Assembly (NCBI GenBank): GCA_005223125.1
Contig: NJBH01000006.1
Location: forward strand, 64,001 to 128,000
Length of the DNA stretch: 64,000 bases
Origin: Promethearchaeota archaeon Loki_b32
Lineage (GTDB): Archaea > Asgardarchaeota > Lokiarchaeia > Sigyniarchaeales > SOKP01
Reading direction: 5' to 3'
The position numbers were made by a program, and so were the translations under genes. The notes beneath the pieces are model-generated. The model ran no database searches and was not told the origin of the DNA. It saw only the letters and a program-made list of their open reading frames with translations. Positions 1 through 64,000 of the stretch are shown here, piece after piece (the first letter of the stretch is position 1; the number at the start of each line of letters is the position of its first letter).

Positions 1-269
1 TAATTGAGGCTATGGGTGAGATTAAAGATCCAAAAGCTACAATGCTAATAGTCAATTTTTTAAAACAAGAGTTAGAAAAGCCTGAAGAAGATCAAAATAA
101 AACAAGATTATTTATAGTTATAGAAAGCCTTATGAAAATTGGAGATAAAAGAGCACTAGAGCATTTAGGCATATTATTAGATTCCTGTCATAGTGATATC
201 AGAAAACTTACAGAAGAAGCTTTTGAGTGTATCGATCCAAAATGGAAACTAAATATAAAATCTGTTTGA
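1..269 (+). CDS. HEAT/PBS-lyase repeat protein, 5'-partial
   Basis: Frame is open to the window edge (att gag gct atg...). Repeated 'EAMGEIKDPKA' / 'ESLMKIGDKRALEHL' HEAT-like motifs. Confidence 0.7.
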   Translation, partial: IEAMGEIKDPKATMLIVNFLKQELEKPEEDQNKTRLFIVIESLMKIGDKRALEHLGILLDSCHSDIRKLTEEAFECIDPKWKLNIKSV

Positions 270-307
270 ATCAAAAACTTTTTTAAAAATGAGGAAAAAA
301 TAAAATT

Positions 308-619
308 ATGTCTGAACTTATTGAAAAACTAGCACAATCTGTTGAGGGTTCTAAGAAAAATAGAGATATTACAATACTCACCTTGTCTACGTGTATGTGG
401 TGCAAAAAATGTAAAACTTGGTTGAAAGAACGTGATGTACAATATAAATATGTCGATGTAGATCAAATTGATTTTAAAGAAAAATCAAAAATAATAGATT
501 ATTTAAGAGATAAATATCAAAGTAGAATTTCATATCCGTTTATGATCTGTGATGATGAGTTTGTAGTAGGTTATAATCCAAATAGATATGAAGAATTAAT
601 GAAAACTGGAGGGGATTAG
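308..619 (+). CDS. Glutaredoxin/NrdH-like redoxin
   Basis: CMWC motif, 'YKYVDVD', cis-Pro 'SYP', 'VVGY'. Coupled to the FTR gene. Confidence 0.9.
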   Translation: MSELIEKLAQSVEGSKKNRDITILTLSTCMWCKKCKTWLKERDVQYKYVDVDQIDFKEKSKIIDYLRDKYQSRISYPFMICDDEFVVGYNPNRYEELMKTGGD

Positions 620-620
620 A

Positions 621-986
621 ATGGATATGAAAACAAAAGATGGAATGCTGGAATATTGTAATAAAGTTTGTGATACAAATAATTGGATATTGAATAAAGA
701 TCAAGAAACTCTAAATAATTTGATTGAAGGTTTAGTGGATAATAAAAATAATCTCGGATATCAATCATGCCCATGTCGTCTTGCCTCTGGTAATCGAGAT
801 TTAGACCGAGATTTAATATGCCCTTGTGATTATGCTCCGTTAGATATAAATGATTATGGCACGTGTTATTGTAATTTATACTTCCGTTCTGATTTCTATG
901 AAACTGTTGGAGAATTATTTGTTCTTGTTCCAGAAAGAAGGCCTGTTGAGAAAGAAAAAGCTGTTTTAGAACATTTTAAAAAATAA
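621..986 (+). CDS. Ferredoxin:thioredoxin reductase catalytic subunit-like
   Basis: CPCR...ICPC...CYC triad characteristic of the FTR beta subunit. Confidence 0.92.
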   Translation: MDMKTKDGMLEYCNKVCDTNNWILNKDQETLNNLIEGLVDNKNNLGYQSCPCRLASGNRDLDRDLICPCDYAPLDINDYGTCYCNLYFRSDFYETVGELFVLVPERRPVEKEKAVLEHFKK

Positions 987-1095
987 TTTTTGTTTCTAAA
1001 TTTCTTTTTTTCTATTAAATTAAATTATTTAATTTGAACTTCATTTTTTATTTATAAATAAAATCCTTAAATAGTACAGTTACTCTTTGTAAATT

Positions 1096-1251
1096 ATGAC
1101 AGATAATGAAATAACTGATGATGAATTAGAAGAAGAACTCGATAAATCTTTTAGAGAAAATGAAGCTAAAAGAGACTGGTGTGGTAAACCTATGCCAAGC
1201 TCACGTGAAACAGGAGTCCAAAGAACAAATGTCAAACTTAAAAAAGATTAA
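1096..1251 (+). CDS. Small acidic hypothetical protein, 51 aa (not in ORF track)
   Basis: Read manually: MTDNEITDDELEEELDKSFRENEAKRDWCGKPMPSSRETGVQRTNVKLKKD*. Purine-rich coding-like composition, followed by a T-tract. Confidence 0.6.
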   Translation: MTDNEITDDELEEELDKSFRENEAKRDWCGKPMPSSRETGVQRTNVKLKKD

Positions 1252-1389
1252 TATTTTTCTTTTTCTTAAATTTTTCAGGATAGTATTCAAATACATTAAA
1301 TTTTAAAACTTGTTTTTGACATCAAATATCAATTCAGTATGGTAGATCTTATGGTCAAAGAGAGAATATGTGCAAATTATTAATGTAGT

Positions 1390-3039
1390 TTATTTAGAGA
1401 TTTTAATTTCTGGAATTTCTACGATGAAATTACTTCCTTTAGTATAATCATTTTCTAAACGATTTTCAACCCAAATTTTACCATGATAACTTTCAATAAT
1501 CTTTTTCACAAGTGATAAGCCAATCCCCATTCCTCTTATATTATTATCTTTATTGTGTCCCTTTTGAAAAATGGATTTCTTTTTTTTGTCAATAATACCA
1601 AAACCATTATCTTTGAATTCCATTTTAACATAATTTTTCTTATCAAGAAGGGCTTTAGTAATATCAACTTGGATTTTAACAGACTCATTTTGGTTATATT
1701 TTATTGCATTATGTAAGATATTTTCAAACACATCTAATAGAAATTCATTAGCATCGACGTATAATTCATTATTAACTTTTTTGATTTGGATATCTAATTT
1801 CTTTTCTTGAGCACTTTTATTCGCAAATTGTATTGCTTCATCTAAAATCCCATTAATCTCAACTGGTTTTAATGAAATTTCTGATTCTTCAAGTTTAGAA
1901 AGTTTGCGTACATTATTAATTAATTTGACCCCTCTATCAATTTGATTATCAATTATTTGAAAAAATTCGTCTAAATTATCAAAACTTTCTGATTTTTCTT
2001 TCAATATTGAGATTAATTCTGCTGAGGATTTAATATTATGAAAAATATTGTTTATATCATGCGTAAAAATATCTTTAAAGAATTCTGCTCTCTCATATGC
2101 CTCTCGATATCTATTTTCAGATTTTCTTAATTCTTGTTCAGCATGTTGATGTTCAGTAATATCTTTAAAGCTCCACACACGTCCTACTCTCTCTTCATCT
2201 TGGATTAATGGACAAGAATATTGTTCGAATATTCTTCCATCCTTAAAAAAAATCATATCATAACCATCCTTGGATGATTTTTCAAGATTTCTAAGTTTTA
2301 ATAAGAATTTATCTGGATCATTAAGTTGATCCAAGATATAATTTAATAACTTAGTGAAATCTTTCTGATCAATGACTTCATCTGGAATACGCCACATATA
2401 AATGAACCTTTCATTTAAATGCGTAATAACATTATTTATATCAACAACAAGAATTCCATCTGCTGTCGCTTCGAATGTGGCTCTTAATAATTCTTGACTC
2501 TCCTTTAATGCTTTTTCAGCATTTAATAGTTCAATAGTATCACCTAAGCTTTGACCAAATATCCGCAAAATCACAAAATCCTTACCTTTCCATTGAATTT
2601 TCTCTTTAATTTTACTAAAACACACAAATCCAGTTATCGCTCTGCTAATATAGATGGGAAAAGCTAAAAAAGATTGGATACTTTGTATTTCCATAAATTT
2701 CTTTACTGATTGAGCTCCATTTGGTAAATTAGAAACATCTCGAATATTAATAAAACTAATTTTCTTAACTTGATTTATCCACCAGGAAATTATTCTAATA
2801 TCTACTTTTTGAAGATTTTTAAGTTGGGAATTAATCCCTTCTGAACACCATTCATGGGTATTTCCAAAAAATTTTTTGTTATCATCAAAAAGAAAAAGAG
2901 TAACTCGATCTGCTTTTGATACAATTCCCATGTCTTCAAAGGATGAATTAATCGCTTCATCAAGATTTACTCTACCTACAAATCGAGAAGAGATACTTGA
3001 AATTACTTTTTCAAAATTTAATCTACTTTCAAGCGACAC
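1390..3039 (-). CDS. GAF-PAS sensor histidine kinase
   Basis: GAF ('NTHEWC'), PAS ('TADGILVVD'), H-box 'FTHDINN', N-box 'ENILHNAIKY', G boxes 'DNGFGI'/'GMGIGL'. GTG start with GGAG SD. Confidence 0.92.
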   Translation of the reverse strand: MSLESRLNFEKVISSISSRFVGRVNLDEAINSSFEDMGIVSKADRVTLFLFDDNKKFFGNTHEWCSEGINSQLKNLQKVDIRIISWWINQVKKISFINIRDVSNLPNGAQSVKKFMEIQSIQSFLAFPIYISRAITGFVCFSKIKEKIQWKGKDFVILRIFGQSLGDTIELLNAEKALKESQELLRATFEATADGILVVDINNVITHLNERFIYMWRIPDEVIDQKDFTKLLNYILDQLNDPDKFLLKLRNLEKSSKDGYDMIFFKDGRIFEQYSCPLIQDEERVGRVWSFKDITEHQHAEQELRKSENRYREAYERAEFFKDIFTHDINNIFHNIKSSAELISILKEKSESFDNLDEFFQIIDNQIDRGVKLINNVRKLSKLEESEISLKPVEINGILDEAIQFANKSAQEKKLDIQIKKVNNELYVDANEFLLDVFENILHNAIKYNQNESVKIQVDITKALLDKKNYVKMEFKDNGFGIIDKKKKSIFQKGHNKDNNIRGMGIGLSLVKKIIESYHGKIWVENRLENDYTKGSNFIVEIPEIKISK

Positions 3040-3248
3040 TGAAATGCTCCTTAATGAAAAGAACTGAAATTAAATCCCTTATGTTATTTAAATATAATAG
3101 AGAAAGCTGAATCTACAAATATGATAAATTAGATATTTTTAAATTTATGGAAAGGGAAAAAGCAGATCTCTATGTGTAAAATAACTGCTAAATTCCAAAT
3201 TTGTGTTTCAATTTATGAAATTTATAAAATTTAGTACTTTTAATATAT

Positions 3249-4409
3249 TTGATTGATTTGGAATGCAACAATATTACATTTGAAAAAGAATCTGAAAAGA
3301 ATCATAAAAAATTTACTTTAAGAGAATTTGGAGGAGCCTTTGGAGATTGGGGTACATTAGTACCATTTATAATTGGATATATATCAATAGTAGGTTTAAA
3401 TCCCGCAGGAATTTTCCTTACACTAGGAATAACAAATATCATTTTAGGGATAAAATTTAATCTTCCGCTTCCTGTACAACCACAGAAGACGATTGGTACA
3501 GTGGCTATATCAAAAGGATGGGATCCTAATATGGTTATTTCCACCGGTTTTGGAACGGGGGTCGTATGGTTTCTACTTGGCTTCTCAAAAAAGCTTAATA
3601 AAATCGTAAGTAAAGTTCCAATTGTAGCAGTAAGAGGAATCCAACTTGGTTTAGCATTAATATTAGGCTGGACAGGATTAAAGTTATTTAGTGAAAATTT
3701 ATTTCTTGGTTTTATATCGATTGCAATCATCTTAATTTTAATAAAGAATAAGCCGATCCCTTCAGCTATTATTCTTACTTTTGGGGGGATTTTAATCATG
3801 TTTTTTACACAGACCATTTTTATTTCAGAATTAGAATTTGGTTTTCCATTATTAACGTTTCAAATACCTACATGGGATAATTTTTTACTTGGAATGGTGT
3901 ACGCGGGGTTTGCACAATTATTTTTAACTTTAACAAATGTTATGGTTGCTACTGTTGTTTTAATTAAAGAGTTGTTTCCTGATAGGGAAGGGATAGACGC
4001 TAATACTTTAGCTTTCAATATGGGCGCTATGAATTTAATTAATCCTTTTTTGGTGGGAATGCCATTATGCCATGGATCAGGAGGATTAATGGCACAATAT
4101 GCTTTTGGAGCTAGAACGGGAGGTTCCATGATAATGGAGGGCGTAATGGAATTGATTCTCGGATTATTTTTTTCTGAAGCTTTACTTATACTTTTTACAG
4201 AGTTTCCTATGGCTATTTTAGGTGCTATGCTTATTTATACCGCCTTTTTATTAGGAAAAATTGCACTCAGCGATTTTAATATAAAAGTATTCCCAATAAT
4301 CTTAACCTCTGCAATTATTTGCTTTTCTATTAATATTGCAATTGGTTTTCTGATTGGATTAATAATTTATTTATTTTTTACTAAAGTAATTGAAAAAACT
4401 GATAGTTAA
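3249..4409 (+). CDS. MOT1-type putative molybdate/sulfate transporter
   Basis: 'GAFGDWGT', 'PLPVQPQK' and 'MPLCHGSGGL.AQY.FGARTG' motifs; multiple TM helices. Confidence 0.88.
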   Translation: MIDLECNNITFEKESEKNHKKFTLREFGGAFGDWGTLVPFIIGYISIVGLNPAGIFLTLGITNIILGIKFNLPLPVQPQKTIGTVAISKGWDPNMVISTGFGTGVVWFLLGFSKKLNKIVSKVPIVAVRGIQLGLALILGWTGLKLFSENLFLGFISIAIILILIKNKPIPSAIILTFGGILIMFFTQTIFISELEFGFPLLTFQIPTWDNFLLGMVYAGFAQLFLTLTNVMVATVVLIKELFPDREGIDANTLAFNMGAMNLINPFLVGMPLCHGSGGLMAQYAFGARTGGSMIMEGVMELILGLFFSEALLILFTEFPMAILGAMLIYTAFLLGKIALSDFNIKVFPIILTSAIICFSINIAIGFLIGLIIYLFFTKVIEKTDS

Positions 4410-4561
4410 GCTTTAAATTAATCTTTTGAAATATTAGTATAATTTTATAAGATTTTATTCAAAAACGATTCATAACTAATTTTTTTTATATTTTAAACAA
4501 AAAATTATTTTAAGTGTGAAAGCAAATATTCATAATAGATTGAATTGTAATGGGTGATTTT

Positions 4562-5254
4562 ATGTTATTTTCACAAAATGAAATGGATAATGTCAAAAGA
4601 GAAATGGCTAAGTTAAAGGATAATGTTGTTTTAAAGCTATTTACTGATTTCAAAACCCAAGAAGATGGAACAAAACTAAGAAAATGCATGGCATGTGAGG
4701 GTACGTATGAGTTATTAAAAACTTTAGAAGAACTTTCTAATGGAAAATTAAAAATTGATGAAATATCTATTGAAGAAAATGAAGAAGAAGCAAAAAAATT
4801 CAATGTTACTAAAATTCCAGCCATATTGTTTGTAGATCAAAATGATAAAGAAATAATCCGATATTTAGCACATCCAACTGGATCTGAATTTGTACCTTTT
4901 CTTAATAGTATTCAATATTTTTCAGGAGTAAGACCTTACTATGCGGATCAAATCCTTACTCATCTTAAAAAGATAGATAAGTCAAAAATGAAAATTTTTA
5001 TAACTCCGACATGCCCTTACTGTCCGGCCACAGTTCCTGTTTTAACCCTCTTTGCTATCGTTTCTAAGGGAAAAGTTACGGCGGAAGTGATTGATGTTAA
5101 CTTGAACCCGGATTTAGGAATGAAATATCAAGTACAAGGAGTACCTCATACAGTTGTCAATGAGAAAGACCACATATATGGAATGTTTAGTCCCCAAGAT
5201 TTATTAGATAAATTAACTAAGGGACAGAGAGATTTTGGTGGAATGTATGCATAG
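4562..5254 (+). CDS. Protein disulfide oxidoreductase (PDO/AhpF-NTD-like, two Trx folds), paralog 1
   Basis: CMAC and CPYC motifs, 'GVP'. GGTGA SD favours ATG 4562 (ORF is open from 4550). Confidence 0.88.
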   Translation: MLFSQNEMDNVKREMAKLKDNVVLKLFTDFKTQEDGTKLRKCMACEGTYELLKTLEELSNGKLKIDEISIEENEEEAKKFNVTKIPAILFVDQNDKEIIRYLAHPTGSEFVPFLNSIQYFSGVRPYYADQILTHLKKIDKSKMKIFITPTCPYCPATVPVLTLFAIVSKGKVTAEVIDVNLNPDLGMKYQVQGVPHTVVNEKDHIYGMFSPQDLLDKLTKGQRDFGGMYA

Positions 5255-5272
5255 GAAAGGTGATTCATAAAA

Positions 5273-5956
5273 ATGTCTTCAGACGATCGATATAAGGAAA
5301 TAATTAGACGTGAAATGTCTAAATTAAAAAAGCCTGTTAAACTGAAGGTTTTTACTTCACAAAGAATAGGACCAAATGGAACTCAAATAAGAGCTTGTAT
5401 GGATTGTGGTGAATTTATGGCTTTATTAAGGATTTATGAAGAAAATTCAAACGGTATGCTGACAATTGAAGAACTTTCAATAGATGATAACCCAGAATTC
5501 GCAAAAAAGTTTGACATTAATCGAGTCCCAACAATACTTTTTATAGATGATAATGGTCGAGAGATAATCAGATATTTAGCAGCTCCAAAAGGGGGAGAGA
5601 TCCAACCTTTCATCCAGGCTATATTTAACTTTGCAGGAACTCCCAATTATTATGAGGCTACAATAAAAAAAAATCTAGATAGGATACAACCATCTACTAT
5701 TAAGGTAATGATGACAGAGACGTGCCCCTATTGTCCTCAAGTAATTGCTATAAGTAATTCCTTCGCAATTGCTTCTGAGGGGAAGATTAGAACCGTAATT
5801 ATCGATATCGCGGCAAATCCTGATATAGGTCAATATTATGATGCTGCTGGTGTTCCATATACTATTATTAATGATCAAAAGACTTTAGTGGGAATGGTTG
5901 GGCCAAATGAAATTTTAAGCGCCTTGATTGGAGGGAATATTCGTGTTCAATATTGA
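5273..5956 (+). CDS. Protein disulfide oxidoreductase, paralog 2
   Basis: CMDC and CPYC motifs. Shares 'EIIRYLA.P.G.E..PF' with the upstream paralog. Confidence 0.88.
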   Translation: MSSDDRYKEIIRREMSKLKKPVKLKVFTSQRIGPNGTQIRACMDCGEFMALLRIYEENSNGMLTIEELSIDDNPEFAKKFDINRVPTILFIDDNGREIIRYLAAPKGGEIQPFIQAIFNFAGTPNYYEATIKKNLDRIQPSTIKVMMTETCPYCPQVIAISNSFAIASEGKIRTVIIDIAANPDIGQYYDAAGVPYTIINDQKTLVGMVGPNEILSALIGGNIRVQY

Positions 5957-5957
5957 T

Positions 5958-6887
5958 ATGGAAGCTATAGATTTCGAAAAAACTTATGATCTAATTGTAT
6001 TAGGGGGTGGACCCACTGCGATTGGATGTGCCATTTATGCTGCTCGATTCGCGATGGATGTACTGGTTGTTGGAAAAACTTTTGGTGGATTGATAGCGAC
6101 TACTCATATTGTTGAAAATTATCCTGCAATTACATCCATAAGTGGTCAAGGATTAATGGATATGTTTAAAGATCATATGGACTCACTTAGTATCCCATAT
6201 ATATCAGATCAGATACGCAGTATTGATAAAGTTGATGATTATTTTGAACTTCGTTCCTTCTTTCAGAAATTTAAAGCACATTCAATTTGCATAGCAACTG
6301 GTTCAGAAAGACGGAAATTAGGTATACCTGGAGAAGAGGAATATACTGGTCGAGGTGTTTCATATTGTGCCACTTGTGATGGTCCCTTTTACAAAAATAA
6401 AGTAGTATGTGTAATAGGAGGAAGTGATTCTGCTGCTAAAGAAGCGCTGTTTTTAGCACAAAACACCAAAAAAGTATATATTATTTATCGGGGAGAAGAT
6501 ATTAGAGCTGAACCTATAAACAAAAAACGTGTATTTGAAAATGAAAAAATAGAAATTATCTACAAAACTAATGTTGTTGAAATAAAAGGGGAAGGGAATG
6601 TAAAATCTGTAGTTTTTGATAATGATATCGAACTCGTTGTTGATGGTGTGTTTGTTGAGATTGGTTCAATTCCTAATTCTGATTTAGCAAAACGTATTGG
6701 TGTAGAAACAAATGAAAAAGGAGAAATTAAAATAAATCGTAAGTCAGAAACAAATATTACTGGTATTTTTGCTGCAGGAGATGTTGCTGATGCCCCTTTT
6801 AAGCAAGCAATTACAGGAGTTTCTGAAGGAGTAATAGCTGCATACTCTGCTTTTGATTATGTTAAAGAAATGAATATAGAATATTAG
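5958..6887 (+). CDS. trxB: Thioredoxin-disulfide reductase
   Basis: GGGP FAD motif, 'GRGVSYCATCDG', 'GIFAAGD'. ATG 5958 follows the PDO2 stop. Confidence 0.93.
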   Translation: MEAIDFEKTYDLIVLGGGPTAIGCAIYAARFAMDVLVVGKTFGGLIATTHIVENYPAITSISGQGLMDMFKDHMDSLSIPYISDQIRSIDKVDDYFELRSFFQKFKAHSICIATGSERRKLGIPGEEEYTGRGVSYCATCDGPFYKNKVVCVIGGSDSAAKEALFLAQNTKKVYIIYRGEDIRAEPINKKRVFENEKIEIIYKTNVVEIKGEGNVKSVVFDNDIELVVDGVFVEIGSIPNSDLAKRIGVETNEKGEIKINRKSETNITGIFAAGDVADAPFKQAITGVSEGVIAAYSAFDYVKEMNIEY

Positions 6888-6947
6888 TAGTATTTTTTTC
6901 TTTTGATTTTTAGTTAAACTTTAAAAAAGAGTGAAAAAAAAGGAAAT

Positions 6948-7262
6948 TTATTCAATATTTATTTCAATACTATGAAATTCGGGCTCTTTGAACGGTACTT
7001 CAATCTTTAAAAGTCCATTTTTATAAATTGCTTTTGTTTCTTCTGGTTTAATTAGACAGCAAACACCATAGGAACCTATATAAACAGTGTCTTCAGTTTC
7101 TCCTTTAATGAAAAAACTGTCATCATGCATTTTAAGCTTAATTGATTCTTTCTCTACTCCAGGCAGTTGTATTTCAATTTTATAAATGTTTTGTTCATCA
7201 TCAGCCCAAGAACACACTTCTGGTGACATTAAATACTTTTCTTCTTCTTTTACTTCAGACAT
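6948..7262 (-). CDS. Hsp20/alpha-crystallin small heat shock protein
   Basis: 'IQLPGVEKESI' and 'AIYKNGLLKIEVP'. Confidence 0.88.
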   Translation of the reverse strand: MSEVKEEEKYLMSPEVCSWADDEQNIYKIEIQLPGVEKESIKLKMHDDSFFIKGETEDTVYIGSYGVCCLIKPEETKAIYKNGLLKIEVPFKEPEFHSIEINIE

Positions 7263-7445
7263 ATTTTTCACTTCAAAGTTAAAATTATATTTAGATTTAA
7301 TTATTACTTCAACCAAAATAACCGATTTAAAAGTTCTTTCTATGGAATATTAAAGAAGGAGTGAATTTTCCTTAAAAATTAAATTGAAAATTTGTTTTTC
7401 CTTTAATTTAAAAATTTTTAAAAAATATTGAATCGAGGGACGCTT

Positions 7446-8357
7446 TTATTGAGGATTAAGTGTAGGAGATCTAGCTGACATAAGTTCTAATATTTTCTCC
7501 CAATATTCTTTTATTTCCCAGTTTTGTTTTGTTTTTATTTTTTCAGAGACTTCCTTTAATAATTCCCTAATTTTAAGTGAATCAAAATAAGTTAAAATTG
7601 GGGCAATCACAGATAACATATATTGTTTTTCTCCATATCTTTCATTTTTATCCGGAAATGAATCAAAAAATAGATAACCTTTTTTATCAATATTCTCAAT
7701 ATTAAGTAAAATACTTTGAGCTTTTGTGATTTTATCGTGTCCATAAATCGAAGTTGCAGCGTGGAACAATTGCTTGCCAATAGTGTTAATAGATAGGGTA
7801 CAATTTTCTTCAGAGGGATAACTCTGTTTTAATATTGGTCCTGCAACATCATCCCAATATACCATTAATAAACATAATGATGGTTGATCTTTATTAATAA
7901 TTGATGGATGCATTTCTATATTCAAGGATGAGAATATTTGTTTAATTTCCTCATCAATTTGATTGGATTTTTTATATCGAGCAATTTTACCAGAGATTGA
8001 AGCTAATAAATCTTCCTTTTTAAAAGGTTTTGTTATATAATCATCTACTCCTAACATTTTACCCAATCGAATATCTTCAGGAGTAGATTTTGCGGTTAGA
8101 AATAAGAAAGGAATACGACTCAATTTTGAGTTAGATGAAACAGCAGCAAAAAACTCATAGCCATTCATGACTGGCATCATTATATCGCTTATTATTATAT
8201 CAGGAACTTTCTCTAATGTCAAAAGCATTTTAAGTGCTGTTTTACCACTAATTGCTGTGATTATATTGTAGTCACTTGCTTCAAGAATAAGTTTTAGATT
8301 AAATAAAATATCCTCGTTATCATCAACAACCATTAACAAGGGCTTTGAATCTGACAT
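7446..8357 (-). CDS. Response regulator receiver fused to a longin/uDENN-like C-terminal domain
   Basis: REC motifs 'VVDDN', 'ISDIMMPVMNG', 'FLTA', 'DDYITKPF'. C-terminal 'LMVYWDDVAGPILKQSYP' resembles the longin F/W-D-x3-GP motif. Confidence 0.85.
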   Translation of the reverse strand: MSDSKPLLMVVDDNEDILFNLKLILEASDYNIITAISGKTALKMLLTLEKVPDIIISDIMMPVMNGYEFFAAVSSNSKLSRIPFLFLTAKSTPEDIRLGKMLGVDDYITKPFKKEDLLASISGKIARYKKSNQIDEEIKQIFSSLNIEMHPSIINKDQPSLCLLMVYWDDVAGPILKQSYPSEENCTLSINTIGKQLFHAATSIYGHDKITKAQSILLNIENIDKKGYLFFDSFPDKNERYGEKQYMLSVIAPILTYFDSLKIRELLKEVSEKIKTKQNWEIKEYWEKILELMSARSPTLNPQ

Positions 8358-8430
8358 AGGGGAATTTCATCTATATTACTGATATCAATAATATTGATCC
8401 AATCAATATTTATAATTTTTTTAGATCAAT

Positions 8431-10953
8431 TTAGTATGGTAGAAATAGATGAAATGTCGTTCCTTTCCCTAATTCACTCTCCACAATGATACTTCCTTTA
8501 TGAGCATCAATTATATCTTTTGCGATTGCTAATCCTAATCCTGTGCCAGCAATTTCAATTACATTGCTTGAACGGAAAAATCGTTCAAAAATGTGAGGTA
8601 AATCTTCCTTGGAGATCCCACGACCACTATCTTTAAATTGTAAGAGAACTCCTGATTTTCCATTTAAATTATATTTACCCTGGTAATTATCAATAGATTT
8701 TATTTTTACTTTTGAATATTCTTCTGAATATTTAATAGTATTATCGATAATAATTCGGAAAACTTGATCAATCCTTTTTGGATCCCCTCTTAAAAGAATG
8801 TTATCATCCACATTAACTTCAAAATCTATATTCTTTTCCTGACCTATTGGTTCCATGAGATATAAGATTTCATTAATAATCTCTAAAGGTTTATATTCTT
8901 TCCATTCCAATTCTAATCGATTTTCATCAATTCTTGAAATTGTTAATATATCCTCTGCTAAATCATTAAGTAGATGAATATTTTTTGAGATTCCATCCAT
9001 TAATTTCTCTTCTAAATCTTCGTTGAGAACATCTTTATGTTTAGTTAAATATTCCATCGACATTAATAAGACTGTAATTGGAGTCCGTAATTCATGTGAA
9101 ACAGTTGAAATTAATTGTGATAATCTCTCTTCTGCTCTTTTACGTTCTGTTATATCCAATCCATAAATATTTACATAATCCACATTTTTTACGGGAGTAA
9201 CAACCAAAGTGTAAGTTCGACCATTTAAATTTACTTCAAGATCTATATTCACTTTTTTACTTAGAACTCTATTAATAGAGTCCTTTAATATTTTAGGGGT
9301 TGGACTTCCTTCTTCAATATTGAATAGCTCTCTACCCATTTTATTAGTGTAGATTACCAGTTTATTATTTATTCGCAAAACGGGGTTAGGATTTTCAGAT
9401 GGGAACTTTGATAAATTTCTAATTTTTTCTTCAGCTTTTTTTCTTTCAGTGATGTCTCTAAATGTCGATTGAAAAAATATCCTTCCAGATAATTTTATAA
9501 CTTTTGCTGTTACAAAAACATCTATTATTTCTCCATTTTTTCTACGGAATTTTGTTTCAAAATCATCTCTACCTTCTCTCAATAATTTTTCTACATGAGC
9601 TTTTGTCTCTTCTGTGTTTTCTGTCATATCATAGTCATTTATTTGTAATTTTTGGAATTCATCACGCGAATATCCTAAAATATTACATACTACATCGTTA
9701 AATTCAACTGCTCTGAAAGTTTCAGGATCTAAAATAACAATACCATCAGGAAACTGTTCAAAAGTTGTACGATAACGAAGTTCAGCTTCTTGAAGTAGTG
9801 ATTCAGATTTTATTTTCTCAGTAATATCTGTGGCAACACTAAGAAGAGCGGAATATTTTGCATCAACATCTTCTATTGGTTGTTCAACTATCCAATATGT
9901 CTTTCTACCAGCATGTAAATCAAAAGTTCGTTGATATGCTCGACTGGTCCCATTATTAATTGATTCACGATTACTAATTAAAAATTCATTAGCAATTTTT
10001 TCAGGGAACACATCATGTAGAGTTTTTCCAATGAAATCTTCTGGATTTCCACCTAATTCCTCTGCAGCCTTTTTATTTACTAATAAATAGGTGCCTTTTT
10101 TATCAATCATTGTAATACCTGCTCCAGAATGCTTAATAATATTTCTTAGTTCTAATTCACTTCTCTTGATTTTTCTAAATAATAGATCAAATGGTTCCTC
10201 GATTCCAATTTGAATAATAGCTTTATATAAAAGGAAAAATGCGATTATTTTAAAGATATGTCCAATAAAATTAGGAAATTCATAAGCCCCGAAATAAAAT
10301 GTGAACGCTAATTCGGCGATCATCGTTGCTATGATTGAGGTGATTATAAGATAGAAGACTTTTTTATCAAAATCCACTCTATTTTTAATAATAATCAAAA
10401 GACAAGTTAAAAGTATGAAATTTATAACATATTCACTTACAATTTTAAACGACGTTAATCCAATACCATCAATATAACAAATTGGAAAAGAATTTGTAAA
10501 AATAAGTACTATTAAAATTATTGATATTATCAAATAAAAAATAGGAAGAAAAATTGATTTTACACTCCTTTTAATCATTAATGAAGCGAAGACACAAGAT
10601 CCTGCTTGAAGATATCTGGCTGCTATCCATAAAGATGTCGCAAGATTTGTCCCCCAATCCTCAAAAATCGGCAAACCAGGATAAGCAAGAGTATGAATTA
10701 CGTCAATAATTCCGATAAAAAGTGAGGATACTCCAAGAATTGAAAAAAAGGAATTTTTCATATATTTACGGGAGTTCCACCCAACTAAAAATACGCCTCC
10801 TGCAATTACAATACTAAATATCTCCGCGATACTATGAAATAGTAAGTAATCATAGAGACTTGTAAGGTAGACTAATAAGATTCCTATAAGAAGAACAGAA
10901 ATTTCTATAATTTCTAGATTCAGTTTATGTGAAGATTTATGTTCTTTTGACAT
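8431..10953 (-). CDS. MASE3-PAS sensor histidine kinase
   Basis: N-terminal membrane domain with 'YLLFHSIAEIFSI' and 'LWIAARY' (MASE3), several PAS/PAC domains, 'SHELRTP', 'GTGLGLAI'. Confidence 0.93.
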   Translation of the reverse strand: MSKEHKSSHKLNLEIIEISVLLIGILLVYLTSLYDYLLFHSIAEIFSIVIAGGVFLVGWNSRKYMKNSFFSILGVSSLFIGIIDVIHTLAYPGLPIFEDWGTNLATSLWIAARYLQAGSCVFASLMIKRSVKSIFLPIFYLIISIILIVLIFTNSFPICYIDGIGLTSFKIVSEYVINFILLTCLLIIIKNRVDFDKKVFYLIITSIIATMIAELAFTFYFGAYEFPNFIGHIFKIIAFFLLYKAIIQIGIEEPFDLLFRKIKRSELELRNIIKHSGAGITMIDKKGTYLLVNKKAAEELGGNPEDFIGKTLHDVFPEKIANEFLISNRESINNGTSRAYQRTFDLHAGRKTYWIVEQPIEDVDAKYSALLSVATDITEKIKSESLLQEAELRYRTTFEQFPDGIVILDPETFRAVEFNDVVCNILGYSRDEFQKLQINDYDMTENTEETKAHVEKLLREGRDDFETKFRRKNGEIIDVFVTAKVIKLSGRIFFQSTFRDITERKKAEEKIRNLSKFPSENPNPVLRINNKLVIYTNKMGRELFNIEEGSPTPKILKDSINRVLSKKVNIDLEVNLNGRTYTLVVTPVKNVDYVNIYGLDITERKRAEERLSQLISTVSHELRTPITVLLMSMEYLTKHKDVLNEDLEEKLMDGISKNIHLLNDLAEDILTISRIDENRLELEWKEYKPLEIINEILYLMEPIGQEKNIDFEVNVDDNILLRGDPKRIDQVFRIIIDNTIKYSEEYSKVKIKSIDNYQGKYNLNGKSGVLLQFKDSGRGISKEDLPHIFERFFRSSNVIEIAGTGLGLAIAKDIIDAHKGSIIVESELGKGTTFHLFLPY

Positions 10954-11027
10954 TATTTAAATATCTTTTCTATTATATTTTTAAATTTCCAACCTATTTA
11001 AAATTGAAACTAACTTACCAAAATTAT

Positions 11028-11576
11028 TTAGAAAACTGGAGATTTTTCAAAGAGAGCATATATCGTTGTTTTATATAATGTATAAATAAAACCTGGTGGT
11101 ATGATATCTTTTATTTTTATAATAAGTTCATCAATGACCTTTTCAGTTAAATTTCGATCAAATGTTAAATCTGGATCAAATTTATGTAAAAAGATAGAAA
11201 AATCAATACCGTTTTTTATTTCAATTGAGTTTATCACTTTCTTCATGTATTCTAGCGCGATATGATAACGCTTAACGTCTTGGATATCAATTACATATAT
11301 AATTTTACTTGTTCCCTTTATATACTTATTAAAATCGTTGAAATAATCATCAAGATACGCTTGCTGACCCCCAAGATCCCAAATAGAATATTTTGAATTT
11401 AAGACTTCAAAATCTTGCACATCAGGACCTTTCGTAGGCATTGGAGTGTTAAAAGCAGAGATACCCTTGATACCCTTCAAACAATTTAATATCGTTGTTT
11501 TCCCACTATTATCTAATCCAATTAATACAATTTTAATTGAATCGACTCTTGATTCATTGGTTTTTAAAGTTTTCAT
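11028..11576 (-). CDS. Small GTPase, Arf/Rag-like Asgard type
   Basis: G1 GLDNSGKTT, G2 PT, G3 WDLGGQ, G4 HKFD. Confidence 0.92.
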   Translation of the reverse strand: MKTLKTNESRVDSIKIVLIGLDNSGKTTILNCLKGIKGISAFNTPMPTKGPDVQDFEVLNSKYSIWDLGGQQAYLDDYFNDFNKYIKGTSKIIYVIDIQDVKRYHIALEYMKKVINSIEIKNGIDFSIFLHKFDPDLTFDRNLTEKVIDELIIKIKDIIPPGFIYTLYKTTIYALFEKSPVF

Positions 11577-11615
11577 AATTAATCAAAAATATGTTTGAGC
11601 ATTTTTTTTTAAGAG

Positions 11616-11954
11616 CTATGTTAATGTATCATGTATATCAACATCTCTTATATCTTTGAATTTCTCTTTATATATTTCAGCTACAAGTGAATTTATTCTG
11701 TTAAGCAAATTAAAGATACTTAGATTTTTAATTTTGTAGTATTTTATATTGTTTTTTTTCTCATATTCGATGAGATTGTTATCATAAAGCATGTTTAAAT
11801 GCTTTGAGATAGTTGATTGTGATTTATTTAAATTTTTTTTAATTTCTAATGAGCTCTTCTCACTTCCCTTTAAGAGATCTAAAATATCTAATCTTGTAGG
11901 ATCTCCTATGATCTTTAGGAACTCAATAACACCTCTTCTAAATTCGCTCATCAA
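11616..11954 (-). CDS. ArsR/SmtB family transcriptional regulator
   Basis: 'GDPTRLDIL' and 'SQSTISKHL..L'. Confidence 0.9.
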   Translation of the reverse strand: MMSEFRRGVIEFLKIIGDPTRLDILDLLKGSEKSSLEIKKNLNKSQSTISKHLNMLYDNNLIEYEKKNNIKYYKIKNLSIFNLLNRINSLVAEIYKEKFKDIRDVDIHDTLT

Positions 11955-12069
11955 ATACCAGAAGCATGTTTTATTAAAATTTTATTTTTATAACTTTTTA
12001 AACCTTATTTTAATAGTTTATTAATATTTCATTATTAATACGAAAATCACAAAGATTTAAATATTATGC

Positions 12070-12103
12070 TATCGTTATATTGTTATATCGCTATATCGCG
12101 ATA
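12070..12103. promoter_or_regulatory. 4x 8-bp imperfect tandem repeat containing a 6-6-6 inverted repeat; candidate operator
   Basis: tatcgtta-tattgtta-tatcgcta-tatcgcga; TATCGC-N6-GCGATA at 12086-12103. Lies between the divergent ArsR and Lrp genes. Confidence 0.5.
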
Positions 12104-12146
12104 CATGAATATTGATCTTTTTTTTATCAAAAGATGGAGAAAGAAA

Positions 12147-12659
12147 ATGATAAGTGAAAAAATAGGAATGGATGATATTGATTGTAGAATTATGGATTTA
12201 ATTCAAAGAGAACCAAGTCTTACACATACTCAGATTGCAGAACATGTGAATCGCAGTCAACCTACCGTAGGAATGCGGGTCAAAAAGCTGGAGAAGTTAG
12301 GGGTTTTGAAATATCAGGCTGGTGTAAATATCAAAACAGCAGATCTATATTTTGCTAGGATTGATCTTCAAACAAAGAACCCAAAAAGGATATTTTCTAT
12401 GGTGGAAAACTGTCCATTCATGCTCACCGCGTTCAGACTGAGCGGAAGTACAAATATTAGTATTTTAGTAGCAGGTTCATCCTTAAAGGACCTCGATCAT
12501 GTAGTAAATCATCATCTTCGAGGTGATCCAGAAGTTATTACTGTCCATATGGATATTATTGAAGATGTTGCAGGAGATCTTGTTTTACCAATAGATTTAA
12601 ACCTTGGTTATAGTAAAATCGATTTAGAAAATTACTGTTGTGGCAAATGTAAAGATTAA
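12147..12659 (+). CDS. Lrp/AsnC family regulator, paralog 1 (C-terminal CCGKC)
   Basis: HTH 'LTHTQIA..VNRSQPTVGMRVKKLE' plus RAM domain. GGAG SD precedes ATG 12147. Confidence 0.9.
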   Translation: MISEKIGMDDIDCRIMDLIQREPSLTHTQIAEHVNRSQPTVGMRVKKLEKLGVLKYQAGVNIKTADLYFARIDLQTKNPKRIFSMVENCPFMLTAFRLSGSTNISILVAGSSLKDLDHVVNHHLRGDPEVITVHMDIIEDVAGDLVLPIDLNLGYSKIDLENYCCGKCKD

Positions 12660-12698
12660 TTTACATACAATCTATTTTTCTTTAATAGGATTATTTTT

Positions 12699-12938
12699 TT
12701 AATCTATTATTAATACTTTTAATTTACATGCTGTAGTACAGATGTGACATTTAACACATCTGTCTTCGCGATCTTCCACCACGATACATTTAGGGATAGA
12801 GTCTTTATTAATAACCGTGTAAATTCCTCTAAAGCATGCTTCTTCGCAAGAAAAATCTTTACATTGCGCACACTTAGAGGATTCAATATGATGAAATTTA
12901 TAACTTTCAATAGTGTCTCGATTGTCTGCTTCACTCAT
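12699..12938 (-). CDS. 2[4Fe-4S] ferredoxin-like protein
   Basis: CAQCKDFSCEEAC and CVKCHICTTAC. Confidence 0.85.
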   Translation of the reverse strand: MSEADNRDTIESYKFHHIESSKCAQCKDFSCEEACFRGIYTVINKDSIPKCIVVEDREDRCVKCHICTTACKLKVLIID

Positions 12939-13030
12939 TAATAATTAATCATATTAAAAACATCATTTATTCATTTGTTTTATATTATATAACATAATTT
13001 TTTAATTCCAGTAAAAATCAATTATTATCA

Positions 13031-13699
13031 ATGACTTCAGAAAAACAACCGATACTTGAGATACCCAACTTAATGAAAGAATTGTTTGTATCACGTCCTA
13101 ATCGCTTTGTTGGTGAAATAAAATACAAAGGAAAGATAGAGTCTGCTCATATTCATGACCCCGGAAGATTGAAAGAATTACTTATTGAAGGGGCTGAAGT
13201 GCTATTTACACACTCACGAGGAAAGTTAAAATATTATATTAAAGCTGTTTATGATGATGATGAATGGGTTCTTATAGACACCGCTTTACACTCAAATATT
13301 GCTCAAAAAGTTTTTGAACTTTTACCAGAGTTTTCTAAAGTGAAAGAAATAAGAAGAGAAGTAAAACTAGGGAATAGTAGGATAGATTTTCTTCTTGATG
13401 ATGTACCATTAGAAGTAAAGGGTGTGACTCTAGTTAAGGAAGGTATAGCACTGTTTCCGGATGCTCCTACTGAACGAGGAGCTAGACATGTCAGAGAAAT
13501 TATTGAACATAATGGAATTATATTTTTCTTAATCTTTCGTAAAGCAAGGTGTTTTTCTCCAAATTTAGAGATGGATCCCAAGTTTTCCAAAAATTTAAGC
13601 GAAGCAAGAAAAAAAGGTATTAAAATTTTGGCAGTTCAGATTAGCTTTGATGGAAAAACAGTTTATTACGAGGGGAAAGTAGATCTGATGTTATTTTAA
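13031..13699 (+). CDS. sfsA: DNA/RNA nuclease SfsA
   Basis: 'RPNRF', 'HDPGRL', 'SRIDF', 'EVKGVTL', 'FPDAPTERG.RH'. Confidence 0.93.
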   Translation: MTSEKQPILEIPNLMKELFVSRPNRFVGEIKYKGKIESAHIHDPGRLKELLIEGAEVLFTHSRGKLKYYIKAVYDDDEWVLIDTALHSNIAQKVFELLPEFSKVKEIRREVKLGNSRIDFLLDDVPLEVKGVTLVKEGIALFPDAPTERGARHVREIIEHNGIIFFLIFRKARCFSPNLEMDPKFSKNLSEARKKGIKILAVQISFDGKTVYYEGKVDLMLF

Positions 13700-13825
13700 A
13701 ACACCTTCAATATTAGCTTTTAGAACAGAAAATAAAGAAGACTAATTTTTTATAAATTCACCCTAATATTTTATAATTTGTAAAAATTGTTACTTAATTA
13801 GTAAAAAAAATTTAACGAGAATATT

Positions 13826-14365
13826 ATGATATCGGATAAATTAAAGCTTGATGAAGTTGACAAGCAAATAATTGCTCTTGTTCAAGAGGATCCTAACCTT
13901 ACACATACAGAAATCGCTTCAAAAATAAACAGATCGCAACCAACCGTTGGTATGCGTATAAAAAAGCTGGAAAAAAATGGTATTCTCCAATTCCAACCCG
14001 GTATCAATTTTAAGAAAGTTGATTTGTACCTCGCAACGGTTGAGTTAAAAACTAAAAATCCGGATGAAATTATGGATATGGCTAAACACTGCCCATTCAT
14101 GTTAAACGCATTTCGCTTGAGCGGGGAACACAATATTTGCATATTACTTGCAAGTTCTAAGCTTCAGAAACTTGATAATATTGTTAATTATCATTTTCGA
14201 AATAATCCTCAAATAAGCAGTGTTTCATTGGAAATTGTCCTTGATATTGCTAAGGATTTCATTTTACCGATTGATTTTGATTCAGAAGATCATGACCCTA
14301 CACTCGAGGATGGATGCGGGGAGAAGTGTCGTTGGAAACTTGCAAAAAATAAGAAACTAGGGTAG
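13826..14365 (+). CDS. Lrp/AsnC family regulator, paralog 2
   Basis: Same HTH 'SQPTVGMRIKKLE', 'CPFMLNAFRLSG', C-terminal CGEKC. Confidence 0.9.
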   Translation: MISDKLKLDEVDKQIIALVQEDPNLTHTEIASKINRSQPTVGMRIKKLEKNGILQFQPGINFKKVDLYLATVELKTKNPDEIMDMAKHCPFMLNAFRLSGEHNICILLASSKLQKLDNIVNYHFRNNPQISSVSLEIVLDIAKDFILPIDFDSEDHDPTLEDGCGEKCRWKLAKNKKLG

Positions 14366-14382
14366 CCCAATTCCTTTTTATA

Positions 14383-14949
14383 CTAGGTTTCTTTTTCAAT
14401 ATTAAATTTAAATTTAGGAATTTCATCTTGAAGCAAGCAATCTGGCCCACAATATCTCCCATCAAAGTTTTCGATTTGAAAATCTATGGGAACAACAAAA
14501 TCATGGATTGATTCAATTAAAATATTGGTTTTAACATTAATAACATTATCATCACGTCTGAAACACAAATCTACGAGTTTTTCAATGGTTTGAAGATTTG
14601 ATGCTGCGATAAAGCATAGTACGTTAAATTCCCCCGAGGTTTTAAATGCATGGTTAATAAACGGACAATTTACAATTTTCTTAACAATTGCTTCAACATC
14701 TTTAGTAGAAAGATAAACTATAGCAACTTTGATATCAACTTTTTTAATATTGAAGCCTACTTGTTTTGTAAGCAGGTGTTTTCTTTCTAATTTTAGGATT
14801 CGAGCCCCCACAGCAGGTTGAGATTTTTCAATTTCCTTAGCTATATCACTGTGAGTGATACCAGGGTTCTCCTCAATCATTTCAATGATTTTCTTGTCGG
14901 CCTCATCTATAGAAAGCAGATCTGAAAAATTTTTCTTCTTCATATCCAT
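14383..14949 (-). CDS. Lrp/AsnC family regulator, paralog 3
   Basis: 'SQPAVGARILKLE', 'CPFI', C-terminal CGPDC. Confidence 0.9.
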   Translation of the reverse strand: MDMKKKNFSDLLSIDEADKKIIEMIEENPGITHSDIAKEIEKSQPAVGARILKLERKHLLTKQVGFNIKKVDIKVAIVYLSTKDVEAIVKKIVNCPFINHAFKTSGEFNVLCFIAASNLQTIEKLVDLCFRRDDNVINVKTNILIESIHDFVVPIDFQIENFDGRYCGPDCLLQDEIPKFKFNIEKET

Positions 14950-15135
14950 ACTATTTCAATTTTTTTTTTTTTTTTCATGTCTAAGCCCTTCAAAACAAGA
15001 CATTAATTTAAATGTAATTTCAATGAATTTAAATATTTATAAAGAGAACAATTATCGAAATTAAGAATATTTAGTCAATATATTTTTTTTTATAAGTCTA
15101 ATTTTTCTTTAATAAATGGAAGATGATCGCCTTCT

Positions 15136-16098
15136 TTATAATACATTAGTAAAAATATTAATGATAATTATTACTACAGCGAAACCTACTAAGCCAATAA
15201 GGAATTTCAATGGATCTCCTTTTTCTTTTTCTGGTATCACTTCCCTTACTATAACGTATAAAATGACTCCAGAAATGAAAGAATAAAATAGAAATAAGAG
15301 TTCGATATTATCTGGTAAGAGTGAGTTAACTAATAGCCCAATTATAATGCCGGTTGGAGCGGCGGCATATGATAAATACTTAATAAGAGGTTCTTCTTCA
15401 AATTTATTATCTTCATAGATTTCTAAGTCAGTGAATGCAAGATGTGCTTCAGATCGTTTAGTTACAACAGTTCTAAACAAGGCATATATGAAAAAGAGAA
15501 TACCTCCTATTAATTCAATGCGTAATAATCCAACTAAAATAATTCCTACGAGAAAATGGTAAATGTAATCTGTAATAAATCGGAAATTTGTTAATTCTTT
15601 ATTAATATGATTTTGAATCTTTATTTTATAGTTATTTATTTCAATTTTCATTCCCTCCTCTTGTTTATTTAATGCAGAGAGTGTCTGGGCTATTTCTCTT
15701 AGAACAGCTTCATCTAGATTTTCGTGTGTTAATTCCTTTGTGAGAATTTTTTCCATATTGCGTTCCACACTTTCTAAAATTTTCTCTTTTTTGAGCAATT
15801 TTCTCATTTTTCTTTGTGTTTTCACTTCAACTTTCTGCAAAATTAATTTTTCAGAGATGTGAACAAAAGAAAAACCAATTAGGACAAAAAGATATTCAAA
15901 TAATTTTAAATCAAAAGGGAATACTGGTAATCTTTCAGCAATTTCTGGAAGGACAATCAAGAAAAAATAAGCTACTGATATACCAGCAATTAATGAGGCA
16001 TGTACTTGAATGAGATTTTGCTCAAAATGTTCTGTGATAAAAAATAAGATACCAAAAGCTAATGCAAGAATAACAACTATTATTAAATCAACACTCAT
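15136..16098 (-). CDS. ZIP-like metal transporter homolog with coiled-coil insertion
   Basis: 'AGISVAYFFLIVLPE' and 'SGVILYVIVREVIPE' resemble ZIP TM2/TM7; ~85-aa charged helical loop. Confidence 0.6.
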   Translation of the reverse strand: MSVDLIIVVILALAFGILFFITEHFEQNLIQVHASLIAGISVAYFFLIVLPEIAERLPVFPFDLKLFEYLFVLIGFSFVHISEKLILQKVEVKTQRKMRKLLKKEKILESVERNMEKILTKELTHENLDEAVLREIAQTLSALNKQEEGMKIEINNYKIKIQNHINKELTNFRFITDYIYHFLVGIILVGLLRIELIGGILFFIYALFRTVVTKRSEAHLAFTDLEIYEDNKFEEEPLIKYLSYAAAPTGIIIGLLVNSLLPDNIELLFLFYSFISGVILYVIVREVIPEKEKGDPLKFLIGLVGFAVVIIIINIFTNVL

Positions 16099-16211
16099 TA
16101 ATATTGAAAATAGATTTAAAATTTAATAAAGTTGTAGTAATAAGCAAAGCTATAAAATTCATATGAATTTCAATAAATATATAGACATTTAAGGTTCATA
16201 GGTGATATTTA

Positions 16212-17087
16212 ATCGAGTTTCTAATTATAACATCAACTGAAGATAAAGCATCAATGAATATAAGAGAGAATTTTTTAAATTCTAAAGTTCATAATTTCGA
16301 AGAAACAGATATTAGGTGGCATAAAAATCCAATATTTAAATTAAAAGGGAATTTTAAAGAAAATGAAATATTTTTAGGTTTAACAAAAGAGCCATTAATT
16401 TTTCTGAATGATTTAAGATTAGATGAGTCAGAGTTAAATCCCGATTTACTTATTTTTGCAAGTCGACACACTTCAAAGACTGCTCGACCAGCATTTTTAG
16501 TCCATACTACAGGAAATTGGGGTGAAGATGCAGATTTTGGTGGCAATTCTCAAGATTTATCAAAAACAAGCGCTTTACTTCACAAGGCAGGATTTGTTTC
16601 ATTGATTGAACAAGAACTTTCGCCCCAATTAGCAGAGTTTTCGATTGATGTTGAAGTTACTCATCATGGGCCTACAATATTAGAAAAACCCTTAATATTC
16701 ATGGAATTAGGGAGTAGTAAGGGAGAGTGGATTATTAGTAATGCGGGAGAACTTCTTGCCAATGTAATAATTAACACAATCTTCAAATACTTAGAATTTA
16801 ATGAAAAAAAAAGTGATATAATAGGTTTGGGTTTTGGAGGAACACACTATGCTCCAAATTTTAATAGACTTATTCGAAACAAGAATATTGCAATGTCTTT
16901 TATTTGTCCCAAATATTATGTTCAACAATTGAATGTAGAGTTGATATCAAAAATGATTAATAATACGCTTGAAAAAGTTGATTATTTCATTGTTGATTGG
17001 AAAGGGACCAATTCTGAAAATAAAAAGCATCTAATTCCTCTTTTGGAAGAATTTAAAATCCCAATAAAAAAGACAAAAGAGTTTTAA
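16212..17087 (+). CDS. dtdA: D-aminoacyl-tRNA deacylase (archaeal DTD2)
   Basis: 'FASRH', 'HTTGN', 'EVTHHGP', 'ELGS', 'GFGGTHYAP'. Family-like N-terminus (FLIITSTEDKASMNI) lies upstream of ATG 16254, implying an ATC start at 16212. Confidence 0.9.
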   Translation: MEFLIITSTEDKASMNIRENFLNSKVHNFEETDIRWHKNPIFKLKGNFKENEIFLGLTKEPLIFLNDLRLDESELNPDLLIFASRHTSKTARPAFLVHTTGNWGEDADFGGNSQDLSKTSALLHKAGFVSLIEQELSPQLAEFSIDVEVTHHGPTILEKPLIFMELGSSKGEWIISNAGELLANVIINTIFKYLEFNEKKSDIIGLGFGGTHYAPNFNRLIRNKNIAMSFICPKYYVQQLNVELISKMINNTLEKVDYFIVDWKGTNSENKKHLIPLLEEFKIPIKKTKEF

Positions 17088-17117
17088 TGTTCCAGTATTT
17101 AGAAAATTGAGCTAAAC

Positions 17118-17987
17118 CTAATTTGGTTCTTCCTTTATTTTTTCATAGTATTTAACTAAATTTTTAAAAACAAAATTAGTAGGAGAAAATCCTTGAGTTG
17201 CGGTTTTTAGCAGAATTTTCTGAAGAAAATCATGATATTTTATATTCTGATCTAAAGTCACATTTAATTCTCTGATGTTAAAGAAGCTACGAAAAAATAA
17301 CGTTGGCCAATCTACCAAAGATTGTAGTAATTGAGTATAAACTAATTTTCCATCCTTGGTTAATGCTATTTCCTTATTTAAATAGTAGTAATTAGTTTTC
17401 CCCTTCTTTTCTACAATAACAATTCCTTCTGCCTCAATTTCTTTCATAAGGTTATTTACATCAGCTAGTTCTATACCTTTCATATTTAATTTCTTTAAAC
17501 TATACAAAATTTCCAAATCTGATAGACCTTGTAATTTAATCAATGTATAATTTCTGCCAATTATGTTGTATTTCAATGGAACAGATTCATGATCTAATTT
17601 ATTATATTGTATTAAATTGCCCAAAATTTCTTTTGCTATGAAATATTTTAAAATTAATTGATCCTCTTCAGAGAAATCTTTCTTAAATAATTCTGAATCG
17701 AAATAAGAACTATATAAGGTGTGCAATAATGTTTTTGTAGAATAAAATCCATCCACCGTAGCTTGTTCAACGTTTTTTAAAACATCAATCCTGTAATCAA
17801 TATCCTTTAAGAATTTAGTTTTGTCAAGAGGTATTTGGCGGACAATATGAGGTTTTTCATCAAAAGGTTTTAAGTATTCATCCCATTTTTTTTTGAAACG
17901 AGGGGATTGAGTTTTTACTATTTTGGAGAGTTTGTATACTACCTCAAAAAGTTTATTTAGAAATTCAGTTTCAGAAACCTTAGTCAT
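17118..17987 (-). CDS. Hypothetical protein (possible internal wHTH)
   Basis: 289-aa ORF with AGGT SD; no family recognised. Confidence 0.7.
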   Translation of the reverse strand: MTKVSETEFLNKLFEVVYKLSKIVKTQSPRFKKKWDEYLKPFDEKPHIVRQIPLDKTKFLKDIDYRIDVLKNVEQATVDGFYSTKTLLHTLYSSYFDSELFKKDFSEEDQLILKYFIAKEILGNLIQYNKLDHESVPLKYNIIGRNYTLIKLQGLSDLEILYSLKKLNMKGIELADVNNLMKEIEAEGIVIVEKKGKTNYYYLNKEIALTKDGKLVYTQLLQSLVDWPTLFFRSFFNIRELNVTLDQNIKYHDFLQKILLKTATQGFSPTNFVFKNLVKYYEKIKEEPN

Positions 17988-18182
17988 CCTTGAAATACCT
18001 TAGCCTTAATCCATTTTTTTTTTTCCTTCTATTAATAATATTATGACCTAAATATTTTTAAATTTTAGATAAAAAAACGAATGCGATCATACAATTAGAG
18101 CACAGATTTTAATTTATAAAAATTTAAATAAAAAAAATATAATTATTGAAAATTTGTTATTTAACACGATGAAGGTTATTTA

Positions 18183-18626
18183 TTAACCCTCTTTTCTGAA
18201 TTTCATATATGAAACTATACATAATGAGAATATTATTATATAGAGCGTCATGAGAATTGTTAATAATATGCTAAATTCACCTGCACTGGCAAATAAAGCT
18301 ATAGCACGAATAGATAATATAATGCTTATTGCTGTGAAGACATTGCATATAATACTTACTGTTTTAAATTTTCTCAAGGCAATTTGAAGTATACCTAAAA
18401 CAACATAAATTATAACAGCAATTACAGTACCAATAATAGTCATTAATAAAGCAAATATAACAATTGCAATACCTTCAAATAAACTCACCGCTTCATCGAG
18501 ATCAATAATGAAGGCAGAATAAATCACTGTTGCATTTATATCAAGAAAGAAGGTAACAATTCGCAATATTGCAACTAAAATACATAAATTCCCCGCAACG
18601 ATTCTTAAAATTTTATTAATTTCCAT
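18183..18626 (-). CDS. Hypothetical 4-TM membrane protein
   Basis: Four hydrophobic stretches; GGGAG SD before ATG 18626. Confidence 0.7.
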   Translation of the reverse strand: MEINKILRIVAGNLCILVAILRIVTFFLDINATVIYSAFIIDLDEAVSLFEGIAIVIFALLMTIIGTVIAVIIYVVLGILQIALRKFKTVSIICNVFTAISIILSIRAIALFASAGEFSILLTILMTLYIIIFSLCIVSYMKFRKEG

Positions 18627-18737
18627 ATTAGATTCTCCCAAAATTATAATTTTAATTTATTAATTAATATTAACTTAAATATTTTAAAAAATATTCTTCT
18701 TATTTGCCTATAAATAATTGTGAAACGAGAAGAAAAA

Positions 18738-19127
18738 ATGAAAATTGAGCATGTAGCTGTAGGACACAATTCTGAATTAGAAGCGGATATGTTTTTTATC
18801 GAATTACTTGGAATGAAAAAAACGCGATCAAAATCAGTTCCCGCTGATTTAATGGAAAAGTTTTTTAGTGTGAAAAGAGAACATACACTTCTAGTTTATG
18901 AATATGCAGATTTGAATTTTGAAGTGTTTATTACTGATGATAAAAGTAAAGCAAGTGATATGTTTACTCATTGTTGCTTATTGATTGATAATAGAGATGA
19001 GTTTGTTGATAAAGCATCCTCAATGGGATATGACGTAGTGAAAGTTCCTAGAGATGTTAGCAATGGATATTATCTTTTTATAAGAGATTCCTTTCACAAC
19101 ATTTATGAAATTAAGGAAAATATGTAA
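18738..19127 (+). CDS. VOC/glyoxalase family protein
   Basis: 'IEHVAV', 'FFIELLGM', 'FIRDSFHNIYEI'. Confidence 0.85.
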   Translation: MKIEHVAVGHNSELEADMFFIELLGMKKTRSKSVPADLMEKFFSVKREHTLLVYEYADLNFEVFITDDKSKASDMFTHCCLLIDNRDEFVDKASSMGYDVVKVPRDVSNGYYLFIRDSFHNIYEIKENM

Positions 19128-19132
19128 ATTGA

Positions 19133-19570
19133 TTAATCTGATTTTTTTAAAATCCCTGAATTTTTAATGATTTCCATATGGTCAAACGCTAATTTTAAAG
19201 AAGAGACTTATGTTAAGGGTACCAGTTCTAATTCAGCCGCATCATCTTTGGCTTTTGGTTTTTCCTTTTTTGTCTTCGGTTTACATAAGAAAGCAATAGA
19301 AACAGTATGTCCCCTCGGATCACGTTTAGGATCGGAAAAAACTCCAATTACATTGATAATGTTCACATTTATGTTTGTTTCTTCAAAAGCTTCCCTAATA
19401 CACGCTTCTTCTACAGTTTCTCCTATATCTACAAAACCTCCTGGCAGTGCTAAATCCCTCATGAAAGGAGGGTTTTTTCTCCGAATCAGAACTAAATCTC
19501 TTTTGTTATTAACCAAAATGACTGCATCAACAGTTAATAAGGGAGTTAATGGTTTAGGCATATTATTCAT
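19133..19570 (-). pseudogene. NUDIX hydrolase (ADP-ribose pyrophosphatase-like) with an in-frame TAA at 19210-19208
   Basis: Nudix box 'GGFVDIGETVEEACIREAFEET' and 'RDPR'. After the TAA the frame continues VSSLKLAFDHMEIIKNSGILKKSD*, which contains the family's LAFDH motif. Confidence 0.75.
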
Positions 19571-20384
19571 CCCATACTTCTGATGCAAGTAAATGCTCTA
19601 TCCTTGTTTTCCTAGGTCTAATAAATTCTGTATGATGTTCCTTACGTTCCACTAATAAACTTTTCTCAAGATTAATTGAATTAACTATGTAGACTTCTAA
19701 ATCCCCTTCATTAAGAAAAATATGATTAAAACTAGGCGAATCATCAGCGCGGACTTTATTTGAAGTTGAAGTACCACAATAAAGAAATGTTGTACTTGAA
19801 GAATTCTTCCAAGAAATTGTATAAGCATGAGGAACATGGCGATGACCCATTAATACTAAATCTATTTCAAATAAATTAGTAAACTCTAGAATTTCTCCAG
19901 CATCTCGAACAGTTGTAAATTTTTGTCCAGACATTGGAATAGGAATTAAATGGTGATGTAATGCAATTACTCTATCTTCTAAATTCCTGTTAAATTGGCG
20001 TGCTAACCAATCGAGTTGCTCGTCACCGATTTCGCCAGACGCGATATCATCTTTCGCAGAGCAAACACCTACTATTATGGCATCTTTTTCATTTAGAACC
20101 ACTCTAGACCTTCTTGGTCCAATTATTTTCTCAAAAAATACGAGACCAGAATTTTTGGCATCATGATTGCCGGGTACTGCCATGAATTTAGTAATATCTT
20201 TTATTCTTTTAATATATTGAACTACATTTTTAAATTGAACAACCCTTCCCTTATGTACAATATCTCCCGTACATATCACTATATCAGGGCGAATTTCATC
20301 AATGTAACTAATAATATTTTCGAATAGGTCTTCTCTAAACTCACTTCCATAATGTAAATCACTGATTTGTATGATTTCTACCAA
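19563..20384 (-). CDS. Calcineurin-like metallophosphoesterase (CpdA-like)
   Basis: DLH, TGD, PGNHD, HHH and GHRH motifs. Confidence 0.92.
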   Translation of the reverse strand: MVEIIQISDLHYGSEFREDLFENIISYIDEIRPDIVICTGDIVHKGRVVQFKNVVQYIKRIKDITKFMAVPGNHDAKNSGLVFFEKIIGPRRSRVVLNEKDAIIVGVCSAKDDIASGEIGDEQLDWLARQFNRNLEDRVIALHHHLIPIPMSGQKFTTVRDAGEILEFTNLFEIDLVLMGHRHVPHAYTISWKNSSSTTFLYCGTSTSNKVRADDSPSFNHIFLNEGDLEVYIVNSINLEKSLLVERKEHHTEFIRPRKTRIEHLLASEVWDE

Positions 20385-20625
20385 TATTTCAGCACACCAT
20401 CATATTAAGTTTAATTTTTAAGAGAGAATTTCTATAATTTATAAATTTAATAATTAGTACTAAATTTAAAATGTTTTTGATGAGATAAAAATCTTAAACA
20501 AAAAAGATTAGATTATGAATATTTAAGTTAAATAAAAGCTAAAAAATATTTAGTTGTAGTTCTCTACATTGAAAGAATGAATTGTCATAGCAAGTTGCTG
20601 TAATTTGCGTTGAAAAATAGTAGGT

Positions 20626-23592
20626 TTAAATGTTCTTTATTTTACCTTTAATACAAGTTTTAACATCATCAATACTTATTTCCTTATCATTGATAAAACC
20701 CTGCCCATAATCTTTTTTACCTCCACCCTTTCCATTAAACATGATCACAACATCTTTAACAAAGGTACCCACATTAAACTCAGATTCTTGAGCAGGTTTA
20801 GAACCTATCATTCCCAATACCATGATTCCTTTTTCAGTTTTATTTGTAAAAATAGCAATAACATCATTAGAATATTTCATCACTCTAACTGAGAAGTTTT
20901 TCAGATCATCTTGAGATAAACCATCAAAAGATTCTATAATCAACTTGTAGTGTTTAAATGTTTGAGCGTTATTGACAAGATCCTCAATATAATCGTCACT
21001 AAGAAGGTTTTTCATCTGCTTGATCTTTTTTATTCCCTCAGCCCATTCACTATAAAACTTTTGAATTTTACTTGGTACATCATCTTTTTTAACACTTAAA
21101 AATTGAGAAATTTCGGATAGAACATCTACTTCAAATGTTTCATTAGATGTTAGTTGTAGATCTCTCTCATTTATTATACCGGACTTAAGAGTTTTATTTA
21201 CATTTTTCCATTTTTCGAATAACTCTACTACCCGGTTGACGAGTTGTTTGCGTTCAACTTTTAAAATTCTTTTTAATTCATCAAGAATTCTTTTATGTTT
21301 TTCTTTTAACTTATTTGTTGCTTCCCCGGCAACAAATGTAAGTCTGACAATACCATCTTGTATCTTTTGTGATTTAGTGATATGTATATATCCAGTTTCT
21401 GAAGTGTTATTTAGATGTGTACCACCACAAGCCTCAACGTCAACCCCGGGAATCTCAACGATTCTTAAATTTTTTCCGGGTACAGCTCCTCCTTGATAAA
21501 TTGCCATACCATATTTTTGTTCTGCTTCAGTACGAGGTATGAAGTCTAGATGAAGATCTATGCCTTTTTCGACTATCTGATTTGCTCTCTTTTCAATTTC
21601 CAGAATTTTTTCTCTAGGAATTTGTTCATAATGTGTAATATCCAAATGAGAATTTTTTAACGTTTTTTTAGCCCCTGCTTGATTTATATGACTTCCTAAA
21701 ACATCTCGTGCTACCGCATTAACAATATGAGTAGCAGTGTGATGTTGTGAGAGCTGAGTACGCCAATTTTTATCAACTTCTACGTTAACAATATCTCCCT
21801 CATTAAAAGTAAGATTCTCATCTAAAACATGAACGGTATAATTACCTTGTTTAAAAACATCAGAAAATTTTTGTCCATTAATTGTTCCTACATCATGAAG
21901 TTGCCCTCCAGAGGTAGGATATGCAACGGTTTTATCCAAAATAACCATTTTATCAATGATTTTTAGAACCGTCGCTTTATTTGAAATCTCAGTATAATCA
22001 TAATAATAAAGTGATTTTGTTTCAGGGATTCCTCCTAAATCCAATTCAATTTCTTTTATTGTTGCATGAATTTGCTCGTTTATTTCATGTCTTTCAACTA
22101 CTAAATGATAAAAATCGTCAGGAATATTTACTTTTACACCATAATTTTTAGCTGCTGTTTTTACCATATCAGGGCTTATACCATTAGAATCATATAATTC
22201 TATTAGAGTTTCAGTAGAAATTTCACCTTTTTTTAAGATTTTTTCTAGAATTTTTCCTGCTTTTTTCTTAGTAGCATAAAATTTCTCTTTTTCAACATCT
22301 AAGATTTCGCGAATTTCATCTAAATGTTCTGAAACTTCAGGAAATATACCTTCCAGTTCTTTAGCATGCCAAGTACACACATCAGCCATATTAATATCCC
22401 AATTGAATTTATCGATAAAACTTATAGCTCGTCGAAATATTACTCTTAAATTATATCCTCCACCAACATTTGAGGGAAGCTTTCCATCATTTATCGCAAA
22501 AAGTAAGCTACGCGCATGCTCAGCAATAGAATATAGTGCCGTCATCGGTAAAACTTTTTGTTTTAATTCCTTTACTCCAATCTCTAATTCTTTAGCAACG
22601 CGATTCCAAGCTTCATCCATATTGTCTACTTCATCCACATTTAGATAAGCAGAATATTGTGAAAAACGATTATATAACTCTAAGTCTAACTCGATTTTAG
22701 TGATTACTCTTAATTTTGACAAAACAAAAGGAAATATAGCCTCGTACATGTTAGGTGTGCCTTGTGAAAACCATGCTACACGCTCTTGACCAAGTCCCAT
22801 ATCAAGAACTTTAAGTTTAAGTTCACGTGGGCCTTCAGGAGTTTGTTCAAACATAGTATAAACTTGATTAAATAGCTCTACACCTCTACTGAAGAATTCA
22901 AGACTACAACCAAAGGAACCTCCTCCAGCCCAAGAGTCTTCATGTATTGTTATTTCTTCTTTTGGTAAACCTACACCCTTATGAATAAAATCATGTATAT
23001 CCATAAATAGTTCACCTTGATTCCATTCTTCGGGGGATACAAACGAATGTTGCCCAATCATTACGAAACCAGTGTTGTGTGAACCTGTTATCCCCACGTT
23101 TTCAATGTCATTAAACCTTAAACAAAACTGGGGGATTACTAGCTTTTTAGCGGGAGGTTCTACTTCTCCCGTAATAACATAGGGTTGGAATGCAGATATT
23201 GAAGCAATTGTAAATTCCGAAGTTGGATTCCATCGAGCTACGCAGGGATATCTTTTTATGGGAAGGTAACCTCGGGGTTCTAAAATCTCTACGATTTTTT
23301 CCCAAACTCCAATAAAGGACAATTCTACTTTAGAGGGATTATTAATAACAACTTGAAATCCTCCTGAACATGTGGGATCTCCACAAACTTCTCTGTTTTT
23401 AAGTGTAGTCCAGAAATAAGTGCCACAACATTCACAATTTTTTCTCATATATCCTAATTCTCTGAGTTCAGTAGTAGGAAAATAAGCATCAGGATTTCTT
23501 GAGGCTATTTTTTTGAAATTTTGTTTTAACTCTTTATCTGTGTGAGCATCCTTAAATTCCAACTTTTCTTTATCTGAGAGCACTATAATCAA
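20626..23592 (-). CDS. alaS: Alanine--tRNA ligase (archaeal type)
   Basis: N-terminal Zn ribbon, 'TIASISAFQP', 'DMGLGQER', editing motifs HTATH and CGGTH, C-terminal GKGGGK. Confidence 0.97.
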   Translation of the reverse strand: MIIVLSDKEKLEFKDAHTDKELKQNFKKIASRNPDAYFPTTELRELGYMRKNCECCGTYFWTTLKNREVCGDPTCSGGFQVVINNPSKVELSFIGVWEKIVEILEPRGYLPIKRYPCVARWNPTSEFTIASISAFQPYVITGEVEPPAKKLVIPQFCLRFNDIENVGITGSHNTGFVMIGQHSFVSPEEWNQGELFMDIHDFIHKGVGLPKEEITIHEDSWAGGGSFGCSLEFFSRGVELFNQVYTMFEQTPEGPRELKLKVLDMGLGQERVAWFSQGTPNMYEAIFPFVLSKLRVITKIELDLELYNRFSQYSAYLNVDEVDNMDEAWNRVAKELEIGVKELKQKVLPMTALYSIAEHARSLLFAINDGKLPSNVGGGYNLRVIFRRAISFIDKFNWDINMADVCTWHAKELEGIFPEVSEHLDEIREILDVEKEKFYATKKKAGKILEKILKKGEISTETLIELYDSNGISPDMVKTAAKNYGVKVNIPDDFYHLVVERHEINEQIHATIKEIELDLGGIPETKSLYYYDYTEISNKATVLKIIDKMVILDKTVAYPTSGGQLHDVGTINGQKFSDVFKQGNYTVHVLDENLTFNEGDIVNVEVDKNWRTQLSQHHTATHIVNAVARDVLGSHINQAGAKKTLKNSHLDITHYEQIPREKILEIEKRANQIVEKGIDLHLDFIPRTEAEQKYGMAIYQGGAVPGKNLRIVEIPGVDVEACGGTHLNNTSETGYIHITKSQKIQDGIVRLTFVAGEATNKLKEKHKRILDELKRILKVERKQLVNRVVELFEKWKNVNKTLKSGIINERDLQLTSNETFEVDVLSEISQFLSVKKDDVPSKIQKFYSEWAEGIKKIKQMKNLLSDDYIEDLVNNAQTFKHYKLIIESFDGLSQDDLKNFSVRVMKYSNDVIAIFTNKTEKGIMVLGMIGSKPAQESEFNVGTFVKDVVIMFNGKGGGKKDYGQGFINDKEISIDDVKTCIKGKIKNI

Positions 23593-23828
23593 ATTATATT
23601 AATCAAAACTATTTCATATAATAATTAAAAGAATTACGATTCTCCTATAATAATTTCATTTTATATTTTATTTCTTAACAATTTTATTATATATTTTCTG
23701 AATTTAACTTCTAATAAAAAACAGTAACGTTATCTATACTACTCCGCTGATAAAGCTTTTAAACTATAAAATTAATTTTTACTTACAAAAATATCTAATT
23801 TAGAATTATATAGAGAGGTAGAAATCAA

Positions 23829-24131
23829 ATGGCTCATATGTTAGTTACAGGTTGGTATCCACCAAATAAAGCTCAAGAATTACTGAAAGTGTTTATGTCA
23901 AAGGATAAACCAGCATACCCCGATTTCGTAAAAAAAATCCATCACTGGACAGTAGTGTCTTCAGATGGTTATTATAAAACATATGCCGTATATGAATTTC
24001 CAGATGATAAAATAATAGAAACACAGAAAGCACTTGGTAAAAGATATATTTTATATGCCACAGTGGAGGGCTACAGATACTATCCTGAATTATTAATGGA
24101 TGCTGAAGAAGCGATCAAACTTCTTCTTTAA
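23829..24131 (+). CDS. Hypothetical protein (dimeric alpha+beta barrel-like)
   Basis: 100 aa with GAGGT SD; the fold guess is from the residue pattern only. Confidence 0.65.
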   Translation: MAHMLVTGWYPPNKAQELLKVFMSKDKPAYPDFVKKIHHWTVVSSDGYYKTYAVYEFPDDKIIETQKALGKRYILYATVEGYRYYPELLMDAEEAIKLLL

Positions 24132-24155
24132 TTTTAATAACTTTTTAATTTTTTT

Positions 24156-24602
24156 TTATAATTCTAAAACCTGAAGTCTTGAGTATCCGTCTTTTATAAA
24201 ATCATAATCAAGAAGTTCTATTTTTTCAGGTATAATTTTTAATATTAGTTTTCTTCTTCCTCGCACAATTTTTTGAGCTTTTTCGAATTCTGTATCTCCT
24301 TCTTTTAAAAGCATTAACCTATTTTTGCCAGAAGCAGTAATTTGCATTCCTTGGATTTTACCCTCAGATAATGGTGTATATATACCAATACTGATATTAG
24401 GATTTTGTTCTATATTTTTAACTTTCCTTCCAGGAGCAGGGCCAACATAAATATTAAAACTATCCTTTTCTGTATAAAAATCCATCGGAGTTGCGCGAGG
24501 AATATTATTATTGCAAGTACAGAGAACTAATACTTTCCTCTTATCCAAATATTCACGAATTTGTTTTTTAAGTTCTTCTTTAGGCATTTCTTTTTCATTC
24601 AT
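24156..24602 (-). CDS. Pyridoxamine 5'-phosphate oxidase family (split-barrel flavin/F420-binding) protein
   Basis: 'LCT..N.PRATP', 'KVKNIEQNPNISI', 'GMQITA'. Confidence 0.8.
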   Translation of the reverse strand: MNEKEMPKEELKKQIREYLDKRKVLVLCTCNNNIPRATPMDFYTEKDSFNIYVGPAPGRKVKNIEQNPNISIGIYTPLSEGKIQGMQITASGKNRLMLLKEGDTEFEKAQKIVRGRRKLILKIIPEKIELLDYDFIKDGYSRLQVLEL

Positions 24603-24855
24603 TTTTGAAATCTCAAATTAATCTCATTTAGATTATTTATTACAAATGAATAAATGAAGATAAATTTTTGAAAAGTAGTGATAAAATACTTAGTTTTTTT
24701 ATAATCCATCTTTAACAGAATTACCAGAAACGAGATAATTTCACAAAATTGTAAAATACATGATGAAATTGAAAAAGATCCTGAAGATCAAGTTTCTTTT
24801 CTTGTTGGGGTAATTTAAGTGATACTTTTTAAGATAAAAACCATTTTTTTATTGA

Positions 24856-26151
24856 ATGAACTTACCTGCAATACTATTGATTTTGGTTTTATTTGCCATT
24901 TTGATGGCTTTTTTTTCTCAAGATAAGATCGATTATTTCCCTATTGCATTAATCATCGGAGCCATCGCAGTAGTTTCAATGCTCACAATTTTTAATGTTG
25001 GAGAGGAAGAAATTATTGGATTTATTGATTTTAACACGTTAATCTTCATATTTGCTATGCAGATAATTATCTATTATGCAACTAATGACCGAGTTTTGGA
25101 ATATATCGCAGTTAAATTGATTCATATCACGAAAGGGAATAACCGGTTATTCTTCTATATGATTTGCCTGTTTACAGGTACTTTAGTTGCTTTTATCGAG
25201 GATTTAACCCTCTCGTTGATACTAATTCCATTAATCTACAGAACATGCCGAATATTAGAGATACGTCCAGGTACTTACATGATGGGGATGACCATTACTA
25301 TAAATATCGGGGCAATACTCACACCTGTCTCGAGTTTAAAAAATTTGATAATCGGTGAGGAATTTGGGTGGGGTTTTGGTCAATATCTTGCCAATATGGG
25401 TATTTTATTTATAATTACGTTAGTATCCACCATTTTCTTAATGGATTGGTTCATACTGAAAAAAGAAGAAAAACCAACTGAACGAAATAAGAAGATATTA
25501 TTGGAAATACTGGACCCGGGAATTGTGATCCAGAATAAAAAGTACTTTTTAATGACAATTGTCATTGTTCTATCCACTTTTGTGTTCATGTTCTTAGGAT
25601 TCGCCCCTGCTCTTGTCGCGATCATATCTGCAGCTATTCTTCTCCTTATCCACTCTAAGAATTCTAAATTCTCGGATATTAAAGACGATATCCCATTGAG
25701 AATCATCATTATATTTGCGATTTTGTTCATTCTTTCAAATTCTTTATCACGATTTGGCTTTTCAGAGTTGATCTCCACAGGTCTGGTAAACATGTCAAAT
25801 AATAACATTTATCTAGCCGTATTGATAACATTAAGTCTCTCGTCTCTCTTGTCCGCTTTTCTAGCGGGTACACCCGTTACCATCATCCTTCTTCCGATTT
25901 TTTCGACACTCATAGGAGAGGGTTTCTTTCCTAACCCGATCATTATTGCTTTCATAAGCGGGGTTAACATGGCAGGTAATTTTTTACCGCAGGGTTCTGC
26001 TTGTGATCTTCTCACCCTTTCATTAGCAAAAAAATACAAAGTGGTGAATTTGGATTACAAGCGTTTATTAAAAAATGGCGCGGTTTTCGCTATGATGCAC
26101 TTCCTCATTATATTGGCTTATACAATGGTCTATACTTTAATTTTAAGTTAA
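24856..26151 (+). CDS. ArsB/NhaD/SLC13 family permease
   Basis: 'IDFNTL', 'NIGAILTP.S..NL', 'NMAGNFLPQGS'; about 11 TM helices. Confidence 0.85.
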   Translation: MNLPAILLILVLFAILMAFFSQDKIDYFPIALIIGAIAVVSMLTIFNVGEEEIIGFIDFNTLIFIFAMQIIIYYATNDRVLEYIAVKLIHITKGNNRLFFYMICLFTGTLVAFIEDLTLSLILIPLIYRTCRILEIRPGTYMMGMTITINIGAILTPVSSLKNLIIGEEFGWGFGQYLANMGILFIITLVSTIFLMDWFILKKEEKPTERNKKILLEILDPGIVIQNKKYFLMTIVIVLSTFVFMFLGFAPALVAIISAAILLLIHSKNSKFSDIKDDIPLRIIIIFAILFILSNSLSRFGFSELISTGLVNMSNNNIYLAVLITLSLSSLLSAFLAGTPVTIILLPIFSTLIGEGFFPNPIIIAFISGVNMAGNFLPQGSACDLLTLSLAKKYKVVNLDYKRLLKNGAVFAMMHFLIILAYTMVYTLILS

Positions 26152-26275
26152 GAAATTCATATTTTTTACCCAATCACGTTATGAGTGAATATACTTGTGA
26201 AATCAGATTTAGAGAGATTAAGATAATTTTATTTAAATCTTTGAAATCCTGTAGAAACGATACTAATTGTTTATC

Positions 26276-27421
26276 TTAAAACCCAACAATGTTTGTATTT
26301 CCAAAATCAATATCTGAATCTACAGCAGTTCGCACGTATGGAGATACAGGTCCATTTGCTAGAACCATTATCTTTATTTTGGAACCCATATCAGGTTTAT
26401 TTTGAACTCCAAATTTTAGTTGAGCATCTTCTGGAATCCCATTTGAAATAGTAGAAATTACTTTATCAACTTTTGATAATGTTAATGTATGATCACCGGT
26501 GACCGAAACCAAACATCTATTCACTTGACTTGGATCTGGCTTCAATAAAGGATTATTTAAGGCTAATTTTGCCTTTTCAATTAAATCTGACTCATCTCCT
26601 AAACATTCCGCTATACCAATTAAACCAGAAGGATATTTACCAGTTGGATTTTCCAGTAGAGTCTTTTTCACATCTGCAAAATCTATATTGACTAAACCAC
26701 AATTATTAATCAAATTTACAACTTCACCTATATTTCTTATTAGAATTTCATCCATAATTTTAAATCCTGTTATCATAGGGATTTTTCCAACAATTCCGAG
26801 CAGATTATCATTTGGAATTGGAATTAGAAAATCAGAGTATTTAGCAAGGTTTTTTAACCCTAAACTTGCTCTAGCAGATCTTTGTTTACCTTCAGATTTA
26901 AACGGAAGTGAGCAAAAAGTTGCAACAATGGCATTATTCTTTTTTGCTTCTTCTGCAATAATGGGAGCTGCTCCAGTACCTGTACCCCCGCCTAAACCAC
27001 ATGTTAAAAAGATAATATCTCCATTTAACGTTTGATTTAGCCTTTCACGGTCTTCTTCAGCAGCTTCTGCACCGACATGGGGGTCATTTCCTGAACCTAA
27101 CCCATTACAAAGCTCTTTTCCAATTAAGATTTTATGTTTTGAATTTGAGTAATACAAATCATGGGCATCAGTATTTATTGTAATTGTTTCAGCATGATTG
27201 AGGCCCATATCCTCTAATCGTGAAACAGTGTTATTTCCTGCTCCTCCGACACCAACCACATATGTCTTAATTTTTAATACTTTCAATAAGTCAGCCAAAT
27301 ACTTATCATCGTCGCAATTTGGATTTGAATTGGGATTTTGGTTATGTTGAGCTATTTCATTAAACCTCTCTCTTACCGATGATCGCTTTTTGGCTAAATC
27401 TAAAATATCGTCAACACTCAT
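26276..27421 (-). CDS. ftsZ: Cell division protein FtsZ
   Basis: GVGGAGNN, INTD, GLGGGTGTG, PF..EG..R, T7 loop NIDFADV. Confidence 0.95.
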   Translation of the reverse strand: MSVDDILDLAKKRSSVRERFNEIAQHNQNPNSNPNCDDDKYLADLLKVLKIKTYVVGVGGAGNNTVSRLEDMGLNHAETITINTDAHDLYYSNSKHKILIGKELCNGLGSGNDPHVGAEAAEEDRERLNQTLNGDIIFLTCGLGGGTGTGAAPIIAEEAKKNNAIVATFCSLPFKSEGKQRSARASLGLKNLAKYSDFLIPIPNDNLLGIVGKIPMITGFKIMDEILIRNIGEVVNLINNCGLVNIDFADVKKTLLENPTGKYPSGLIGIAECLGDESDLIEKAKLALNNPLLKPDPSQVNRCLVSVTGDHTLTLSKVDKVISTISNGIPEDAQLKFGVQNKPDMGSKIKIMVLANGPVSPYVRTAVDSDIDFGNTNIVGF

Positions 27422-27665
27422 GATATATCATCTAAAAAATTAGGTTATTATAATACGACAACGATATCAGTATAATATAACTAAATAATATGAAGATAAT
27501 ATTGGCGAAATATTCAACATAACCAAATGTTTTTGTAATAAGTGTAAGTCGTTAATTTTATTATTATATCAATTTTTTCGTTTGAAATAAAGGACAAATC
27601 ATTGCAGAATAAAATTTATAAGTCTAAATTATCATGATTATCATGGCTTAAGGGTATAACAAAAT

Positions 27666-27905
27666 ATGGAAATTGATAATACAAAAACTAGCAGTAATGA
27701 GTCATTGGATGGCTCAAAACATGATGATTTAATTAAAGTTAGGGCTACAATTTCTTGTCCGAATGGCGATTACAAGAAGATATTTAGAAATCAATTTCTA
27801 AGAAAAGAAATAGAAATGATGATTGTTACCTTCAAAGTGTTTGATTGGTTAACATGCAATAAATGTGGGGAACTCTTAAAGTTAGATTTGGAGTTTTCTA
27901 TTTAA
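27666..27905 (+). CDS. Small putative Zn-ribbon protein
   Basis: CPNG...CNKCG; 79 aa; divergent from ftsZ. Confidence 0.65.
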   Translation: MEIDNTKTSSNESLDGSKHDDLIKVRATISCPNGDYKKIFRNQFLRKEIEMMIVTFKVFDWLTCNKCGELLKLDLEFSI

Positions 27906-27985
27906 GATGTTAAAAATTCTATATAACACATTTACCTTTACTTATTTTTGGTTATAAGAATAACTGTTAAGAATTTGATTTTTCC

Positions 27986-29296
27986 TTATATTTTAAGATT
28001 AATTTGACCATACGTACCACCACCTCCAGGAGTATATTCAATTTCATTGTTTCTAAAAGCTCGTATAACTGAGGCAATAGTTGGATCAAATTTTTCAATT
28101 TTACTAATTGGGAGATTGATTAAAATTTCAAATTCAGGTCCAAGTTCGCTTATTATTTTGTTATATTCATTTAAAACCGTTTTACTTGTTGAGCTTTTAA
28201 TATTTTTGATGGAACGGATAATATCAATTAATGGAACGGCGTTTATATAATTAGGTCTATGATCTGGATGAATAGGATTTTCCGATGTAGAAATAACATC
28301 TATTCTTTCACTTACACCTAACTTTACTTTAAAATTTTTACCAAATTCTTCCTTACATGCAGGACATACTATTTTATTATCTGCTACTTGCTTTATATAT
28401 TGATTTTTAGCTGTTTGAGGATTACTCGAAAATATCGCAATGAAATTTTCAGTAATCGAATATTGGTTAAATACATTTTGGATGGTTTTTTTTGCTTTCT
28501 TAAAAATAATTCTCCTTCGGCACTTATTACAAAACATTTTGTAGTATTTTCCAAGTTTAGGATGTAAGCCTACATTTAATGATATTTTTCTCCCATCTTT
28601 TCGTTTAAGCGCTAATAAGATTTCTTCAAAAGAGGGATTATCAATATCAAATCTATTAAATTCCCTGCCTAGAGAACGTGGGTTTTGAGAATGTGCATCA
28701 CTATTACTTAAAAAAGTTACATCTTTTAGACATTTCAATCTGTCTGCGAGATGAGTATTGGCAGATAATCCTAATTCTATAAAGAATATATTTTTTGTAG
28801 CATCCTGGTAGCAATCTTTAAGAGTTTTAAACTTATTCTGTCGGAATATTGCTTTAAAGGGTGTAAAAGCATGAGCGGGTCCAATTATAGCACCCTCATC
28901 GGAGATAATATCAACTAATTCTGGTGGAGATAAATTAACCCTAGGACGCCCACCCCATTCACCTAAAATATTGGTTGAGTAGGGTACTAATTTCTTTTGA
29001 ATATTTTTTACCATATCAAAATCTTCAAAAAAAACAACTTCATGTACACTTTCTTGATCTTCAATTTCAGTTTGAAGAATAAAATAAATATCCTTATAAC
29101 AATACGCTCCATCTTTATCTTTTTCTAATTTGTTCTCTAAGTATTTCAACCAATCTGGTTGCAATACATCTCCTGTACCTAAAATGTTTAAACCTTTTTT
29201 TTTACAGGTTTCTAACATCGTGTCCAAATTCAACGTTTTTGATACTGCAATTGAATGAGGGGAGTGTATATGTAGGTCGGCATTGAAGATATTCAT
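27986..29296 (-). CDS. Endonuclease Q-like PHP-domain protein
   Basis: 'DLHIHS', 'GTGD', 'PAHAFTP', 'ELGLS', 'NSDAHS', 'GREFN', two CxxC, 'PGGGG.YG'. Confidence 0.88.
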   Translation of the reverse strand: MNIFNADLHIHSPHSIAVSKTLNLDTMLETCKKKGLNILGTGDVLQPDWLKYLENKLEKDKDGAYCYKDIYFILQTEIEDQESVHEVVFFEDFDMVKNIQKKLVPYSTNILGEWGGRPRVNLSPPELVDIISDEGAIIGPAHAFTPFKAIFRQNKFKTLKDCYQDATKNIFFIELGLSANTHLADRLKCLKDVTFLSNSDAHSQNPRSLGREFNRFDIDNPSFEEILLALKRKDGRKISLNVGLHPKLGKYYKMFCNKCRRRIIFKKAKKTIQNVFNQYSITENFIAIFSSNPQTAKNQYIKQVADNKIVCPACKEEFGKNFKVKLGVSERIDVISTSENPIHPDHRPNYINAVPLIDIIRSIKNIKSSTSKTVLNEYNKIISELGPEFEILINLPISKIEKFDPTIASVIRAFRNNEIEYTPGGGGTYGQINLKI

Positions 29297-29368
29297 TTTT
29301 TTCGAAATTAAATAGTAATTTTATACATTACATTAATTTCAATTTAATTAAGATTCTTTTATTTTTCC

Positions 29369-30415
29369 CTAAATAATGATCAATTTATCTTGAATTGGAT
29401 CATTTAGTAAAATCCTATAATATTCCATATCATCTTTAAACCTTGCTTTTTCTAATTTACCTTCAACTATTACCTTTTCACTTTTTTTTACATGCTCACA
29501 AAAACGACCTCTAAATGAATTAATTTCATTTATGTCTCTCATATCTATATCTTTTGCATTAAAATTGCTTTTAAGAATTTTTATGGGATTTATTTTATAT
29601 GAACAAGGAGTAAAAATTGAATCTTTTGAATCTAAAATATCGGCTTTGAGTCTAATTCTTCCAATATTTTTATATTGATAATCATAAAAATTGCCATTCC
29701 AATCTTTAGGACTTTTAATATATCTTATAAAAAAATCATGGTTCATATGCTTGCCTTGATGTAACTTGCGTTGTTCACTCCTAAGAAAATCATTAAAAGG
29801 AATATCAGATCCACCAACTCTCCACTCATAATGAGATTTATACTCATCTAGGTTATACTTCCGACAGTCATTTAATTCATTAAATATTTTTACTAATTTC
29901 TCTTGAAATTTTAAACTTGTTTCTGTACCGTATATTATTATATCAATATCAGATTTTTCAGTATTTAATCCTACCATTGTTGATCCTGTTATACCTATTG
30001 ATTTTTCAGGAAGATTGCCTTCAGTTATAAATAAATTACATAAATTTTTAGAACATGTTTCTATGTATGATAAATTATCTTTATCTAATAGGGTCTTAAA
30101 GAAACTTCGTGGAGTATAAATTTTTTTAATTTCTTGTATTTTGACTCCTTGGACTTCTAAGTCAATTTCTTTAGAATAAAAAAGGTAATCGGGATAATTC
30201 TCTCTCAAAAAGGAATATCGTTCATATAATTTATAGACTTTTTTAAAATGGATGCCTTTTTTTATCCTTTCTCCATCTGGATGGGGATAAAATCGTAAAA
30301 AGCAGATGATATAATCATTTGGATGTAGTAACCCTTTTACATCAAAAAACAAATTATCATTTTTTGTTTCTATATAATCTCCTTCAATTCCTTCAATATT
30401 TTTCATGAATTTCAC
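29369..30415 (-). CDS. Predicted archaeal Pol-beta-superfamily nucleotidyltransferase
   Basis: 'GITGS...G....SDIDIIIYG', 'VKGLLHP', C-terminal OB-like 'VEGKLE'. Confidence 0.8.
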   Translation of the reverse strand: MKFMKNIEGIEGDYIETKNDNLFFDVKGLLHPNDYIICFLRFYPHPDGERIKKGIHFKKVYKLYERYSFLRENYPDYLFYSKEIDLEVQGVKIQEIKKIYTPRSFFKTLLDKDNLSYIETCSKNLCNLFITEGNLPEKSIGITGSTMVGLNTEKSDIDIIIYGTETSLKFQEKLVKIFNELNDCRKYNLDEYKSHYEWRVGGSDIPFNDFLRSEQRKLHQGKHMNHDFFIRYIKSPKDWNGNFYDYQYKNIGRIRLKADILDSKDSIFTPCSYKINPIKILKSNFNAKDIDMRDINEINSFRGRFCEHVKKSEKVIVEGKLEKARFKDDMEYYRILLNDPIQDKLIII

Positions 30416-30426
30416 AATATTAGTAA

Positions 30427-31563
30427 TTAATACTTTGAAGGCGTCTTAGTTTTAATTTTTGAGGGAGTCTTCGATTTAATTTTTCTTAAATCTCTTTCAA
30501 ATTGTCTTTTTTCATTTAGAAATCGTTGCTTATCTTTTTCTAATTTATTTCTTTCACGTTTAATAATATTTTTTTCGCTTTCTAAGTTTGATTTTCGTTT
30601 TTCTAATTGTCTATATTCATTATTTAATCGTTTAAACTTTTCCTCTAAATTGGGAATTTTCCGGTTTAAGGACTGATACTTATTTTCTGCAGCTGGAACT
30701 TTTCTTTGTAATTCTTTTAATCTTGCCTCTTGTTGGCGTCTTCTTTTCTCCAACTCATTTGCATTTCTATCAGCTTTTTCTCTGGTCTTTTTTAGATCAA
30801 CTTTTTTCTTGTTAATCTCACGAGCTTTTAGATCTAAGTCTTGTTTTTTATATCGAGTTTTTTCTCTTTCTTCTTTTAATTTTTTCTTTTCATCAGAAAT
30901 ACGATTTTTTTCATCAATAATCTCTCTCCTTAAGCTATTGATTTCCCTATTTAAACGATCTCTTTCTTTATTTAGATCTTTAATTTCATTTCTTAAATCC
31001 ATTAATTTATCTTCCAAATCATTAGTAGTTCTGTTCAAGGCATTTTCTCTTCTTTCCATACCAGGAAGTTTCGTTTTAATTTCCTTTAAGCGATCTTCTG
31101 TTCTTGCCTTTTCTTTCTCTAAATATTTTTTTTCATTTCCAATTTCTTCTCTAAGTTTATCTAATTTATCTTGAAATCTTTCCAATTCAGCATTTTTTTG
31201 ATCTAATTCATCATTCTTTCTTCTGATTTTATCTTTAAATTGCCGTTCTTTTACATTTAACTCGTTTTTTTGTTGTTCTATTTCATTTTTCGCCACTTTT
31301 AATTCATTTCGCAGATTATCTCGTTGTTCAAGAAGATTTTTAACTTCAAATTCTCTATCCTTTCTTTTTCTTTCAAGATCCTCAATATTATACTTATAAG
31401 CCTCAATTTGATTAATTATTTTTTCCCATTCACTCTTCTCTTTATCCAGTTTGATTCTTTCTTTTTTTATTTTCTTAAGTAATTTTTTTTCTGGAATTGT
31501 TTCAAGTTCTTCCTCAGGTGTTTTTTCCCGAATTTCATATTTAGGAATTGGTTTGTCATCCAT
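30427..31563 (-). CDS. Long coiled-coil protein with an internal ~123-aa repeat and a KTPSK tail
   Basis: About 330 aa of K/E/R/L heptads; C-terminus KSKTPSKIKTKTPSKY. Confidence 0.8.
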   Translation of the reverse strand: MDDKPIPKYEIREKTPEEELETIPEKKLLKKIKKERIKLDKEKSEWEKIINQIEAYKYNIEDLERKRKDREFEVKNLLEQRDNLRNELKVAKNEIEQQKNELNVKERQFKDKIRRKNDELDQKNAELERFQDKLDKLREEIGNEKKYLEKEKARTEDRLKEIKTKLPGMERRENALNRTTNDLEDKLMDLRNEIKDLNKERDRLNREINSLRREIIDEKNRISDEKKKLKEEREKTRYKKQDLDLKAREINKKKVDLKKTREKADRNANELEKRRRQQEARLKELQRKVPAAENKYQSLNRKIPNLEEKFKRLNNEYRQLEKRKSNLESEKNIIKRERNKLEKDKQRFLNEKRQFERDLRKIKSKTPSKIKTKTPSKY

Positions 31564-31769
31564 GTTATTTCTACAATTCACTTTATTTTTTAATTAAATT
31601 ATATAATTATTGACTCTAAAGTGTTTGCATTCAAATTGCAATATTTAACTTTTTCTAACTGTTAAATCCATTTATATATTATAGTTTCTATTATTTTCAT
31701 ACTTAAAGTACTTAAAACTATAAAAATTCTCTATATTATAAATAAACCTATAATAACAGTGGTTATATT

Positions 31770-32192
31770 ATGAGTTTTGATGAAGAGGAAGAGTTTGACG
31801 AGGAATTCGACGAAGAAGATCTCGATGAAGAGTTAGATGAGCAGGATGAAGAAGAATTTGAGGATGAATTAGAAGAACCTTCTATAGTAGCATCTACTGA
31901 AGAGCCTGAATCTAAAACTCCAGCAACTAAAGTAATAGCTGAAGGGAAAAAAATTTCAGTCTATTTTATGTCAACTATAGGTCCCGGTGAAAAAAAACAA
32001 AAACTAGTTATAAATACAGGATATAGTGTTGGAGATATTAAGGAAACAGTAGCAAATTTATTTGGATTAGATCCTGCTGATTTTCATTTATCATCAAGTG
32101 GAATTACAATGGATGAGAGCTCATCTTTAAGAGATTATAATATAAGTGATGGAGACGATATACTTCTAATTCCCGCTAGTACAGCGGGCTAA
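31770..32192 (+). CDS. Ubiquitin-like modifier 1 (long acidic N-tail, ends -PASTAG)
   Basis: Beta-grasp pattern 'SVGDIKE.V', 'L...G..MD....L.DYNI.DGD.I.L'; terminal Gly. Confidence 0.88.
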   Translation: MSFDEEEEFDEEFDEEDLDEELDEQDEEEFEDELEEPSIVASTEEPESKTPATKVIAEGKKISVYFMSTIGPGEKKQKLVINTGYSVGDIKETVANLFGLDPADFHLSSSGITMDESSSLRDYNISDGDDILLIPASTAG

Positions 32193-32242
32193 ATTTCTAG
32201 AAAAAGTAAAATTTTCAAAGCAAGGTTTTATTTTCTTCACTT

Positions 32243-33031
32243 TTATTTTTTTTTTAAGGGAATCAGCGCAATTTCATCATCATCATCAATTTTATAATCT
32301 TTAATTTGTGAGTTTTCATTTAATAATATCCCCCCAGAAGAGAGAAGAAAGTCTTCTAAATTATAATCAAATAATCTCCCAATTCTCTCTTTAATTGGCT
32401 TTATTATCTCAGTTGTATCGAGTATAATTATCTTTGTTTTCTCGCCTGGTTCAAGTAAAGATCTTACATAAACACGGATCCGGTCTTCCATTTCAATCAG
32501 TTTCATAGGTTGTGTATAAAATACCTCCTCATCAGTGTTATCTCTGGTCTTCAACATATTTTCGATTAACGTTTTTCTCTCATTTTCATCGAAATATAAC
32601 ATTTCCCGGATAAACAAGATTTTGTCCACTTTTGATAAATCTAATAGGTTTATTTTATCTAATTCTTCTTGACTAAAAACTGAAAAGATATATTTATCGA
32701 TTATTGGTATATCCTTATAGGACTCGCTGGATTCAGTATAATCTTCTATTAAAGGTATGGCATCAATGTAATCTTCAATGATATCAACTTGTTTCCGTTT
32801 AATTAATTTTGAATCAGGTAAGATTTTTTTTTTCTTTATTTTTTCATCCCAACTACCTTTAGACTGTATAACTGTATATACTGTACTAGTAGATAAGATC
32901 GCAACGCTACCTACTGTTAGAATGAGAAATAAGAAGGAATTTTCTATACTGAATAAGAAAAATAGGAAATAGACCAAAATACAAACAGTATAAAGAGCGA
33001 TGACACTTAAAATTCTATATTTATTTCTCAT
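32243..33031 (-). CDS. 2-TM membrane protein with a C-terminal Ubl domain lacking the terminal Gly
   Basis: Two N-terminal TM helices. The C-terminal 'PGEK...IKE.I..LF....DF.LSSGGI..NE....DY.I.D.D.I.LIP' is paralogous to the flanking Ubls; ends LKKK. Confidence 0.85.
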   Translation of the reverse strand: MRNKYRILSVIALYTVCILVYFLFFLFSIENSFLFLILTVGSVAILSTSTVYTVIQSKGSWDEKIKKKKILPDSKLIKRKQVDIIEDYIDAIPLIEDYTESSESYKDIPIIDKYIFSVFSQEELDKINLLDLSKVDKILFIREMLYFDENERKTLIENMLKTRDNTDEEVFYTQPMKLIEMEDRIRVYVRSLLEPGEKTKIIILDTTEIIKPIKERIGRLFDYNLEDFLLSSGGILLNENSQIKDYKIDDDDEIALIPLKKK

Positions 33032-33110
33032 AACTTTTTAATTAGATTATTTTCTGAATTTAAAATATATATTTTTTCTTATAAAGATCTATGGAATAAT
33101 TTTGGAGTTT

Positions 33111-33788
33111 TTAATGTGACACACCCTGAATTGATTTTCTAACTTTAGAATAGTTTTTTGTATCTAATTGGAATACAATACGATTTTTAATTTTTTCAAT
33201 TTTTATTAATTTCAAATCTGTTAAAATGTCTATGTATTTTTTGATGGTACTATGATTCTTTTTCAAGCTGTTTGCAATTTCTGTAATTTTTAATGTTTTA
33301 TTTTCTTTTTTCATAAAGTTAATTATTTTTTGGACAATTTTCTTTTTTAAATAATAATACAACTCGTCAAGTTCTGGATTTGAATCAAATTTAAAGAAGA
33401 TTCTATGATTGTTAATTTGTTTTGATCTTACAAATAGGAATTTTTCTAAACATGATAAATGCCATAAAGCTTGATTACTTCCCATATTTAGAGCTCTCAT
33501 TATCTCATTAATATTAGAAGGATTCTTTTTTATATAGTTATAAATCTCATTTCGTTTTGGATGTTCAATAATATTATTTTTCATTAATCTTGTTCCTGGG
33601 ATAATAACACGTTTTTTTATTAAATCTTTTAAAATTAATTCAATTCTATTCTCATTTATATTTGGATTATATCTAACTCTATTATTTATATACGATATGA
33701 TTTCTTTGATTGAAAAGAACGTTTTTTTTGTTAAATACTCTTTTACTAATTCAAGAACGACAGATTTTGCATTATCCAGAGAACTCAT
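33111..33788 (-). CDS. Multi-winged-helix transcriptional regulator
   Basis: 'KRNEIYNYIKKNP..INEI.R.L......WHL..L' and a second HTH 'ITEIANSL.....IKKYI..L'. Confidence 0.82.
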   Translation of the reverse strand: MSSLDNAKSVVLELVKEYLTKKTFFSIKEIISYINNRVRYNPNINENRIELILKDLIKKRVIIPGTRLMKNNIIEHPKRNEIYNYIKKNPSNINEIMRALNMGSNQALWHLSCLEKFLFVRSKQINNHRIFFKFDSNPELDELYYYLKKKIVQKIINFMKKENKTLKITEIANSLKKNHSTIKKYIDILTDLKLIKIEKIKNRIVFQLDTKNYSKVRKSIQGVSH

Positions 33789-34055
33789 GAGCCTATACTT
33801 GTATTATGTTGATTTTTCTTGTTAAGTAATTATATATTCTCTCTAAAACAACATTTTTTGATTAATATATATTAATAGGCATTCATACAATTTATAATAT
33901 AATTTCTAAAGAATCCTAATTTGCTCCTTCTCTTATTTTTGATAAAACCATTAAAAACTTCAAAATCATTCCAAAGGGTTTTATTATATCTTTTTAATGC
34001 GATTTTATTAAGTTTACAAAAATAAAAAAATAAAAAAAAAAAGGATGTGTAATAA

Positions 34056-34391
34056 ATGAGTTTTGAAAATGAATTTGATGAGGATTTAGTTGGGAAGGAG
34101 CCTGTAAAATCTAAAACTCCCGCATCTAAAACCCCTTCAACAGGAAAGAAATTGACTTTGTATTTCATGTCTACTATTGGACCCGGTGAAAAGAAGGAAA
34201 AATTAACAGTAAATAACAATAATCGTGTGAGTGATATTAAACAAACACTTGGAAATTTATTTGGACTTAATCCAAACGATTTTCATTTATCATCTGGAGG
34301 TATTACAATGGATGAAAATAGCTACTTAAACGATTATAGTGTAAGTGATGGCGATGATATTCTTTTGATCCCTGCGAGTACTGCGGGGTAA
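34056..34391 (+). CDS. Ubiquitin-like modifier 2 (ends -PASTAG)
   Basis: 59/81 identical to the Ubl1 core by manual alignment; first gene of the E1-E2-JAB-RING run. Confidence 0.9.
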   Translation: MSFENEFDEDLVGKEPVKSKTPASKTPSTGKKLTLYFMSTIGPGEKKEKLTVNNNNRVSDIKQTLGNLFGLNPNDFHLSSGGITMDENSYLNDYSVSDGDDILLIPASTAG

Positions 34392-34423
34392 ACTTATATA
34401 ATTTTCTTCATAAACTATAATAT

Positions 34424-34460
34424 AAGGGCGCTAAGCCCTTTAATTTTTTTTATTTTTTTA
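34424..34460 (+). terminator. Hairpin plus T-tract between Ubl2 and E1
   Basis: AAGGGC-gctaa-GCCCTT (34424-34440) followed by T-runs. Confidence 0.55.
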
Positions 34461-34470
34461 ATAATTATAA

Positions 34471-35706
34471 TTGGTGATTATATTGGGAAAGAGTTCAGAT
34501 TTTTTTAGTAGAGGCCTGACATCGGAAGAGAGAAATTTATACGACCGCCAATTTAGGCTTGAGGGATGGTCTCAGAAACTAGTAAAAAACACTCGAGTTT
34601 TGATAGTTGGAGTTGGGGGATTAGGTTGCGAAATCGCAAAAAATCTGGCAATGTTAGGAATAGGACATTTAGATTTAGTAGATTTAGATATTATTGAACA
34701 TTCAAACTTAAATCGCCAAATTTTATTTACGGGTGCTAAATTGGGGGAACCTAAAGCAATCGTGGCGGCAAAAAAATTAACTGAAATAAATCCAAATATT
34801 AATGTAAATGGTTATCATACTTCCTTAGAGCGCCTAGATCCTGCAATATATAGAGCTGCTGACGTTATTATTGGAGGTCTTGACTCCATGAACGCTCGAT
34901 TGAATTTAAACGCTCAATGTGTAAGATTTAGGAAACCACTAGTAGATGGAGGTGTGTCAGGTTATCATGGTCATGTCTACACGATTTTTCCATTCAAAAA
35001 TGCATGTTATGAATGTAACCCGCTCCCTATAGCTGAAAGTGATGAGATGGCTGCATGTACTGTAGTAGGAATACCAAGAAAGAGGATTCACTGCATTTTT
35101 AAAGGAGATATGGCCTTTAAAGAAAAATTCGATAGGGATCCTAATCCAAAAAGTGTTGTTGATATTAAATTCATTCAAAAAGTTGCTAATGAATTAGTAA
35201 ATAAACATAATTTTCTCCCGGAATATACTCAAGATGATATTGTAAAGATTATCGATAGACATGATCCAGGAATAATTACCATAAATGCTGTCATTTCAGC
35301 ATTACAATCTCATGAAGCTATAAAAATCCTTCATTGGAAAAAAGGACATATAGGTTTAGGTGAACCAATAAAAACCTATGTTATTTTCAATGCAATGACA
35401 ATGATGTTTTATCATATTGAAAAAAAAAGAAATCCAGAATGTTCCCAATGTGGAAAAAAAGTTCGAAGATTTGTCGTGAAATTAAGAGCACGTTCTCCAT
35501 GTATTAATATAATCAAAGTATTAGAAAAACATGGTTTTAAGTTAGATCCTGATCTCGAACCCGTAATAACATTATTGGATTTTAATGATATTAAGATGAT
35601 TGATCTAGAACAGAATCCAATTGAAAATGGTTTAAGAAATTACGAATTTATGACTGCTGCAGGGTTTAAAGATGGAGAAATTTTTGTAACCTTAAAATTA
35701 AAATAA
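34471..35706 (+). CDS. Ubiquitin-like activating enzyme E1 (Uba2/Uba3-like)
   Basis: 'YDRQ', GVGGLG, 'DLDIIEHSNLNRQ', Zn pairs CYEC and CSQC, catalytic 'ACTVVGIPRKRIHCI'. Start may be TTG 34483. Confidence 0.93.
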   Translation: MVIILGKSSDFFSRGLTSEERNLYDRQFRLEGWSQKLVKNTRVLIVGVGGLGCEIAKNLAMLGIGHLDLVDLDIIEHSNLNRQILFTGAKLGEPKAIVAAKKLTEINPNINVNGYHTSLERLDPAIYRAADVIIGGLDSMNARLNLNAQCVRFRKPLVDGGVSGYHGHVYTIFPFKNACYECNPLPIAESDEMAACTVVGIPRKRIHCIFKGDMAFKEKFDRDPNPKSVVDIKFIQKVANELVNKHNFLPEYTQDDIVKIIDRHDPGIITINAVISALQSHEAIKILHWKKGHIGLGEPIKTYVIFNAMTMMFYHIEKKRNPECSQCGKKVRRFVVKLRARSPCINIIKVLEKHGFKLDPDLEPVITLLDFNDIKMIDLEQNPIENGLRNYEFMTAAGFKDGEIFVTLKLK

Positions 35707-35788
35707 AAAATTAATCTAAAAATGTTTTAAATAAAAAAGATTAATTGAAAAAAAATATTAATTATAATAAAAAAAAAGGGTTGAGAAT

Positions 35789-36316
35789 ATGAGTATAAGA
35801 AGTAGTAGAATCTCGCAAGATTTTGCGGGATTAAAAAAATTGTATAAACAAGGAACTATTATTCAGTTAAAACCATTTAATCCAAAAAGAAAGAGTATTG
35901 ATCATTTAGCAATTACTATTAAAGGACCTAAAGGTACTGTTTATGCAGGTGGTCTTTTTAAATTAGAAATGAAATTCCCTGCTCAGTATCCTAGACAACC
36001 ACCTTTTGTAAGACTGCATACTCCAATCTGGCATCCAAATTTTTGGGCAAAACCAAGTGAATATAAAGGACAAAGAAATATTTGTTTAGCATTAGTAGAT
36101 CCCTCCCTAACTGGTAAAAGAGGAGGGTGGAGTCCATCAAAAACAGCGGTTACCGTTGTTCAAGCAATAATTGCTATGTTAAACACACGAGGTAAATATG
36201 TAAATCCTACCGATGTTTTTAATAAAAAAGCTGCGATAGAGATGATGAAAAATCAGAAGTTTTTTGAGAAAAAAGTGAAGAATCTCGTGAAAAAGTATGC
36301 AAATAAAAAATGGTGA
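35789..36316 (+). CDS. Ubiquitin-conjugating enzyme E2
   Basis: 'GPKGTVYAGGLF', 'FP.QYP..PP', 'WHPNF...NICL', 'WSP'. Confidence 0.95.
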   Translation: MSIRSSRISQDFAGLKKLYKQGTIIQLKPFNPKRKSIDHLAITIKGPKGTVYAGGLFKLEMKFPAQYPRQPPFVRLHTPIWHPNFWAKPSEYKGQRNICLALVDPSLTGKRGGWSPSKTAVTVVQAIIAMLNTRGKYVNPTDVFNKKAAIEMMKNQKFFEKKVKNLVKKYANKKW

Positions 36317-36324
36317 TTACTTTA

Positions 36325-37137
36325 ATGGAGAATAAAGAATTAGCCAATAGTTCAATCAAAGACGTAATTAAAAAGAAGATAAAAGAAAAAATAAAACAAG
36401 AATTACTAGATGAAATATGTGAAGAACTTAAATTAGAGGAAGAAGAATTAACAGAAGAGATTTGTTCAATGCTTACTAAAAAAACCTCTGCCAAACCAAT
36501 AATAAAACTTTCTAAGATACCTACCGTCAAAATAGAAGAGAAAAAGCATGTTGAAATACAAATAGAAGAGGAAATACAAAAAGAAGTTTATATTTCAGTA
36601 AAAAGTATACTTAAAATAGCAAGTCATGCGCTTAAATATGCAAATTCTAAGATTCGAAGAGAGAATTGGGTGGAAGTTATTGGGCTTCTAGCAGGAAAAT
36701 TAGATAAAAACGAAATACTCCATATTGAAGATGCTTACCCAATGGGGCATGGAACGGCTGTATATGCCGAAATTAAAGATTATAAGAATTATGTGAGGGC
36801 ATTTAAAGATATTAAAAAACAGAGATTATTTATATGTGGATGGTATCATAGTCATCCTTCATATGGTCTTTTTATGAGTAATGAAGATATGGGCACTCAA
36901 GCAAGATATCAAACACTTTGGGATAAAGCAGTTGCTCTTGTTGTTGATCCATACCTAATTGACGGTACTTCACCAGGCTTTGAGATTTATAGCGCTAATT
37001 TGAAATCAAAAACATGGTATCCATTATTATACGGGATTAAAGGGTCATTAGATGTAAGAATGTTACCTGAAATATTGAAATTTATGCATCCCCTCATTGA
37101 AGGAAAGCCAGTATATCTTGAATATGATGAAGATTAA
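36325..37137 (+). CDS. JAB/MPN+ (JAMM) metallo-isopeptidase, Rpn11/CSN5-like
   Basis: 'EVIGLL.G', 'GWYHSHP.YG..MS..D', 'ALVVDP'. GGTGA SD overlaps the E2 stop (ORF is open from 36310). Confidence 0.93.
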   Translation: MENKELANSSIKDVIKKKIKEKIKQELLDEICEELKLEEEELTEEICSMLTKKTSAKPIIKLSKIPTVKIEEKKHVEIQIEEEIQKEVYISVKSILKIASHALKYANSKIRRENWVEVIGLLAGKLDKNEILHIEDAYPMGHGTAVYAEIKDYKNYVRAFKDIKKQRLFICGWYHSHPSYGLFMSNEDMGTQARYQTLWDKAVALVVDPYLIDGTSPGFEIYSANLKSKTWYPLLYGIKGSLDVRMLPEILKFMHPLIEGKPVYLEYDED

Positions 37138-37165
37138 AACAGAAGAATTTTGGTGATTTTAGACT

Positions 37166-38356
37166 ATGGCAAAATTTAAATCGGTAGTAATTTTTCTAGC
37201 GATATTTTGCTTAATTGGTATAATCCATGGTGCTCTTCTAAATTCAATTAATGTTTTTGTAACTTGGTTGTTAATTGGAATTTGGTTAATTTATTCTTTC
37301 AAAGTTCTAAAAAATATCAAACAATATCGTGAATTTAATTCTCCTCATAATACTGCTTTTTTTACCATTGGTCCTGTTTTAATGGGAATTTTTTATTCAG
37401 TGTGGAGTAATTTCACAGGTTTATTAGGAGAAAATCTTTTAGAAAGTACAGATTTATATTTAAGTTGGTGGAGTATACTATTTGGATTTCCCTATATATT
37501 ATATGGTTCGATTTCTTTATACCGTTGTTTTAAAAAGTATAATGTAATACATTTTAGAAGGAAATCAATAAAAGCACGCACATTTGGTTTTATTTTAGGA
37601 ATCTCCATTCTCCTGTTTATAATTATATACTGGATAAGTTTTTATTCAATTATAGACTTTTATGAATCTTTAATAACACCTCTCCATTTTTTAATAGATC
37701 TCAATCTATTAATATTACTTATCAGTACTATACTACTATTAATAGTCCCTGGCTTGTTTGGTGCTCAAACTCCATTACCTCAACTAACTAGAGATTACAT
37801 AGCAAGACGTACAAGCAGATTAAACAATTTAACATCACCCACCCCTAATCGACAAAGACAAACTGTTCGTACTACAACTAGATCATCTCCAACACCTTCA
37901 ACAAGAACAGTTGCTCGCACAACAAGATCAGTTTCTCGTTCTGCAAGATCAACGCCTACAACAAATAGATATTCTACAAGCTCTAGAGAAAAAAAAACTA
38001 CTCAAACTGTAGGCAGAAGAGCAACAGGACCAGTGCGAAGAAAAAAAACTGTTACAAAAATAAGCAATTTCAATTTATATAAACCAAAAGCAGCACGTCT
38101 TTCAACAGAGGATTTTAAATGTATTTTTTGTTTTAAGTTACCAGAATATCCTAAAGATAATGGTAGAGGAATAATATTGTGTCCAAAATGTAAATACCCC
38201 GCTCATGCTGACGAATTTAAAGATTGGCTTCAAAGTTCTAACCTATGTTCTCGGTGTAATACACCAATTCCCTCAAGCTTTAGAAGAAATCCTAAAACCA
38301 TAAGTGTAAAAAATTATATAATCGTCATTAAGCATTTTGTAAGTAATAGGAGATGA
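37166..38356 (+). CDS. Polytopic membrane protein with a C-terminal variant RING finger (putative E3 ligase)
   Basis: About 6 TM helices, an S/T/R-rich linker, then CIFC-x16-CPKC-x4-H-x2-E-x3-W-x6-CSRC. Confidence 0.8.
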   Translation: MAKFKSVVIFLAIFCLIGIIHGALLNSINVFVTWLLIGIWLIYSFKVLKNIKQYREFNSPHNTAFFTIGPVLMGIFYSVWSNFTGLLGENLLESTDLYLSWWSILFGFPYILYGSISLYRCFKKYNVIHFRRKSIKARTFGFILGISILLFIIIYWISFYSIIDFYESLITPLHFLIDLNLLILLISTILLLIVPGLFGAQTPLPQLTRDYIARRTSRLNNLTSPTPNRQRQTVRTTTRSSPTPSTRTVARTTRSVSRSARSTPTTNRYSTSSREKKTTQTVGRRATGPVRRKKTVTKISNFNLYKPKAARLSTEDFKCIFCFKLPEYPKDNGRGIILCPKCKYPAHADEFKDWLQSSNLCSRCNTPIPSSFRRNPKTISVKNYIIVIKHFVSNRR

Positions 38357-38389
38357 AATAGGAAAAAGGATTTAAATATATTATTTTTT

Positions 38390-39325
38390 TTATTTTAACT
38401 TTTGTTTTAACGCCCCAATAGTAGTTTTTAATTCAGCATAAACATTAAAAATATGAATTGATTCAAAACTTTCAATTTTAAATTTGATTTCGAAATTATC
38501 TTCAATGTTAGGAAAATCTCTTAACATGAAGTTTTTTGCCATTTCTCTAATCACATCTTCTGAAAATAACGGTTTTAGATGAGCGCTTCTTACTAATTCA
38601 GCTTCTTCAGGTCTTTTTAACACAGATTGTATTTTCCCACTCATTGAGTCTTCTATTACTTCAATAATATCTAAAACATCAATTTTATGGCCTGTTAAAT
38701 CCTTTATTTGGACAATTATTGATCCAATAGATCTTTGATTATGTGAGGAAAAAGGAAGTATATTTATTAATTTCTTAAGATCTTCTTCGCTAACATTTAT
38801 ATCTTTTCTTGTTTTAATTATTTCTTCGGCATATTCTTGAGACATTTCTTTAGCACAGGGACATACAGTTATCCCGACTGCGCTCGCACCCACAAAATAG
38901 TTAAAATCAATCTTTCCAGCTTCATCTCTTTTAGCTCTTACAAAAGAACTAATATTATAAGATTTTTGGATATTTCTGGAATTATTTTCTCTTACCTGAA
39001 CAATTATTTTTCCTTCTAATTTAACTTCCGCTTTTGATGAATATGGATGTCTTTCTAAGAGTTTTTTAACGATTCTATCACCTACTAATTCAATTGTAGG
39101 CGTTGGTTTGTAAATTACTTCATTTATAACTTCCTCTATTGTTTCAGAAGTACGCGACATATGTATTCCACGCTGTTTTGCGGGAAGATTAATCAGTGCT
39201 GAGATCGTGGGGTAAAATGAGTATTTTTTATTTTCTTGTACGATTTCAACTTTTTTCTCTAGTTCTACTATTCCAACTTTATCAATTGCAATGTCAATTG
39301 CTGAACCGGAATCCTGTAAATCCAT
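38390..39325 (-). CDS. mptA: GTP cyclohydrolase MptA (FolE2 family)
   Basis: 'RGIHMSR', 'TVCPCA', 'SHNQR', 'LKRPEE', 'EDVIR', 'FESIH'. Confidence 0.93.
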   Translation of the reverse strand: MDLQDSGSAIDIAIDKVGIVELEKKVEIVQENKKYSFYPTISALINLPAKQRGIHMSRTSETIEEVINEVIYKPTPTIELVGDRIVKKLLERHPYSSKAEVKLEGKIIVQVRENNSRNIQKSYNISSFVRAKRDEAGKIDFNYFVGASAVGITVCPCAKEMSQEYAEEIIKTRKDINVSEEDLKKLINILPFSSHNQRSIGSIIVQIKDLTGHKIDVLDIIEVIEDSMSGKIQSVLKRPEEAELVRSAHLKPLFSEDVIREMAKNFMLRDFPNIEDNFEIKFKIESFESIHIFNVYAELKTTIGALKQKLK

Positions 39326-39435
39326 TTTAAACTCGTGAATTTTAAATCACCAGAATTAAAAAATAATTTTATTTTGTTCTATTCATAAAGAAGATTAGAT
39401 AAAATATAAAATAATTTGAATTTTTCAAGAACTAA

Positions 39436-40605
39436 ATGCCTAATAAAAGTATTTTCAGCAAATTTGCATTAATAGGAGAAGATTTAGAACTTAAGCAAGA
39501 TGTTTTATTAGAAATCGATGAAGAAGGAAAGATAATTAACATCACAGATAATAATCCAGATATACACATCGAAATTTTTAAAAACGGTCAAAATTATTTG
39601 CTAATACCAGGCTTTATTAATTCTCATACACATATAGGTGATAATTTTGCGAAAGAAGTTGGTTTTAATAAAGATTTGGTGGAGGTAGTTGCCCCACCAT
39701 TTGGTCTTAAACATAAATTATTAAGACAAATCCCTGAACACATTAAAATTAAAGGAATTCAAAACGCAGTTTTAGAAATGCTTTCAAATGGTATTATATT
39801 TTTCATTGATTTTAGAGAGGGAGGTATTGAAGGTGTAAATCTTCTAAAAAAAGCACTTATTAAGAGTCCAATTAACTATATAATCTTAGGGCGATTTATG
39901 GATGAAAGTGAAATAGATTCTTATTTTGATTTAGCAGATGGAGTTGGATTATCTAGTTATAAACAAATTACTTCATCAAATGAAAAATATATTATAGCAG
40001 CCAAACAGAAATATAAAAAAATCATTGCTTGTCATTGTGCTGAAAAAACTCGCATTGATCTTTTAATAAATAAAATGTTTAATGAGAATCTTGTTGATGT
40101 CATCGTTCATGGTACTAAATTTATCAAAAAAGATTTAGAAAAATTGATAGAAAATAAAAAATCTCTTGTTTTATGTCCTCGTTGTAATGGATATTTTGGA
40201 ACTGGATTTCCACCCATTAATGAAATTATAAAATTAGGAATTCCCTTATCATTAGGAACAGATAATTTAATGGTAAATAATCCCGATTTATTTGAAGAAA
40301 TACGATATTTTTATCGGATTTCGAGAGTATTATGTAGTTATGATAAAGAACTTCAGTTTACTTCTAAAGATTTATTGAAAATGGTAACAATAAACGCCGC
40401 AAAAAATTTTAATCTTGAAAATGAGTTTGGTTCAATTTCAAAAGGAAAATTTGCTGATCTTTTTATAGTCGATCTCAATTGTCCAAATCTTTTTTCTTCT
40501 ATATTAGATTCTAATAATATATATAATTTAATTACTCAAAGAGTAAAATCAGAAAATATAATTAAGACCTATATTAAAGGAGAATTAGTGTTTGAAAGAA
40601 AGTAA
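39436..40605 (+). CDS. Amidohydrolase/deaminase family protein
   Basis: 'PGFINSHTHIGD', 'HCAE', 'CPR', 'LGTDN', 'GKFADL'. Confidence 0.88.
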   Translation: MPNKSIFSKFALIGEDLELKQDVLLEIDEEGKIINITDNNPDIHIEIFKNGQNYLLIPGFINSHTHIGDNFAKEVGFNKDLVEVVAPPFGLKHKLLRQIPEHIKIKGIQNAVLEMLSNGIIFFIDFREGGIEGVNLLKKALIKSPINYIILGRFMDESEIDSYFDLADGVGLSSYKQITSSNEKYIIAAKQKYKKIIACHCAEKTRIDLLINKMFNENLVDVIVHGTKFIKKDLEKLIENKKSLVLCPRCNGYFGTGFPPINEIIKLGIPLSLGTDNLMVNNPDLFEEIRYFYRISRVLCSYDKELQFTSKDLLKMVTINAAKNFNLENEFGSISKGKFADLFIVDLNCPNLFSSILDSNNIYNLITQRVKSENIIKTYIKGELVFERK

Positions 40606-41257
40606 CAAGCCCTATGTCATTTTAAGCGCTGCAATGACTATTGATGGTAAAATCGCCACTAAGAAGGGCGATTCAGAATTATCCGATAAAGCGGATTGGA
40701 AAGAAGTACATAAACTCCGAACTCAAGTTGATGCTATAATGGTAGGTAAGGGGACTATTTTAAAAGACAATCCAAAATTGCATATTAAATATTATAATCA
40801 TCGAGGATATTATAGACTTGTTCTAGACAGTAATTTAACGATTCCATTAGATTCCAATGTCATATCTTTTCAACAAGAAATTTATCCTACAATTATTTGT
40901 ACCACTGAAAATGTACCATTGGATAAAATAAAAAAGTATGAAGATAAAGGTGTTAAAATTATAAATGTTGGAGATGACAAACGCGTGAGTCTAATAAAAC
41001 TTTTACCTATCCTAAAAAATTTAGGAATAAATACCATATTACTGGAAGGTGGTGGCAATTTGAATTGGAGTTTTATAGAAAATAATTTAATTAATGAAAT
41101 ACGGTTAACTATAGCTCCCTGGATTGTTGGTGGAAAGGAAGCAACAAGCCTAGTAGAAGGAATAGGATTTGAAAAGATAGTAAGTGCACCTAGATTTGAG
41201 CTTTTTGATGTTAAAGTTAGAACTTATTACATTACTCTAAGATATAAAAGGAAGTAG
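40592..41257 (+). CDS. arfC: 2,5-diamino-6-(ribosylamino)-4(3H)-pyrimidinone 5'-phosphate reductase
   Basis: 'AMTIDGKIA', 'DAIMVG.GT...DNP.L', 'LLEGGG.LN'; RibD C-terminal domain only. Confidence 0.9.
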   Translation: MKESNKPYVILSAAMTIDGKIATKKGDSELSDKADWKEVHKLRTQVDAIMVGKGTILKDNPKLHIKYYNHRGYYRLVLDSNLTIPLDSNVISFQQEIYPTIICTTENVPLDKIKKYEDKGVKIINVGDDKRVSLIKLLPILKNLGINTILLEGGGNLNWSFIENNLINEIRLTIAPWIVGGKEATSLVEGIGFEKIVSAPRFELFDVKVRTYYITLRYKRK

Positions 41258-42366
41258 TGATGAGGGAAAATAAAATCACACAGTTAAAAAACCTGAAATT
41301 TAATAAAATAAGAGAAAAGGTTAAAGAAATAAAAACTGAATTATCTGAACAAGAACGTAGTGTGATTACTTACTCGAGAAATTTCACACTTTCTCTTTCA
41401 AACTATTGTGTTAATCAGTGTGGATATTGTTATTATAATTATAAAATTCCTAAGCTAAATAGTGAAGATAATGTAATATTGCTTAGGAATGAGCAAATTG
41501 TGTCATATATTCAAGAAGCTCTTCAATATAATTGTAAAGAAGCCCTGATTATGTCTGGAGAACGCCCTGGAAGTTTTCAAGAAGTTAAAGAAGAATTGAA
41601 AAAAAGAAATTGTTCAGATTTTATAGAGTATGTAAAAAACGTTTGTACATATTTACTTGATTCTAAAATTCTACCTCATTCAAATTTAGGATTTTTAACT
41701 TATGATGAATTAATGGATTTAAAAAAATACAATGCTAGTATGGGGTTGATGCTTGAGGGTACTAGCATGAAACTTTTTAAAAAAGGGGAAGTTCATGAAC
41801 ATTCTCCTGGAAAATTACCAAAAAAGAGAATAAAGCACATTACTGATGCCGGAAAATTAAAAATTCCGCTTACTACGGGATTATTGGTCGGTATTGGAGA
41901 GGTAATTGCAGATATCATAGAAGATTTACATTTAATAAAAAATATCCATAAAAAATATGGACATATTCAAGAAGTTATTATTCAGAATTTTGTAAGGAAA
42001 GATAAGATTCCATATCAACCTAAAAAGCCAATTGCCATCGAAGAGGTGCTAAGAATAACTGGAATAGCTCGAATTATTTTAGAAAATGAAATTGCGATTC
42101 AAGTTCCGCCTAACCTCATAGCTGGTTTTGAAAAGCATTTTCTCGATATGGGAGTTGATGATTTTGGAGGTATTTCTCCGTTTACATTAGATTATATAAA
42201 TCCTAAAAAAATTTGGCCTCAAATTGATAATTTGAATAAAATTTGTAACGATAAAGGTTTTACACTCAAAGAGAGACTCCCTATATATGATAAGTTTGTA
42301 AATAAAGAAGGATTTTGCTCAGAAAATATTAAAAAAATAATTGATAATATAAATCTAGATGACTAA
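41257..42366 (+). CDS. cofG: FO synthase subunit CofG
   Basis: 'ITYSRN', CxxxCxxC, 'LPHSN.G', 'SMGLMLE', 'EVIIQNF', 'QVPPNL', 'GGISP'. Confidence 0.93.
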   Translation: MMRENKITQLKNLKFNKIREKVKEIKTELSEQERSVITYSRNFTLSLSNYCVNQCGYCYYNYKIPKLNSEDNVILLRNEQIVSYIQEALQYNCKEALIMSGERPGSFQEVKEELKKRNCSDFIEYVKNVCTYLLDSKILPHSNLGFLTYDELMDLKKYNASMGLMLEGTSMKLFKKGEVHEHSPGKLPKKRIKHITDAGKLKIPLTTGLLVGIGEVIADIIEDLHLIKNIHKKYGHIQEVIIQNFVRKDKIPYQPKKPIAIEEVLRITGIARIILENEIAIQVPPNLIAGFEKHFLDMGVDDFGGISPFTLDYINPKKIWPQIDNLNKICNDKGFTLKERLPIYDKFVNKEGFCSENIKKIIDNINLDD

Positions 42367-43489
42367 TTCGCAATTTTTTGAACATATTAAATCAAATATA
42401 AAAGCGATTTTACAGAAGGCTTTAAATTCAGAGGAATTAAGCTCAGATGAAGCGCTAGAGTTATTAAAAGTAAAGGGAAAAGAATTCTTTGCCCTTCAGT
42501 ATGTAGCTGATCAGATCTGCTTTGAAAAAATGCAAAATATTGTAACCTTCGTAATAAATAGAAATATTAACTTTACAAATATTTGCTATCAGCATTGTAA
42601 ATTCTGTTCTTTCAGTTTGCCAGCAACCCACACTAACGCATTCTTACTCACTATTGAACAAATTAGTGAAAAAGTAATTGAGGCAAAAAAAATTGGATGT
42701 ACTGAAGTTTGTATTCAAGGAGGTATAAATCCAGATTTAAAGTTTGAATTTTATTTAGATATACTTAAAATTGTTAAGAAAATAGATCCAAATATTCATA
42801 TTCATGCTTTTTCTCCACAAGAATTATTTTACATGTCAAAATTGTATGAGAACTCAATAGAAGATACTTTAAAGGAATTAAAAAAAGCGGGATTAGATTC
42901 AATTCCAGGAACAGCAGCAGAGATTTTAGTAGATGATATTCGGAAAATTATATGTCCTAATAAAGTTTCTACTCTACAATGGATTAACATCATTACTACT
43001 GCCCATAATTTGGGAATCCCAACGACATCGACAATAATGTACGGGCATATAGAATCATTAAATGATCGAGTTACACATTTAGATGTTTTAAGAGAAATTC
43101 AAAAAGAAACTAAAGGCTTTACTGAACTTGTACCTTTACCTTTTGTAAAAGAAAACCCTATGTTATCTAAACTTGAAGATTTTCCGTTAAATCCAACCTA
43201 TGGAATGGATGATTTAAAATTATTTTGTGTATCTCGGATATTTTTAAATGATTATATTGATAATATACAATGCAGTTGGGTAAAATTAGGTCCAAAATTT
43301 GCTCAGGTGTCTTTAAATTTTGGAGTAAACGATTTCTCAGGAACATTAATGGAAGAAAATATATCAAGAAGCGCTGGAGCAGAATTTGGTCAATATTTAC
43401 CACCCGAAGAAATAATTAATATAGTTAAAGCTGCTGGAAAGAAACCTACACAAAGGGATACTCTATATAATATATTGAAATATTATTAA
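42359..43489 (+). CDS. cofH: FO synthase subunit CofH
   Basis: 'NRNINFTNIC...C.FC', 'PGTAAEIL', 'TIMYGH', 'SWVKLG', 'GTLMEENI'. Confidence 0.94.
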   Translation: MTNSQFFEHIKSNIKAILQKALNSEELSSDEALELLKVKGKEFFALQYVADQICFEKMQNIVTFVINRNINFTNICYQHCKFCSFSLPATHTNAFLLTIEQISEKVIEAKKIGCTEVCIQGGINPDLKFEFYLDILKIVKKIDPNIHIHAFSPQELFYMSKLYENSIEDTLKELKKAGLDSIPGTAAEILVDDIRKIICPNKVSTLQWINIITTAHNLGIPTTSTIMYGHIESLNDRVTHLDVLREIQKETKGFTELVPLPFVKENPMLSKLEDFPLNPTYGMDDLKLFCVSRIFLNDYIDNIQCSWVKLGPKFAQVSLNFGVNDFSGTLMEENISRSAGAEFGQYLPPEEIINIVKAAGKKPTQRDTLYNILKYY

Positions 43490-43491
43490 AA

Positions 43492-45348
43492 TTAATGACT
43501 TTGTAGATATTCTAGAATATAGCGTTGTGCTATTAGATCCGAATTAACCATACCCAAAACTTTTCCCTGTTCTACTACTGGCATTGCAGAAATTTGGTAT
43601 TGCTCTAATTCACGAACTATGTCTATAATGGAAAAATCTGGAGATGCTATAACAACATCCTTAGTTATTACTTTATCAAGAATGACATCACAACTATTAG
43701 AGGCGACCGCGGCAGTTATATCCCAATCTGTTACAACTCCTACAAGTTTGTTCTCAGAAAGTACTGCAATTATTCCACTTTTATTTTGTATCATTAATGC
43801 AGCAGCCTCCTGTATTTTACTTTTTACATCAATTGTTGGTATTGGAATCATTATGTCTTTTGCTGTACGTTCCCTTTCCTTAACAGTTAAACGTTGAAGA
43901 CTGATACGTTCAGCTGCCGTGCATGGAAGCATATCAGGGTGTGCTGCTAATAAATCAACTAATTCACTCATATTACGATGAATTACATCTTCCCTATATT
44001 CCTCACCTGCTTTTAAACGTTGTTTTGAAAGCTCAATAAACTCTTTTGAATAACCTTTTAACCATTTTTCTACTGCTTTACGATCTCCTAATATTTCTTC
44101 CGGTATTTGTAATTGATCCGGAGATTTAATGATATGTTCTTGAGCAGCAAAAATTACACCTCCAGAATTTACAAGGTAATCGTTAGCAATCATTACTCCT
44201 TTTTCTCCGTATACAATTTGCTCCATTCGAGTTCGTGCCGCCTTTCGATTAGGATCTGGAGAATAGGTATTTGCTCCTTCTATAATCACAACCCATTTTC
44301 CCATACGATCCACGGTTATCGATGGATTTTCAGAAGCTCTTACACCTAGATAGTTGAATATTGGAGCTGCAGGAACTAAGCAAAAAGCATTTTCGAGAAG
44401 TAAATTATTTCTATTAGTAGAAAATTTTGTAGGGTGTTTATATCCCTCTGAAAAAATCTTTTCTTTAAAAAAAATATTAGTAACTAAACGTTTTTCTTCC
44501 CATATTTTAAAAAGTTCCCTAATCGGTAACCCTGACTCATTATACAAATAGCCTTCCAAATCACTTACACCTATTACTTTAGCATCAGGAATTCTTTCAT
44601 ATAATATACGTGCTGCATGAGCCCCAACAGCTCCGAAACCTTGAATCAAAATTTTAAGATCTTTGGTTTCTGGAATTTCTAAGTTAACAAATTGGGGAAG
44701 AACTCTTAATCTCGGCATTATCTCTAATAACGTTTGCAAAGCAATTACAACACCTCCTGCTGCTGCGCCGAGTTCATCAATCCGATTTCCTCCCATATCT
44801 GCAGGTTTAGAAAGAACACTATCTATACCATTCTCAATTGCAATGGTCTTCATATCAGCATCATTAGTACCAACATCTGGCCCTGGAAGATAAATATTAC
44901 TATATCGCTTAATTAAGCGCGCAAAGCCACCAATTACTTTATCATGTTCCTCTAGCGAGAGATCTCTTTCAGCAACAATCCCAGATTTTCCACCACCATA
45001 TGGAAGATTAGCTGCTGCGTTTTTTAGCGTCATACCTCTAGCTAAATTATGAATATCTGAAGGTACTATATCTGGGAGCATTCTTATCCCTCCCATTGAT
45101 GGAGAACCCATAGACAGGTTGTCAACTACTAAATATCCCCCAATTTCTAACTCTGATGTTTCATCCCATAAGCAAGCAACAAGATGAGGCCCTAATTTAT
45201 CAACAACAATCCCGATTCGAGATAAAAGGTGCTCATCTATATTACTAAACTCTAAATAACATTTACCATTATCTTTTTTAAGTCGGGTTTTGAGCGTTGC
45301 TTCTGGGAGACGCTCATGAAGAAATGATTTCATTTTTTTTGGTATCAT
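43492..45348 (-). CDS. Glu/Leu/Phe/Val dehydrogenase with a C-terminal CBS pair
   Basis: 'GGIRM', 'MTLKNA...LPYGGGK', 'PGPDVGT', 'QGFGAVG', 'EGAN', 'NSGGV'; CBS motifs 'VGVVTDWD' and 'ISAMPVV'. Confidence 0.9.
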   Translation of the reverse strand: MIPKKMKSFLHERLPEATLKTRLKKDNGKCYLEFSNIDEHLLSRIGIVVDKLGPHLVACLWDETSELEIGGYLVVDNLSMGSPSMGGIRMLPDIVPSDIHNLARGMTLKNAAANLPYGGGKSGIVAERDLSLEEHDKVIGGFARLIKRYSNIYLPGPDVGTNDADMKTIAIENGIDSVLSKPADMGGNRIDELGAAAGGVVIALQTLLEIMPRLRVLPQFVNLEIPETKDLKILIQGFGAVGAHAARILYERIPDAKVIGVSDLEGYLYNESGLPIRELFKIWEEKRLVTNIFFKEKIFSEGYKHPTKFSTNRNNLLLENAFCLVPAAPIFNYLGVRASENPSITVDRMGKWVVIIEGANTYSPDPNRKAARTRMEQIVYGEKGVMIANDYLVNSGGVIFAAQEHIIKSPDQLQIPEEILGDRKAVEKWLKGYSKEFIELSKQRLKAGEEYREDVIHRNMSELVDLLAAHPDMLPCTAAERISLQRLTVKERERTAKDIMIPIPTIDVKSKIQEAAALMIQNKSGIIAVLSENKLVGVVTDWDITAAVASNSCDVILDKVITKDVVIASPDFSIIDIVRELEQYQISAMPVVEQGKVLGMVNSDLIAQRYILEYLQSH

Positions 45349-45530
45349 AATATCAACCTATTGAAGGCAATTTCACTAGTAAAAGTATGATATATAAGTA
45401 TAATAATTATTTAAATTTCAACTCATTAACTTCTAATAAAATTTAGTTAATGCAATTTTTTATTGAATTAACAATTTTATTAATTATCTTATTAAAAATC
45501 AAAATTAATATTAAAATTATAAAGAAACAA

Positions 45531-45830
45531 ATGGTGGTTGTAATTCCAATAACCTTAATTGCTACAGTTCGAGTGAAAAATGGAAGTATGGAAAAGGCAA
45601 TTGAAGCCTTAAAAGAAGTTGTACCTAAAATAAAAGAATCAGAACCAGGATGTTTACAATACATTCCTCACACAATAAAGGGAGAGGAAAATTCAATTAT
45701 TTTTTATGAAGTATATGCTGATTCTGATGCATTGAAACAACATAATAAAAATTTAGGTAAGAACATGGCAAAACTAGGTCCACTTTTAGAACCTGGAATC
45801 GATGTAAAGAAATGTCATGAAATTGTTTAA
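45531..45830 (+). CDS. Antibiotic biosynthesis monooxygenase (ABM) family protein
   Basis: 'EPGCLQY' and 'FYEVY.D..AL..H'. Confidence 0.88.
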   Translation: MVVVIPITLIATVRVKNGSMEKAIEALKEVVPKIKESEPGCLQYIPHTIKGEENSIIFYEVYADSDALKQHNKNLGKNMAKLGPLLEPGIDVKKCHEIV

Positions 45831-45846
45831 TACATAATTTTTTTTT

Positions 45847-47418
45847 TTATTCATCTTGGATATAAGGTTTTCCAAAAAATATGCAAATTTCTGCTTTTTT
45901 CAATTCTCTACCTAAATAATTTAAATGATATACATCTTGCGTCAATTTAGATTGAATTATCTTTTTACTTAGTGCTTCAGAATTATCTCCAATAAAAGTC
46001 TGGAGTAAAATATCATCATTTGTATAGAAGAGAACATAAATTTTTCTTAAATAATGATTTACATAAATCCTAAAATAACCGTTTTCATCAGGAGTATATT
46101 CAGGAATTAATTCATTTACTAATATTGCTCTTTTGTCATTAAATTTTGGTGTTTTTTCATTTATTTTTCCCTTGGCTCTGAAAACTGAAATGCCTTGATT
46201 TATAGGAGGTGTTTTTTTGTGTTTAGCTACAAAATTTAACTTTACACTTTCTTTTAGTTCTCTTACTCCTCCCATCAATTTTGTACTATGTTCAACAGTA
46301 AAAAGAACGCCCATATCCTGCTCAATTGCAATACTTGCTAATAAGCCGTTAATTCCAACGGAATCTATATCCATTAGTTCAACTACGTTTGAGATTCCAA
46401 AAAATAAAGGGAGTTCAAAATTTTGATACTTATCTTCTGAAATTTTTTTTTTATATAAGAAATAAGTTTCTAATGAATTACAAATACCAGGAGTTATAGG
46501 AGTTTCTAATAAAGGATCAGCTATTAATTTTTTAAAGCCATTATTTTGCAATTCATTCGTCAGTTTAAATAAATTTTTAATACGTATTTCAGGATCTTTA
46601 GGAAAATATGCTTCCTTAACATTAGTAGGAAGTATAACAATAGGAATGTTTTTGGGAAGATTTAAGAATTCCTTATAATTACCTAAATCCAAACTTAGAA
46701 TTAGATCAATATCTTCATCAACAGCGGCATTAATCTCATCGGAATCCATTGAATCAACACTAATTAAAATATTAAAATTAGACCTTACTAATTTAATAAT
46801 CTCCTTTACTCTATCTGAATTTGGTTTATTAGAAACACAACCAATATCAATTATGTCTGCTCCAGAGCCTATATAGTGTTTAACTTTTTTGAGAATATTA
46901 TAATCGCTTTTTTCTGTACAGTTCACAATTTCTGCTATAATTGGGGGTGGTAAATTTCTACCAATTATTATTTTAGACTTTTCTTCATTCAAGTAATATG
47001 TGTGAAAGCTTAATTGATCTTTTGCTAATTCTAACTGTTTCTTTACTATTTCAGAAAACTCACTTTCTCCTGAAATCTCCATTAATCTATTTGCTGGTAT
47101 GGTATTAGATAATTCTAAATTCTCTAAATTTTTTAATATAGTTGGTATTTCAGATGCAAACTCGGGTCCTTTCCTAATTTTTATTGAATATTTATCTTCT
47201 AAATTCTTAGAATCCCACTGTACAAATCCAGGTATTAATACAATATCATAGTGAGAAATTTCTATTTGTTCTATTATCTTAGATGTTATAGATTCAGTAA
47301 GAAAAGCAGAAATTGTAATTGGTGCTTTTATAATATTTATATTATGCTCTTTAGAAGTTTTTGTTATCTTTTCTATTATATTATAGCTCTGTTGACCAGT
47401 AATTATTAGAATTTTAAT
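45847..47418 (-). CDS. Dihydropteroate synthase-like protein (methanopterin-associated), 523 aa with apparent ATT start
   Basis: 'GADIIDIG', 'SVDS', 'ADPLL', 'NVVELMDIDSVGIN', C-terminal 'YLGRELKKAE...Y.Q'. The frame is open 112 codons upstream of the ORF-track start (IKILIITG...LIPG...KGP). Confidence 0.88.
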   Translation of the reverse strand: MKILIITGQQSYNIIEKITKTSKEHNINIIKAPITISAFLTESITSKIIEQIEISHYDIVLIPGFVQWDSKNLEDKYSIKIRKGPEFASEIPTILKNLENLELSNTIPANRLMEISGESEFSEIVKKQLELAKDQLSFHTYYLNEEKSKIIIGRNLPPPIIAEIVNCTEKSDYNILKKVKHYIGSGADIIDIGCVSNKPNSDRVKEIIKLVRSNFNILISVDSMDSDEINAAVDEDIDLILSLDLGNYKEFLNLPKNIPIVILPTNVKEAYFPKDPEIRIKNLFKLTNELQNNGFKKLIADPLLETPITPGICNSLETYFLYKKKISEDKYQNFELPLFFGISNVVELMDIDSVGINGLLASIAIEQDMGVLFTVEHSTKLMGGVRELKESVKLNFVAKHKKTPPINQGISVFRAKGKINEKTPKFNDKRAILVNELIPEYTPDENGYFRIYVNHYLRKIYVLFYTNDDILLQTFIGDNSEALSKKIIQSKLTQDVYHLNYLGRELKKAEICIFFGKPYIQDE

Positions 47419-48505
47419 CTAAATCACTCATCAGCTTTTCTTTTTCAAATGGTATAAAAATATCATCCAAGATTGAACCTGTAGCTTCTTTTATTTTTAA
47501 ATTATCTATAATTGGTTCGAATCTTCCCCCTATGAGTCCATTGGCAATAAATGCCGCCCCTTGTGCAGCACGTTTAGAAATTTGACTAAAAGATTTCATT
47601 GTTCTGACAGGAGCAATATCTTTTAATCCACGAATCATTTTTTCTCGAAAATATACTAAATCTGATCCTCTCCCTGCCAATAAAACTTCTTTTATTTTAT
47701 CTTTAGAAGTAAAGGATGAAGATAGTCCAAATACTGCTTTTTTCACACTAGATAGGTAAGCTTTTAGAGCTAATTTTGTTTGATTGTCCTTCTTTGCGAG
47801 AAGGGTGATCTCTTTTAAACTCAAATTGGAATATCCAGAAATATATGCTACACCACCTTTATATATATTCTTTTTATGAATTGTTTTAATAAGATATGCT
47901 AGTTCTCCATCAAGAGATCCACATGCTCTAAATCCCATGATATTTGATCCTCCTATTCCATCAACAATTTGACCGTTTTCAATTGCCAAGACTGCTGTGA
48001 AACCATACCCTATCTCAACCATTATAAAATTTGTATCTTCTGGAGAGATTTTGAATCTTTCAATTTGATCTCTAATTCCAGTAACAGCTGTACAAATTTT
48101 ATCTGCAGTACCCATATCAATTTTATTAATTTTTTGATGTCTAGGAACAGTAGTTAAATGCTTAACTCCAGGGACAATAATGCCAGCAATTTTTTGAGCT
48201 TTAATTAATCTTAGAACTTCTCCAAGACCAACCAACTTATTTTTTTCTTTCTGGTCAAATTTTAGTAATGTAAAAAAAATATCTTGTTCTGTTAATTCAT
48301 GTACATCTTTTAAAGGAAGCCCAAACCCACTTGGAGCGACCATTAAATCAATATCTTTTACAGAATTTATTATAGTTAAAGCTTTTTGAGGATCAGAAAT
48401 TAATTCTGTAGTGGGTAATGAGGTATCTAAAATTATTTTGTCATCTTCTAGCCCGAAGAAATCCCAGCTCTTCGATCCGGGGTCTATACCGAGAACTCTA
48501 TACAT
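47414..48505 (-). CDS. DUF1464 / ASKHA kinase-like protein
   Basis: 'GIDPGSKSWD', 'APSGFG', 'DMGTADK', 'G.LDGELAY'. Confidence 0.85.
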   Translation of the reverse strand: MYRVLGIDPGSKSWDFFGLEDDKIILDTSLPTTELISDPQKALTIINSVKDIDLMVAPSGFGLPLKDVHELTEQDIFFTLLKFDQKEKNKLVGLGEVLRLIKAQKIAGIIVPGVKHLTTVPRHQKINKIDMGTADKICTAVTGIRDQIERFKISPEDTNFIMVEIGYGFTAVLAIENGQIVDGIGGSNIMGFRACGSLDGELAYLIKTIHKKNIYKGGVAYISGYSNLSLKEITLLAKKDNQTKLALKAYLSSVKKAVFGLSSSFTSKDKIKEVLLAGRGSDLVYFREKMIRGLKDIAPVRTMKSFSQISKRAAQGAAFIANGLIGGRFEPIIDNLKIKEATGSILDDIFIPFEKEKLMSDLD

Positions 48506-48717
48506 CGATAATCAGACTTAATATATTAATACATTTTAAAAGATTCTATAATTCTTTTTATATTCTATTTTTTTTTAATAATTGCTTTTAACTGAATCTT
48601 TTTTTAGAATTAAAGTTAAAACTATAAAAATTGTGGAAATTTTTACTAATTTAATCTATACATGAAATCTTATACTAAGTTGTAAGATAAGAATTTAAAA
48701 AAAAGTGGTGAAAAAAG

Positions 48718-49248
48718 ATTATTGTTAAAGTTTTTGTATGTAAGATCTGTGGAGAAGCGTTTATTGGGGAAGAAGCTCCAAGTCGATGTCCTTTTTGTGG
48801 TGCATTTAAAAAGTATTTTGTAGAATCGACAGAGTATGATGATACTGGCGCGTGGGATGTCGAATTAAATGAAAAAGATAAAGCAAATGCTCAAAAAGCC
48901 TTAGAAGTTGAAGTATCAAATAATATTTTTTATAAATGTGCAAGTAAAAAGACACCAGAATTAGATGGTCAAAAAATATTTAAAATTCTTGCTAAGGTTG
49001 AAGCTGAACATGCATCAGTATGGAAAAAAATACTCAAACTAGACAAGGTTGAATATCCTAAATATGATAAATGTGTTGCAGAATATAAACCAAATTTAGA
49101 AGAATCTCATGCACGAGAAGATAGAGCTATAAAATTCTATGGTCAGGCTGCTGCTGAGGCTGAAAATGCACGAGTAAAGGAAATATTTAAAGCTTTTGTA
49201 GAAGTGGAAACAGATCATCTTCATCTCTCGGAAGCCAGACTTAAGTAA
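48718..49248 (+). CDS. Rubrerythrin-like protein (N-terminal rubredoxin plus ferritin-like diiron domain); absent from ORF track, ATT start
   Basis: Manual translation: (I)IVKVFVCKICGEAFIGEEAPSRCPFCGA...ALEVE...FY...VEAEH...E.RA.KFY...VETDH...RLK*. In-frame TGA at 48709 lies within the GGTGA SD. Confidence 0.9.
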   Translation: MIVKVFVCKICGEAFIGEEAPSRCPFCGAFKKYFVESTEYDDTGAWDVELNEKDKANAQKALEVEVSNNIFYKCASKKTPELDGQKIFKILAKVEAEHASVWKKILKLDKVEYPKYDKCVAEYKPNLEESHAREDRAIKFYGQAAAEAENARVKEIFKAFVEVETDHLHLSEARLK

Positions 49249-49400
49249 ATTGAGTTTTTACATTTTAGCATCAATTATTTTTTAAAAATTATTTAATTTT
49301 TTTACTATATACCAAGTTCCCCTTTGTCAAGGATTTGAAATTGAAAACCTTATTATACATTTTATTTTTTTTTTAATTATTCTAATTAGGAGAAAATATT

Positions 49401-50909
49401 ATGCCCCAAAAACCGAATATTATCTTTATGTTAAATGATCATCAAGCTTTTTATGGTCATGGTAAGATGGTTGGAGGTCCAAAAATTCATAGGCCAAATA
49501 TCGAAAGACTCGCTACTGAAGGAATAGAATTCACCCAAGCATATACTGCATGCCCATTATGTGGCCCAGCAAGGCGAACTATGCTTACTGGTTTGTTTCC
49601 TCATAATCATGGTGAAATCAGGAATGAAACAAATCATAAATATGATAAAGAACTTTACTTAAATAGACTCGCAAAAGCGGGATACAAAAATTATTATTAT
49701 GGAAAGTGGCACGCAGGGAGGGGTAGTGCCCTTGATTTTCAATGCAAAGGTTTCAGTAGTGGTTCTACATATGGGAATCCATATGCAACTCAAGAATATA
49801 AGGATTATTTAAAAAAACATAATCTCCCTTTTATTCAAGTAAAGATACAAAATAATTTTTTAGGTCCTGAACACCCGTTTGCTAAAGCTCTTGATATTAA
49901 AGAAGGTGAACTTTATAATCCTATATTTCCTGTATTGTCTCAGGAATTTACAGGAATCATGACTACTCCTAAAGAAACCCATGAAGCTTTTTTTTTAGCT
50001 TCCCTAGCTTGTGAAAAACTGCTAGAAATCGCAGAACGTAATAAATCACACCCATTTCATTTACGTGTTGATTTTTGGGGACCTCATTTCCCATATTATG
50101 CGACTCAAGAATATTTAGATTTATATAATCCAACGAATATCCCTGAACTTCCCAACTTTCGGGATGACTTAAAAGATAAACCAGAGATCTATAAATTGAA
50201 TCACCATTATCCCATAAGTGAAAATGGTGAGTTATTATCTCCAAATCCATTACCTTGGTCAGAATGGCAAAAAGTTTTAGCACTTAATTATGCACAGCAA
50301 TCTTTAATAGATGAAGCAGGTGGAATGGTTCTTAATACATTAGAAGAGCTTGGCTTAAAAGATAATACACTTATTATTTGGGCAAGTGATCATGGCGATG
50401 CAGTTGGATGTCACGGAGGCCATTTTGACAAAGGTAGCTATATGCCACAAGAAATGGTCCGTATTCCAATGGTAATAAGTTATCCAGATTATATCCCTAA
50501 ATGTAAAAAATATGATAAACTTGTTAGTAATCTTGATTTAGCCCCTACATTTTTAGATGCCGCTGGAATAGCTTTTAATGAGACTCTTGATGGTCAAAGT
50601 TTATTACCTTTATTTACACAAAAAGATACTCAATGGCGTGAAGATTTGATGTGTGAAACCCATGGTCATTGGGATAATCATGTAGGCCGTTTAGTTGTGA
50701 CGGATAGATACAAATATATTTGGAATGACGAGGATATGGATGAACTCTATGATTTGAAAAATGATCCGTTTGAGTTAAAGAATTTAATTCATTACAAAGA
50801 ATATAAAGATATACTTGCCAATATGAAAACCCGTTTAAATAATTGGCGTCTAAAAACAGGGGATAACGTAAGAAAAAGTATGATAAAAGGAAAAAAATTA
50901 AGAAAGTAG
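49401..50909 (+). CDS. Sulfatase family (Cys-type formylglycine)
   Basis: 'PNIIF', C-G-P-A-R..LTG, 'GKWH', 'SDHG', 'ELYDL..DP.E..N'. Confidence 0.92.
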   Translation: MPQKPNIIFMLNDHQAFYGHGKMVGGPKIHRPNIERLATEGIEFTQAYTACPLCGPARRTMLTGLFPHNHGEIRNETNHKYDKELYLNRLAKAGYKNYYYGKWHAGRGSALDFQCKGFSSGSTYGNPYATQEYKDYLKKHNLPFIQVKIQNNFLGPEHPFAKALDIKEGELYNPIFPVLSQEFTGIMTTPKETHEAFFLASLACEKLLEIAERNKSHPFHLRVDFWGPHFPYYATQEYLDLYNPTNIPELPNFRDDLKDKPEIYKLNHHYPISENGELLSPNPLPWSEWQKVLALNYAQQSLIDEAGGMVLNTLEELGLKDNTLIIWASDHGDAVGCHGGHFDKGSYMPQEMVRIPMVISYPDYIPKCKKYDKLVSNLDLAPTFLDAAGIAFNETLDGQSLLPLFTQKDTQWREDLMCETHGHWDNHVGRLVVTDRYKYIWNDEDMDELYDLKNDPFELKNLIHYKEYKDILANMKTRLNNWRLKTGDNVRKSMIKGKKLRK

Positions 50910-51150
50910 AATTTTTTAATAAACTTCCTTATAATTCTCGGTATAATTGAATGAGAACCTTAAAGAGAAACTTTTCATTAATTTCTTTTATTTTATTAAA
51001 GTTAATATTCATTTTAGCAAAAATTTTTATTAAAAATAAATTGAAGTTTTAAAAACGGAGTTGATTTAAATAAAATTAGAAGAAGATCTCTTAAATTATT
51101 AAGAGATTTAAAATTATATTTAATCATTAAGATTGAAAAGGTTGGAAAGA

Positions 51151-53655
51151 ATGAGTAAAATCAATGAAAATAATGTTTACCAAGAAAAAGTACCAAAATT
51201 TCCCATTGCTGAACCGCATGATCTTTCTCCTCGTTCTAAATGGCTTAGAAACTATTTCTATAAGGGATTAGATCGCGAATGGAATAACCAAATTTCACCA
51301 TTTACTACTGGAACAGATTGGGATATCATTTTCCATGAGGGAGATTGGTATATTAATCCTGAAATATATTATTATATTCAGATTCTGGGAAAGAATGATC
51401 AAGGTGTATTTGCATCATCCTATAGATCAATGGCTATACCAGTTGAATTACCAGATAATTTTTGGGAATTATCTCTACCAGAACGTAGAGCTTCATTTTT
51501 AGAAAAAGTTATGCTTGATTATATTCCTCAGGAAATTATTTCTGAAAACGATTTAATTGCAGGAGGAAGATTTAATACCCATTTAAGCAGATGTTTTAAT
51601 AAGGAAGAAGCGAAAGAATATTGGAAGAAAAATATAAGAAATAGAGAAGCTGTTTTTAAATACCATAAATCTGGTTTCGGAAATTTAGGAGCGGTGCCTG
51701 GTCATCTTATCCCGGATTATGAAACTGTGGTAAAAAAAGGGTTTAAATATTTCTATGAAAAAGCTTGTAAAACATATGATAACCTTCGCGAAGAGGAAAA
51801 AAATGGCCCTAAAGGAGAAGAACTTAAGGCAATGATTATCTCAGCAAAAATTCCAAAGAAATTAGCAAAAAAATATGCTGAAGAATGTCGAAGATTAAAA
51901 AACGAGGCAAGTAAGCCTGAAAGGGTTGAAGAACTTGAACAAATGGCAAAAAATTTAGAAAGAGTACCATGGGAACCTGCTGAGACTTTCTGGCAAGGAA
52001 TTCAAGCAGTTTGGCTAATTCACATGCAGGTAATGGCTGAAGAATCGTATCCTGGAGCAGGCCTCTCTTTTGGAAGAATTGATCAGTATCTTTGGGATTT
52101 GTATAAAAAGGATGTTATTGAGCAAGAACTATTCACTAAAGAATTTGCAAAAGATATTTTAGGCAGTTTCTGGTTTCATTGTAATACTGTGTATGATGCA
52201 ATGATTAGAGTTGGTAATCAGGGAATAATATCAGCATACGGTCAGATTATAACACTTTCTGGATGTGGTCCAAATGGAGAGGATTTAACAAATGAACTTA
52301 CATACACTATGCTTGAAGTTATAGATTCATGGTATCCAAGTCTTGAGCCTAAACCTAACGTAAGAATTCATAGAAATTCTCCGGATAAACTTTTGGATAT
52401 ATTAGTAGATATAATTGCAAGATCTCAAGGCGCTCCTTTCATTCTGAATTTTGACGAGAGAAGTATTGCTGGAATGGTTAAAGAAGGCATACCTAAAGAA
52501 GAAGCTTGGAATTATGGTGTAGTAGGTTGCCTAGAAAATACAATGCAAGGTAACGATAGAAGTGGAACTGTAAATTGTAATCCTAATTTAACTAAATCTA
52601 TAGAATTAACACTATGGAATGGCAAAAATATGCCTGGAAATGATATTGTTACTAAATCTGGCGAACAAATCGGACCAGCAACAGGAGATGCTGAAAATTT
52701 TCAAACATGGGAAGAGTTTTATAACGCTTGGAAAGAACAAGTTAAATTTATTATTAAATATAATGTGGATGTAAATAATTTATGCGAAGAGCTTCGAGGT
52801 GATTTTATTCGCACTCCATTCTTGTCATCGATTGTTCGAGGATGTATAGAGCAAGGTTTAGATATTACAAATGGAGGTCCTGAATTAAGATTCGTAACGG
52901 TTGAAGGAGTGGGATTTGCTACAACAGTAGATTCATTATTATCAATTAAGAAGCTTGTATATGAGGATAAGAAATATACAATGGCACAAATTAAAGATTC
53001 CTTAATGAATGACTTCAAAAGAAACGAAGTAATGCAAACTTATTTAATGAATAAAGCTCCTAAATATGGAAACGATGAAGATGATGCTGATAAATTTTCT
53101 AAAATGGTAATGGAAACATGGGCTGAAGAATGTTGGAGATATAAAACACCAACTAATTATCAATATCGCCCGGGAATGTTATCATGGAACTACTGGGCTG
53201 GAGCAGATGCTAGTTTTACAATAGCAACACCAAATGGACGGAATAAGGGATCATTTCTATCAAATGCAATCTGTCCCACCGATGGAGTAGATATAAAAGG
53301 ACCTACAGCAGTTACTAATTCTGTTGGTAAAGTATTAGGAGGAAAAACTGAATCTGGAGAATACATTAATTGTTTACCCAATGGAGCAAGCCATACAATT
53401 ACCTTTAATCCATCTATAATTAAAGATCCAGAGCATAAAGAGAAATTTAAAGATTATTTAAGAGGTTATATAGAAAACGGAGGTACTGCCCTACAAATCA
53501 ATATGCTCGATGCTAAAATGCTAAAAGATGCTCAAAAACATCCCGAAAATTATAAGAATCTTTTAGTAAGAGTAACAGGCTATAACGCATACTTCACCAC
53601 CATTGGTAGAGAATTACAGGATGAGATAATCGCAAGAGAATCTCATAGAATCTAG
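51151..53655 (+). CDS. Glycyl radical enzyme (PFL2/dehydratase-like, substrate unknown)
   Basis: 'GRIDQYL', Cys loop 'GCLE', Gly loop 'LLVRVTGY'. Confidence 0.93.
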   Translation: MSKINENNVYQEKVPKFPIAEPHDLSPRSKWLRNYFYKGLDREWNNQISPFTTGTDWDIIFHEGDWYINPEIYYYIQILGKNDQGVFASSYRSMAIPVELPDNFWELSLPERRASFLEKVMLDYIPQEIISENDLIAGGRFNTHLSRCFNKEEAKEYWKKNIRNREAVFKYHKSGFGNLGAVPGHLIPDYETVVKKGFKYFYEKACKTYDNLREEEKNGPKGEELKAMIISAKIPKKLAKKYAEECRRLKNEASKPERVEELEQMAKNLERVPWEPAETFWQGIQAVWLIHMQVMAEESYPGAGLSFGRIDQYLWDLYKKDVIEQELFTKEFAKDILGSFWFHCNTVYDAMIRVGNQGIISAYGQIITLSGCGPNGEDLTNELTYTMLEVIDSWYPSLEPKPNVRIHRNSPDKLLDILVDIIARSQGAPFILNFDERSIAGMVKEGIPKEEAWNYGVVGCLENTMQGNDRSGTVNCNPNLTKSIELTLWNGKNMPGNDIVTKSGEQIGPATGDAENFQTWEEFYNAWKEQVKFIIKYNVDVNNLCEELRGDFIRTPFLSSIVRGCIEQGLDITNGGPELRFVTVEGVGFATTVDSLLSIKKLVYEDKKYTMAQIKDSLMNDFKRNEVMQTYLMNKAPKYGNDEDDADKFSKMVMETWAEECWRYKTPTNYQYRPGMLSWNYWAGADASFTIATPNGRNKGSFLSNAICPTDGVDIKGPTAVTNSVGKVLGGKTESGEYINCLPNGASHTITFNPSIIKDPEHKEKFKDYLRGYIENGGTALQINMLDAKMLKDAQKHPENYKNLLVRVTGYNAYFTTIGRELQDEIIARESHRI

Positions 53656-53709
53656 AAATTTATATTTATTTTCCAATTATTATTAAAACCAAAGTAAAAT
53701 TTTAAGATA

Positions 53710-54711
53710 ATGGCAACGTCTGAAGCTTTAATTTTTCAAATTCAAAAATTTTCAACAGAAGATGGTCCAGGTATCCGAACAACCGTTTTTTTTAAACAAT
53801 GTCCATTAAAATGCATTTGGTGTCATAATCCTGAATCTATACTTAAAACACCTCAACTTGAATGGTTTAAACATAAATGTATTGGATGCAAAACATGTAT
53901 AGAATCATGTCTACAAAATACATTATCTTTTGACAATAATGGCTTATTAATAGATAGAGAAAAATGTAATGAGTGTGGAGTATGTGTAGAAGAATGTCCT
54001 TCTACAGCATTAAATATGTTAGGTGAATGGTGGACATTAGAAGATCTATTTTATGAAATAGAAAAAGATAAAGTTTATTACACTAAATCTCAAGGAGGCA
54101 TAACAGTCTCTGGTGGTGAACCAACACAACAACCTGATTTCATAACTGATTTTTTGAAAAAATGTAAAGAGAATGGAATATCTACTGCTATAGATACTTG
54201 TGGATATTCATCCAAAATCATTTATGAACAAATATTACCTTATGTAGATTTAGTACTTTTAGATATAAAACATATAGATTCTGATAAGCATAAAGAATAT
54301 ACTGGTGTTCCTAATGAAGTAATATTAGAAAATGCTATTTGGATTTCTAATAATTTGAAAAGAAATGATAAAAAAATGTGGATTAGGACACCCATTATCC
54401 CAAATTATACTGCTATAGATGAAAATATTAAAGGAATAGGCGAGTTTATTGTCAGTAAATTAGAAAATTTTCCTGAAAGATGGGATCTTCTTTCTTTTAA
54501 TAATCTTTGCATTTCAAAATATGAAAGATTAGATATGGAATGGTCCTTGAAGAATGAACCATTAATGAAAAAGGAAGATATGGAACATTTTCTTAAGATT
54601 GCGGAAAATATAGGTGTTAAAAAACCACATTGGTCAGGATTGACAAAGAGAACCGAGGATGATGATATGAATGCCGATAGAAGTAAAAAATCAACAACAC
54701 CATCTTGTTGA
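53710..54711 (+). CDS. Glycyl-radical activating enzyme with ferredoxin insert
   Basis: 'DGPGIRTTVF', CPLKCIWCHNPE, two CxxCxxCxxxC, 'SGGEP'. Confidence 0.95.
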   Translation: MATSEALIFQIQKFSTEDGPGIRTTVFFKQCPLKCIWCHNPESILKTPQLEWFKHKCIGCKTCIESCLQNTLSFDNNGLLIDREKCNECGVCVEECPSTALNMLGEWWTLEDLFYEIEKDKVYYTKSQGGITVSGGEPTQQPDFITDFLKKCKENGISTAIDTCGYSSKIIYEQILPYVDLVLLDIKHIDSDKHKEYTGVPNEVILENAIWISNNLKRNDKKMWIRTPIIPNYTAIDENIKGIGEFIVSKLENFPERWDLLSFNNLCISKYERLDMEWSLKNEPLMKKEDMEHFLKIAENIGVKKPHWSGLTKRTEDDDMNADRSKKSTTPSC

Positions 54712-54756
54712 TGATATCCATTAAGAATTTAAATAAGATAAAAAACTTGATAAAAT

Positions 54757-55635
54757 ATGAGTGAAGATAATAATAAATTTGGGTGGGATTCTGAATTTTC
54801 AGATGAACTTATTGAATTTACTCAACCAGACATAATGGTAAAATTAGTTTCTACAATAGATTTAAGAGGTTGGCCCCATCTTACAATAATTACATCAAAT
54901 CGGGGGAAAAGTAGAGATCAAATAGTATGGGGGCAATTTTATGCAGGCACGAGTAAAGAATATGTGCAAAAAGATCCAAAACAAGGAATTTTTTATATGA
55001 CTACAGAAGCTCCATTTAAGTTCATCCAAGTAAAAGCTGATTTTACTCATACTAAAAACGAAGGAGAAGACCTTGACTATTTCAATCAATCAGATTTTTT
55101 TCGATATTTTACGTATATTAACGTTTATAAAGTTTTTTATAACGATGTTGTTGCTGTAACTCCTATTAGAAATCTACCTCCTGGTAATATACCAAGAAAA
55201 ATTGTTAAAGCTATTATTAAAGAAGCAAAAACTAATATAGAAGAGAAGAGACTAAATGTTATAGGATATAAGCTATTTACTAATAAAATTGGTGTTAGAG
55301 CGATAGCATATATCGATCCATCTGATGGGTATCCCGTAATTATTCCACATCTTCAACTAAATGCTGTTGATCATAATAGACTATATTTCCCATTGACAGC
55401 ATTAAAGGAAGATTTTTTAAAGATCCCTGTTAATTCAAAAGTTGCTGTAATTGGCGCTAATTTCGATATGGCTAGCCAAGTAGTGAAAGGAACATTTACA
55501 GGGATTCATTCAGTTGAAAGCATCGAATATGGATTAATAGATATTGAAGAGATATATAATAGTTCTCCACCTATAGTTGGTAAAATTTATCCTGAAATTG
55601 AAACAAGACCAAAGGTAAACAATTTTACTCTTTAA
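54757..55635 (+). CDS. Tandem split-barrel (PNPOx-like) protein
   Basis: Two related halves: 'STID.RGWPH' and 'AYIDPSDGYP'. Confidence 0.65.
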   Translation: MSEDNNKFGWDSEFSDELIEFTQPDIMVKLVSTIDLRGWPHLTIITSNRGKSRDQIVWGQFYAGTSKEYVQKDPKQGIFYMTTEAPFKFIQVKADFTHTKNEGEDLDYFNQSDFFRYFTYINVYKVFYNDVVAVTPIRNLPPGNIPRKIVKAIIKEAKTNIEEKRLNVIGYKLFTNKIGVRAIAYIDPSDGYPVIIPHLQLNAVDHNRLYFPLTALKEDFLKIPVNSKVAVIGANFDMASQVVKGTFTGIHSVESIEYGLIDIEEIYNSSPPIVGKIYPEIETRPKVNNFTL

Positions 55636-55701
55636 ATTTTTACTTTAGAGAATAACCTAAAAAAGGTCAAGAAGAAGAAAATTACATATTCTCATAATTG
55701 G

Positions 55702-56406
55702 ATGAAGATGTTTAATTATCAAGACTTCGGACTAAAAGAAGGTAATTTATATGAAATTATAGCTACAACCTATTCTATAACAAAAAACGGTAAGGAAATT
55801 AGGCCAAATGCTTCTTGTATGGGCATTAGAATGATAGAAGGAGAACAAATACAAATATCTCCTTTCTACAATACAATTACTTATAAAAACTTGAAGGAGT
55901 ATAGTACAATTGCAATCAATTTCGTTGATGATGTATATTTATATGCTTTAGCTGCTTTAAAAGAATCAGAATCTCCTATTAATTTGACAGATTTTCCCTT
56001 AAAATACTATGATTTTAAACATTTAGAATCTCGTGCTATGGATGTACCTTATATAAAAAAAGCATGGGGAATTTTAATATGTGAAGTTTCACATGAATTT
56101 CAAAAAACTAAAAATGATGATCTAGGAGAAGTTATTGTGCCCGTGTTTAAATTAGATGTTATTTTTACTGAAAAGCTTCAAGAAACTCATAAATTATTTA
56201 ATAGAGCAGAAAATTTAGCTTTAGAAACAATAATTTTAGCAACTCGGTTAAAAGTTGCAGGAAAAAACCAAAACCAACCTCTTTTTTCTGAAATTTATAA
56301 AAAAATAAATGATTATAAGGAAAATATTAAAAGATTTGGCAAAAATGAACAAGCACTACAGACAATTGATCTTGTAAGTAGATATATTAATAATTTAATA
56401 CTTTAG
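55702..56406 (+). CDS. DUF447 family protein
   Basis: 'YEIIATT', 'PNASCMGI', 'T.KNL', 'FNRA...ALE..I.ATR'. Confidence 0.8.
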   Translation: MKMFNYQDFGLKEGNLYEIIATTYSITKNGKEIRPNASCMGIRMIEGEQIQISPFYNTITYKNLKEYSTIAINFVDDVYLYALAALKESESPINLTDFPLKYYDFKHLESRAMDVPYIKKAWGILICEVSHEFQKTKNDDLGEVIVPVFKLDVIFTEKLQETHKLFNRAENLALETIILATRLKVAGKNQNQPLFSEIYKKINDYKENIKRFGKNEQALQTIDLVSRYINNLIL

Positions 56407-56798
56407 GCCTTTTCTTTGATTTCTTCGATATACATTAAGGGATATTCCAATTCATCAACCCATTCTAATTTAGCTTTTATATTTATAGATTCATACTCAA
56501 TAAATATTTCTGCTTGTATTATTTTACCTGTAATCTCATCATAATCAAATTCTGATTCTTTATTCCCTAGAATTTTATCTCTAACTAAATGAATTTTTAC
56601 CGATTTTACGAAAGGTTGGCATGATATTGCTGATTCAATTCCTTTTTCTATAGAATTAATTATTTTTTCATCGTTTCGAATAGGGATTCCGCTAAGTATA
56701 TGATATAAGGTACCTAATTTAATACCTGTTTCAAAACAAGCTCTTTCTCTCTCACTTAAATCAGGTGAAAAGTAGATTTTTTCATTAGACTTAGGCAT
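56403..56798 (-). CDS. mptD: Archaeal dihydroneopterin aldolase
   Basis: 'ERACFE.GIKLG.LYH...G.P', 'IE.AI..QP', 'YPLM'. Confidence 0.88.
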   Translation of the reverse strand: MPKSNEKIYFSPDLSERERACFETGIKLGTLYHILSGIPIRNDEKIINSIEKGIESAISCQPFVKSVKIHLVRDKILGNKESEFDYDEITGKIIQAEIFIEYESINIKAKLEWVDELEYPLMYIEEIKEKA

Positions 56799-56804
56799 TT
56801 GTGA

Positions 56805-57815
56805 TCAATCTATATATTCTATTTTTGCTCCAGTATTATTAGGCTTACAAATATAGATATGTCCTCTTCCATTCTTTTGACTTTTTTGAACATCTCTCAG
56901 TAATATTTCAGCTTCTTTATCGGATTCTACAATGCCCACTATGCTTGGTCCAAAAGAGGACATACCATAAGCTTTTAATCCTTTATCCTCAAAAAATTTG
57001 AGAAGATCTTTAACAATCTTATGCTGTAATTCAATTTCAATTTTTTTAAATCCTATACCTTGAATTCTTTTTAAACCTTCCCCAAAGCACTCTAAATCAT
57101 TTTTAATAATACCAGGCAATATCTTCATTACCACTTGATGCGATACTTCATTTACTTCATTTTTAGGAATTGGGGCATAATTTTGAAAAACACTGATCTC
57201 TTCATCACCATAAGCACCCTTTTTAACATTAGGAATGACAAGAACAAATCTCCAATCTGCAGGTATATCATGTCTAAAAATGGTTAATGCCGGATTAGTC
57301 GAAGTTGATGCTGAAGATGGTAAAAAAGTTTCTTTTTCTTTCCCATAACCAAAATCATGTCCACCATCTAAAATAAAACCACCGGTTTTGAAACCTCTCC
57401 ATCCAATTCCAGAAGTTCCCCCTCTTTCTACTAATTTAGTTAAATCTTTATGCGTTAAATGACTGAAATCCTTCAATTTCGTTATAGCTGTAGCTATAGC
57501 TAAAGATAATTGTGTTTTTGAGCCTAAACCTACGTGTGATGGAAAATATCTTTTAAGATTGAAATGAAAATTCTTATTGCTAATATTATATCGTTTAAAT
57601 ACCTTAGAAGCTATTTCATTGATTACTTCTATTGATTCTCGATAATATTTATGAGCTTCTATTTTAAATTCTTCAGCACTATTAGAAGCTTCAAAAACTA
57701 CATTAGGACGGTCTAACATAAGACCAATACCGCCATCTACCCTACCGGTGTATCCATTCTCATCTATTAAAGAGAGGTGTATCCTACAAGGGGTTGTTAT
57801 CCTTAAAGAAGTCAT
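56805..57815 (-). CDS. mptG: beta-Ribofuranosylaminobenzene 5'-phosphate (RFAP) synthase, GHMP family
   Basis: 'TPCRIH..L.D..G..GRVDGG.G', 'HVGLGS.TQ', 'RGGTSGIG', 'GMSSFGP'. Confidence 0.92.
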   Translation of the reverse strand: MTSLRITTPCRIHLSLIDENGYTGRVDGGIGLMLDRPNVVFEASNSAEEFKIEAHKYYRESIEVINEIASKVFKRYNISNKNFHFNLKRYFPSHVGLGSKTQLSLAIATAITKLKDFSHLTHKDLTKLVERGGTSGIGWRGFKTGGFILDGGHDFGYGKEKETFLPSSASTSTNPALTIFRHDIPADWRFVLVIPNVKKGAYGDEEISVFQNYAPIPKNEVNEVSHQVVMKILPGIIKNDLECFGEGLKRIQGIGFKKIEIELQHKIVKDLLKFFEDKGLKAYGMSSFGPSIVGIVESDKEAEILLRDVQKSQKNGRGHIYICKPNNTGAKIEYID

Positions 57816-57930
57816 ATTTTTCTTTTTTAAATTAGGGGATTCTAGACTATAAATAAGAATTTTCAAAATAATTTAAATGTATTATAAACTTTTATTCATA
57901 GTTTTTAGAATATAGGAGGATTTAAGTAAT

Positions 57931-59322
57931 TTGAGCGATTTAGAAGGCTTGACTCGGAATTTAATACAAAAGGGATACTCAGAACAACAGATTCTTGAAA
58001 GGATTGTTCAAGAATACCAAGATTTTAAAGATATTGATAATTCTTTAGCAGTTAAGCTTGCTAAAGCAATTTTTGAAGAGTGTATCAAGAGTGATATCAG
58101 ATCTGTATCAGAGCCTTTTGTAAAAGAATTACTTGATATTAATAAGGCAAATGTCTCTATAGGAAAGCAGGGTGTTGGATGTAGAGGTGCAGGAGACTTT
58201 TTCGTCCATAAATTAATAACAGAGTTATCAGAAACAGATTATAAAGCATTTTTATCTCCAACTTCATTAGATGATTCGGGAGCAGTTCGCATGCTAGACA
58301 TTAAAGGATTTAAAGATCAACCATTTGAGCTTGAGGATTTAATAATTGTATCAAAAATGGAGGGAATTCATTCACGCCTCAGCGATTTCCCATTTATTTG
58401 CGGGTTTCATGTAACTCGAGCTGCTTTAAGAGATTTATATGTTAAAGGAGCAAAACCTATATCTATAATGATTGACAGCCATCTTGGGGATGATGCAGAT
58501 GTAGGTAAATTATTTGATTTTATAGCTGGTGTATCTACAATTTCAGATTTAGCGAAAGTTCCAATAACTGCGGGTTCAACATTAAGAATTGGAGGGGATA
58601 TGGTAATCGGTAATAGATTAGTAGGTGGAATAAGCGCAATCGGTATTTGTAGAAGATTATTAGCTAGGAGAAATATACAAGTAGGAGATCGGATCTTAAT
58701 GTCTGAGGGTGCGGGAGGGGGAACTATTACCACTACCGCGATTTATTCTGGAAATCATGAGGTTGTAAGAGAAACGATGAATATTAAATTTCTTGAAGCT
58801 TGTGAAATTATTTTGAACTCTGATTATATCAATGAAATTAGGGCTATGTGTGATGTTACCAATGGAGGCTTAAGAGGAGATCTATATGAAATTAACTATG
58901 AAGCTAATTGTGGAGTTAATATTTATGAGGAAAAGGTAAGAAAGCTTGTAAATCCAATTGTGTTAAATATGTTAGAAAAGGTTGGAGTTGATTATTTAGG
59001 CGTTTCTTTAGATGCTCTTCTAATTTATTGTTCTGAATCGGTGTCAGCAAAAATCATTGCTGATCTCGAAAGAAACAATATAAAATGTAATGAAATAGGT
59101 TATGTAGATAATTCGAACCAAGTTTTTCTAACTTACACAGGTAAAGAAAAAAAAAAAATTTTACCAAAATTCAGAGAATCTGCCTATACTAAAATAAAAC
59201 AAGAGGTTGGAGAAGATAAACCCGAATCCCTCGAAAAAATGGAAAAGAGTATTGAAAGGGCAGCTAAAGAAGCAGTAAAAAAGCGTCAAAGGATAATTGA
59301 ATATATTAAAAAACAGAACTAA
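57931..59322 (+). CDS. AIR synthase/HypE-related archaeal protein
   Basis: 'GVGCRG.GDF..H', 'DDSG', 'EGIHSRL', 'LRDLYV.GA.P', 'DVTNGG'. TTG start with GGAGG SD. Confidence 0.85.
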   Translation: MSDLEGLTRNLIQKGYSEQQILERIVQEYQDFKDIDNSLAVKLAKAIFEECIKSDIRSVSEPFVKELLDINKANVSIGKQGVGCRGAGDFFVHKLITELSETDYKAFLSPTSLDDSGAVRMLDIKGFKDQPFELEDLIIVSKMEGIHSRLSDFPFICGFHVTRAALRDLYVKGAKPISIMIDSHLGDDADVGKLFDFIAGVSTISDLAKVPITAGSTLRIGGDMVIGNRLVGGISAIGICRRLLARRNIQVGDRILMSEGAGGGTITTTAIYSGNHEVVRETMNIKFLEACEIILNSDYINEIRAMCDVTNGGLRGDLYEINYEANCGVNIYEEKVRKLVNPIVLNMLEKVGVDYLGVSLDALLIYCSESVSAKIIADLERNNIKCNEIGYVDNSNQVFLTYTGKEKKKILPKFRESAYTKIKQEVGEDKPESLEKMEKSIERAAKEAVKKRQRIIEYIKKQN

Positions 59323-59334
59323 ATATAATGATTA

Positions 59335-60171
59335 TTAATTTAAGTCTAAGACTTCATTCATTGACCCTGATCTAAAACCTTCAATATCAATTGTTATATA
59401 TGTAAACCCTAGTTCCTTTAATTTACTTTTAATTAATTCCAAATTTTTAGCTGTTAAAACATTAGCTAAATCGTCAGGTAAAAATTCGATACGAGCAAGA
59501 TTTTCTTCATGTAATCTCACCCTTAATTGCCTTAATTCAAATCTATTCTTGAGAAATCTTTCAGCTTCTCTAATCATATCTAGCTTTTTTTCATTTATGA
59601 TTTGACCATAGGGAATTCGTGATGAAAAGCAAGCCATCGATGGCTTGGATTGAACATCCAGATCAAAAAGTTTACTTATTTGACGAATTTCAGTTTTATT
59701 TATATTGTAATCAATGTAGGGTGTGGAAATGTTTAATTCCTTTAATGCTTGCATTCCAGGCCTATAATCCGAAAGATCATCAGCATTTGAACCATCTAAT
59801 ATAATATCAAACTTTTTTAAATTTTTGATTTTAAGTATATCATTATACAGCCCCGTTTTACAAATATAGCACCTATTTGAGGGATTACATTGAAATTCTT
59901 TGTCTTCTAATGGATCACGTTCAATAATTTTATGTTCTATACCATAATTATTAGCAAATTGGGACGCTTCTCTAATTTCTTCCTCAGGATAAAGATTTGA
60001 ACGTTCAGTTATAAGTAACGTATCTTTAGCATACTTATTAGTTAGGAACGCCAAAAGGGAACTGTCAACACCTCCTGAAAAAGCCACAATAACCTTTTTT
60101 CCTTCTAAAAAAGATTTAAGTTTTTTAAGTTTAAGATTTAGATTCTTGGATATTTCCACATTCATTTTCAA
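59335..60171 (-). CDS. larE: ATP-dependent sulfur transferase LarE
   Basis: PP-loop SGGVDS, 'RCYICK', 'DYRPG..A', 'KPSMACFSSRIPYG', 'RVR.H', 'GFRSGSMN'. Confidence 0.92.
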   Translation of the reverse strand: MKMNVEISKNLNLKLKKLKSFLEGKKVIVAFSGGVDSSLLAFLTNKYAKDTLLITERSNLYPEEEIREASQFANNYGIEHKIIERDPLEDKEFQCNPSNRCYICKTGLYNDILKIKNLKKFDIILDGSNADDLSDYRPGMQALKELNISTPYIDYNINKTEIRQISKLFDLDVQSKPSMACFSSRIPYGQIINEKKLDMIREAERFLKNRFELRQLRVRLHEENLARIEFLPDDLANVLTAKNLELIKSKLKELGFTYITIDIEGFRSGSMNEVLDLN

Positions 60172-60262
60172 TATTTTATTATTATATTAAGTTAAATCCT
60201 TTTAACACACTATTTTAAAAAAAAGAAAAAAAAATAAGGTTTGTGATTATTATTTAAAGTTT

Positions 60263-61555
60263 TTAGTAGAAATCTGCTTTAATTTTTTGAAGTTTACTTA
60301 CTTTGTAAAAATTTCCTATCATACTACTACCAAGGATCGCAATTATAATTCCAATAATAACCCAAAAGTAAATTATGTAAGCTAAATTGCTGGTATCAAA
60401 TGGAATAATAGAGATAGTTCCTCCTGAAAAGAGAGAAATTGGAAAGATTTGAGGTGCACTCAAAAGCACTAAGAAAACAGGTACATATGCTATTGAGTAA
60501 AGAGCTTCAATTACTAGCATTACTTGTTGACCAGTATTATTTCTAACTCCAATAATTAATCTAATTAAGTTCATTAATCCACTAATAACCATTAGCAGTC
60601 CAAAGACCTTTAACCACTCCAAGAATTCAGGCTCAAATAATCCCTGAATGTTTGCAAAAGGTTGTATTATAATAAACAATCCGAAAACTAATCCTGCAAT
60701 AGCTCCAAAAATCAATTCTCCAAGTGAAACGGGATGTTTTTTCCCCAATTCCTTTTTCATTCTAGTAGCTTCCTTTCTTTCTTCTTTACGCTGTTTTAAT
60801 CTTTCTAATCTATCTTCTCTTCGCATTTTTGCTTCTAAAAGCTTTTGTTCTCTTCTTAATTCTGCAGCTGCTAATTTCTCTTGCCGTAGATCCTTAATTT
60901 CAGCAAATTTTTCTTCTATTCGTGATCGTGCTTTAGTGATGGTTGCTTTTGCTCTTTGCCTTGCTTCTTCTAATTTAATTTTAGTATATTCTTTTGTTTC
61001 CTGTAATCCTTTTTCCGATATATGGAATGGAAAAATCAACGCCAATCGTGAAGGAATAACTCCAAAATCTTCAGGTAAAAATCCCTCCATAGAAAAATAG
61101 ACAAATAGTACAGTAATCACTATAGCAGTTATCAAGCAACCTATCCACATACCAGTAAACATACCTCCTAAAGTTTTTAGCCAGGTCAATGGTTGGAAGA
61201 TGAATTGAAAAATTGAGACAAGAATATTTATACCTATAACAATTAGAAAGAAAAACAGCATGGTTCCTATATAAAAATCAAGAAGTTCTTCTGTTATGTA
61301 TAATCTTGGTGTGCCTCGACGTTTGTATTCTTTAGCAATGCCCTCAGGTGAACCAATTTGAATTAAAGCTTGCTGTATATCCATATCGGTTGGTTCTTGC
61401 CCATTTGCGATATTTTTTGCTTCATTCAATATCTCCTTTTCTAAATCTTCTAAAATTTTTTTAACTTCCACTTTTTTTAGTTTTAGCCATTCAGGAAGTT
61501 TTTTTCGAACTTGAATAAGATAATTATTTATCATTTCGTACTCAGAATAACTCAT
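60263..61555 (-). CDS. Membrane protein with an N-terminal HAAS-like helical domain and a charged coiled-coil loop
   Basis: 'YL..V.K.LP...EI...A...GSPE.IA..Y' followed by about 6 TM helices. Confidence 0.7.
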   Translation of the reverse strand: MSYSEYEMINNYLIQVRKKLPEWLKLKKVEVKKILEDLEKEILNEAKNIANGQEPTDMDIQQALIQIGSPEGIAKEYKRRGTPRLYITEELLDFYIGTMLFFFLIVIGINILVSIFQFIFQPLTWLKTLGGMFTGMWIGCLITAIVITVLFVYFSMEGFLPEDFGVIPSRLALIFPFHISEKGLQETKEYTKIKLEEARQRAKATITKARSRIEEKFAEIKDLRQEKLAAAELRREQKLLEAKMRREDRLERLKQRKEERKEATRMKKELGKKHPVSLGELIFGAIAGLVFGLFIIIQPFANIQGLFEPEFLEWLKVFGLLMVISGLMNLIRLIIGVRNNTGQQVMLVIEALYSIAYVPVFLVLLSAPQIFPISLFSGGTISIIPFDTSNLAYIIYFWVIIGIIIAILGSSMIGNFYKVSKLQKIKADFY

Positions 61556-61763
61556 TTTTCAACATTCAATTTGTTTTTTATGATTTATGTTTATAATTAG
61601 AGCTAATGCTAGTTATTTATTAAAATTAAGGGAGTCCATTTTTCAAGATCTTTAACATAATTACTTATTCTTATAAAAGGTGGAGCATTCAAAATTTAAC
61701 TTTTACTTTAAAATTCTAAAAATTCAAAATAAAAGAAAAGAAATGTAAGATTAATTCTAATTT

Positions 61764-62543
61764 TTACCACTTAAAATCAGGATTGAAAAAGAGAAGCGAA
61801 TTTAATTTTTGTAATGTAATAAATACTATTACGTAATACCATGCTAGAGAGGAAAACATCATTATCCATTCAAGAAGCTGTCTTGTTAATGGTGCTGGAC
61901 TTATTAGAAATAATAACCCTGCTGTTGACGGTCCGAAAATCATAAAATACCCAACAGTTTTAGGAAAAATTCTTTTCCTTAATACTATAGCTAAACCTGT
62001 GAAAAAAGCACCAACAGCAAATCCACCAAATGCTGATGAAGAGACATAGATATGTAAGACAAATGGAGAACGATCTAAACTAAATACTCCAACAAAAAAC
62101 ATACCTATAACCCCTACTAAAAGACTAGCTACACCAATATATCCAAAAATTCTTCTAAATAGGACAGTGTAATATTCTTTCTTAGAGTTATCTAATTTAT
62201 GATTTTGATGTGTACTATATAATCGACTTAAATTTAAAATTAAAGGTATAACGAAAATAGAACTTAAAATGCATGTGAGATCTAATATAAAGGGAGCAGG
62301 AGTAAATCTTGTCGAACCCAAATCACTTATCCAATTGTCCCAAATACTATACTCAAAGCCTCCAAATCTTATCGCAATTATTAATCCAAAAATTAACCCC
62401 GGTAAAAATGTAAGTAAACTAATGTAAATTGAAATTTTGACAATTTTAGGCTCTGTGAGCTTATCATAAATGTATTTACTGTTTCTTCTCATTTTAATGA
62501 AAATTGGATCTATAAAATCTCTATACGAACTTTTCTGGCCCAT
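61764..62543 (-). CDS. DUF998-like membrane protein
   Basis: 'YS...NWISDLG', 'VGVF', TM His, 'LLEW'. Confidence 0.8.
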   Translation of the reverse strand: MGQKSSYRDFIDPIFIKMRRNSKYIYDKLTEPKIVKISIYISLLTFLPGLIFGLIIAIRFGGFEYSIWDNWISDLGSTRFTPAPFILDLTCILSSIFVIPLILNLSRLYSTHQNHKLDNSKKEYYTVLFRRIFGYIGVASLLVGVIGMFFVGVFSLDRSPFVLHIYVSSSAFGGFAVGAFFTGLAIVLRKRIFPKTVGYFMIFGPSTAGLLFLISPAPLTRQLLEWIMMFSSLAWYYVIVFITLQKLNSLLFFNPDFKW

Positions 62544-62794
62544 ATTATTTTACCCTTATTATTATCTTATTAACATTCCGTAAATATAAAATTTATTCTA
62601 CCCGGAAACTAAATTCAAATTATACTTAACCCGTCTCCTTAAATATAAAATTAAATTACCGTTATTTAATTGTTTTGAAATCGTTAATTCTTCTATAGTT
62701 TAGTAAACAAAAATTGCATTTATAGTATTATATTAATAATATTAATTTATAAACCAAAATCAAATTTTTTATAATAAATTATAATAGAGAGTTC

Positions 62795-64000
62795 TTAAGA
62801 CTTAATTATCACTTTATTATGTTTTGTATCAGAGTCATATCTAACCAGAAAGATTTTACCTACAAGTTCTTGCTTCTCTAGGCCTAAAAGTGTTTCTGAA
62901 TTTGCTGTGATAAAAGCAAAAGTACGTTCTCCGCTTTCTAAGAACCCCCATACAACACCCCATTCTGGTAAGCCTTTTCGATCATAAATAATTGTATAGG
63001 CATCTATTGTAAGATACCCATTCGCTTTTTCTATTGGTTCTGGTAAAATTTTTGCTTCAATTATTTTTTGAGCATCACTGCTTTTTTGTTCTGTCCAAGA
63101 CTTAGCAGGAGGTTCATTTCCATATATCCCAACTGATTCTGATGTATTATATCCTCCATTAGCTAATATCATTATTTTCATCTTTGGGTCTTTTTGGATG
63201 AGATTTACTGCTGAAACAATCGGATGTAGGGAATAACTACTGAAAGGCCCACCAAAAAATGAAAGGCCCCCAGTTATAGTCAAATCGCGTGGATCATCTT
63301 CAGGAATACCAATTTCTTGCCTAGCAATCTCAACCATACAAGGAAAACAGCTATACAGATCAAAAGCATCAATATTATCGAGTGTTAGACCTGCTTGTTT
63401 CAAAGCTAGTCGTGATGCTTCTCTTATTGCTGGAGAATCATATAGCTGAGAACGTTGAGTCATATAAAAAATATTGTTTAGATCAACACCCCCCATTGGA
63501 TAAATCCAGTATTTTCTATCAATACCAAGATCTTGTGCTATTTTTTCATTTGTCATTATAATTGCTGCTGCTTGATCTACATAAAGATTGGCAACCATAC
63601 GTTTTGTGTATGGGTGACACACGATGCGATTATCAGAACTAGGAGTAATTATTTCTTCAGCGTTAAACCGGTTTTGAACCCAAGCATAAGGATTTTCAGA
63701 AGCGACTTCAGAAAAACGTTCATATCGCTTACCTATATGTTCTAAGTGCTCTTTCAAACTTCTACCAGATGCTGCTCTTAAAGCTGTTTCAATTAAAGCG
63801 TAGATATAAGTAGGATTATTTAGCTTATAGCTATTTTCAAACTTACTCAAGTAAAAAATGATTGCTTTACGAGCTTTGTTTGCCGCTCCTGGAGGCGGTT
63901 TTGGCCAATCTAAAGTAACTTTACCTTTATTAGCACGGTATCTAGAATAAGATGCCTCTCCTCCAGCTATAAGTATTGTTTTGCTTTCACCTAAGGATAT
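62795..64000 (-). CDS. Thiolase-like acetyl-CoA acetyltransferase family protein, 5'-partial
   Basis: 'AGGEA', 'PYTK', 'VDQAAA', 'DLYSCFP', 'TGGL.FFGGP'. Frame is open to the window edge. Confidence 0.88.
   Translation of the reverse strand: MSLGESKTILIAGGEASYSRYRANKGKVTLDWPKPPPGAANKARKAIIFYLSKFENSYKLNNPTYIYALIETALRAASGRSLKEHLEHIGKRYERFSEVASENPYAWVQNRFNAEEIITPSSDNRIVCHPYTKRMVANLYVDQAAAIIMTNEKIAQDLGIDRKYWIYPMGGVDLNNIFYMTQRSQLYDSPAIREASRLALKQAGLTLDNIDAFDLYSCFPCMVEIARQEIGIPEDDPRDLTITGGLSFFGGPFSSYSLHPIVSAVNLIQKDPKMKIMILANGGYNTSESVGIYGNEPPAKSWTEQKSSDAQKIIEAKILPEPIEKANGYLTIDAYTIIYDRKGLPEWGVVWGFLESGERTFAFITANSETLLGLEKQELVGKIFLVRYDSDTKHNKVIIKS

Follow-up and report, generated by a model that had tools for sequence, protein, structure and literature searches.

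Within the window, by which we mean the whole 64,000-nucleotide stretch of DNA that we analysed, two genes encode ubiquitin-family modifiers, here called Ubl1 and Ubl2 (Table 1). Ubl2 heads an operon that continues with genes for an E1, an E2, a metalloprotease, and a membrane protein with a RING-like domain, and two further genes lie on the opposite strand between Ubl1 and Ubl2. Ubl1 and Ubl2 are sister genes, and the operon is of an archaeal ubiquitin type that is already known.

Table 1. Features of the Ubl1-Ubl2 locus (positions in the window)
Feature	Position	Strand	Characteristics
Ubl1, long-tail ubiquitin-family modifier	31770..32192	+	ORF, 140 aa, ends PASTAG-stop
Ubl1 acidic tail, aa 1-37	31770..31880	+	D/E with F/L mostly every 4th residue
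Ubl1 linker, aa 38-59	31881..31946	+	conserved ESKTP motif
Membrane protein with a Ubl domain of this family at its C terminus	32243..33031	-	ends LIPLKKK, no terminal Gly
Protein with two ArsR-type winged-helix domains	33111..33788	-	Pfam HTH_5, HrcA_DNA-bdg
Ubl2, short-tail ubiquitin-family modifier	34056..34391	+	ORF, 111 aa, heads operon
Canonical E1, ThiF adenylation domain	34471..35706	+	Pfam ThiF 1.4e-61
E2, UBC fold, HPN motif and catalytic Cys	35789..36316	+	Pfam UQ_con 3.6e-26; matches canonical E2s in PDB
JAB/MPN metalloprotease	36310..37137	+	Pfam JAB 1.5e-15; intact JAMM motif HSHPSYGLFMSNED
Membrane protein, C-terminal RING-like zinc finger	37166..38356	+	polybasic S/T/R-rich linker (+25 per 100 aa)

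Ubl1 and Ubl2 were 64% identical over 111 amino acids in BLASTP (E 5e-51), a similarity far above chance. As the initial annotation had claimed, exactly 59 of their last 81 residues were identical, both proteins ended in DGDDILLIPASTAG followed by a stop codon, and their acidic tails were unequal, with a net charge of -26 in residues 1-37 of Ubl1 versus -5 in the approximately 12-residue tail of Ubl2. Over the whole proteins, net charge was -32 for Ubl1 versus -5 for Ubl2; the cores contributed -4 and -3, and the 59-residue Ubl1 tail in total contributed -28. The proposal that the two isoforms are separately transcribed agreed with the gene geometry, since the intervening opposite-strand genes would make a shared transcript impossible. 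We also found that two isoforms differing strongly in negative charge constitute a conserved pair (24 of 24 sampled genomes of the genus). Ubl1 orthologues were present in at least 18 genomes of the genus, and diagnostic core substitutions marked a conserved long-tail paralogue; Ubl2 is a multi-copy gene. The final 49 residues of Ubl2 contain neither Lys nor Arg, whereas tryptic cleavage of Ubl1 would yield a 19-residue C-terminal remnant (DYNIS...STAG); the corresponding Asp-N remnant would be DILLIPASTAG.

The membrane Ubl gene is kept between both Ubl genes across the genus, and its homologues end in LIPLRRKEK, LIPSRKEKK, and similar sequences; judged by these C termini, the membrane Ubl protein is not conjugatable. 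The neighboring winged-helix protein is a candidate regulator, and an orthologue with 60% identity adjoins the membrane Ubl in another genus.

The initial annotation had named a beta-grasp fold and, as a second test, conservation of the terminal Gly as the points on which its modifier reading could fail. The AlphaFold2 (AF2) model of Ubl1 contained a beta-grasp at residues 61-135 with a core pLDDT of about 90, and the Ubl2 model was likewise a beta-grasp. The best Foldseek match was Caldiarchaeum ubiquitin (6FNO/6FJ7; E 6e-8, TM 0.81-0.83), and VIA-align superposed model residues 33-111 on ubiquitin residues 1-76, with Z scores of 13-14.7 and rmsd values of 1.1-1.3 A when ubiquitin, ISG15, and NEDD8 were the targets, scores that do not tell ubiquitin, NEDD8, ISG15, and SUMO apart. 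UFM1 and URM1 were absent among the best 50 matches of Foldseek and VIA-align, which by itself does not prove a difference. The Pfam ubiquitin profile (PF00240) matched Ubl2 and Ubl1 marginally, at 26.4 and 25.8 bits versus a curated cut-off of 25.4, and matched all 39 aligned family members (best E 2e-11). The family profile aligned without gaps to ubiquitin K11-L67, and profile alignment and VIA-align gave a C-terminal tail of the same length as that of ubiquitin; extending this register to the C terminus places Ala110 at Gly75 and Gly111 at Gly76 of ubiquitin. In our sample, the Ubl family was present in 123 of 301 Asgard genomes and comprised 833 protein clusters.

Both A110 and G111 were invariant among the 39 sequences, down to 33% identity. 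With fold and terminal Gly thus found together, the family is predicted to consist of conjugatable modifiers. Most close homologues (108 of 120) ended directly at STAG, and 11 kept the Ala-Gly followed by one to three extra residues; of the 43 representatives of divergent clusters whose motif was C-terminal, 19 ended at AG and 24 carried one to six extra residues. Natural pro-forms include STAG-YF and STAG-KA. Database proteins also included threefold and twofold head-to-tail precursors (P0121 and P0122, examined as protein sequences) in which each unit has its own acidic tail. Together, the invariant Ala-Gly, the C-terminal extensions, and the tandem precursors are what characterizes a tag that undergoes processing and conjugation. 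The expected Gly-Gly end is replaced by Ala-Gly, a variant feature that does not disqualify the family, and ATG8, ATG12, and UFM1 are other modifiers without a Gly-Gly end. In the literature that we searched, with incomplete coverage, neither an Asgard ubiquitin ending in Ala-Gly nor its conserved acidic arm was described.

The genes downstream of Ubl2 appear to supply a full conjugation set of E1, E2, RING, and JAMM proteins with intact catalytic motifs and conserved synteny. The 411-residue E1, whose start codon (TTG at 34471) is uncertain, has the catalytic-Cys segment AACTVVGIP plus a C-terminal extension, and its PDB matches were UBA2, UBA1, and UBA3 at 1e-40 to 1e-36 and UBA5 at 1e-16. 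Ubc15 and UBE2R were the best PDB matches of the E2, and its match to Ubc9 was weaker by a factor of about 1000. The 275-residue JAMM protease is likely the processing and deconjugating enzyme, and the membrane RING protein is likely the E3. In 10 of 11 Asgard loci from other families or genera, an orthologous E1 (44-71% identity) lay directly downstream of the Ubl gene, and E2, JAB, and RING genes were alongside in all 10 of these. The RING protein architecture was the same in 11 of 11 distant loci, and in each of the 12 loci examined its linker had a charge between +14 and +25.

A possible relationship to the UFM1/SUMO branches had been proposed for this family, but it gained no support from our analysis. 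UFM1, in which Pro-x4 precedes a lone terminal Gly, resembles the Ala-Gly family in this respect but differs in Pfam family, E1 type, and E2 type. The LIP-x4-G spacing, which had been noted as matching UFM1, proved to be the Leu71-Gly76 spacing of ubiquitin itself with Pro at position 71. Pfam Ufm1 matched none of the 39 members; specifically, PF03671 did not match Ubl2 at E values up to 10, a genome-wide search matched neither Ubl gene and returned a single 14-bit match elsewhere in the genome, and no UFC1 match was detected genome-wide. As we found no UFM1, UBA5-type, or UFC1-type features, the kinship is not supported, and we rejected UFM1 as a relative on Pfam family, E1 type, E2 type, and these genome-wide searches. 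The arguments for SUMO were that Rad60-SLD (SUMO-like) gave weak matches in 28 of 39 members, that UBA2, a SUMO E1 subunit, was the best PDB match of the E1, although nearly level with UBA1 and UBA3, and that a SUMO-like disordered N-terminal arm is present, which is a resemblance only. However, window proteins reached 18 bits against a Rad60-SLD cut-off of 23.8, the proteins end in AG, and the E2 carries HPN and is nearer to Ubc15 and UBE2R than to Ubc9. The genome also encodes a 795-residue fusion of DDRGK, UFL1-like, and Vps28 sequences, which could suggest a UFM1 link. We set this candidate aside, as its distribution is far narrower than that of the Ubl family, with no UFL1-like protein found in the Ubl-bearing families f18 (0 of 11), f26 (0 of 21), and f32 (0 of 2), and the Ubl is therefore independent of it. 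With an E1 of the canonical Cys-domain type whose UBA5 match was 24 orders of magnitude worse, and a C-terminal tail as long as that of ubiquitin, membership in or common descent with the UFM1 or SUMO branches is very improbable. We regard it as more improbable still, to the point of being almost negligible, that these Ubls serve as sulfur carriers resembling ThiS, MoaD, Urm1, or SAMP, or as noncovalent adaptors. A beta-grasp protein with a C-terminal Gly beside a ThiF-family enzyme would fit such a function, but the same conserved cluster includes E2, RING, and JAMM genes, the E1 shares its catalytic-Cys segment with E1s that act in conjugation, Pfam assigns the Ubls to ubiquitin and not ThiS, and the existence of pro-forms and of tandem precursors implies that the tags are processed in order to be conjugated. 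Furthermore, the membrane Ubl, apparently a truly nonconjugatable copy, has lost its Gly, which argues that this residue is under selection in the free forms.

The N-terminal arms of these proteins combine disorder with conservation. Residues 1-59 of Ubl1 were disordered in the AF2 model, with pLDDT below 50 for most of residues 1-47 and no DSSP secondary structure before residue 61, and residues 1-27 of Ubl2 had pLDDT below 50. In the Ubl1 tail, 108 of 182 gaps between hydrophobic residues had a spacing of 4. We rejected the tail as a recent slippage product because TRF detected no tandem repeat in its DNA, which indicates that the F/L pattern is maintained at the protein level. Among 61 close homologues, conservation of the N-terminal 10 residues was 0.92, as high as that of the folded core (0.88); the Pro of SKTP was at least 90% conserved in alignment A2, and the acidic F-x-x-L start and KSKTP linker recurred in distant families. 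It is plausible that the tails, as a putative function, add negative charge to targets. In an alternative explanation, the acidic tail lacks a specific partner and works as an entropic bristle, through bulk charge or solubility. It would keep the proteins that it modifies in solution or away from membranes and nucleic acids, with Ubl1 as the more charged version. The extreme composition (55-60% D/E), the variation in tail length from 25 to 63 residues among Ubl1 orthologues, the predicted disorder, and the charge difference between the isoforms would all suit a bulk effect. However, the N-terminal conservation, the F/L spacing kept without DNA repeats, and the recurrence of an F-x-x-L/I motif across distant families speak for an element that depends on its sequence, and we consider the bulk-charge explanation rather unlikely. 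We looked in the AF2 models of Ubl1 and Ubl2 for a tail docked in cis onto the core, but no tail conformation was confident, and the models therefore give structural support to neither a cis nor a trans interaction. The pairing of an acidic tail with a basic RING linker is a co-occurrence, and either could bind something else, such as membrane or nucleic acid.

Considering these results together, we think it likely that Ubl1 and Ubl2 are Lokiarchaeial ubiquitin-family tags with a conjugation cascade of their own, which the Ala-Gly end probably helps to keep separate, and with tails that may serve for docking. In both genes the stop codon follows the Gly codon immediately, and the tags would be produced already mature. 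Judged by gene order and by homology to the reconstituted Caldiarchaeum cascade, the adjacent E1 would adenylate Gly111, take the tag onto its catalytic Cys, and hand it on to a Cys in the HPN-type E2. The RING protein in the membrane would then direct the tag to substrate lysines, and the JAMM protease would remove it. In relatives, the same protease may trim the extensions of one to six residues and cut tandem precursors after Ala-Gly. The arm would be retained on the mature tag as a core-tied KSKTP linker and an exchangeable acidic F-x-x-L/I module, short in Ubl2 and expanded to a charge of about -28 in Ubl1. By inference, the arm serves for docking, perhaps onto the polybasic RING linker or onto a reader protein, and the two isoforms may thereby mark targets differently. 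Ala110 at the Gly75 position, a fixed family trait, probably helps to separate this pathway from a Gly-Gly system in the same genome, which consists of a 91-residue Ubl ending in VIGG plus RYL with its own E1, E2, and JAB and was found in 19 of 24 genomes of the genus. A profile comparison of this 91-residue Ubl with the Ala-Gly family gave no significant match, indicating that it is a separate lineage. Contig C30 of the same genome encodes another large E1, accompanied by an E2, so that either of the two E1s might charge either isoform. The three E1s of the genome have 411, 527, and 294 residues.

Similarities to known systems are distributed over several of them. NEDD8 has Ala at ubiquitin position 72, as does the Ala-Gly family by profile and structure mapping, and the alignment between the E1 and UBA3 spans the whole E1. 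The disordered N-terminal arm is shared with SUMO, but unlike NEDD8 and SUMO, these proteins have no Gly-Gly and possess an acidic arm with a conserved motif, and a single gene encodes the E1, which does not consist of two subunits. A close parallel in gene content is the Caldiarchaeum subterraneum operon, which clusters a beta-grasp tag, single-chain E1, UBC-type E2, RING E3, and JAMM protease and for which the cascade and Rpn11 processing were shown biochemically (PMC5654768, PMC6043591). Like the Caldiarchaeum ubiquitin (CsUb), some members of the Ala-Gly family are pro-forms needing C-terminal trimming. However, CsUb has a Gly-Gly end, a 9-residue propeptide, and no N-terminal arm, in contrast to the invariant Ala-Gly, mostly mature-form genes, and acidic F-x-x-L and KSKTP arm described here. 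The Ala-Gly family also includes long-tail and N-terminal-domain paralogues and a membrane-anchored copy predicted to be nonconjugatable, and its RING protein is membrane bound with a polybasic linker, unlike the small RING finger protein of Caldiarchaeum. An Asgard E1/E2/RING cascade is also found in the ESCRT-linked ubiquitin systems of Heimdall, Hel, and Odin lineages, and the Helarchaeial cascade was reconstituted and modifies UEV-Vps23 (PMC9192718; bioRxiv 10.1101/2023.07.25.550441). In contrast to the Ala-Gly family, these ubiquitins carry Gly-Gly (GG plus SPKN in Hel), and the Ala-Gly Ubl genes had no ESCRT neighbors within the window. In the BilABCD antiviral system, BilA yields an Ala-Gly remnant, undergoes pre-processing by a JAB-type DUB, and functions with a canonical-like E1 and E2 (PMC10557695), a precedent for the compatibility of an Ala-Gly end with canonical-type E1/E2 chemistry. 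The BilA system belongs to bacterial defence and lacks a RING E3, and BilA is not known to carry an acidic tail.

Archaeal ubiquitin operons are taken as models for the ancestor of eukaryotic ubiquitylation, and to our knowledge Gly-Gly ubiquitins are the only archaeal ones studied biochemically. Judging from this family, archaea already have sister tags that differ in their N-terminal arms, precursors that join several tags, and two or more Ubl pathways, distinguished by their C-terminal dipeptides, within a single cell. The locus would also provide a simple system for E1 discrimination among tags and for the role of a disordered arm on a ubiquitin-like tag. A bolder joint reading, which we offer tentatively and regard as rather unlikely, combines Ala-Gly insulation and docking of the acidic module on the RING linker with exchangeable N-terminal payloads that a constant handle, made up of the KSKTP linker, the beta-grasp, and Ala-Gly, delivers covalently to targets. 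In this reading, diversified ubiquitin-like tags, SUMO-like arms, and orthogonal pathways would predate eukaryotes. Payloads would then include the short acidic F-x-x-L motif, the polyanionic tail of about -28, and the domains that relatives carry N-terminal to the Ubl, namely a HerA-type ATPase, a Cdc48_N and VWA unit, a Roadblock domain, and a zinc ribbon. The HerA-Ubl fusion was encoded by continuous ORFs in two genomes.

Ubl1, the ubiquitin-family protein with a long acidic tail, and Ubl2, its short-tail paralogue, are ubiquitin-type modifiers of the known archaeal operon kind and not relatives of UFM1 or SUMO, to whose branches the initial annotation had tentatively linked them. AlphaFold2 models built with family alignments gave both proteins the beta-grasp fold on which that annotation depended (beta-beta-alpha-beta-beta-3(10)-beta, core pLDDT 85-91). 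The top Foldseek match was Caldiarchaeum subterraneum ubiquitin (6FNO/6FJ7; E 6e-8, TM 0.81-0.83), followed by ubiquitin variants, ISG15, SUMO1, NEDD8, and Hub1. VIA-align placed model residues 33-111 on ubiquitin 1-76 (Z 13-14.7, rmsd 1.1-1.3 Å), but because its rows tie, the fold alone cannot pick among ubiquitin-type modifiers. Unlike the fold, the sequence does decide for ubiquitin. Pfam ubiquitin was matched by 39/39 aligned relatives, among which Rad60-SLD matches were weak and matches to the Ufm1 model were zero. Furthermore, the family profile matched ubiquitin K11-L67 without gaps, and extending this register to the C terminus equates Gly111 with Gly76, Ala110 with Gly75, and Ala107 with Arg72 of ubiquitin, as well as Gly82 with Gly47, Lys62 with Lys27, and Ser79 with Ile44. 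The P-x4-G spacing previously read as a sign of UFM1 thus reflects the tail length of ubiquitin itself, position 71 being Pro.

The activating enzyme of the Ubl2 operon likewise argues against UFM1 kinship, as it matched UBA2 (1.8e-40), UBA1, and UBA3 (residues 35-330) much more strongly than UBA5 (1.5e-16). Its catalytic segment is of the P-x-C-T type, and canonical E2s were the best matches to the operon's E2. No Ufm1 or UFC1 family match was found in the genome. The genome does encode a UFL1-like fusion of a type previously noted in Asgards (10.1101/2020.10.19.343400) and present in 59/68 genomes of the taxonomic family to which the window belongs. Since we did not find this fusion in three families that carry the Ubl (0/11, 0/21, and 0/2 genomes), we rejected a dependence of the Ubl on it.

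Features of the Ubl1/Ubl2 region and of related loci
Feature	Location	Strand	Description
Ubl1	31770-32192	+	ORF, 140 aa
Membrane Ubl	32243-33031, between Ubl1 and Ubl2	-	262-aa membrane protein; C-terminal Ubl domain of Ubl1/Ubl2 family; ends LIPLKKK, without Gly
Winged-helix gene	33111-33788, between Ubl1 and Ubl2	-	Double winged-helix protein
Ubl2	34056-34391	+	ORF, 111 aa
E1	34471-35706, Ubl2 operon	+	Pfam ThiF, 1.4e-61
E2	35789-36316, Ubl2 operon	+	Pfam UQ_con, 3.6e-26; HPN and catalytic Cys present
JAB/MPN protease	36310-37137, Ubl2 operon	+	JAMM motif intact
RING-like membrane protein	37166-38356, Ubl2 operon	+	Polybasic linker and C-terminal RING-like finger
Third free short-tail copy	Same genome (G000), contig C70:2563-2901 (L042)		112 aa; 89% identical to Ubl2
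Ubl of contig C36 set	Same genome, L040:3587-5958 (whole set)	-	91 aa; ends VIGG+RYL
E1 of contig C36 set	In the same set		294 aa
E2 of contig C36 set	In the same set		187 aa
JAB of contig C36 set	In the same set		164 aa
Third E1	Same genome, contig C30 (L041:3901-4450 and 6773-8356, together with the split E2-like gene)		527 aa; catalytic-Cys motif of the window E1 plus large insertion
UFL1-like fusion	Same genome, contig C22 (L067:6235-8622)		795 aa; DDRGK + UFL1-like (E3_UFM1_ligase) + PCI + VPS28 C-terminal domain
HerA/DUF87-type ATPase + C-terminal Ubl	L045:10075-11583; L049:2264-3715		Continuous ORFs in two genomes, one of 484 and one of 503 aa
Cdc48_N + VWA + Ubl	Database protein		Same end as HerA-type fusions
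Roadblock domain + Ubl	Database protein		Same end; Pfam match weak, below cut-off
CxxC segment + Ubl	Database protein		Same end; reads as zinc ribbon, no Pfam match

Both proteins close with DGDDILLIPASTAG and a stop, the common C terminus described at the outset, and the terminal Gly proved conserved. In an alignment of 39 sequences reaching down to 33% identity, the only invariant columns were G82, P106, A110, and G111. The stop follows STAG directly in 108/120 close homologues, and 11/120 carry one to three further residues after Ala-Gly (YF, KA, IE, KL, K, RLI, KY, or YLV). Among 43 representatives of 50%-identity clusters with the motif at the C terminus, AG is the end in 19 and is followed by one to six extra residues in 24. 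Two database proteins, which resemble polyubiquitin precursors, repeat the whole unit head-to-tail as a trimer or dimer before two extra residues. Each unit comprises the acidic tail, KSKTP linker, core, and [HF]S[TQ]AG. Membrane-anchored paralogues have a basic tail in place of STAG. Ala-Gly stops, short extensions, tandem units, and Gly-less membrane paralogues together form the pattern predicted by selection for an exposable C-terminal Gly, and they also show that the N-terminal tail belongs to the mature tag.

The two ORFs lie where the initial annotation placed them, align over 111 residues with 64% identity (E 5e-51), and reproduce its 59/81 core identity over their last 81 residues. Its distinction between long and short acidic tails also stands: Ubl1 has a 37-residue D/E/F/L segment (net -26) within a 59-residue tail (net -28), whereas in Ubl2 a Lys/Ser/Thr/Pro linker comes after roughly 12 acidic residues (net -5). 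Both tails are disordered in the models and both folded cores are near neutral, with whole-protein charges of -32 for Ubl1 vs -5 for Ubl2. Because two minus-strand genes stand between them, Ubl1 and Ubl2 are necessarily on separate transcripts, as proposed. The same gene order, with the membrane Ubl and the winged-helix gene between a long-tail and a short-tail Ubl, was found in 24/24 sampled genomes of the genus and also in a sister genus, upholding the view of two isoforms. Tail length in the long-tail orthologues runs from 25 to 63 residues, with 55-60% D/E and F or L mostly at each fourth position. These orthologues share diagnostic core substitutions (KKQKL, ETVANLFGLDPAD) that distinguish them from the short-tail type, which indicates an old duplication. 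No DNA tandem repeat was found in the Ubl1 tail. In the short-tail type, residues 1-10 (MSFDEFDEDL) are conserved like the folded core (mean top-residue frequency 0.92 vs 0.88; n=61). Directly upstream of Ubl1 on the opposite strand is a gene for a 384-aa K/E-rich coiled-coil protein (30427-31581), beside one for a 348-aa nucleotidyltransferase-domain protein (29369-30415, also minus strand).

In distant families, the free Ubl starts with acidic residues around F-E-E-L/I, then [IV]KSKTP. Fusion proteins retain the KSKTP linker and core, with another N-terminal domain replacing the acidic start. The HerA-type fusions end SSRAG/ASTAG and are encoded upstream of the Ubl-E1 operon, at the position that long-tail Ubl1 takes in this genus. 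We infer that the KSKTP linker is part of the conjugation handle and that the N-terminal part is an exchangeable module. A candidate partner for the acidic arm is the RING protein, which in 12/12 loci (the window and all eleven distant loci, from L043-L054) carries an S/T/R/K-rich linker of opposite charge (net +14 to +25) just before the RING. The polyanionic arm of the tag and the polycationic linker of the ligase are thus conserved together, a correlation only, which suggests putative electrostatic docking; the AlphaFold2 models gave no structural support for tail-linker docking.

Ubl2 is the first gene of a co-directional operon with E1, E2, JAB/MPN protease, and RING-like membrane protein genes, in a genome of 27-33% GC that the names of near-identical proteins assign to the Lokiarchaeia/Promethearchaeota. 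Eleven further loci were taken from Asgard genera and families other than that of the window; in ten of these, an E1 orthologue (44-71% identity) immediately follows the Ubl, and all ten have E2, JAB, and RING genes alongside. The family is present in 123/301 sampled genomes of the phylum, mostly in nine families. Reconstitution of the cascade is limited to the Caldiarchaeum system (PMC5654768, PMC6043591) and one Helarchaeial operon (10.1101/2023.07.25.550441), and these two work with Gly-Gly ubiquitins, in contrast to the Ala-Gly of Ubl1 and Ubl2. The bacterial BilA system (PMC10557695) shares the Ala-Gly end, which is known to work there. We did not find the invariant Ala-Gly end, the conserved acidic arm of two sizes, tandem precursors, or N-terminal domain fusions in the searchable literature.

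A PF00240 search of the genome matched only the four members of the Ubl1/Ubl2 family. No conjugation genes were seen near the third free copy on contig C70 (locus L042). Relatives have two or three free short-tail copies each, two of them in tandem in one genome (G022:C23). The separate conjugation set on contig C36 showed no profile-level kinship to the Ubl1/Ubl2 family, and 19/24 sampled genomes of the genus carry its VIGG-type Ubl. Within 11 kb we saw no Ubl gene near the third E1, the second large E1 of the genome, on contig C30; an E2-like gene there is split into two ORFs (61 and 136 aa), which may reflect a frameshift. Co-resident systems with different C-terminal dipeptides would fit putative insulation of the pathways. 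Two Roadblock-like/GTPase genes lie just upstream of the contig C36 set.

Follow-up and report, generated by a model that had tools for sequence, protein, structure and literature searches.

We propose that the membrane-anchored ubiquitin-fold protein encoded at 32243..33031 on the minus strand of the window (the whole 64,000-nt stretch of Lokiarchaeial DNA analysed here) is probably a membrane anti-factor, or tether, of the double-wHTH regulator encoded upstream of it. The gene, TM-Ubl (P0001), was defined by its open reading frame and translation. Its 262-aa product begins with a membrane hairpin of two helices, followed by a linker rich in Lys, a conserved helical domain, here called the tail domain, and lastly a ubiquitin-fold domain (Ubl). 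The strongest evidence on the partner of TM-Ubl points to the double-wHTH regulator and not to E1, E2 or JAB of the adjoining ubiquitin-like system, with binding argued from the way the genes are linked and fused and from a single structure-prediction job. More tentatively, it is possible that the Ubl system is under feedback by a membrane-tethered transcription factor, with a non-activatable copy of the modifier acting as the sensor or decoy of the tether. Such an arrangement would be a forerunner of Spt23/Mga2 and Nrf1-type release, built on a new regulator-docking domain.

The genes of the locus lie in the order Ubl2, TM-Ubl, wHTH and Ubl1-E1-E2-JAB-TM-RING, which places TM-Ubl between two modifiers and downstream of the wHTH gene, as the initial annotation had it. 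Ubl2 (31770..32192, plus strand) is a 140-aa modifier with an acidic N-terminal extension, convergent with TM-Ubl, while Ubl1 (34056..34391, plus strand; open reading frame, alignment and Pfam) has 111 aa; both end in ASTAG. Downstream of Ubl1, on the same strand, follow E1 (34471-35706; Pfam ThiF), E2 (35789-36316; Pfam UQ_con), JAB (36310-37137; Pfam JAB) and, as the last gene of the operon, an open reading frame for a TM-RING-like protein (37166-38356). Together, E1-E2-JAB-TM-RING (34471..38356, plus strand) presumably form the regulated operon. The double-wHTH regulator itself (33111..33788, minus strand) has 225 aa, matches HTH_5 and HrcA_DNA-bdg above the Pfam cut-offs, and is predicted to partner the tail domain. 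Its PDB profile matches are archaeal wHTH DNA-binding proteins (5duk, Sso10a-2, Lrs14-like and ArsR). An ESCRT-II-like double winged helix was also considered for this protein and found unsupported, there being no EAP30/Vps25 Pfam match and DNA-binding wHTH profiles instead.

Two hydrophobic stretches, with Kyte-Doolittle 19-mer maxima of 2.63 (TM1) and 2.07 (TM2), make up the hairpin of TM-Ubl and agree with the two TM helices first proposed for this product. TM helix 1 (32951..33013, minus strand; residues ~7-27) was placed by hydropathy and charge counts, follows the basic N-terminus MRNKYR, and appears in the AF2 model as a helix over residues 2-26. TM helix 2 (32870..32935, minus strand; residues ~33-54), with the pattern GSVA..LS.S..YT, is the best-conserved segment of TM-Ubl (0.87). 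It is common to the sibling surface proteins, whose library matches (P0167, P0171, P0183, G156:C20 and G065:C42) begin at TM-Ubl residue 31-32. An outer loop of five residues joins the two helices, and a Lys-rich linker, presumably cytoplasmic (32780..32869, minus strand; residues 55-84; pLDDT <50), follows the second. Among 29 family members, the N-terminus carries 2-4 K/R and the inter-helix loop 0-1, with 6-10 in the 30 residues past TM2, a pattern that fits a hairpin with both N- and C-ends in the cytoplasm. We assign a cytoplasmic position to the tail domain and the Ubl because of this positive-inside pattern and because of the type-I siblings, in which the tail domain comes after a single TM helix. 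An extracellular Ubl, which would have spoken against the initial annotation, is not what the charges indicate. More than 380 homologues of ~264 aa share an identical architecture, which is therefore more than chance.

The ubiquitin-fold domain (32258..32485, minus strand; residues 183-258) was delimited by alignment, Pfam, AF2, Foldseek and profile comparison. It is 39% and 41% identical to the two modifiers (31770-32192 and 34056-34391, plus strand), with 26 invariant columns among which are the PGEK, DF.LSS.GI, DY and LIP motifs that had been read as retained. Pfam ubiquitin (PF00240) matches TM-Ubl at E = 1.1e-4 with 22.3 bits, just below the gathering score of 25.4, and a precomputed PF00240 match is present in many family members. 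The AF2 model has a pLDDT of ~80-87 over residues 183-258. Searched with Foldseek, it retrieves ubiquitin, SUMO1, NEDD8 and the Caldiarchaeum ubiquitin 6fno_D at E ~3e-6, with a target TM-score of ~0.8-0.9 and an rmsd of 1.3-2.8 A over ~79 columns. As modelled, residues 183-258 are thus a beta-grasp (ubiquitin-like) domain. Further, a profile of the three local Ubl domains matches ubiquitin chains and aligns without gaps over ubiquitin residues 11-69. In the profile alignment, the PGEK loop, LSSGG and IP, identical to those of the modifiers, correspond to ubiquitin positions 43-47 and 70-71.

What distinguishes the Ubl from the modifiers is its end. The ASTAG of both modifiers is replaced by a basic tail (32243..32257, minus strand), encoded by an A10 run, and the protein closes with LIPLKKK-stop, as had been noted at the start. 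Across 124 full-length members, the segment after IP has an SRKEKN-like consensus and terminal Gly is absent from 122. The two members that do end in Gly are sporadic and differ in their tails (SRKDRG and SRKNRG), and a conjugatable, Gly-ending form of TM-Ubl was considered and rejected. TM-Ubl consequently lacks the exposed or exposable C-terminal Gly by which a type-I modifier is adenylated by E1; its Ubl is of type II, held inside a larger protein that processing does not trim to a free C-terminal Gly. We also considered a decaying modifier copy, and rejected it on the basis of more than 120 sequences in which the Ubl and basic tail are among the best-conserved parts. The commonest-residue frequency is 0.81 in the Ubl and 0.82 in the C-tail, indicating strong constraint, and the Ubl is conserved to the same degree as the tail domain. 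TM-Ubl is accordingly a paralogue of the operon modifiers that is anchored in the membrane, faces the cytoplasm and cannot be conjugated, and the core of the initial annotation is upheld.

The stretch between linker and Ubl had been described as a helical spacer, a description that we abandon: its commonest-residue frequency is 0.78, against 0.60 in true linkers, and it is a conserved domain. This tail domain (32537..32779, minus strand; residues ~85-165; alignment A3) is the predicted docking site of the wHTH regulator. It also occurs at the cytoplasmic C-terminus of many surface proteins, whose ectodomains are of the NosD/beta-helix, LamG, Ig or propeller kind. Searches returned no Pfam match, a best E of 0.64 against PDB sequences by profile, and nothing at E <=0.001 against the PDB by Foldseek. 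Among 48,161 chains compared with VIA-align, the highest Z was 5.9, to generic three-helix bundles and designed proteins, and the SigK/RskA complex 4nqw reached only 4.5. In the ESM Atlas, searched by shape and features, the domain led only to its own Promethearchaeota clusters or to TM-scores <0.5. The domain is lineage-specific and previously undescribed, and no fold name can be assigned to it from these searches, which do not prove the fold to be new. An HMM of A3 run against all open reading frames of at least 60 aa in the same genome found TM-Ubl to be the sole tail-domain protein there; consequently, the evidence from siblings comes from related genomes.

In those genomes, the tail domain nearly always travels with a paralogue of the double-wHTH regulator. 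The wHTH and TM-Ubl genes are adjacent on the same strand, with a gap of 53-97 nt, in 18/18 loci examined. The adjacency is kept where E1-E2-JAB lies on another contig (G207 and G279) or 38 kb away (G204). Metagenome contigs with tail-domain genes carry a homologous wHTH gene of 221-280 aa directly upstream in four cases out of four. Across five genomes, 49/57 tail-domain matches have a same-strand wHTH-family match within 8 kb. The wHTH lies upstream in 16 of these 49 pairs, directly downstream at 37-217 nt in 26, and is fused in four, leaving three other arrangements. For example, one 1107-aa frame (L029 747-4070, minus strand) joins a NosD ectodomain, a TM segment, the tail domain and a double wHTH, in the last of which Pfam recognises HTH_24 (37.2 bits) and HTH_IclR (24.6 bits), each exceeding its cut-off. 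Pfam finds no DNA-binding domain in TM-Ubl itself, and only the fused siblings combine such a domain with a TM segment, as one-component TM regulators do. On this genomic evidence, the tail domain is genetically coupled to the gene of its cognate wHTH regulator, as an anti-factor would be. The survey reveals an undescribed signalling family, found in one Lokiarchaeial family, that combines a variable ectodomain, a conserved TM helix, the docking domain and a double wHTH, split or fused. Some genomes of that family hold up to ~20 copies of these sensor/wHTH cassettes. Among open-access papers and bioRxiv, we found no description of a membrane-anchored Ubl or of such a wHTH cassette in Asgard archaea.

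Structure prediction agrees with this coupling. A model of the wHTH protein (alignment A4) with the tail domain, obtained in one prediction job with self-made unpaired alignments, reached an ipSAE of 0.81 (0.79-0.82 over three runs), against 0.00 for the best of three controls. In calibration, the mark was reached by 58/80 solved complexes and by 2/110 mismatched pairs. Partner pLDDT was at least 81, and contacts agreed between runs to at least 96%. The closest modelled contacts are family-invariant on both sides: I115-V118, F140, L155 and M159 in the tail domain, and F24-S26, V61-G65 and N105-S112, including the invariant W109/H110, in the wHTH protein. The model supports binding of the wHTH protein by the tail domain. 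TM-Ubl would then be what an anti-factor is expected to be, an integral membrane protein with its regulator-binding domain in the cytoplasm.

A 20-nt element suggests where the regulator may act. The wHTH stop and the TM-Ubl start are separated by 79 nt, a gap that holds an operator-like element, ACTCCAAAATTATTCCATAG (33089..33108, minus strand), followed by a TATA-like box, and a matching element, ACTTCAAAATCATTCCAAAG (33957..33976, plus strand), lies ~80 nt upstream of the Ubl1 start. The element of the wHTH/TM-Ubl gap is conserved in 18/18 orthologous gaps, and across the family the element is conserved at both places, in the gap and upstream of Ubl1. The exact ACTTCAAAATCATTCCAAAG 20-mer has two copies in the 4.13-Mb genome, one upstream of Ubl1 and one upstream of a solitary Ubl on contig C70, which may simply be a duplicated Ubl1 promoter. 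The gap copy differs from it by three mismatches and is one of just four further matches in the genome at up to three mismatches. The shared element could also be the site of another factor or a promoter feature typical of the lineage.

TM-Ubl is found in one Lokiarchaeial family only, and solely in genomes with an orthologue of the operon's E2. Co-occurrence with the operon, proposed as a check when the gene was first annotated, therefore bears out the association: no TM-Ubl homologue was found apart from the Ubl system. Genera g1, g4, g6 and g7 have both full-length TM-Ubl and wHTH orthologues (>53% identity), and g2, g3, g5 and g8 of that family have neither. The operon is present without the pair in the sister genera g2, g5 and g8; the pair is thus an accessory layer, dispensable for the Ubl system. 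Every genome with the system is from a single family, so that part of the conserved synteny is inherited.

We envisage the pair working as follows. The tail domain would, in all likelihood, bind to the wHTH protein over its N-terminal half, helix 3 of the first wHTH included, and keep the regulator at the membrane. The regulator would act on the 20-nt element, which lies immediately before the TATA-like boxes of the Ubl1-E1-E2-JAB-RING operon and the TM-Ubl gene, and control both, so that the wHTH/TM-Ubl pair would exert feedback on the Ubl system. Since the siblings have an extracellular sensor, and TM-Ubl only its short outer loop, we speculate that its input is cytoplasmic. The Ubl might then be a cytoplasmic sensor or handle, standing in for free modifier. 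A component of the pathway (E1, E2, JAB, RING, a Ubl reader or an unfoldase) might be a binding partner of the Ubl or might modify the Lys-rich linker. The tether could thereby be released, degraded or locked, shifting the level of free regulator.

Other readings give the Ubl the leading part. TM-Ubl might be a type-II UBL adaptor or decoy, a membrane-fixed Ubl that binds E2, E1, JAB, the TM-RING protein or a Ubl receptor and so concentrates or inhibits it, with the wHTH a mere local regulator. Surface residues shared with the modifiers on a domain without a conjugatable end would suit this role, as would residence in the Ubl gene cluster, restriction to genomes with the operon's E2, and a membrane RING-like protein as the operon's final gene; MUB:E2 (PMC4996978) and UBL3 (PMC9001657) are precedents. 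Yet it leaves unexplained why dozens of sensor-like surface proteins lacking a Ubl carry the tail domain and are paired or fused with wHTH paralogues, and it does not account for the confident wHTH/tail-domain model. Where the cluster breaks up, moreover, TM-Ubl stays with the wHTH and not with E1-E2-JAB. We consider the adaptor unlikely as the whole story, and only as such is it a rival, for it is compatible with a membrane anti-factor in which adaptor binding is the input step of the Ubl.

It is less probable still that TM-Ubl is a membrane-anchored acceptor or primer, on whose Lys-rich linker or Ubl lysines (the K of PGEK, IKE) the TM-RING ligase would place modifiers, giving membrane-fixed chains or an extraction mark. 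A linker with 6-10 K/R, conserved lysines common to Ubl and modifiers, and a TM-RING-like protein encoded in the operon are consistent with this role, but the positive-inside rule alone predicts a basic linker, and the coupling to the wHTH is left unaccounted for. Least probable, and to us very doubtful, is a built-in mimic of ubiquitylated cargo, in which the Gly-less, in-frame Ubl would be a constitutive, DUB-resistant sorting signal for ESCRT-type readers at the membrane. In eukaryotic experiments, in-frame, non-cleavable Ub fusions are sufficient for sorting. Asgard archaea do encode Ub-binding ESCRT-I/II components (PMC9192718), but no ESCRT genes adjoin the pair in any locus seen, the modifier belongs to the Ala-Gly type, unlike the ESCRT-linked ubiquitin, and the wHTH coupling is again unexplained.

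As a probable membrane anti-factor, TM-Ubl most resembles bacterial systems. Membrane anti-sigma factors are paired with ECF sigma factors in RseA-sigmaE, RsiW-sigmaW and RsgI-SigI. The likeness lies in a two-gene cassette, in a cytoplasmic helical domain of the membrane protein predicted to cover a DNA-directed regulator, in siblings with variable ectodomains, and in an anti-factor gene that is apparently part of the regulon. As in tethers released by intramembrane proteolysis, a strongly conserved TM helix stands beside the binding domain, although proteolytic release is hypothetical here. Unlike in these pairs, the partner is no sigma factor, a class that archaea, to our knowledge, lack, but a double-wHTH protein. 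TM-Ubl also has no ectodomain and carries a Ubl, and the searches made detected no relation of its tail domain to anti-sigma domains (ASD/ZAS), in sequence or in fold. Transmembrane transcription regulators of the ToxR/CadC type, and ArnR/ArnR1 of Sulfolobus, offer another comparison (PMC10269533, PMC6396743); Asgard archaea are mentioned in neither survey. Like these, the fused siblings (for example L029, 1107 aa) have their DNA-binding domain on the same polypeptide as a TM helix. The DNA-binding part is, however, separate from TM-Ubl, and in the fused forms the wHTH lies C-terminal to the TM segment, connected by the tail domain.

Eukaryotic parallels exist for the Ubl. MUB/UBL3 proteins carry a non-conjugated ubiquitin fold on a C-terminal prenylated CaaX anchor and act on E2s and MARCH ligases (PMC4996978, PMC9001657). 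TM-Ubl likewise fixes a non-conjugated ubiquitin fold to the cytoplasmic membrane face within a ubiquitin-type pathway. Its anchor, in contrast, is an N-terminal TM hairpin, its C-terminus is basic (LKKK or SRKEKN) with no Cys and no CaaX, and MUBs have no regulator-binding domain. Herp, Usa1 and TMUB1 are integral-membrane UBL proteins of ERAD, with the UBL N-terminal to the TM segments, and scaffold Hrd1 complexes. TM-Ubl resembles them in spanning the membrane, in carrying its type-II UBL on the cytosolic side and in its proximity to a membrane RING ligase, but it has a regulator-docking domain and no sequence relation beyond the beta-grasp fold. The analogy to Herp/TMUB/MUB drawn in the initial annotation thus holds for the Ubl part and fails for the whole protein, which resembles a membrane anti-factor of a transcription regulator. 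Yeast Spt23/Mga2 and mammalian Nrf1 are membrane-anchored factors activated via ubiquitin and the proteasome, the factor itself being ubiquitylated and processed. The likeness here, a membrane-held transcription factor whose availability is tied to a ubiquitin system, is hypothetical, and coupling would instead go through a Ubl built into a separate tether. If TM-Ubl is an anti-factor, it would be the first we know of with a ubiquitin fold built into it.

The former spacer is now recast as the key functional domain of TM-Ubl, and the locus becomes a testable circuit made up of a regulator with the membrane tether predicted for it, a Ubl-E1-E2-JAB-RING operon and a shared promoter element. Its components are small and, except for the hairpin, soluble, so that in vitro work is possible without culturing the organism. 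If the feedback reading is true, a decoy Ubl would inform the cell about the state of its Ubl pathway, whether the free capacity of E1, E2, JAB or a reader or RING-dependent modification and extraction. The same lineage would also have reused the regulator-docking domain across its whole family of surface-sensor/wHTH cassettes.

The gene at 32243-33031 on the reverse strand encodes a protein of 262 aa, here TM-Ubl, that lies among genes for ubiquitin-like (Ubl) conjugation. It is flanked by two conjugatable modifiers, Ubl2 (31770-32192, forward strand, 140 aa) and Ubl1 (34056-34391, forward strand, 111 aa), and by the gene for a double winged helix-turn-helix (wHTH) protein (33111-33788, reverse strand, 225 aa), which matches Pfam HTH_5 and HrcA_DNA-bdg above cut-offs. 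Neighbours in the Ubl1 operon encode an E1 (Pfam ThiF, 1.4e-61), an E2 (UQ_con, 3.6e-26), a JAB protein (Pfam, 1.5e-15) and a polytopic protein with a RING-like finger at its C-terminus. The window has a G+C content of ~30%, its proteins have matches among the MAG proteins of 'Promethearchaeota / Lokiarchaeota', and the genome containing it is 4.13 Mb and 95.5% complete. Beyond Ubl2, a gene block whose order is kept in related genomes (26276-31581) encodes an FtsZ/tubulin-like protein, a 79-aa protein, a 436-aa MJ0043_C-family protein, a 348-aa nucleotidyltransferase-like protein and a 384-aa Lys/Glu-rich coiled-coil protein.

Residues 183-258 of TM-Ubl share 39% and 41% identity with the two modifiers, with 26 invariant alignment columns. 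They are predicted to adopt a ubiquitin-like fold: this part of the model has a pLDDT of ~80-87, and its Foldseek matches are ubiquitin, SUMO, NEDD8 and Caldiarchaeum ubiquitin (E ~3e-6, target TM-score ~0.8-0.9). Because a profile of the three Ubl domains (TM-Ubl, Ubl1 and Ubl2) aligns to ubiquitin without gaps over 11-69, LSSGG can be placed at 43-47, IP at 70-71 and the replaced tail at 72-76 in ubiquitin numbering. The modifiers end in ASTAG and TM-Ubl in LKKK, which, with this identity and the membrane hairpin, bears out the initial annotation of a membrane-tethered, non-conjugatable copy of the modifier domain. More than 380 proteins of ~264 aa have the full architecture. The tail is SRKEKN-like in the 124 full-length members, two of which end in Gly by chance. 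A decaying modifier copy is rejected, as the C-tail and Ubl remain conserved (commonest-residue frequency 0.82 and 0.81, with 0.87 in TM2 and 0.78 in the middle domain) against 0.60 in the linkers. In the window, the final four codons and stop of TM-Ubl (32243-32262) fall inside the run CCCTTAAAAAAAAAATAA (A10). Its LKKK differs from the SRKEKN of the family, and slippage in the homopolymer or an indel in the assembly could have shortened the tail.

At the other end of TM-Ubl, hydrophobic segments at residues ~7-27 and ~33-54, separated by a 5-residue loop, match the two TM helices first described. Across 29 family members, K/R residues number 2-4 in the N-terminus, 0-1 in the loop and 6-10 in the 30 residues past TM2, a pattern that predicts a cytoplasmic location for both ends. 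The topology check proposed earlier thus places the C-terminal part in the cytoplasm, and cleavage of helix 1 as a signal peptide would leave it there.

The region between hairpin and Ubl had been described as a helical spacer. It is helical, with a C-terminal half modelled as a small three-helix bundle, yet it is no spacer but a conserved domain with a distribution of its own. In an exhaustive HMMER search, residues ~74-165 recur alone as the very C-terminal part of long proteins, where an ectodomain (NosD/beta-helix, LamG, Ig-like or beta-propeller) is followed by a single TM helix, a Lys-rich stretch and sometimes a Cys/His-rich zinc module. Thirty such tail-domain segments align well. Some matches start at TM-Ubl residue 31-32, so the conserved TM2 is part of the unit shared with these siblings. 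The tail domain has no match in Pfam or PDB sequences and no convincing fold match. Among 251 sampled genomes of the phylum, it occurs at E 1e-6 or below in 45 of 54 from the window's family and in 0 of 196 elsewhere; in the window's genome, TM-Ubl is its sole carrier.

The tail domain travels with the wHTH regulator. Full-length TM-Ubl was found in just four genera of the family (g1, g4, g6 and g7), and wHTH orthologues (>53% identity) are spread over the same genera. The operon E2 orthologue extends to g2, g5, g8, g9 and others, with none in g3. TM-Ubl is therefore present only where the operon is, in keeping with the co-occurrence suggested initially, while the operon can exist without TM-Ubl. 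In rearranged loci, E1-E2-JAB lie on other contigs (G207 and G279) or 38 kb off (G204), and the wHTH and TM-Ubl genes are still adjacent on one strand. Paralogues of the wHTH protein (37-47% identity across the full length) adjoin sibling tail-domain genes, including in 4/4 metagenome contigs looked up. In five genomes, 49 of 57 tail-domain matches were paired with a wHTH gene on the same strand no more than 8 kb away: the wHTH gene lay upstream in 16 and 37-217 nt downstream in 26, was fused in frame in four and was placed otherwise in three. Chance would give roughly 5% such pairs, by a rough estimate assuming ~25 wHTH genes per 4-Mb genome. One fusion (L029 747-4070, reverse strand, 1107 aa) reads through from a NosD ectodomain to TM helix, tail domain and double wHTH.

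Several loci show variations. In the closest sibling cassette (L028; G270:C157:21500-29500; P0157, P0158, P0170), the wHTH paralogue is 45% identical to that of the window, and the genes after it encode small TM-hairpin proteins in which an eight-ligand Cys/His zinc module (C-x2-H...C-x2-C...C-x2-C...C-x2-C) precedes the tail domain; in Pfam this module has weak B-box/RING/zinc-ribbon matches alone (E 0.001-0.2). In five g3 genomes (G040, G129, G147, G180, G312; two 100% complete), operon-type E2, Ala-Gly Ubl, TM-Ubl and tail domain had no match, and a second E2 paralogue (~41% identity) was the sole match, a pattern suggesting that this genus has lost the entire system. In the closed Lokiarchaeial genome CP070831.1, the operon is broken or moved: the E1 beside Ubl1 is a 91-aa ThiF fragment (L005 6288-6560), beyond which lie unrelated genes and one for actin, with wHTH, TM-Ubl and Ubl2 intact.

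Structural modelling supports binding of the tail domain to the wHTH protein. Built with unpaired alignments made for this analysis, the complex scored an ipSAE of 0.81 (runs 0.79-0.82), against 0.00 for the best of three controls; 58/80 solved complexes and 2/110 mismatched pairs reach the calibration mark. Partner pLDDT was at least 81 and contact agreement between runs at least 96%. Modelled contacts involve conserved residues on both partners: I115-V118 (KYIFSxFS motif), invariant F140, L155 and M159 of the tail domain, and F24-S26, V61-G65 and N105-S112 of the wHTH protein, the last being helix 3 of the first winged helix with invariant W109/H110.

A promoter element also links these genes. 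From the wHTH stop to the TM-Ubl start there is a gap of 79 nt, which holds ACTCCAAAATTATTCCATAG and, after it, a TATA-like box; ACTTCAAAATCATTCCAAAG lies ~80 nt upstream of the Ubl1 start. The exact 20-mer of the Ubl1 site has two copies genome-wide, and four more sites, including the TM-Ubl gap, have three or fewer mismatches. A degenerate pattern from the two window sites, circular for those two, has no other window match (0.01 expected). At 18/18 orthologous loci, the most distant ones (52-60% wHTH identity) among them, the element is kept both in the gap, often in the form ATTCCA-A-TGGAAT, and ahead of Ubl1; on the side of the divergent region that belongs to the wHTH gene, it is absent. 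TM-Ubl therefore appears to be transcribed from a promoter of its own that is regulated together with the operon, and the obvious candidate binder of the element is the wHTH protein. The second exact copy (C70, 2982-3001, reverse strand) precedes a solitary fourth Ubl gene (G000:C70:2578-2916, reverse strand; L003 1486-1824), of 112 aa, ending ASTAG and without adjacent E1/E2.

Other Ubl relatives share further features. Every conjugatable Ubl seen (31770-32192, 34056-34391; P0132, P0138, P0142, P0147, P0150, P0165, P0166) carries a short [ST]K-T-P motif ~13 residues ahead of its first strand (ESKTPATK, KSKTPASKTPS). Repeats of this motif also end the neighbouring 384-aa coiled-coil protein (30427-31581), as KSKTPSKIKTKTPSKY, and the motif may serve in phosphorylation or docking; TM-Ubl has YTQP at this position (family consensus YTPP). 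Ala-Gly modifier relatives also occur as head-to-tail poly-Ubls, in which each of the two or three units ends in STAG, and as C-terminal domains of larger proteins, among them zinc-ribbon proteins, a P-loop ATPase-like 564-aa protein and a 307-aa protein (P0132, P0141, P0138, P0142, P0150, P0164, P0165, P0166). These larger proteins still end STAG, some with 2-6 further residues, so conjugation together with the N-terminal domain would be possible.

In mechanism, TM-Ubl comes closest to membrane anti-sigma/ECF sigma pairs. It has no detectable homology to anti-sigma domains. The fused siblings are closest to one-component transmembrane transcription regulators (PMC10269533, PMC6396743), from which TM-Ubl differs in lacking a DNA-binding domain. 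The Ubl part is nearest to MUB/UBL3 (PMC4996978, PMC9001657) and Herp/Usa1-type UBL proteins; unlike MUB it has no CaaX box, and unlike conjugatable Ubls no Gly end. Open-access papers and bioRxiv yielded no publication describing TM-Ubl; the finding appears unpublished, and we rate the system as resting on a new domain.

This computational evidence, from carriers that are all close kin in one family, leads us to infer strongly that the wHTH regulator is held at the membrane by docking onto the tail domain. TM2 is very highly conserved, which would be consistent either with cleavage inside the membrane as a release step or with a specific contact between helices. We speculate that the Ubl takes the place of the siblings' ectodomain as an input module. 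It might be a decoy reporting free pathway capacity, a handle gripped by a Ubl reader or an unfoldase, or, with the Lys-rich linker, a target of the TM-RING ligase. The regulator probably controls both the Ubl1 operon and the TM-Ubl gene. In ECF operons, anti-sigma genes feed back on their own regulon, and the TM-Ubl tether would do the same.
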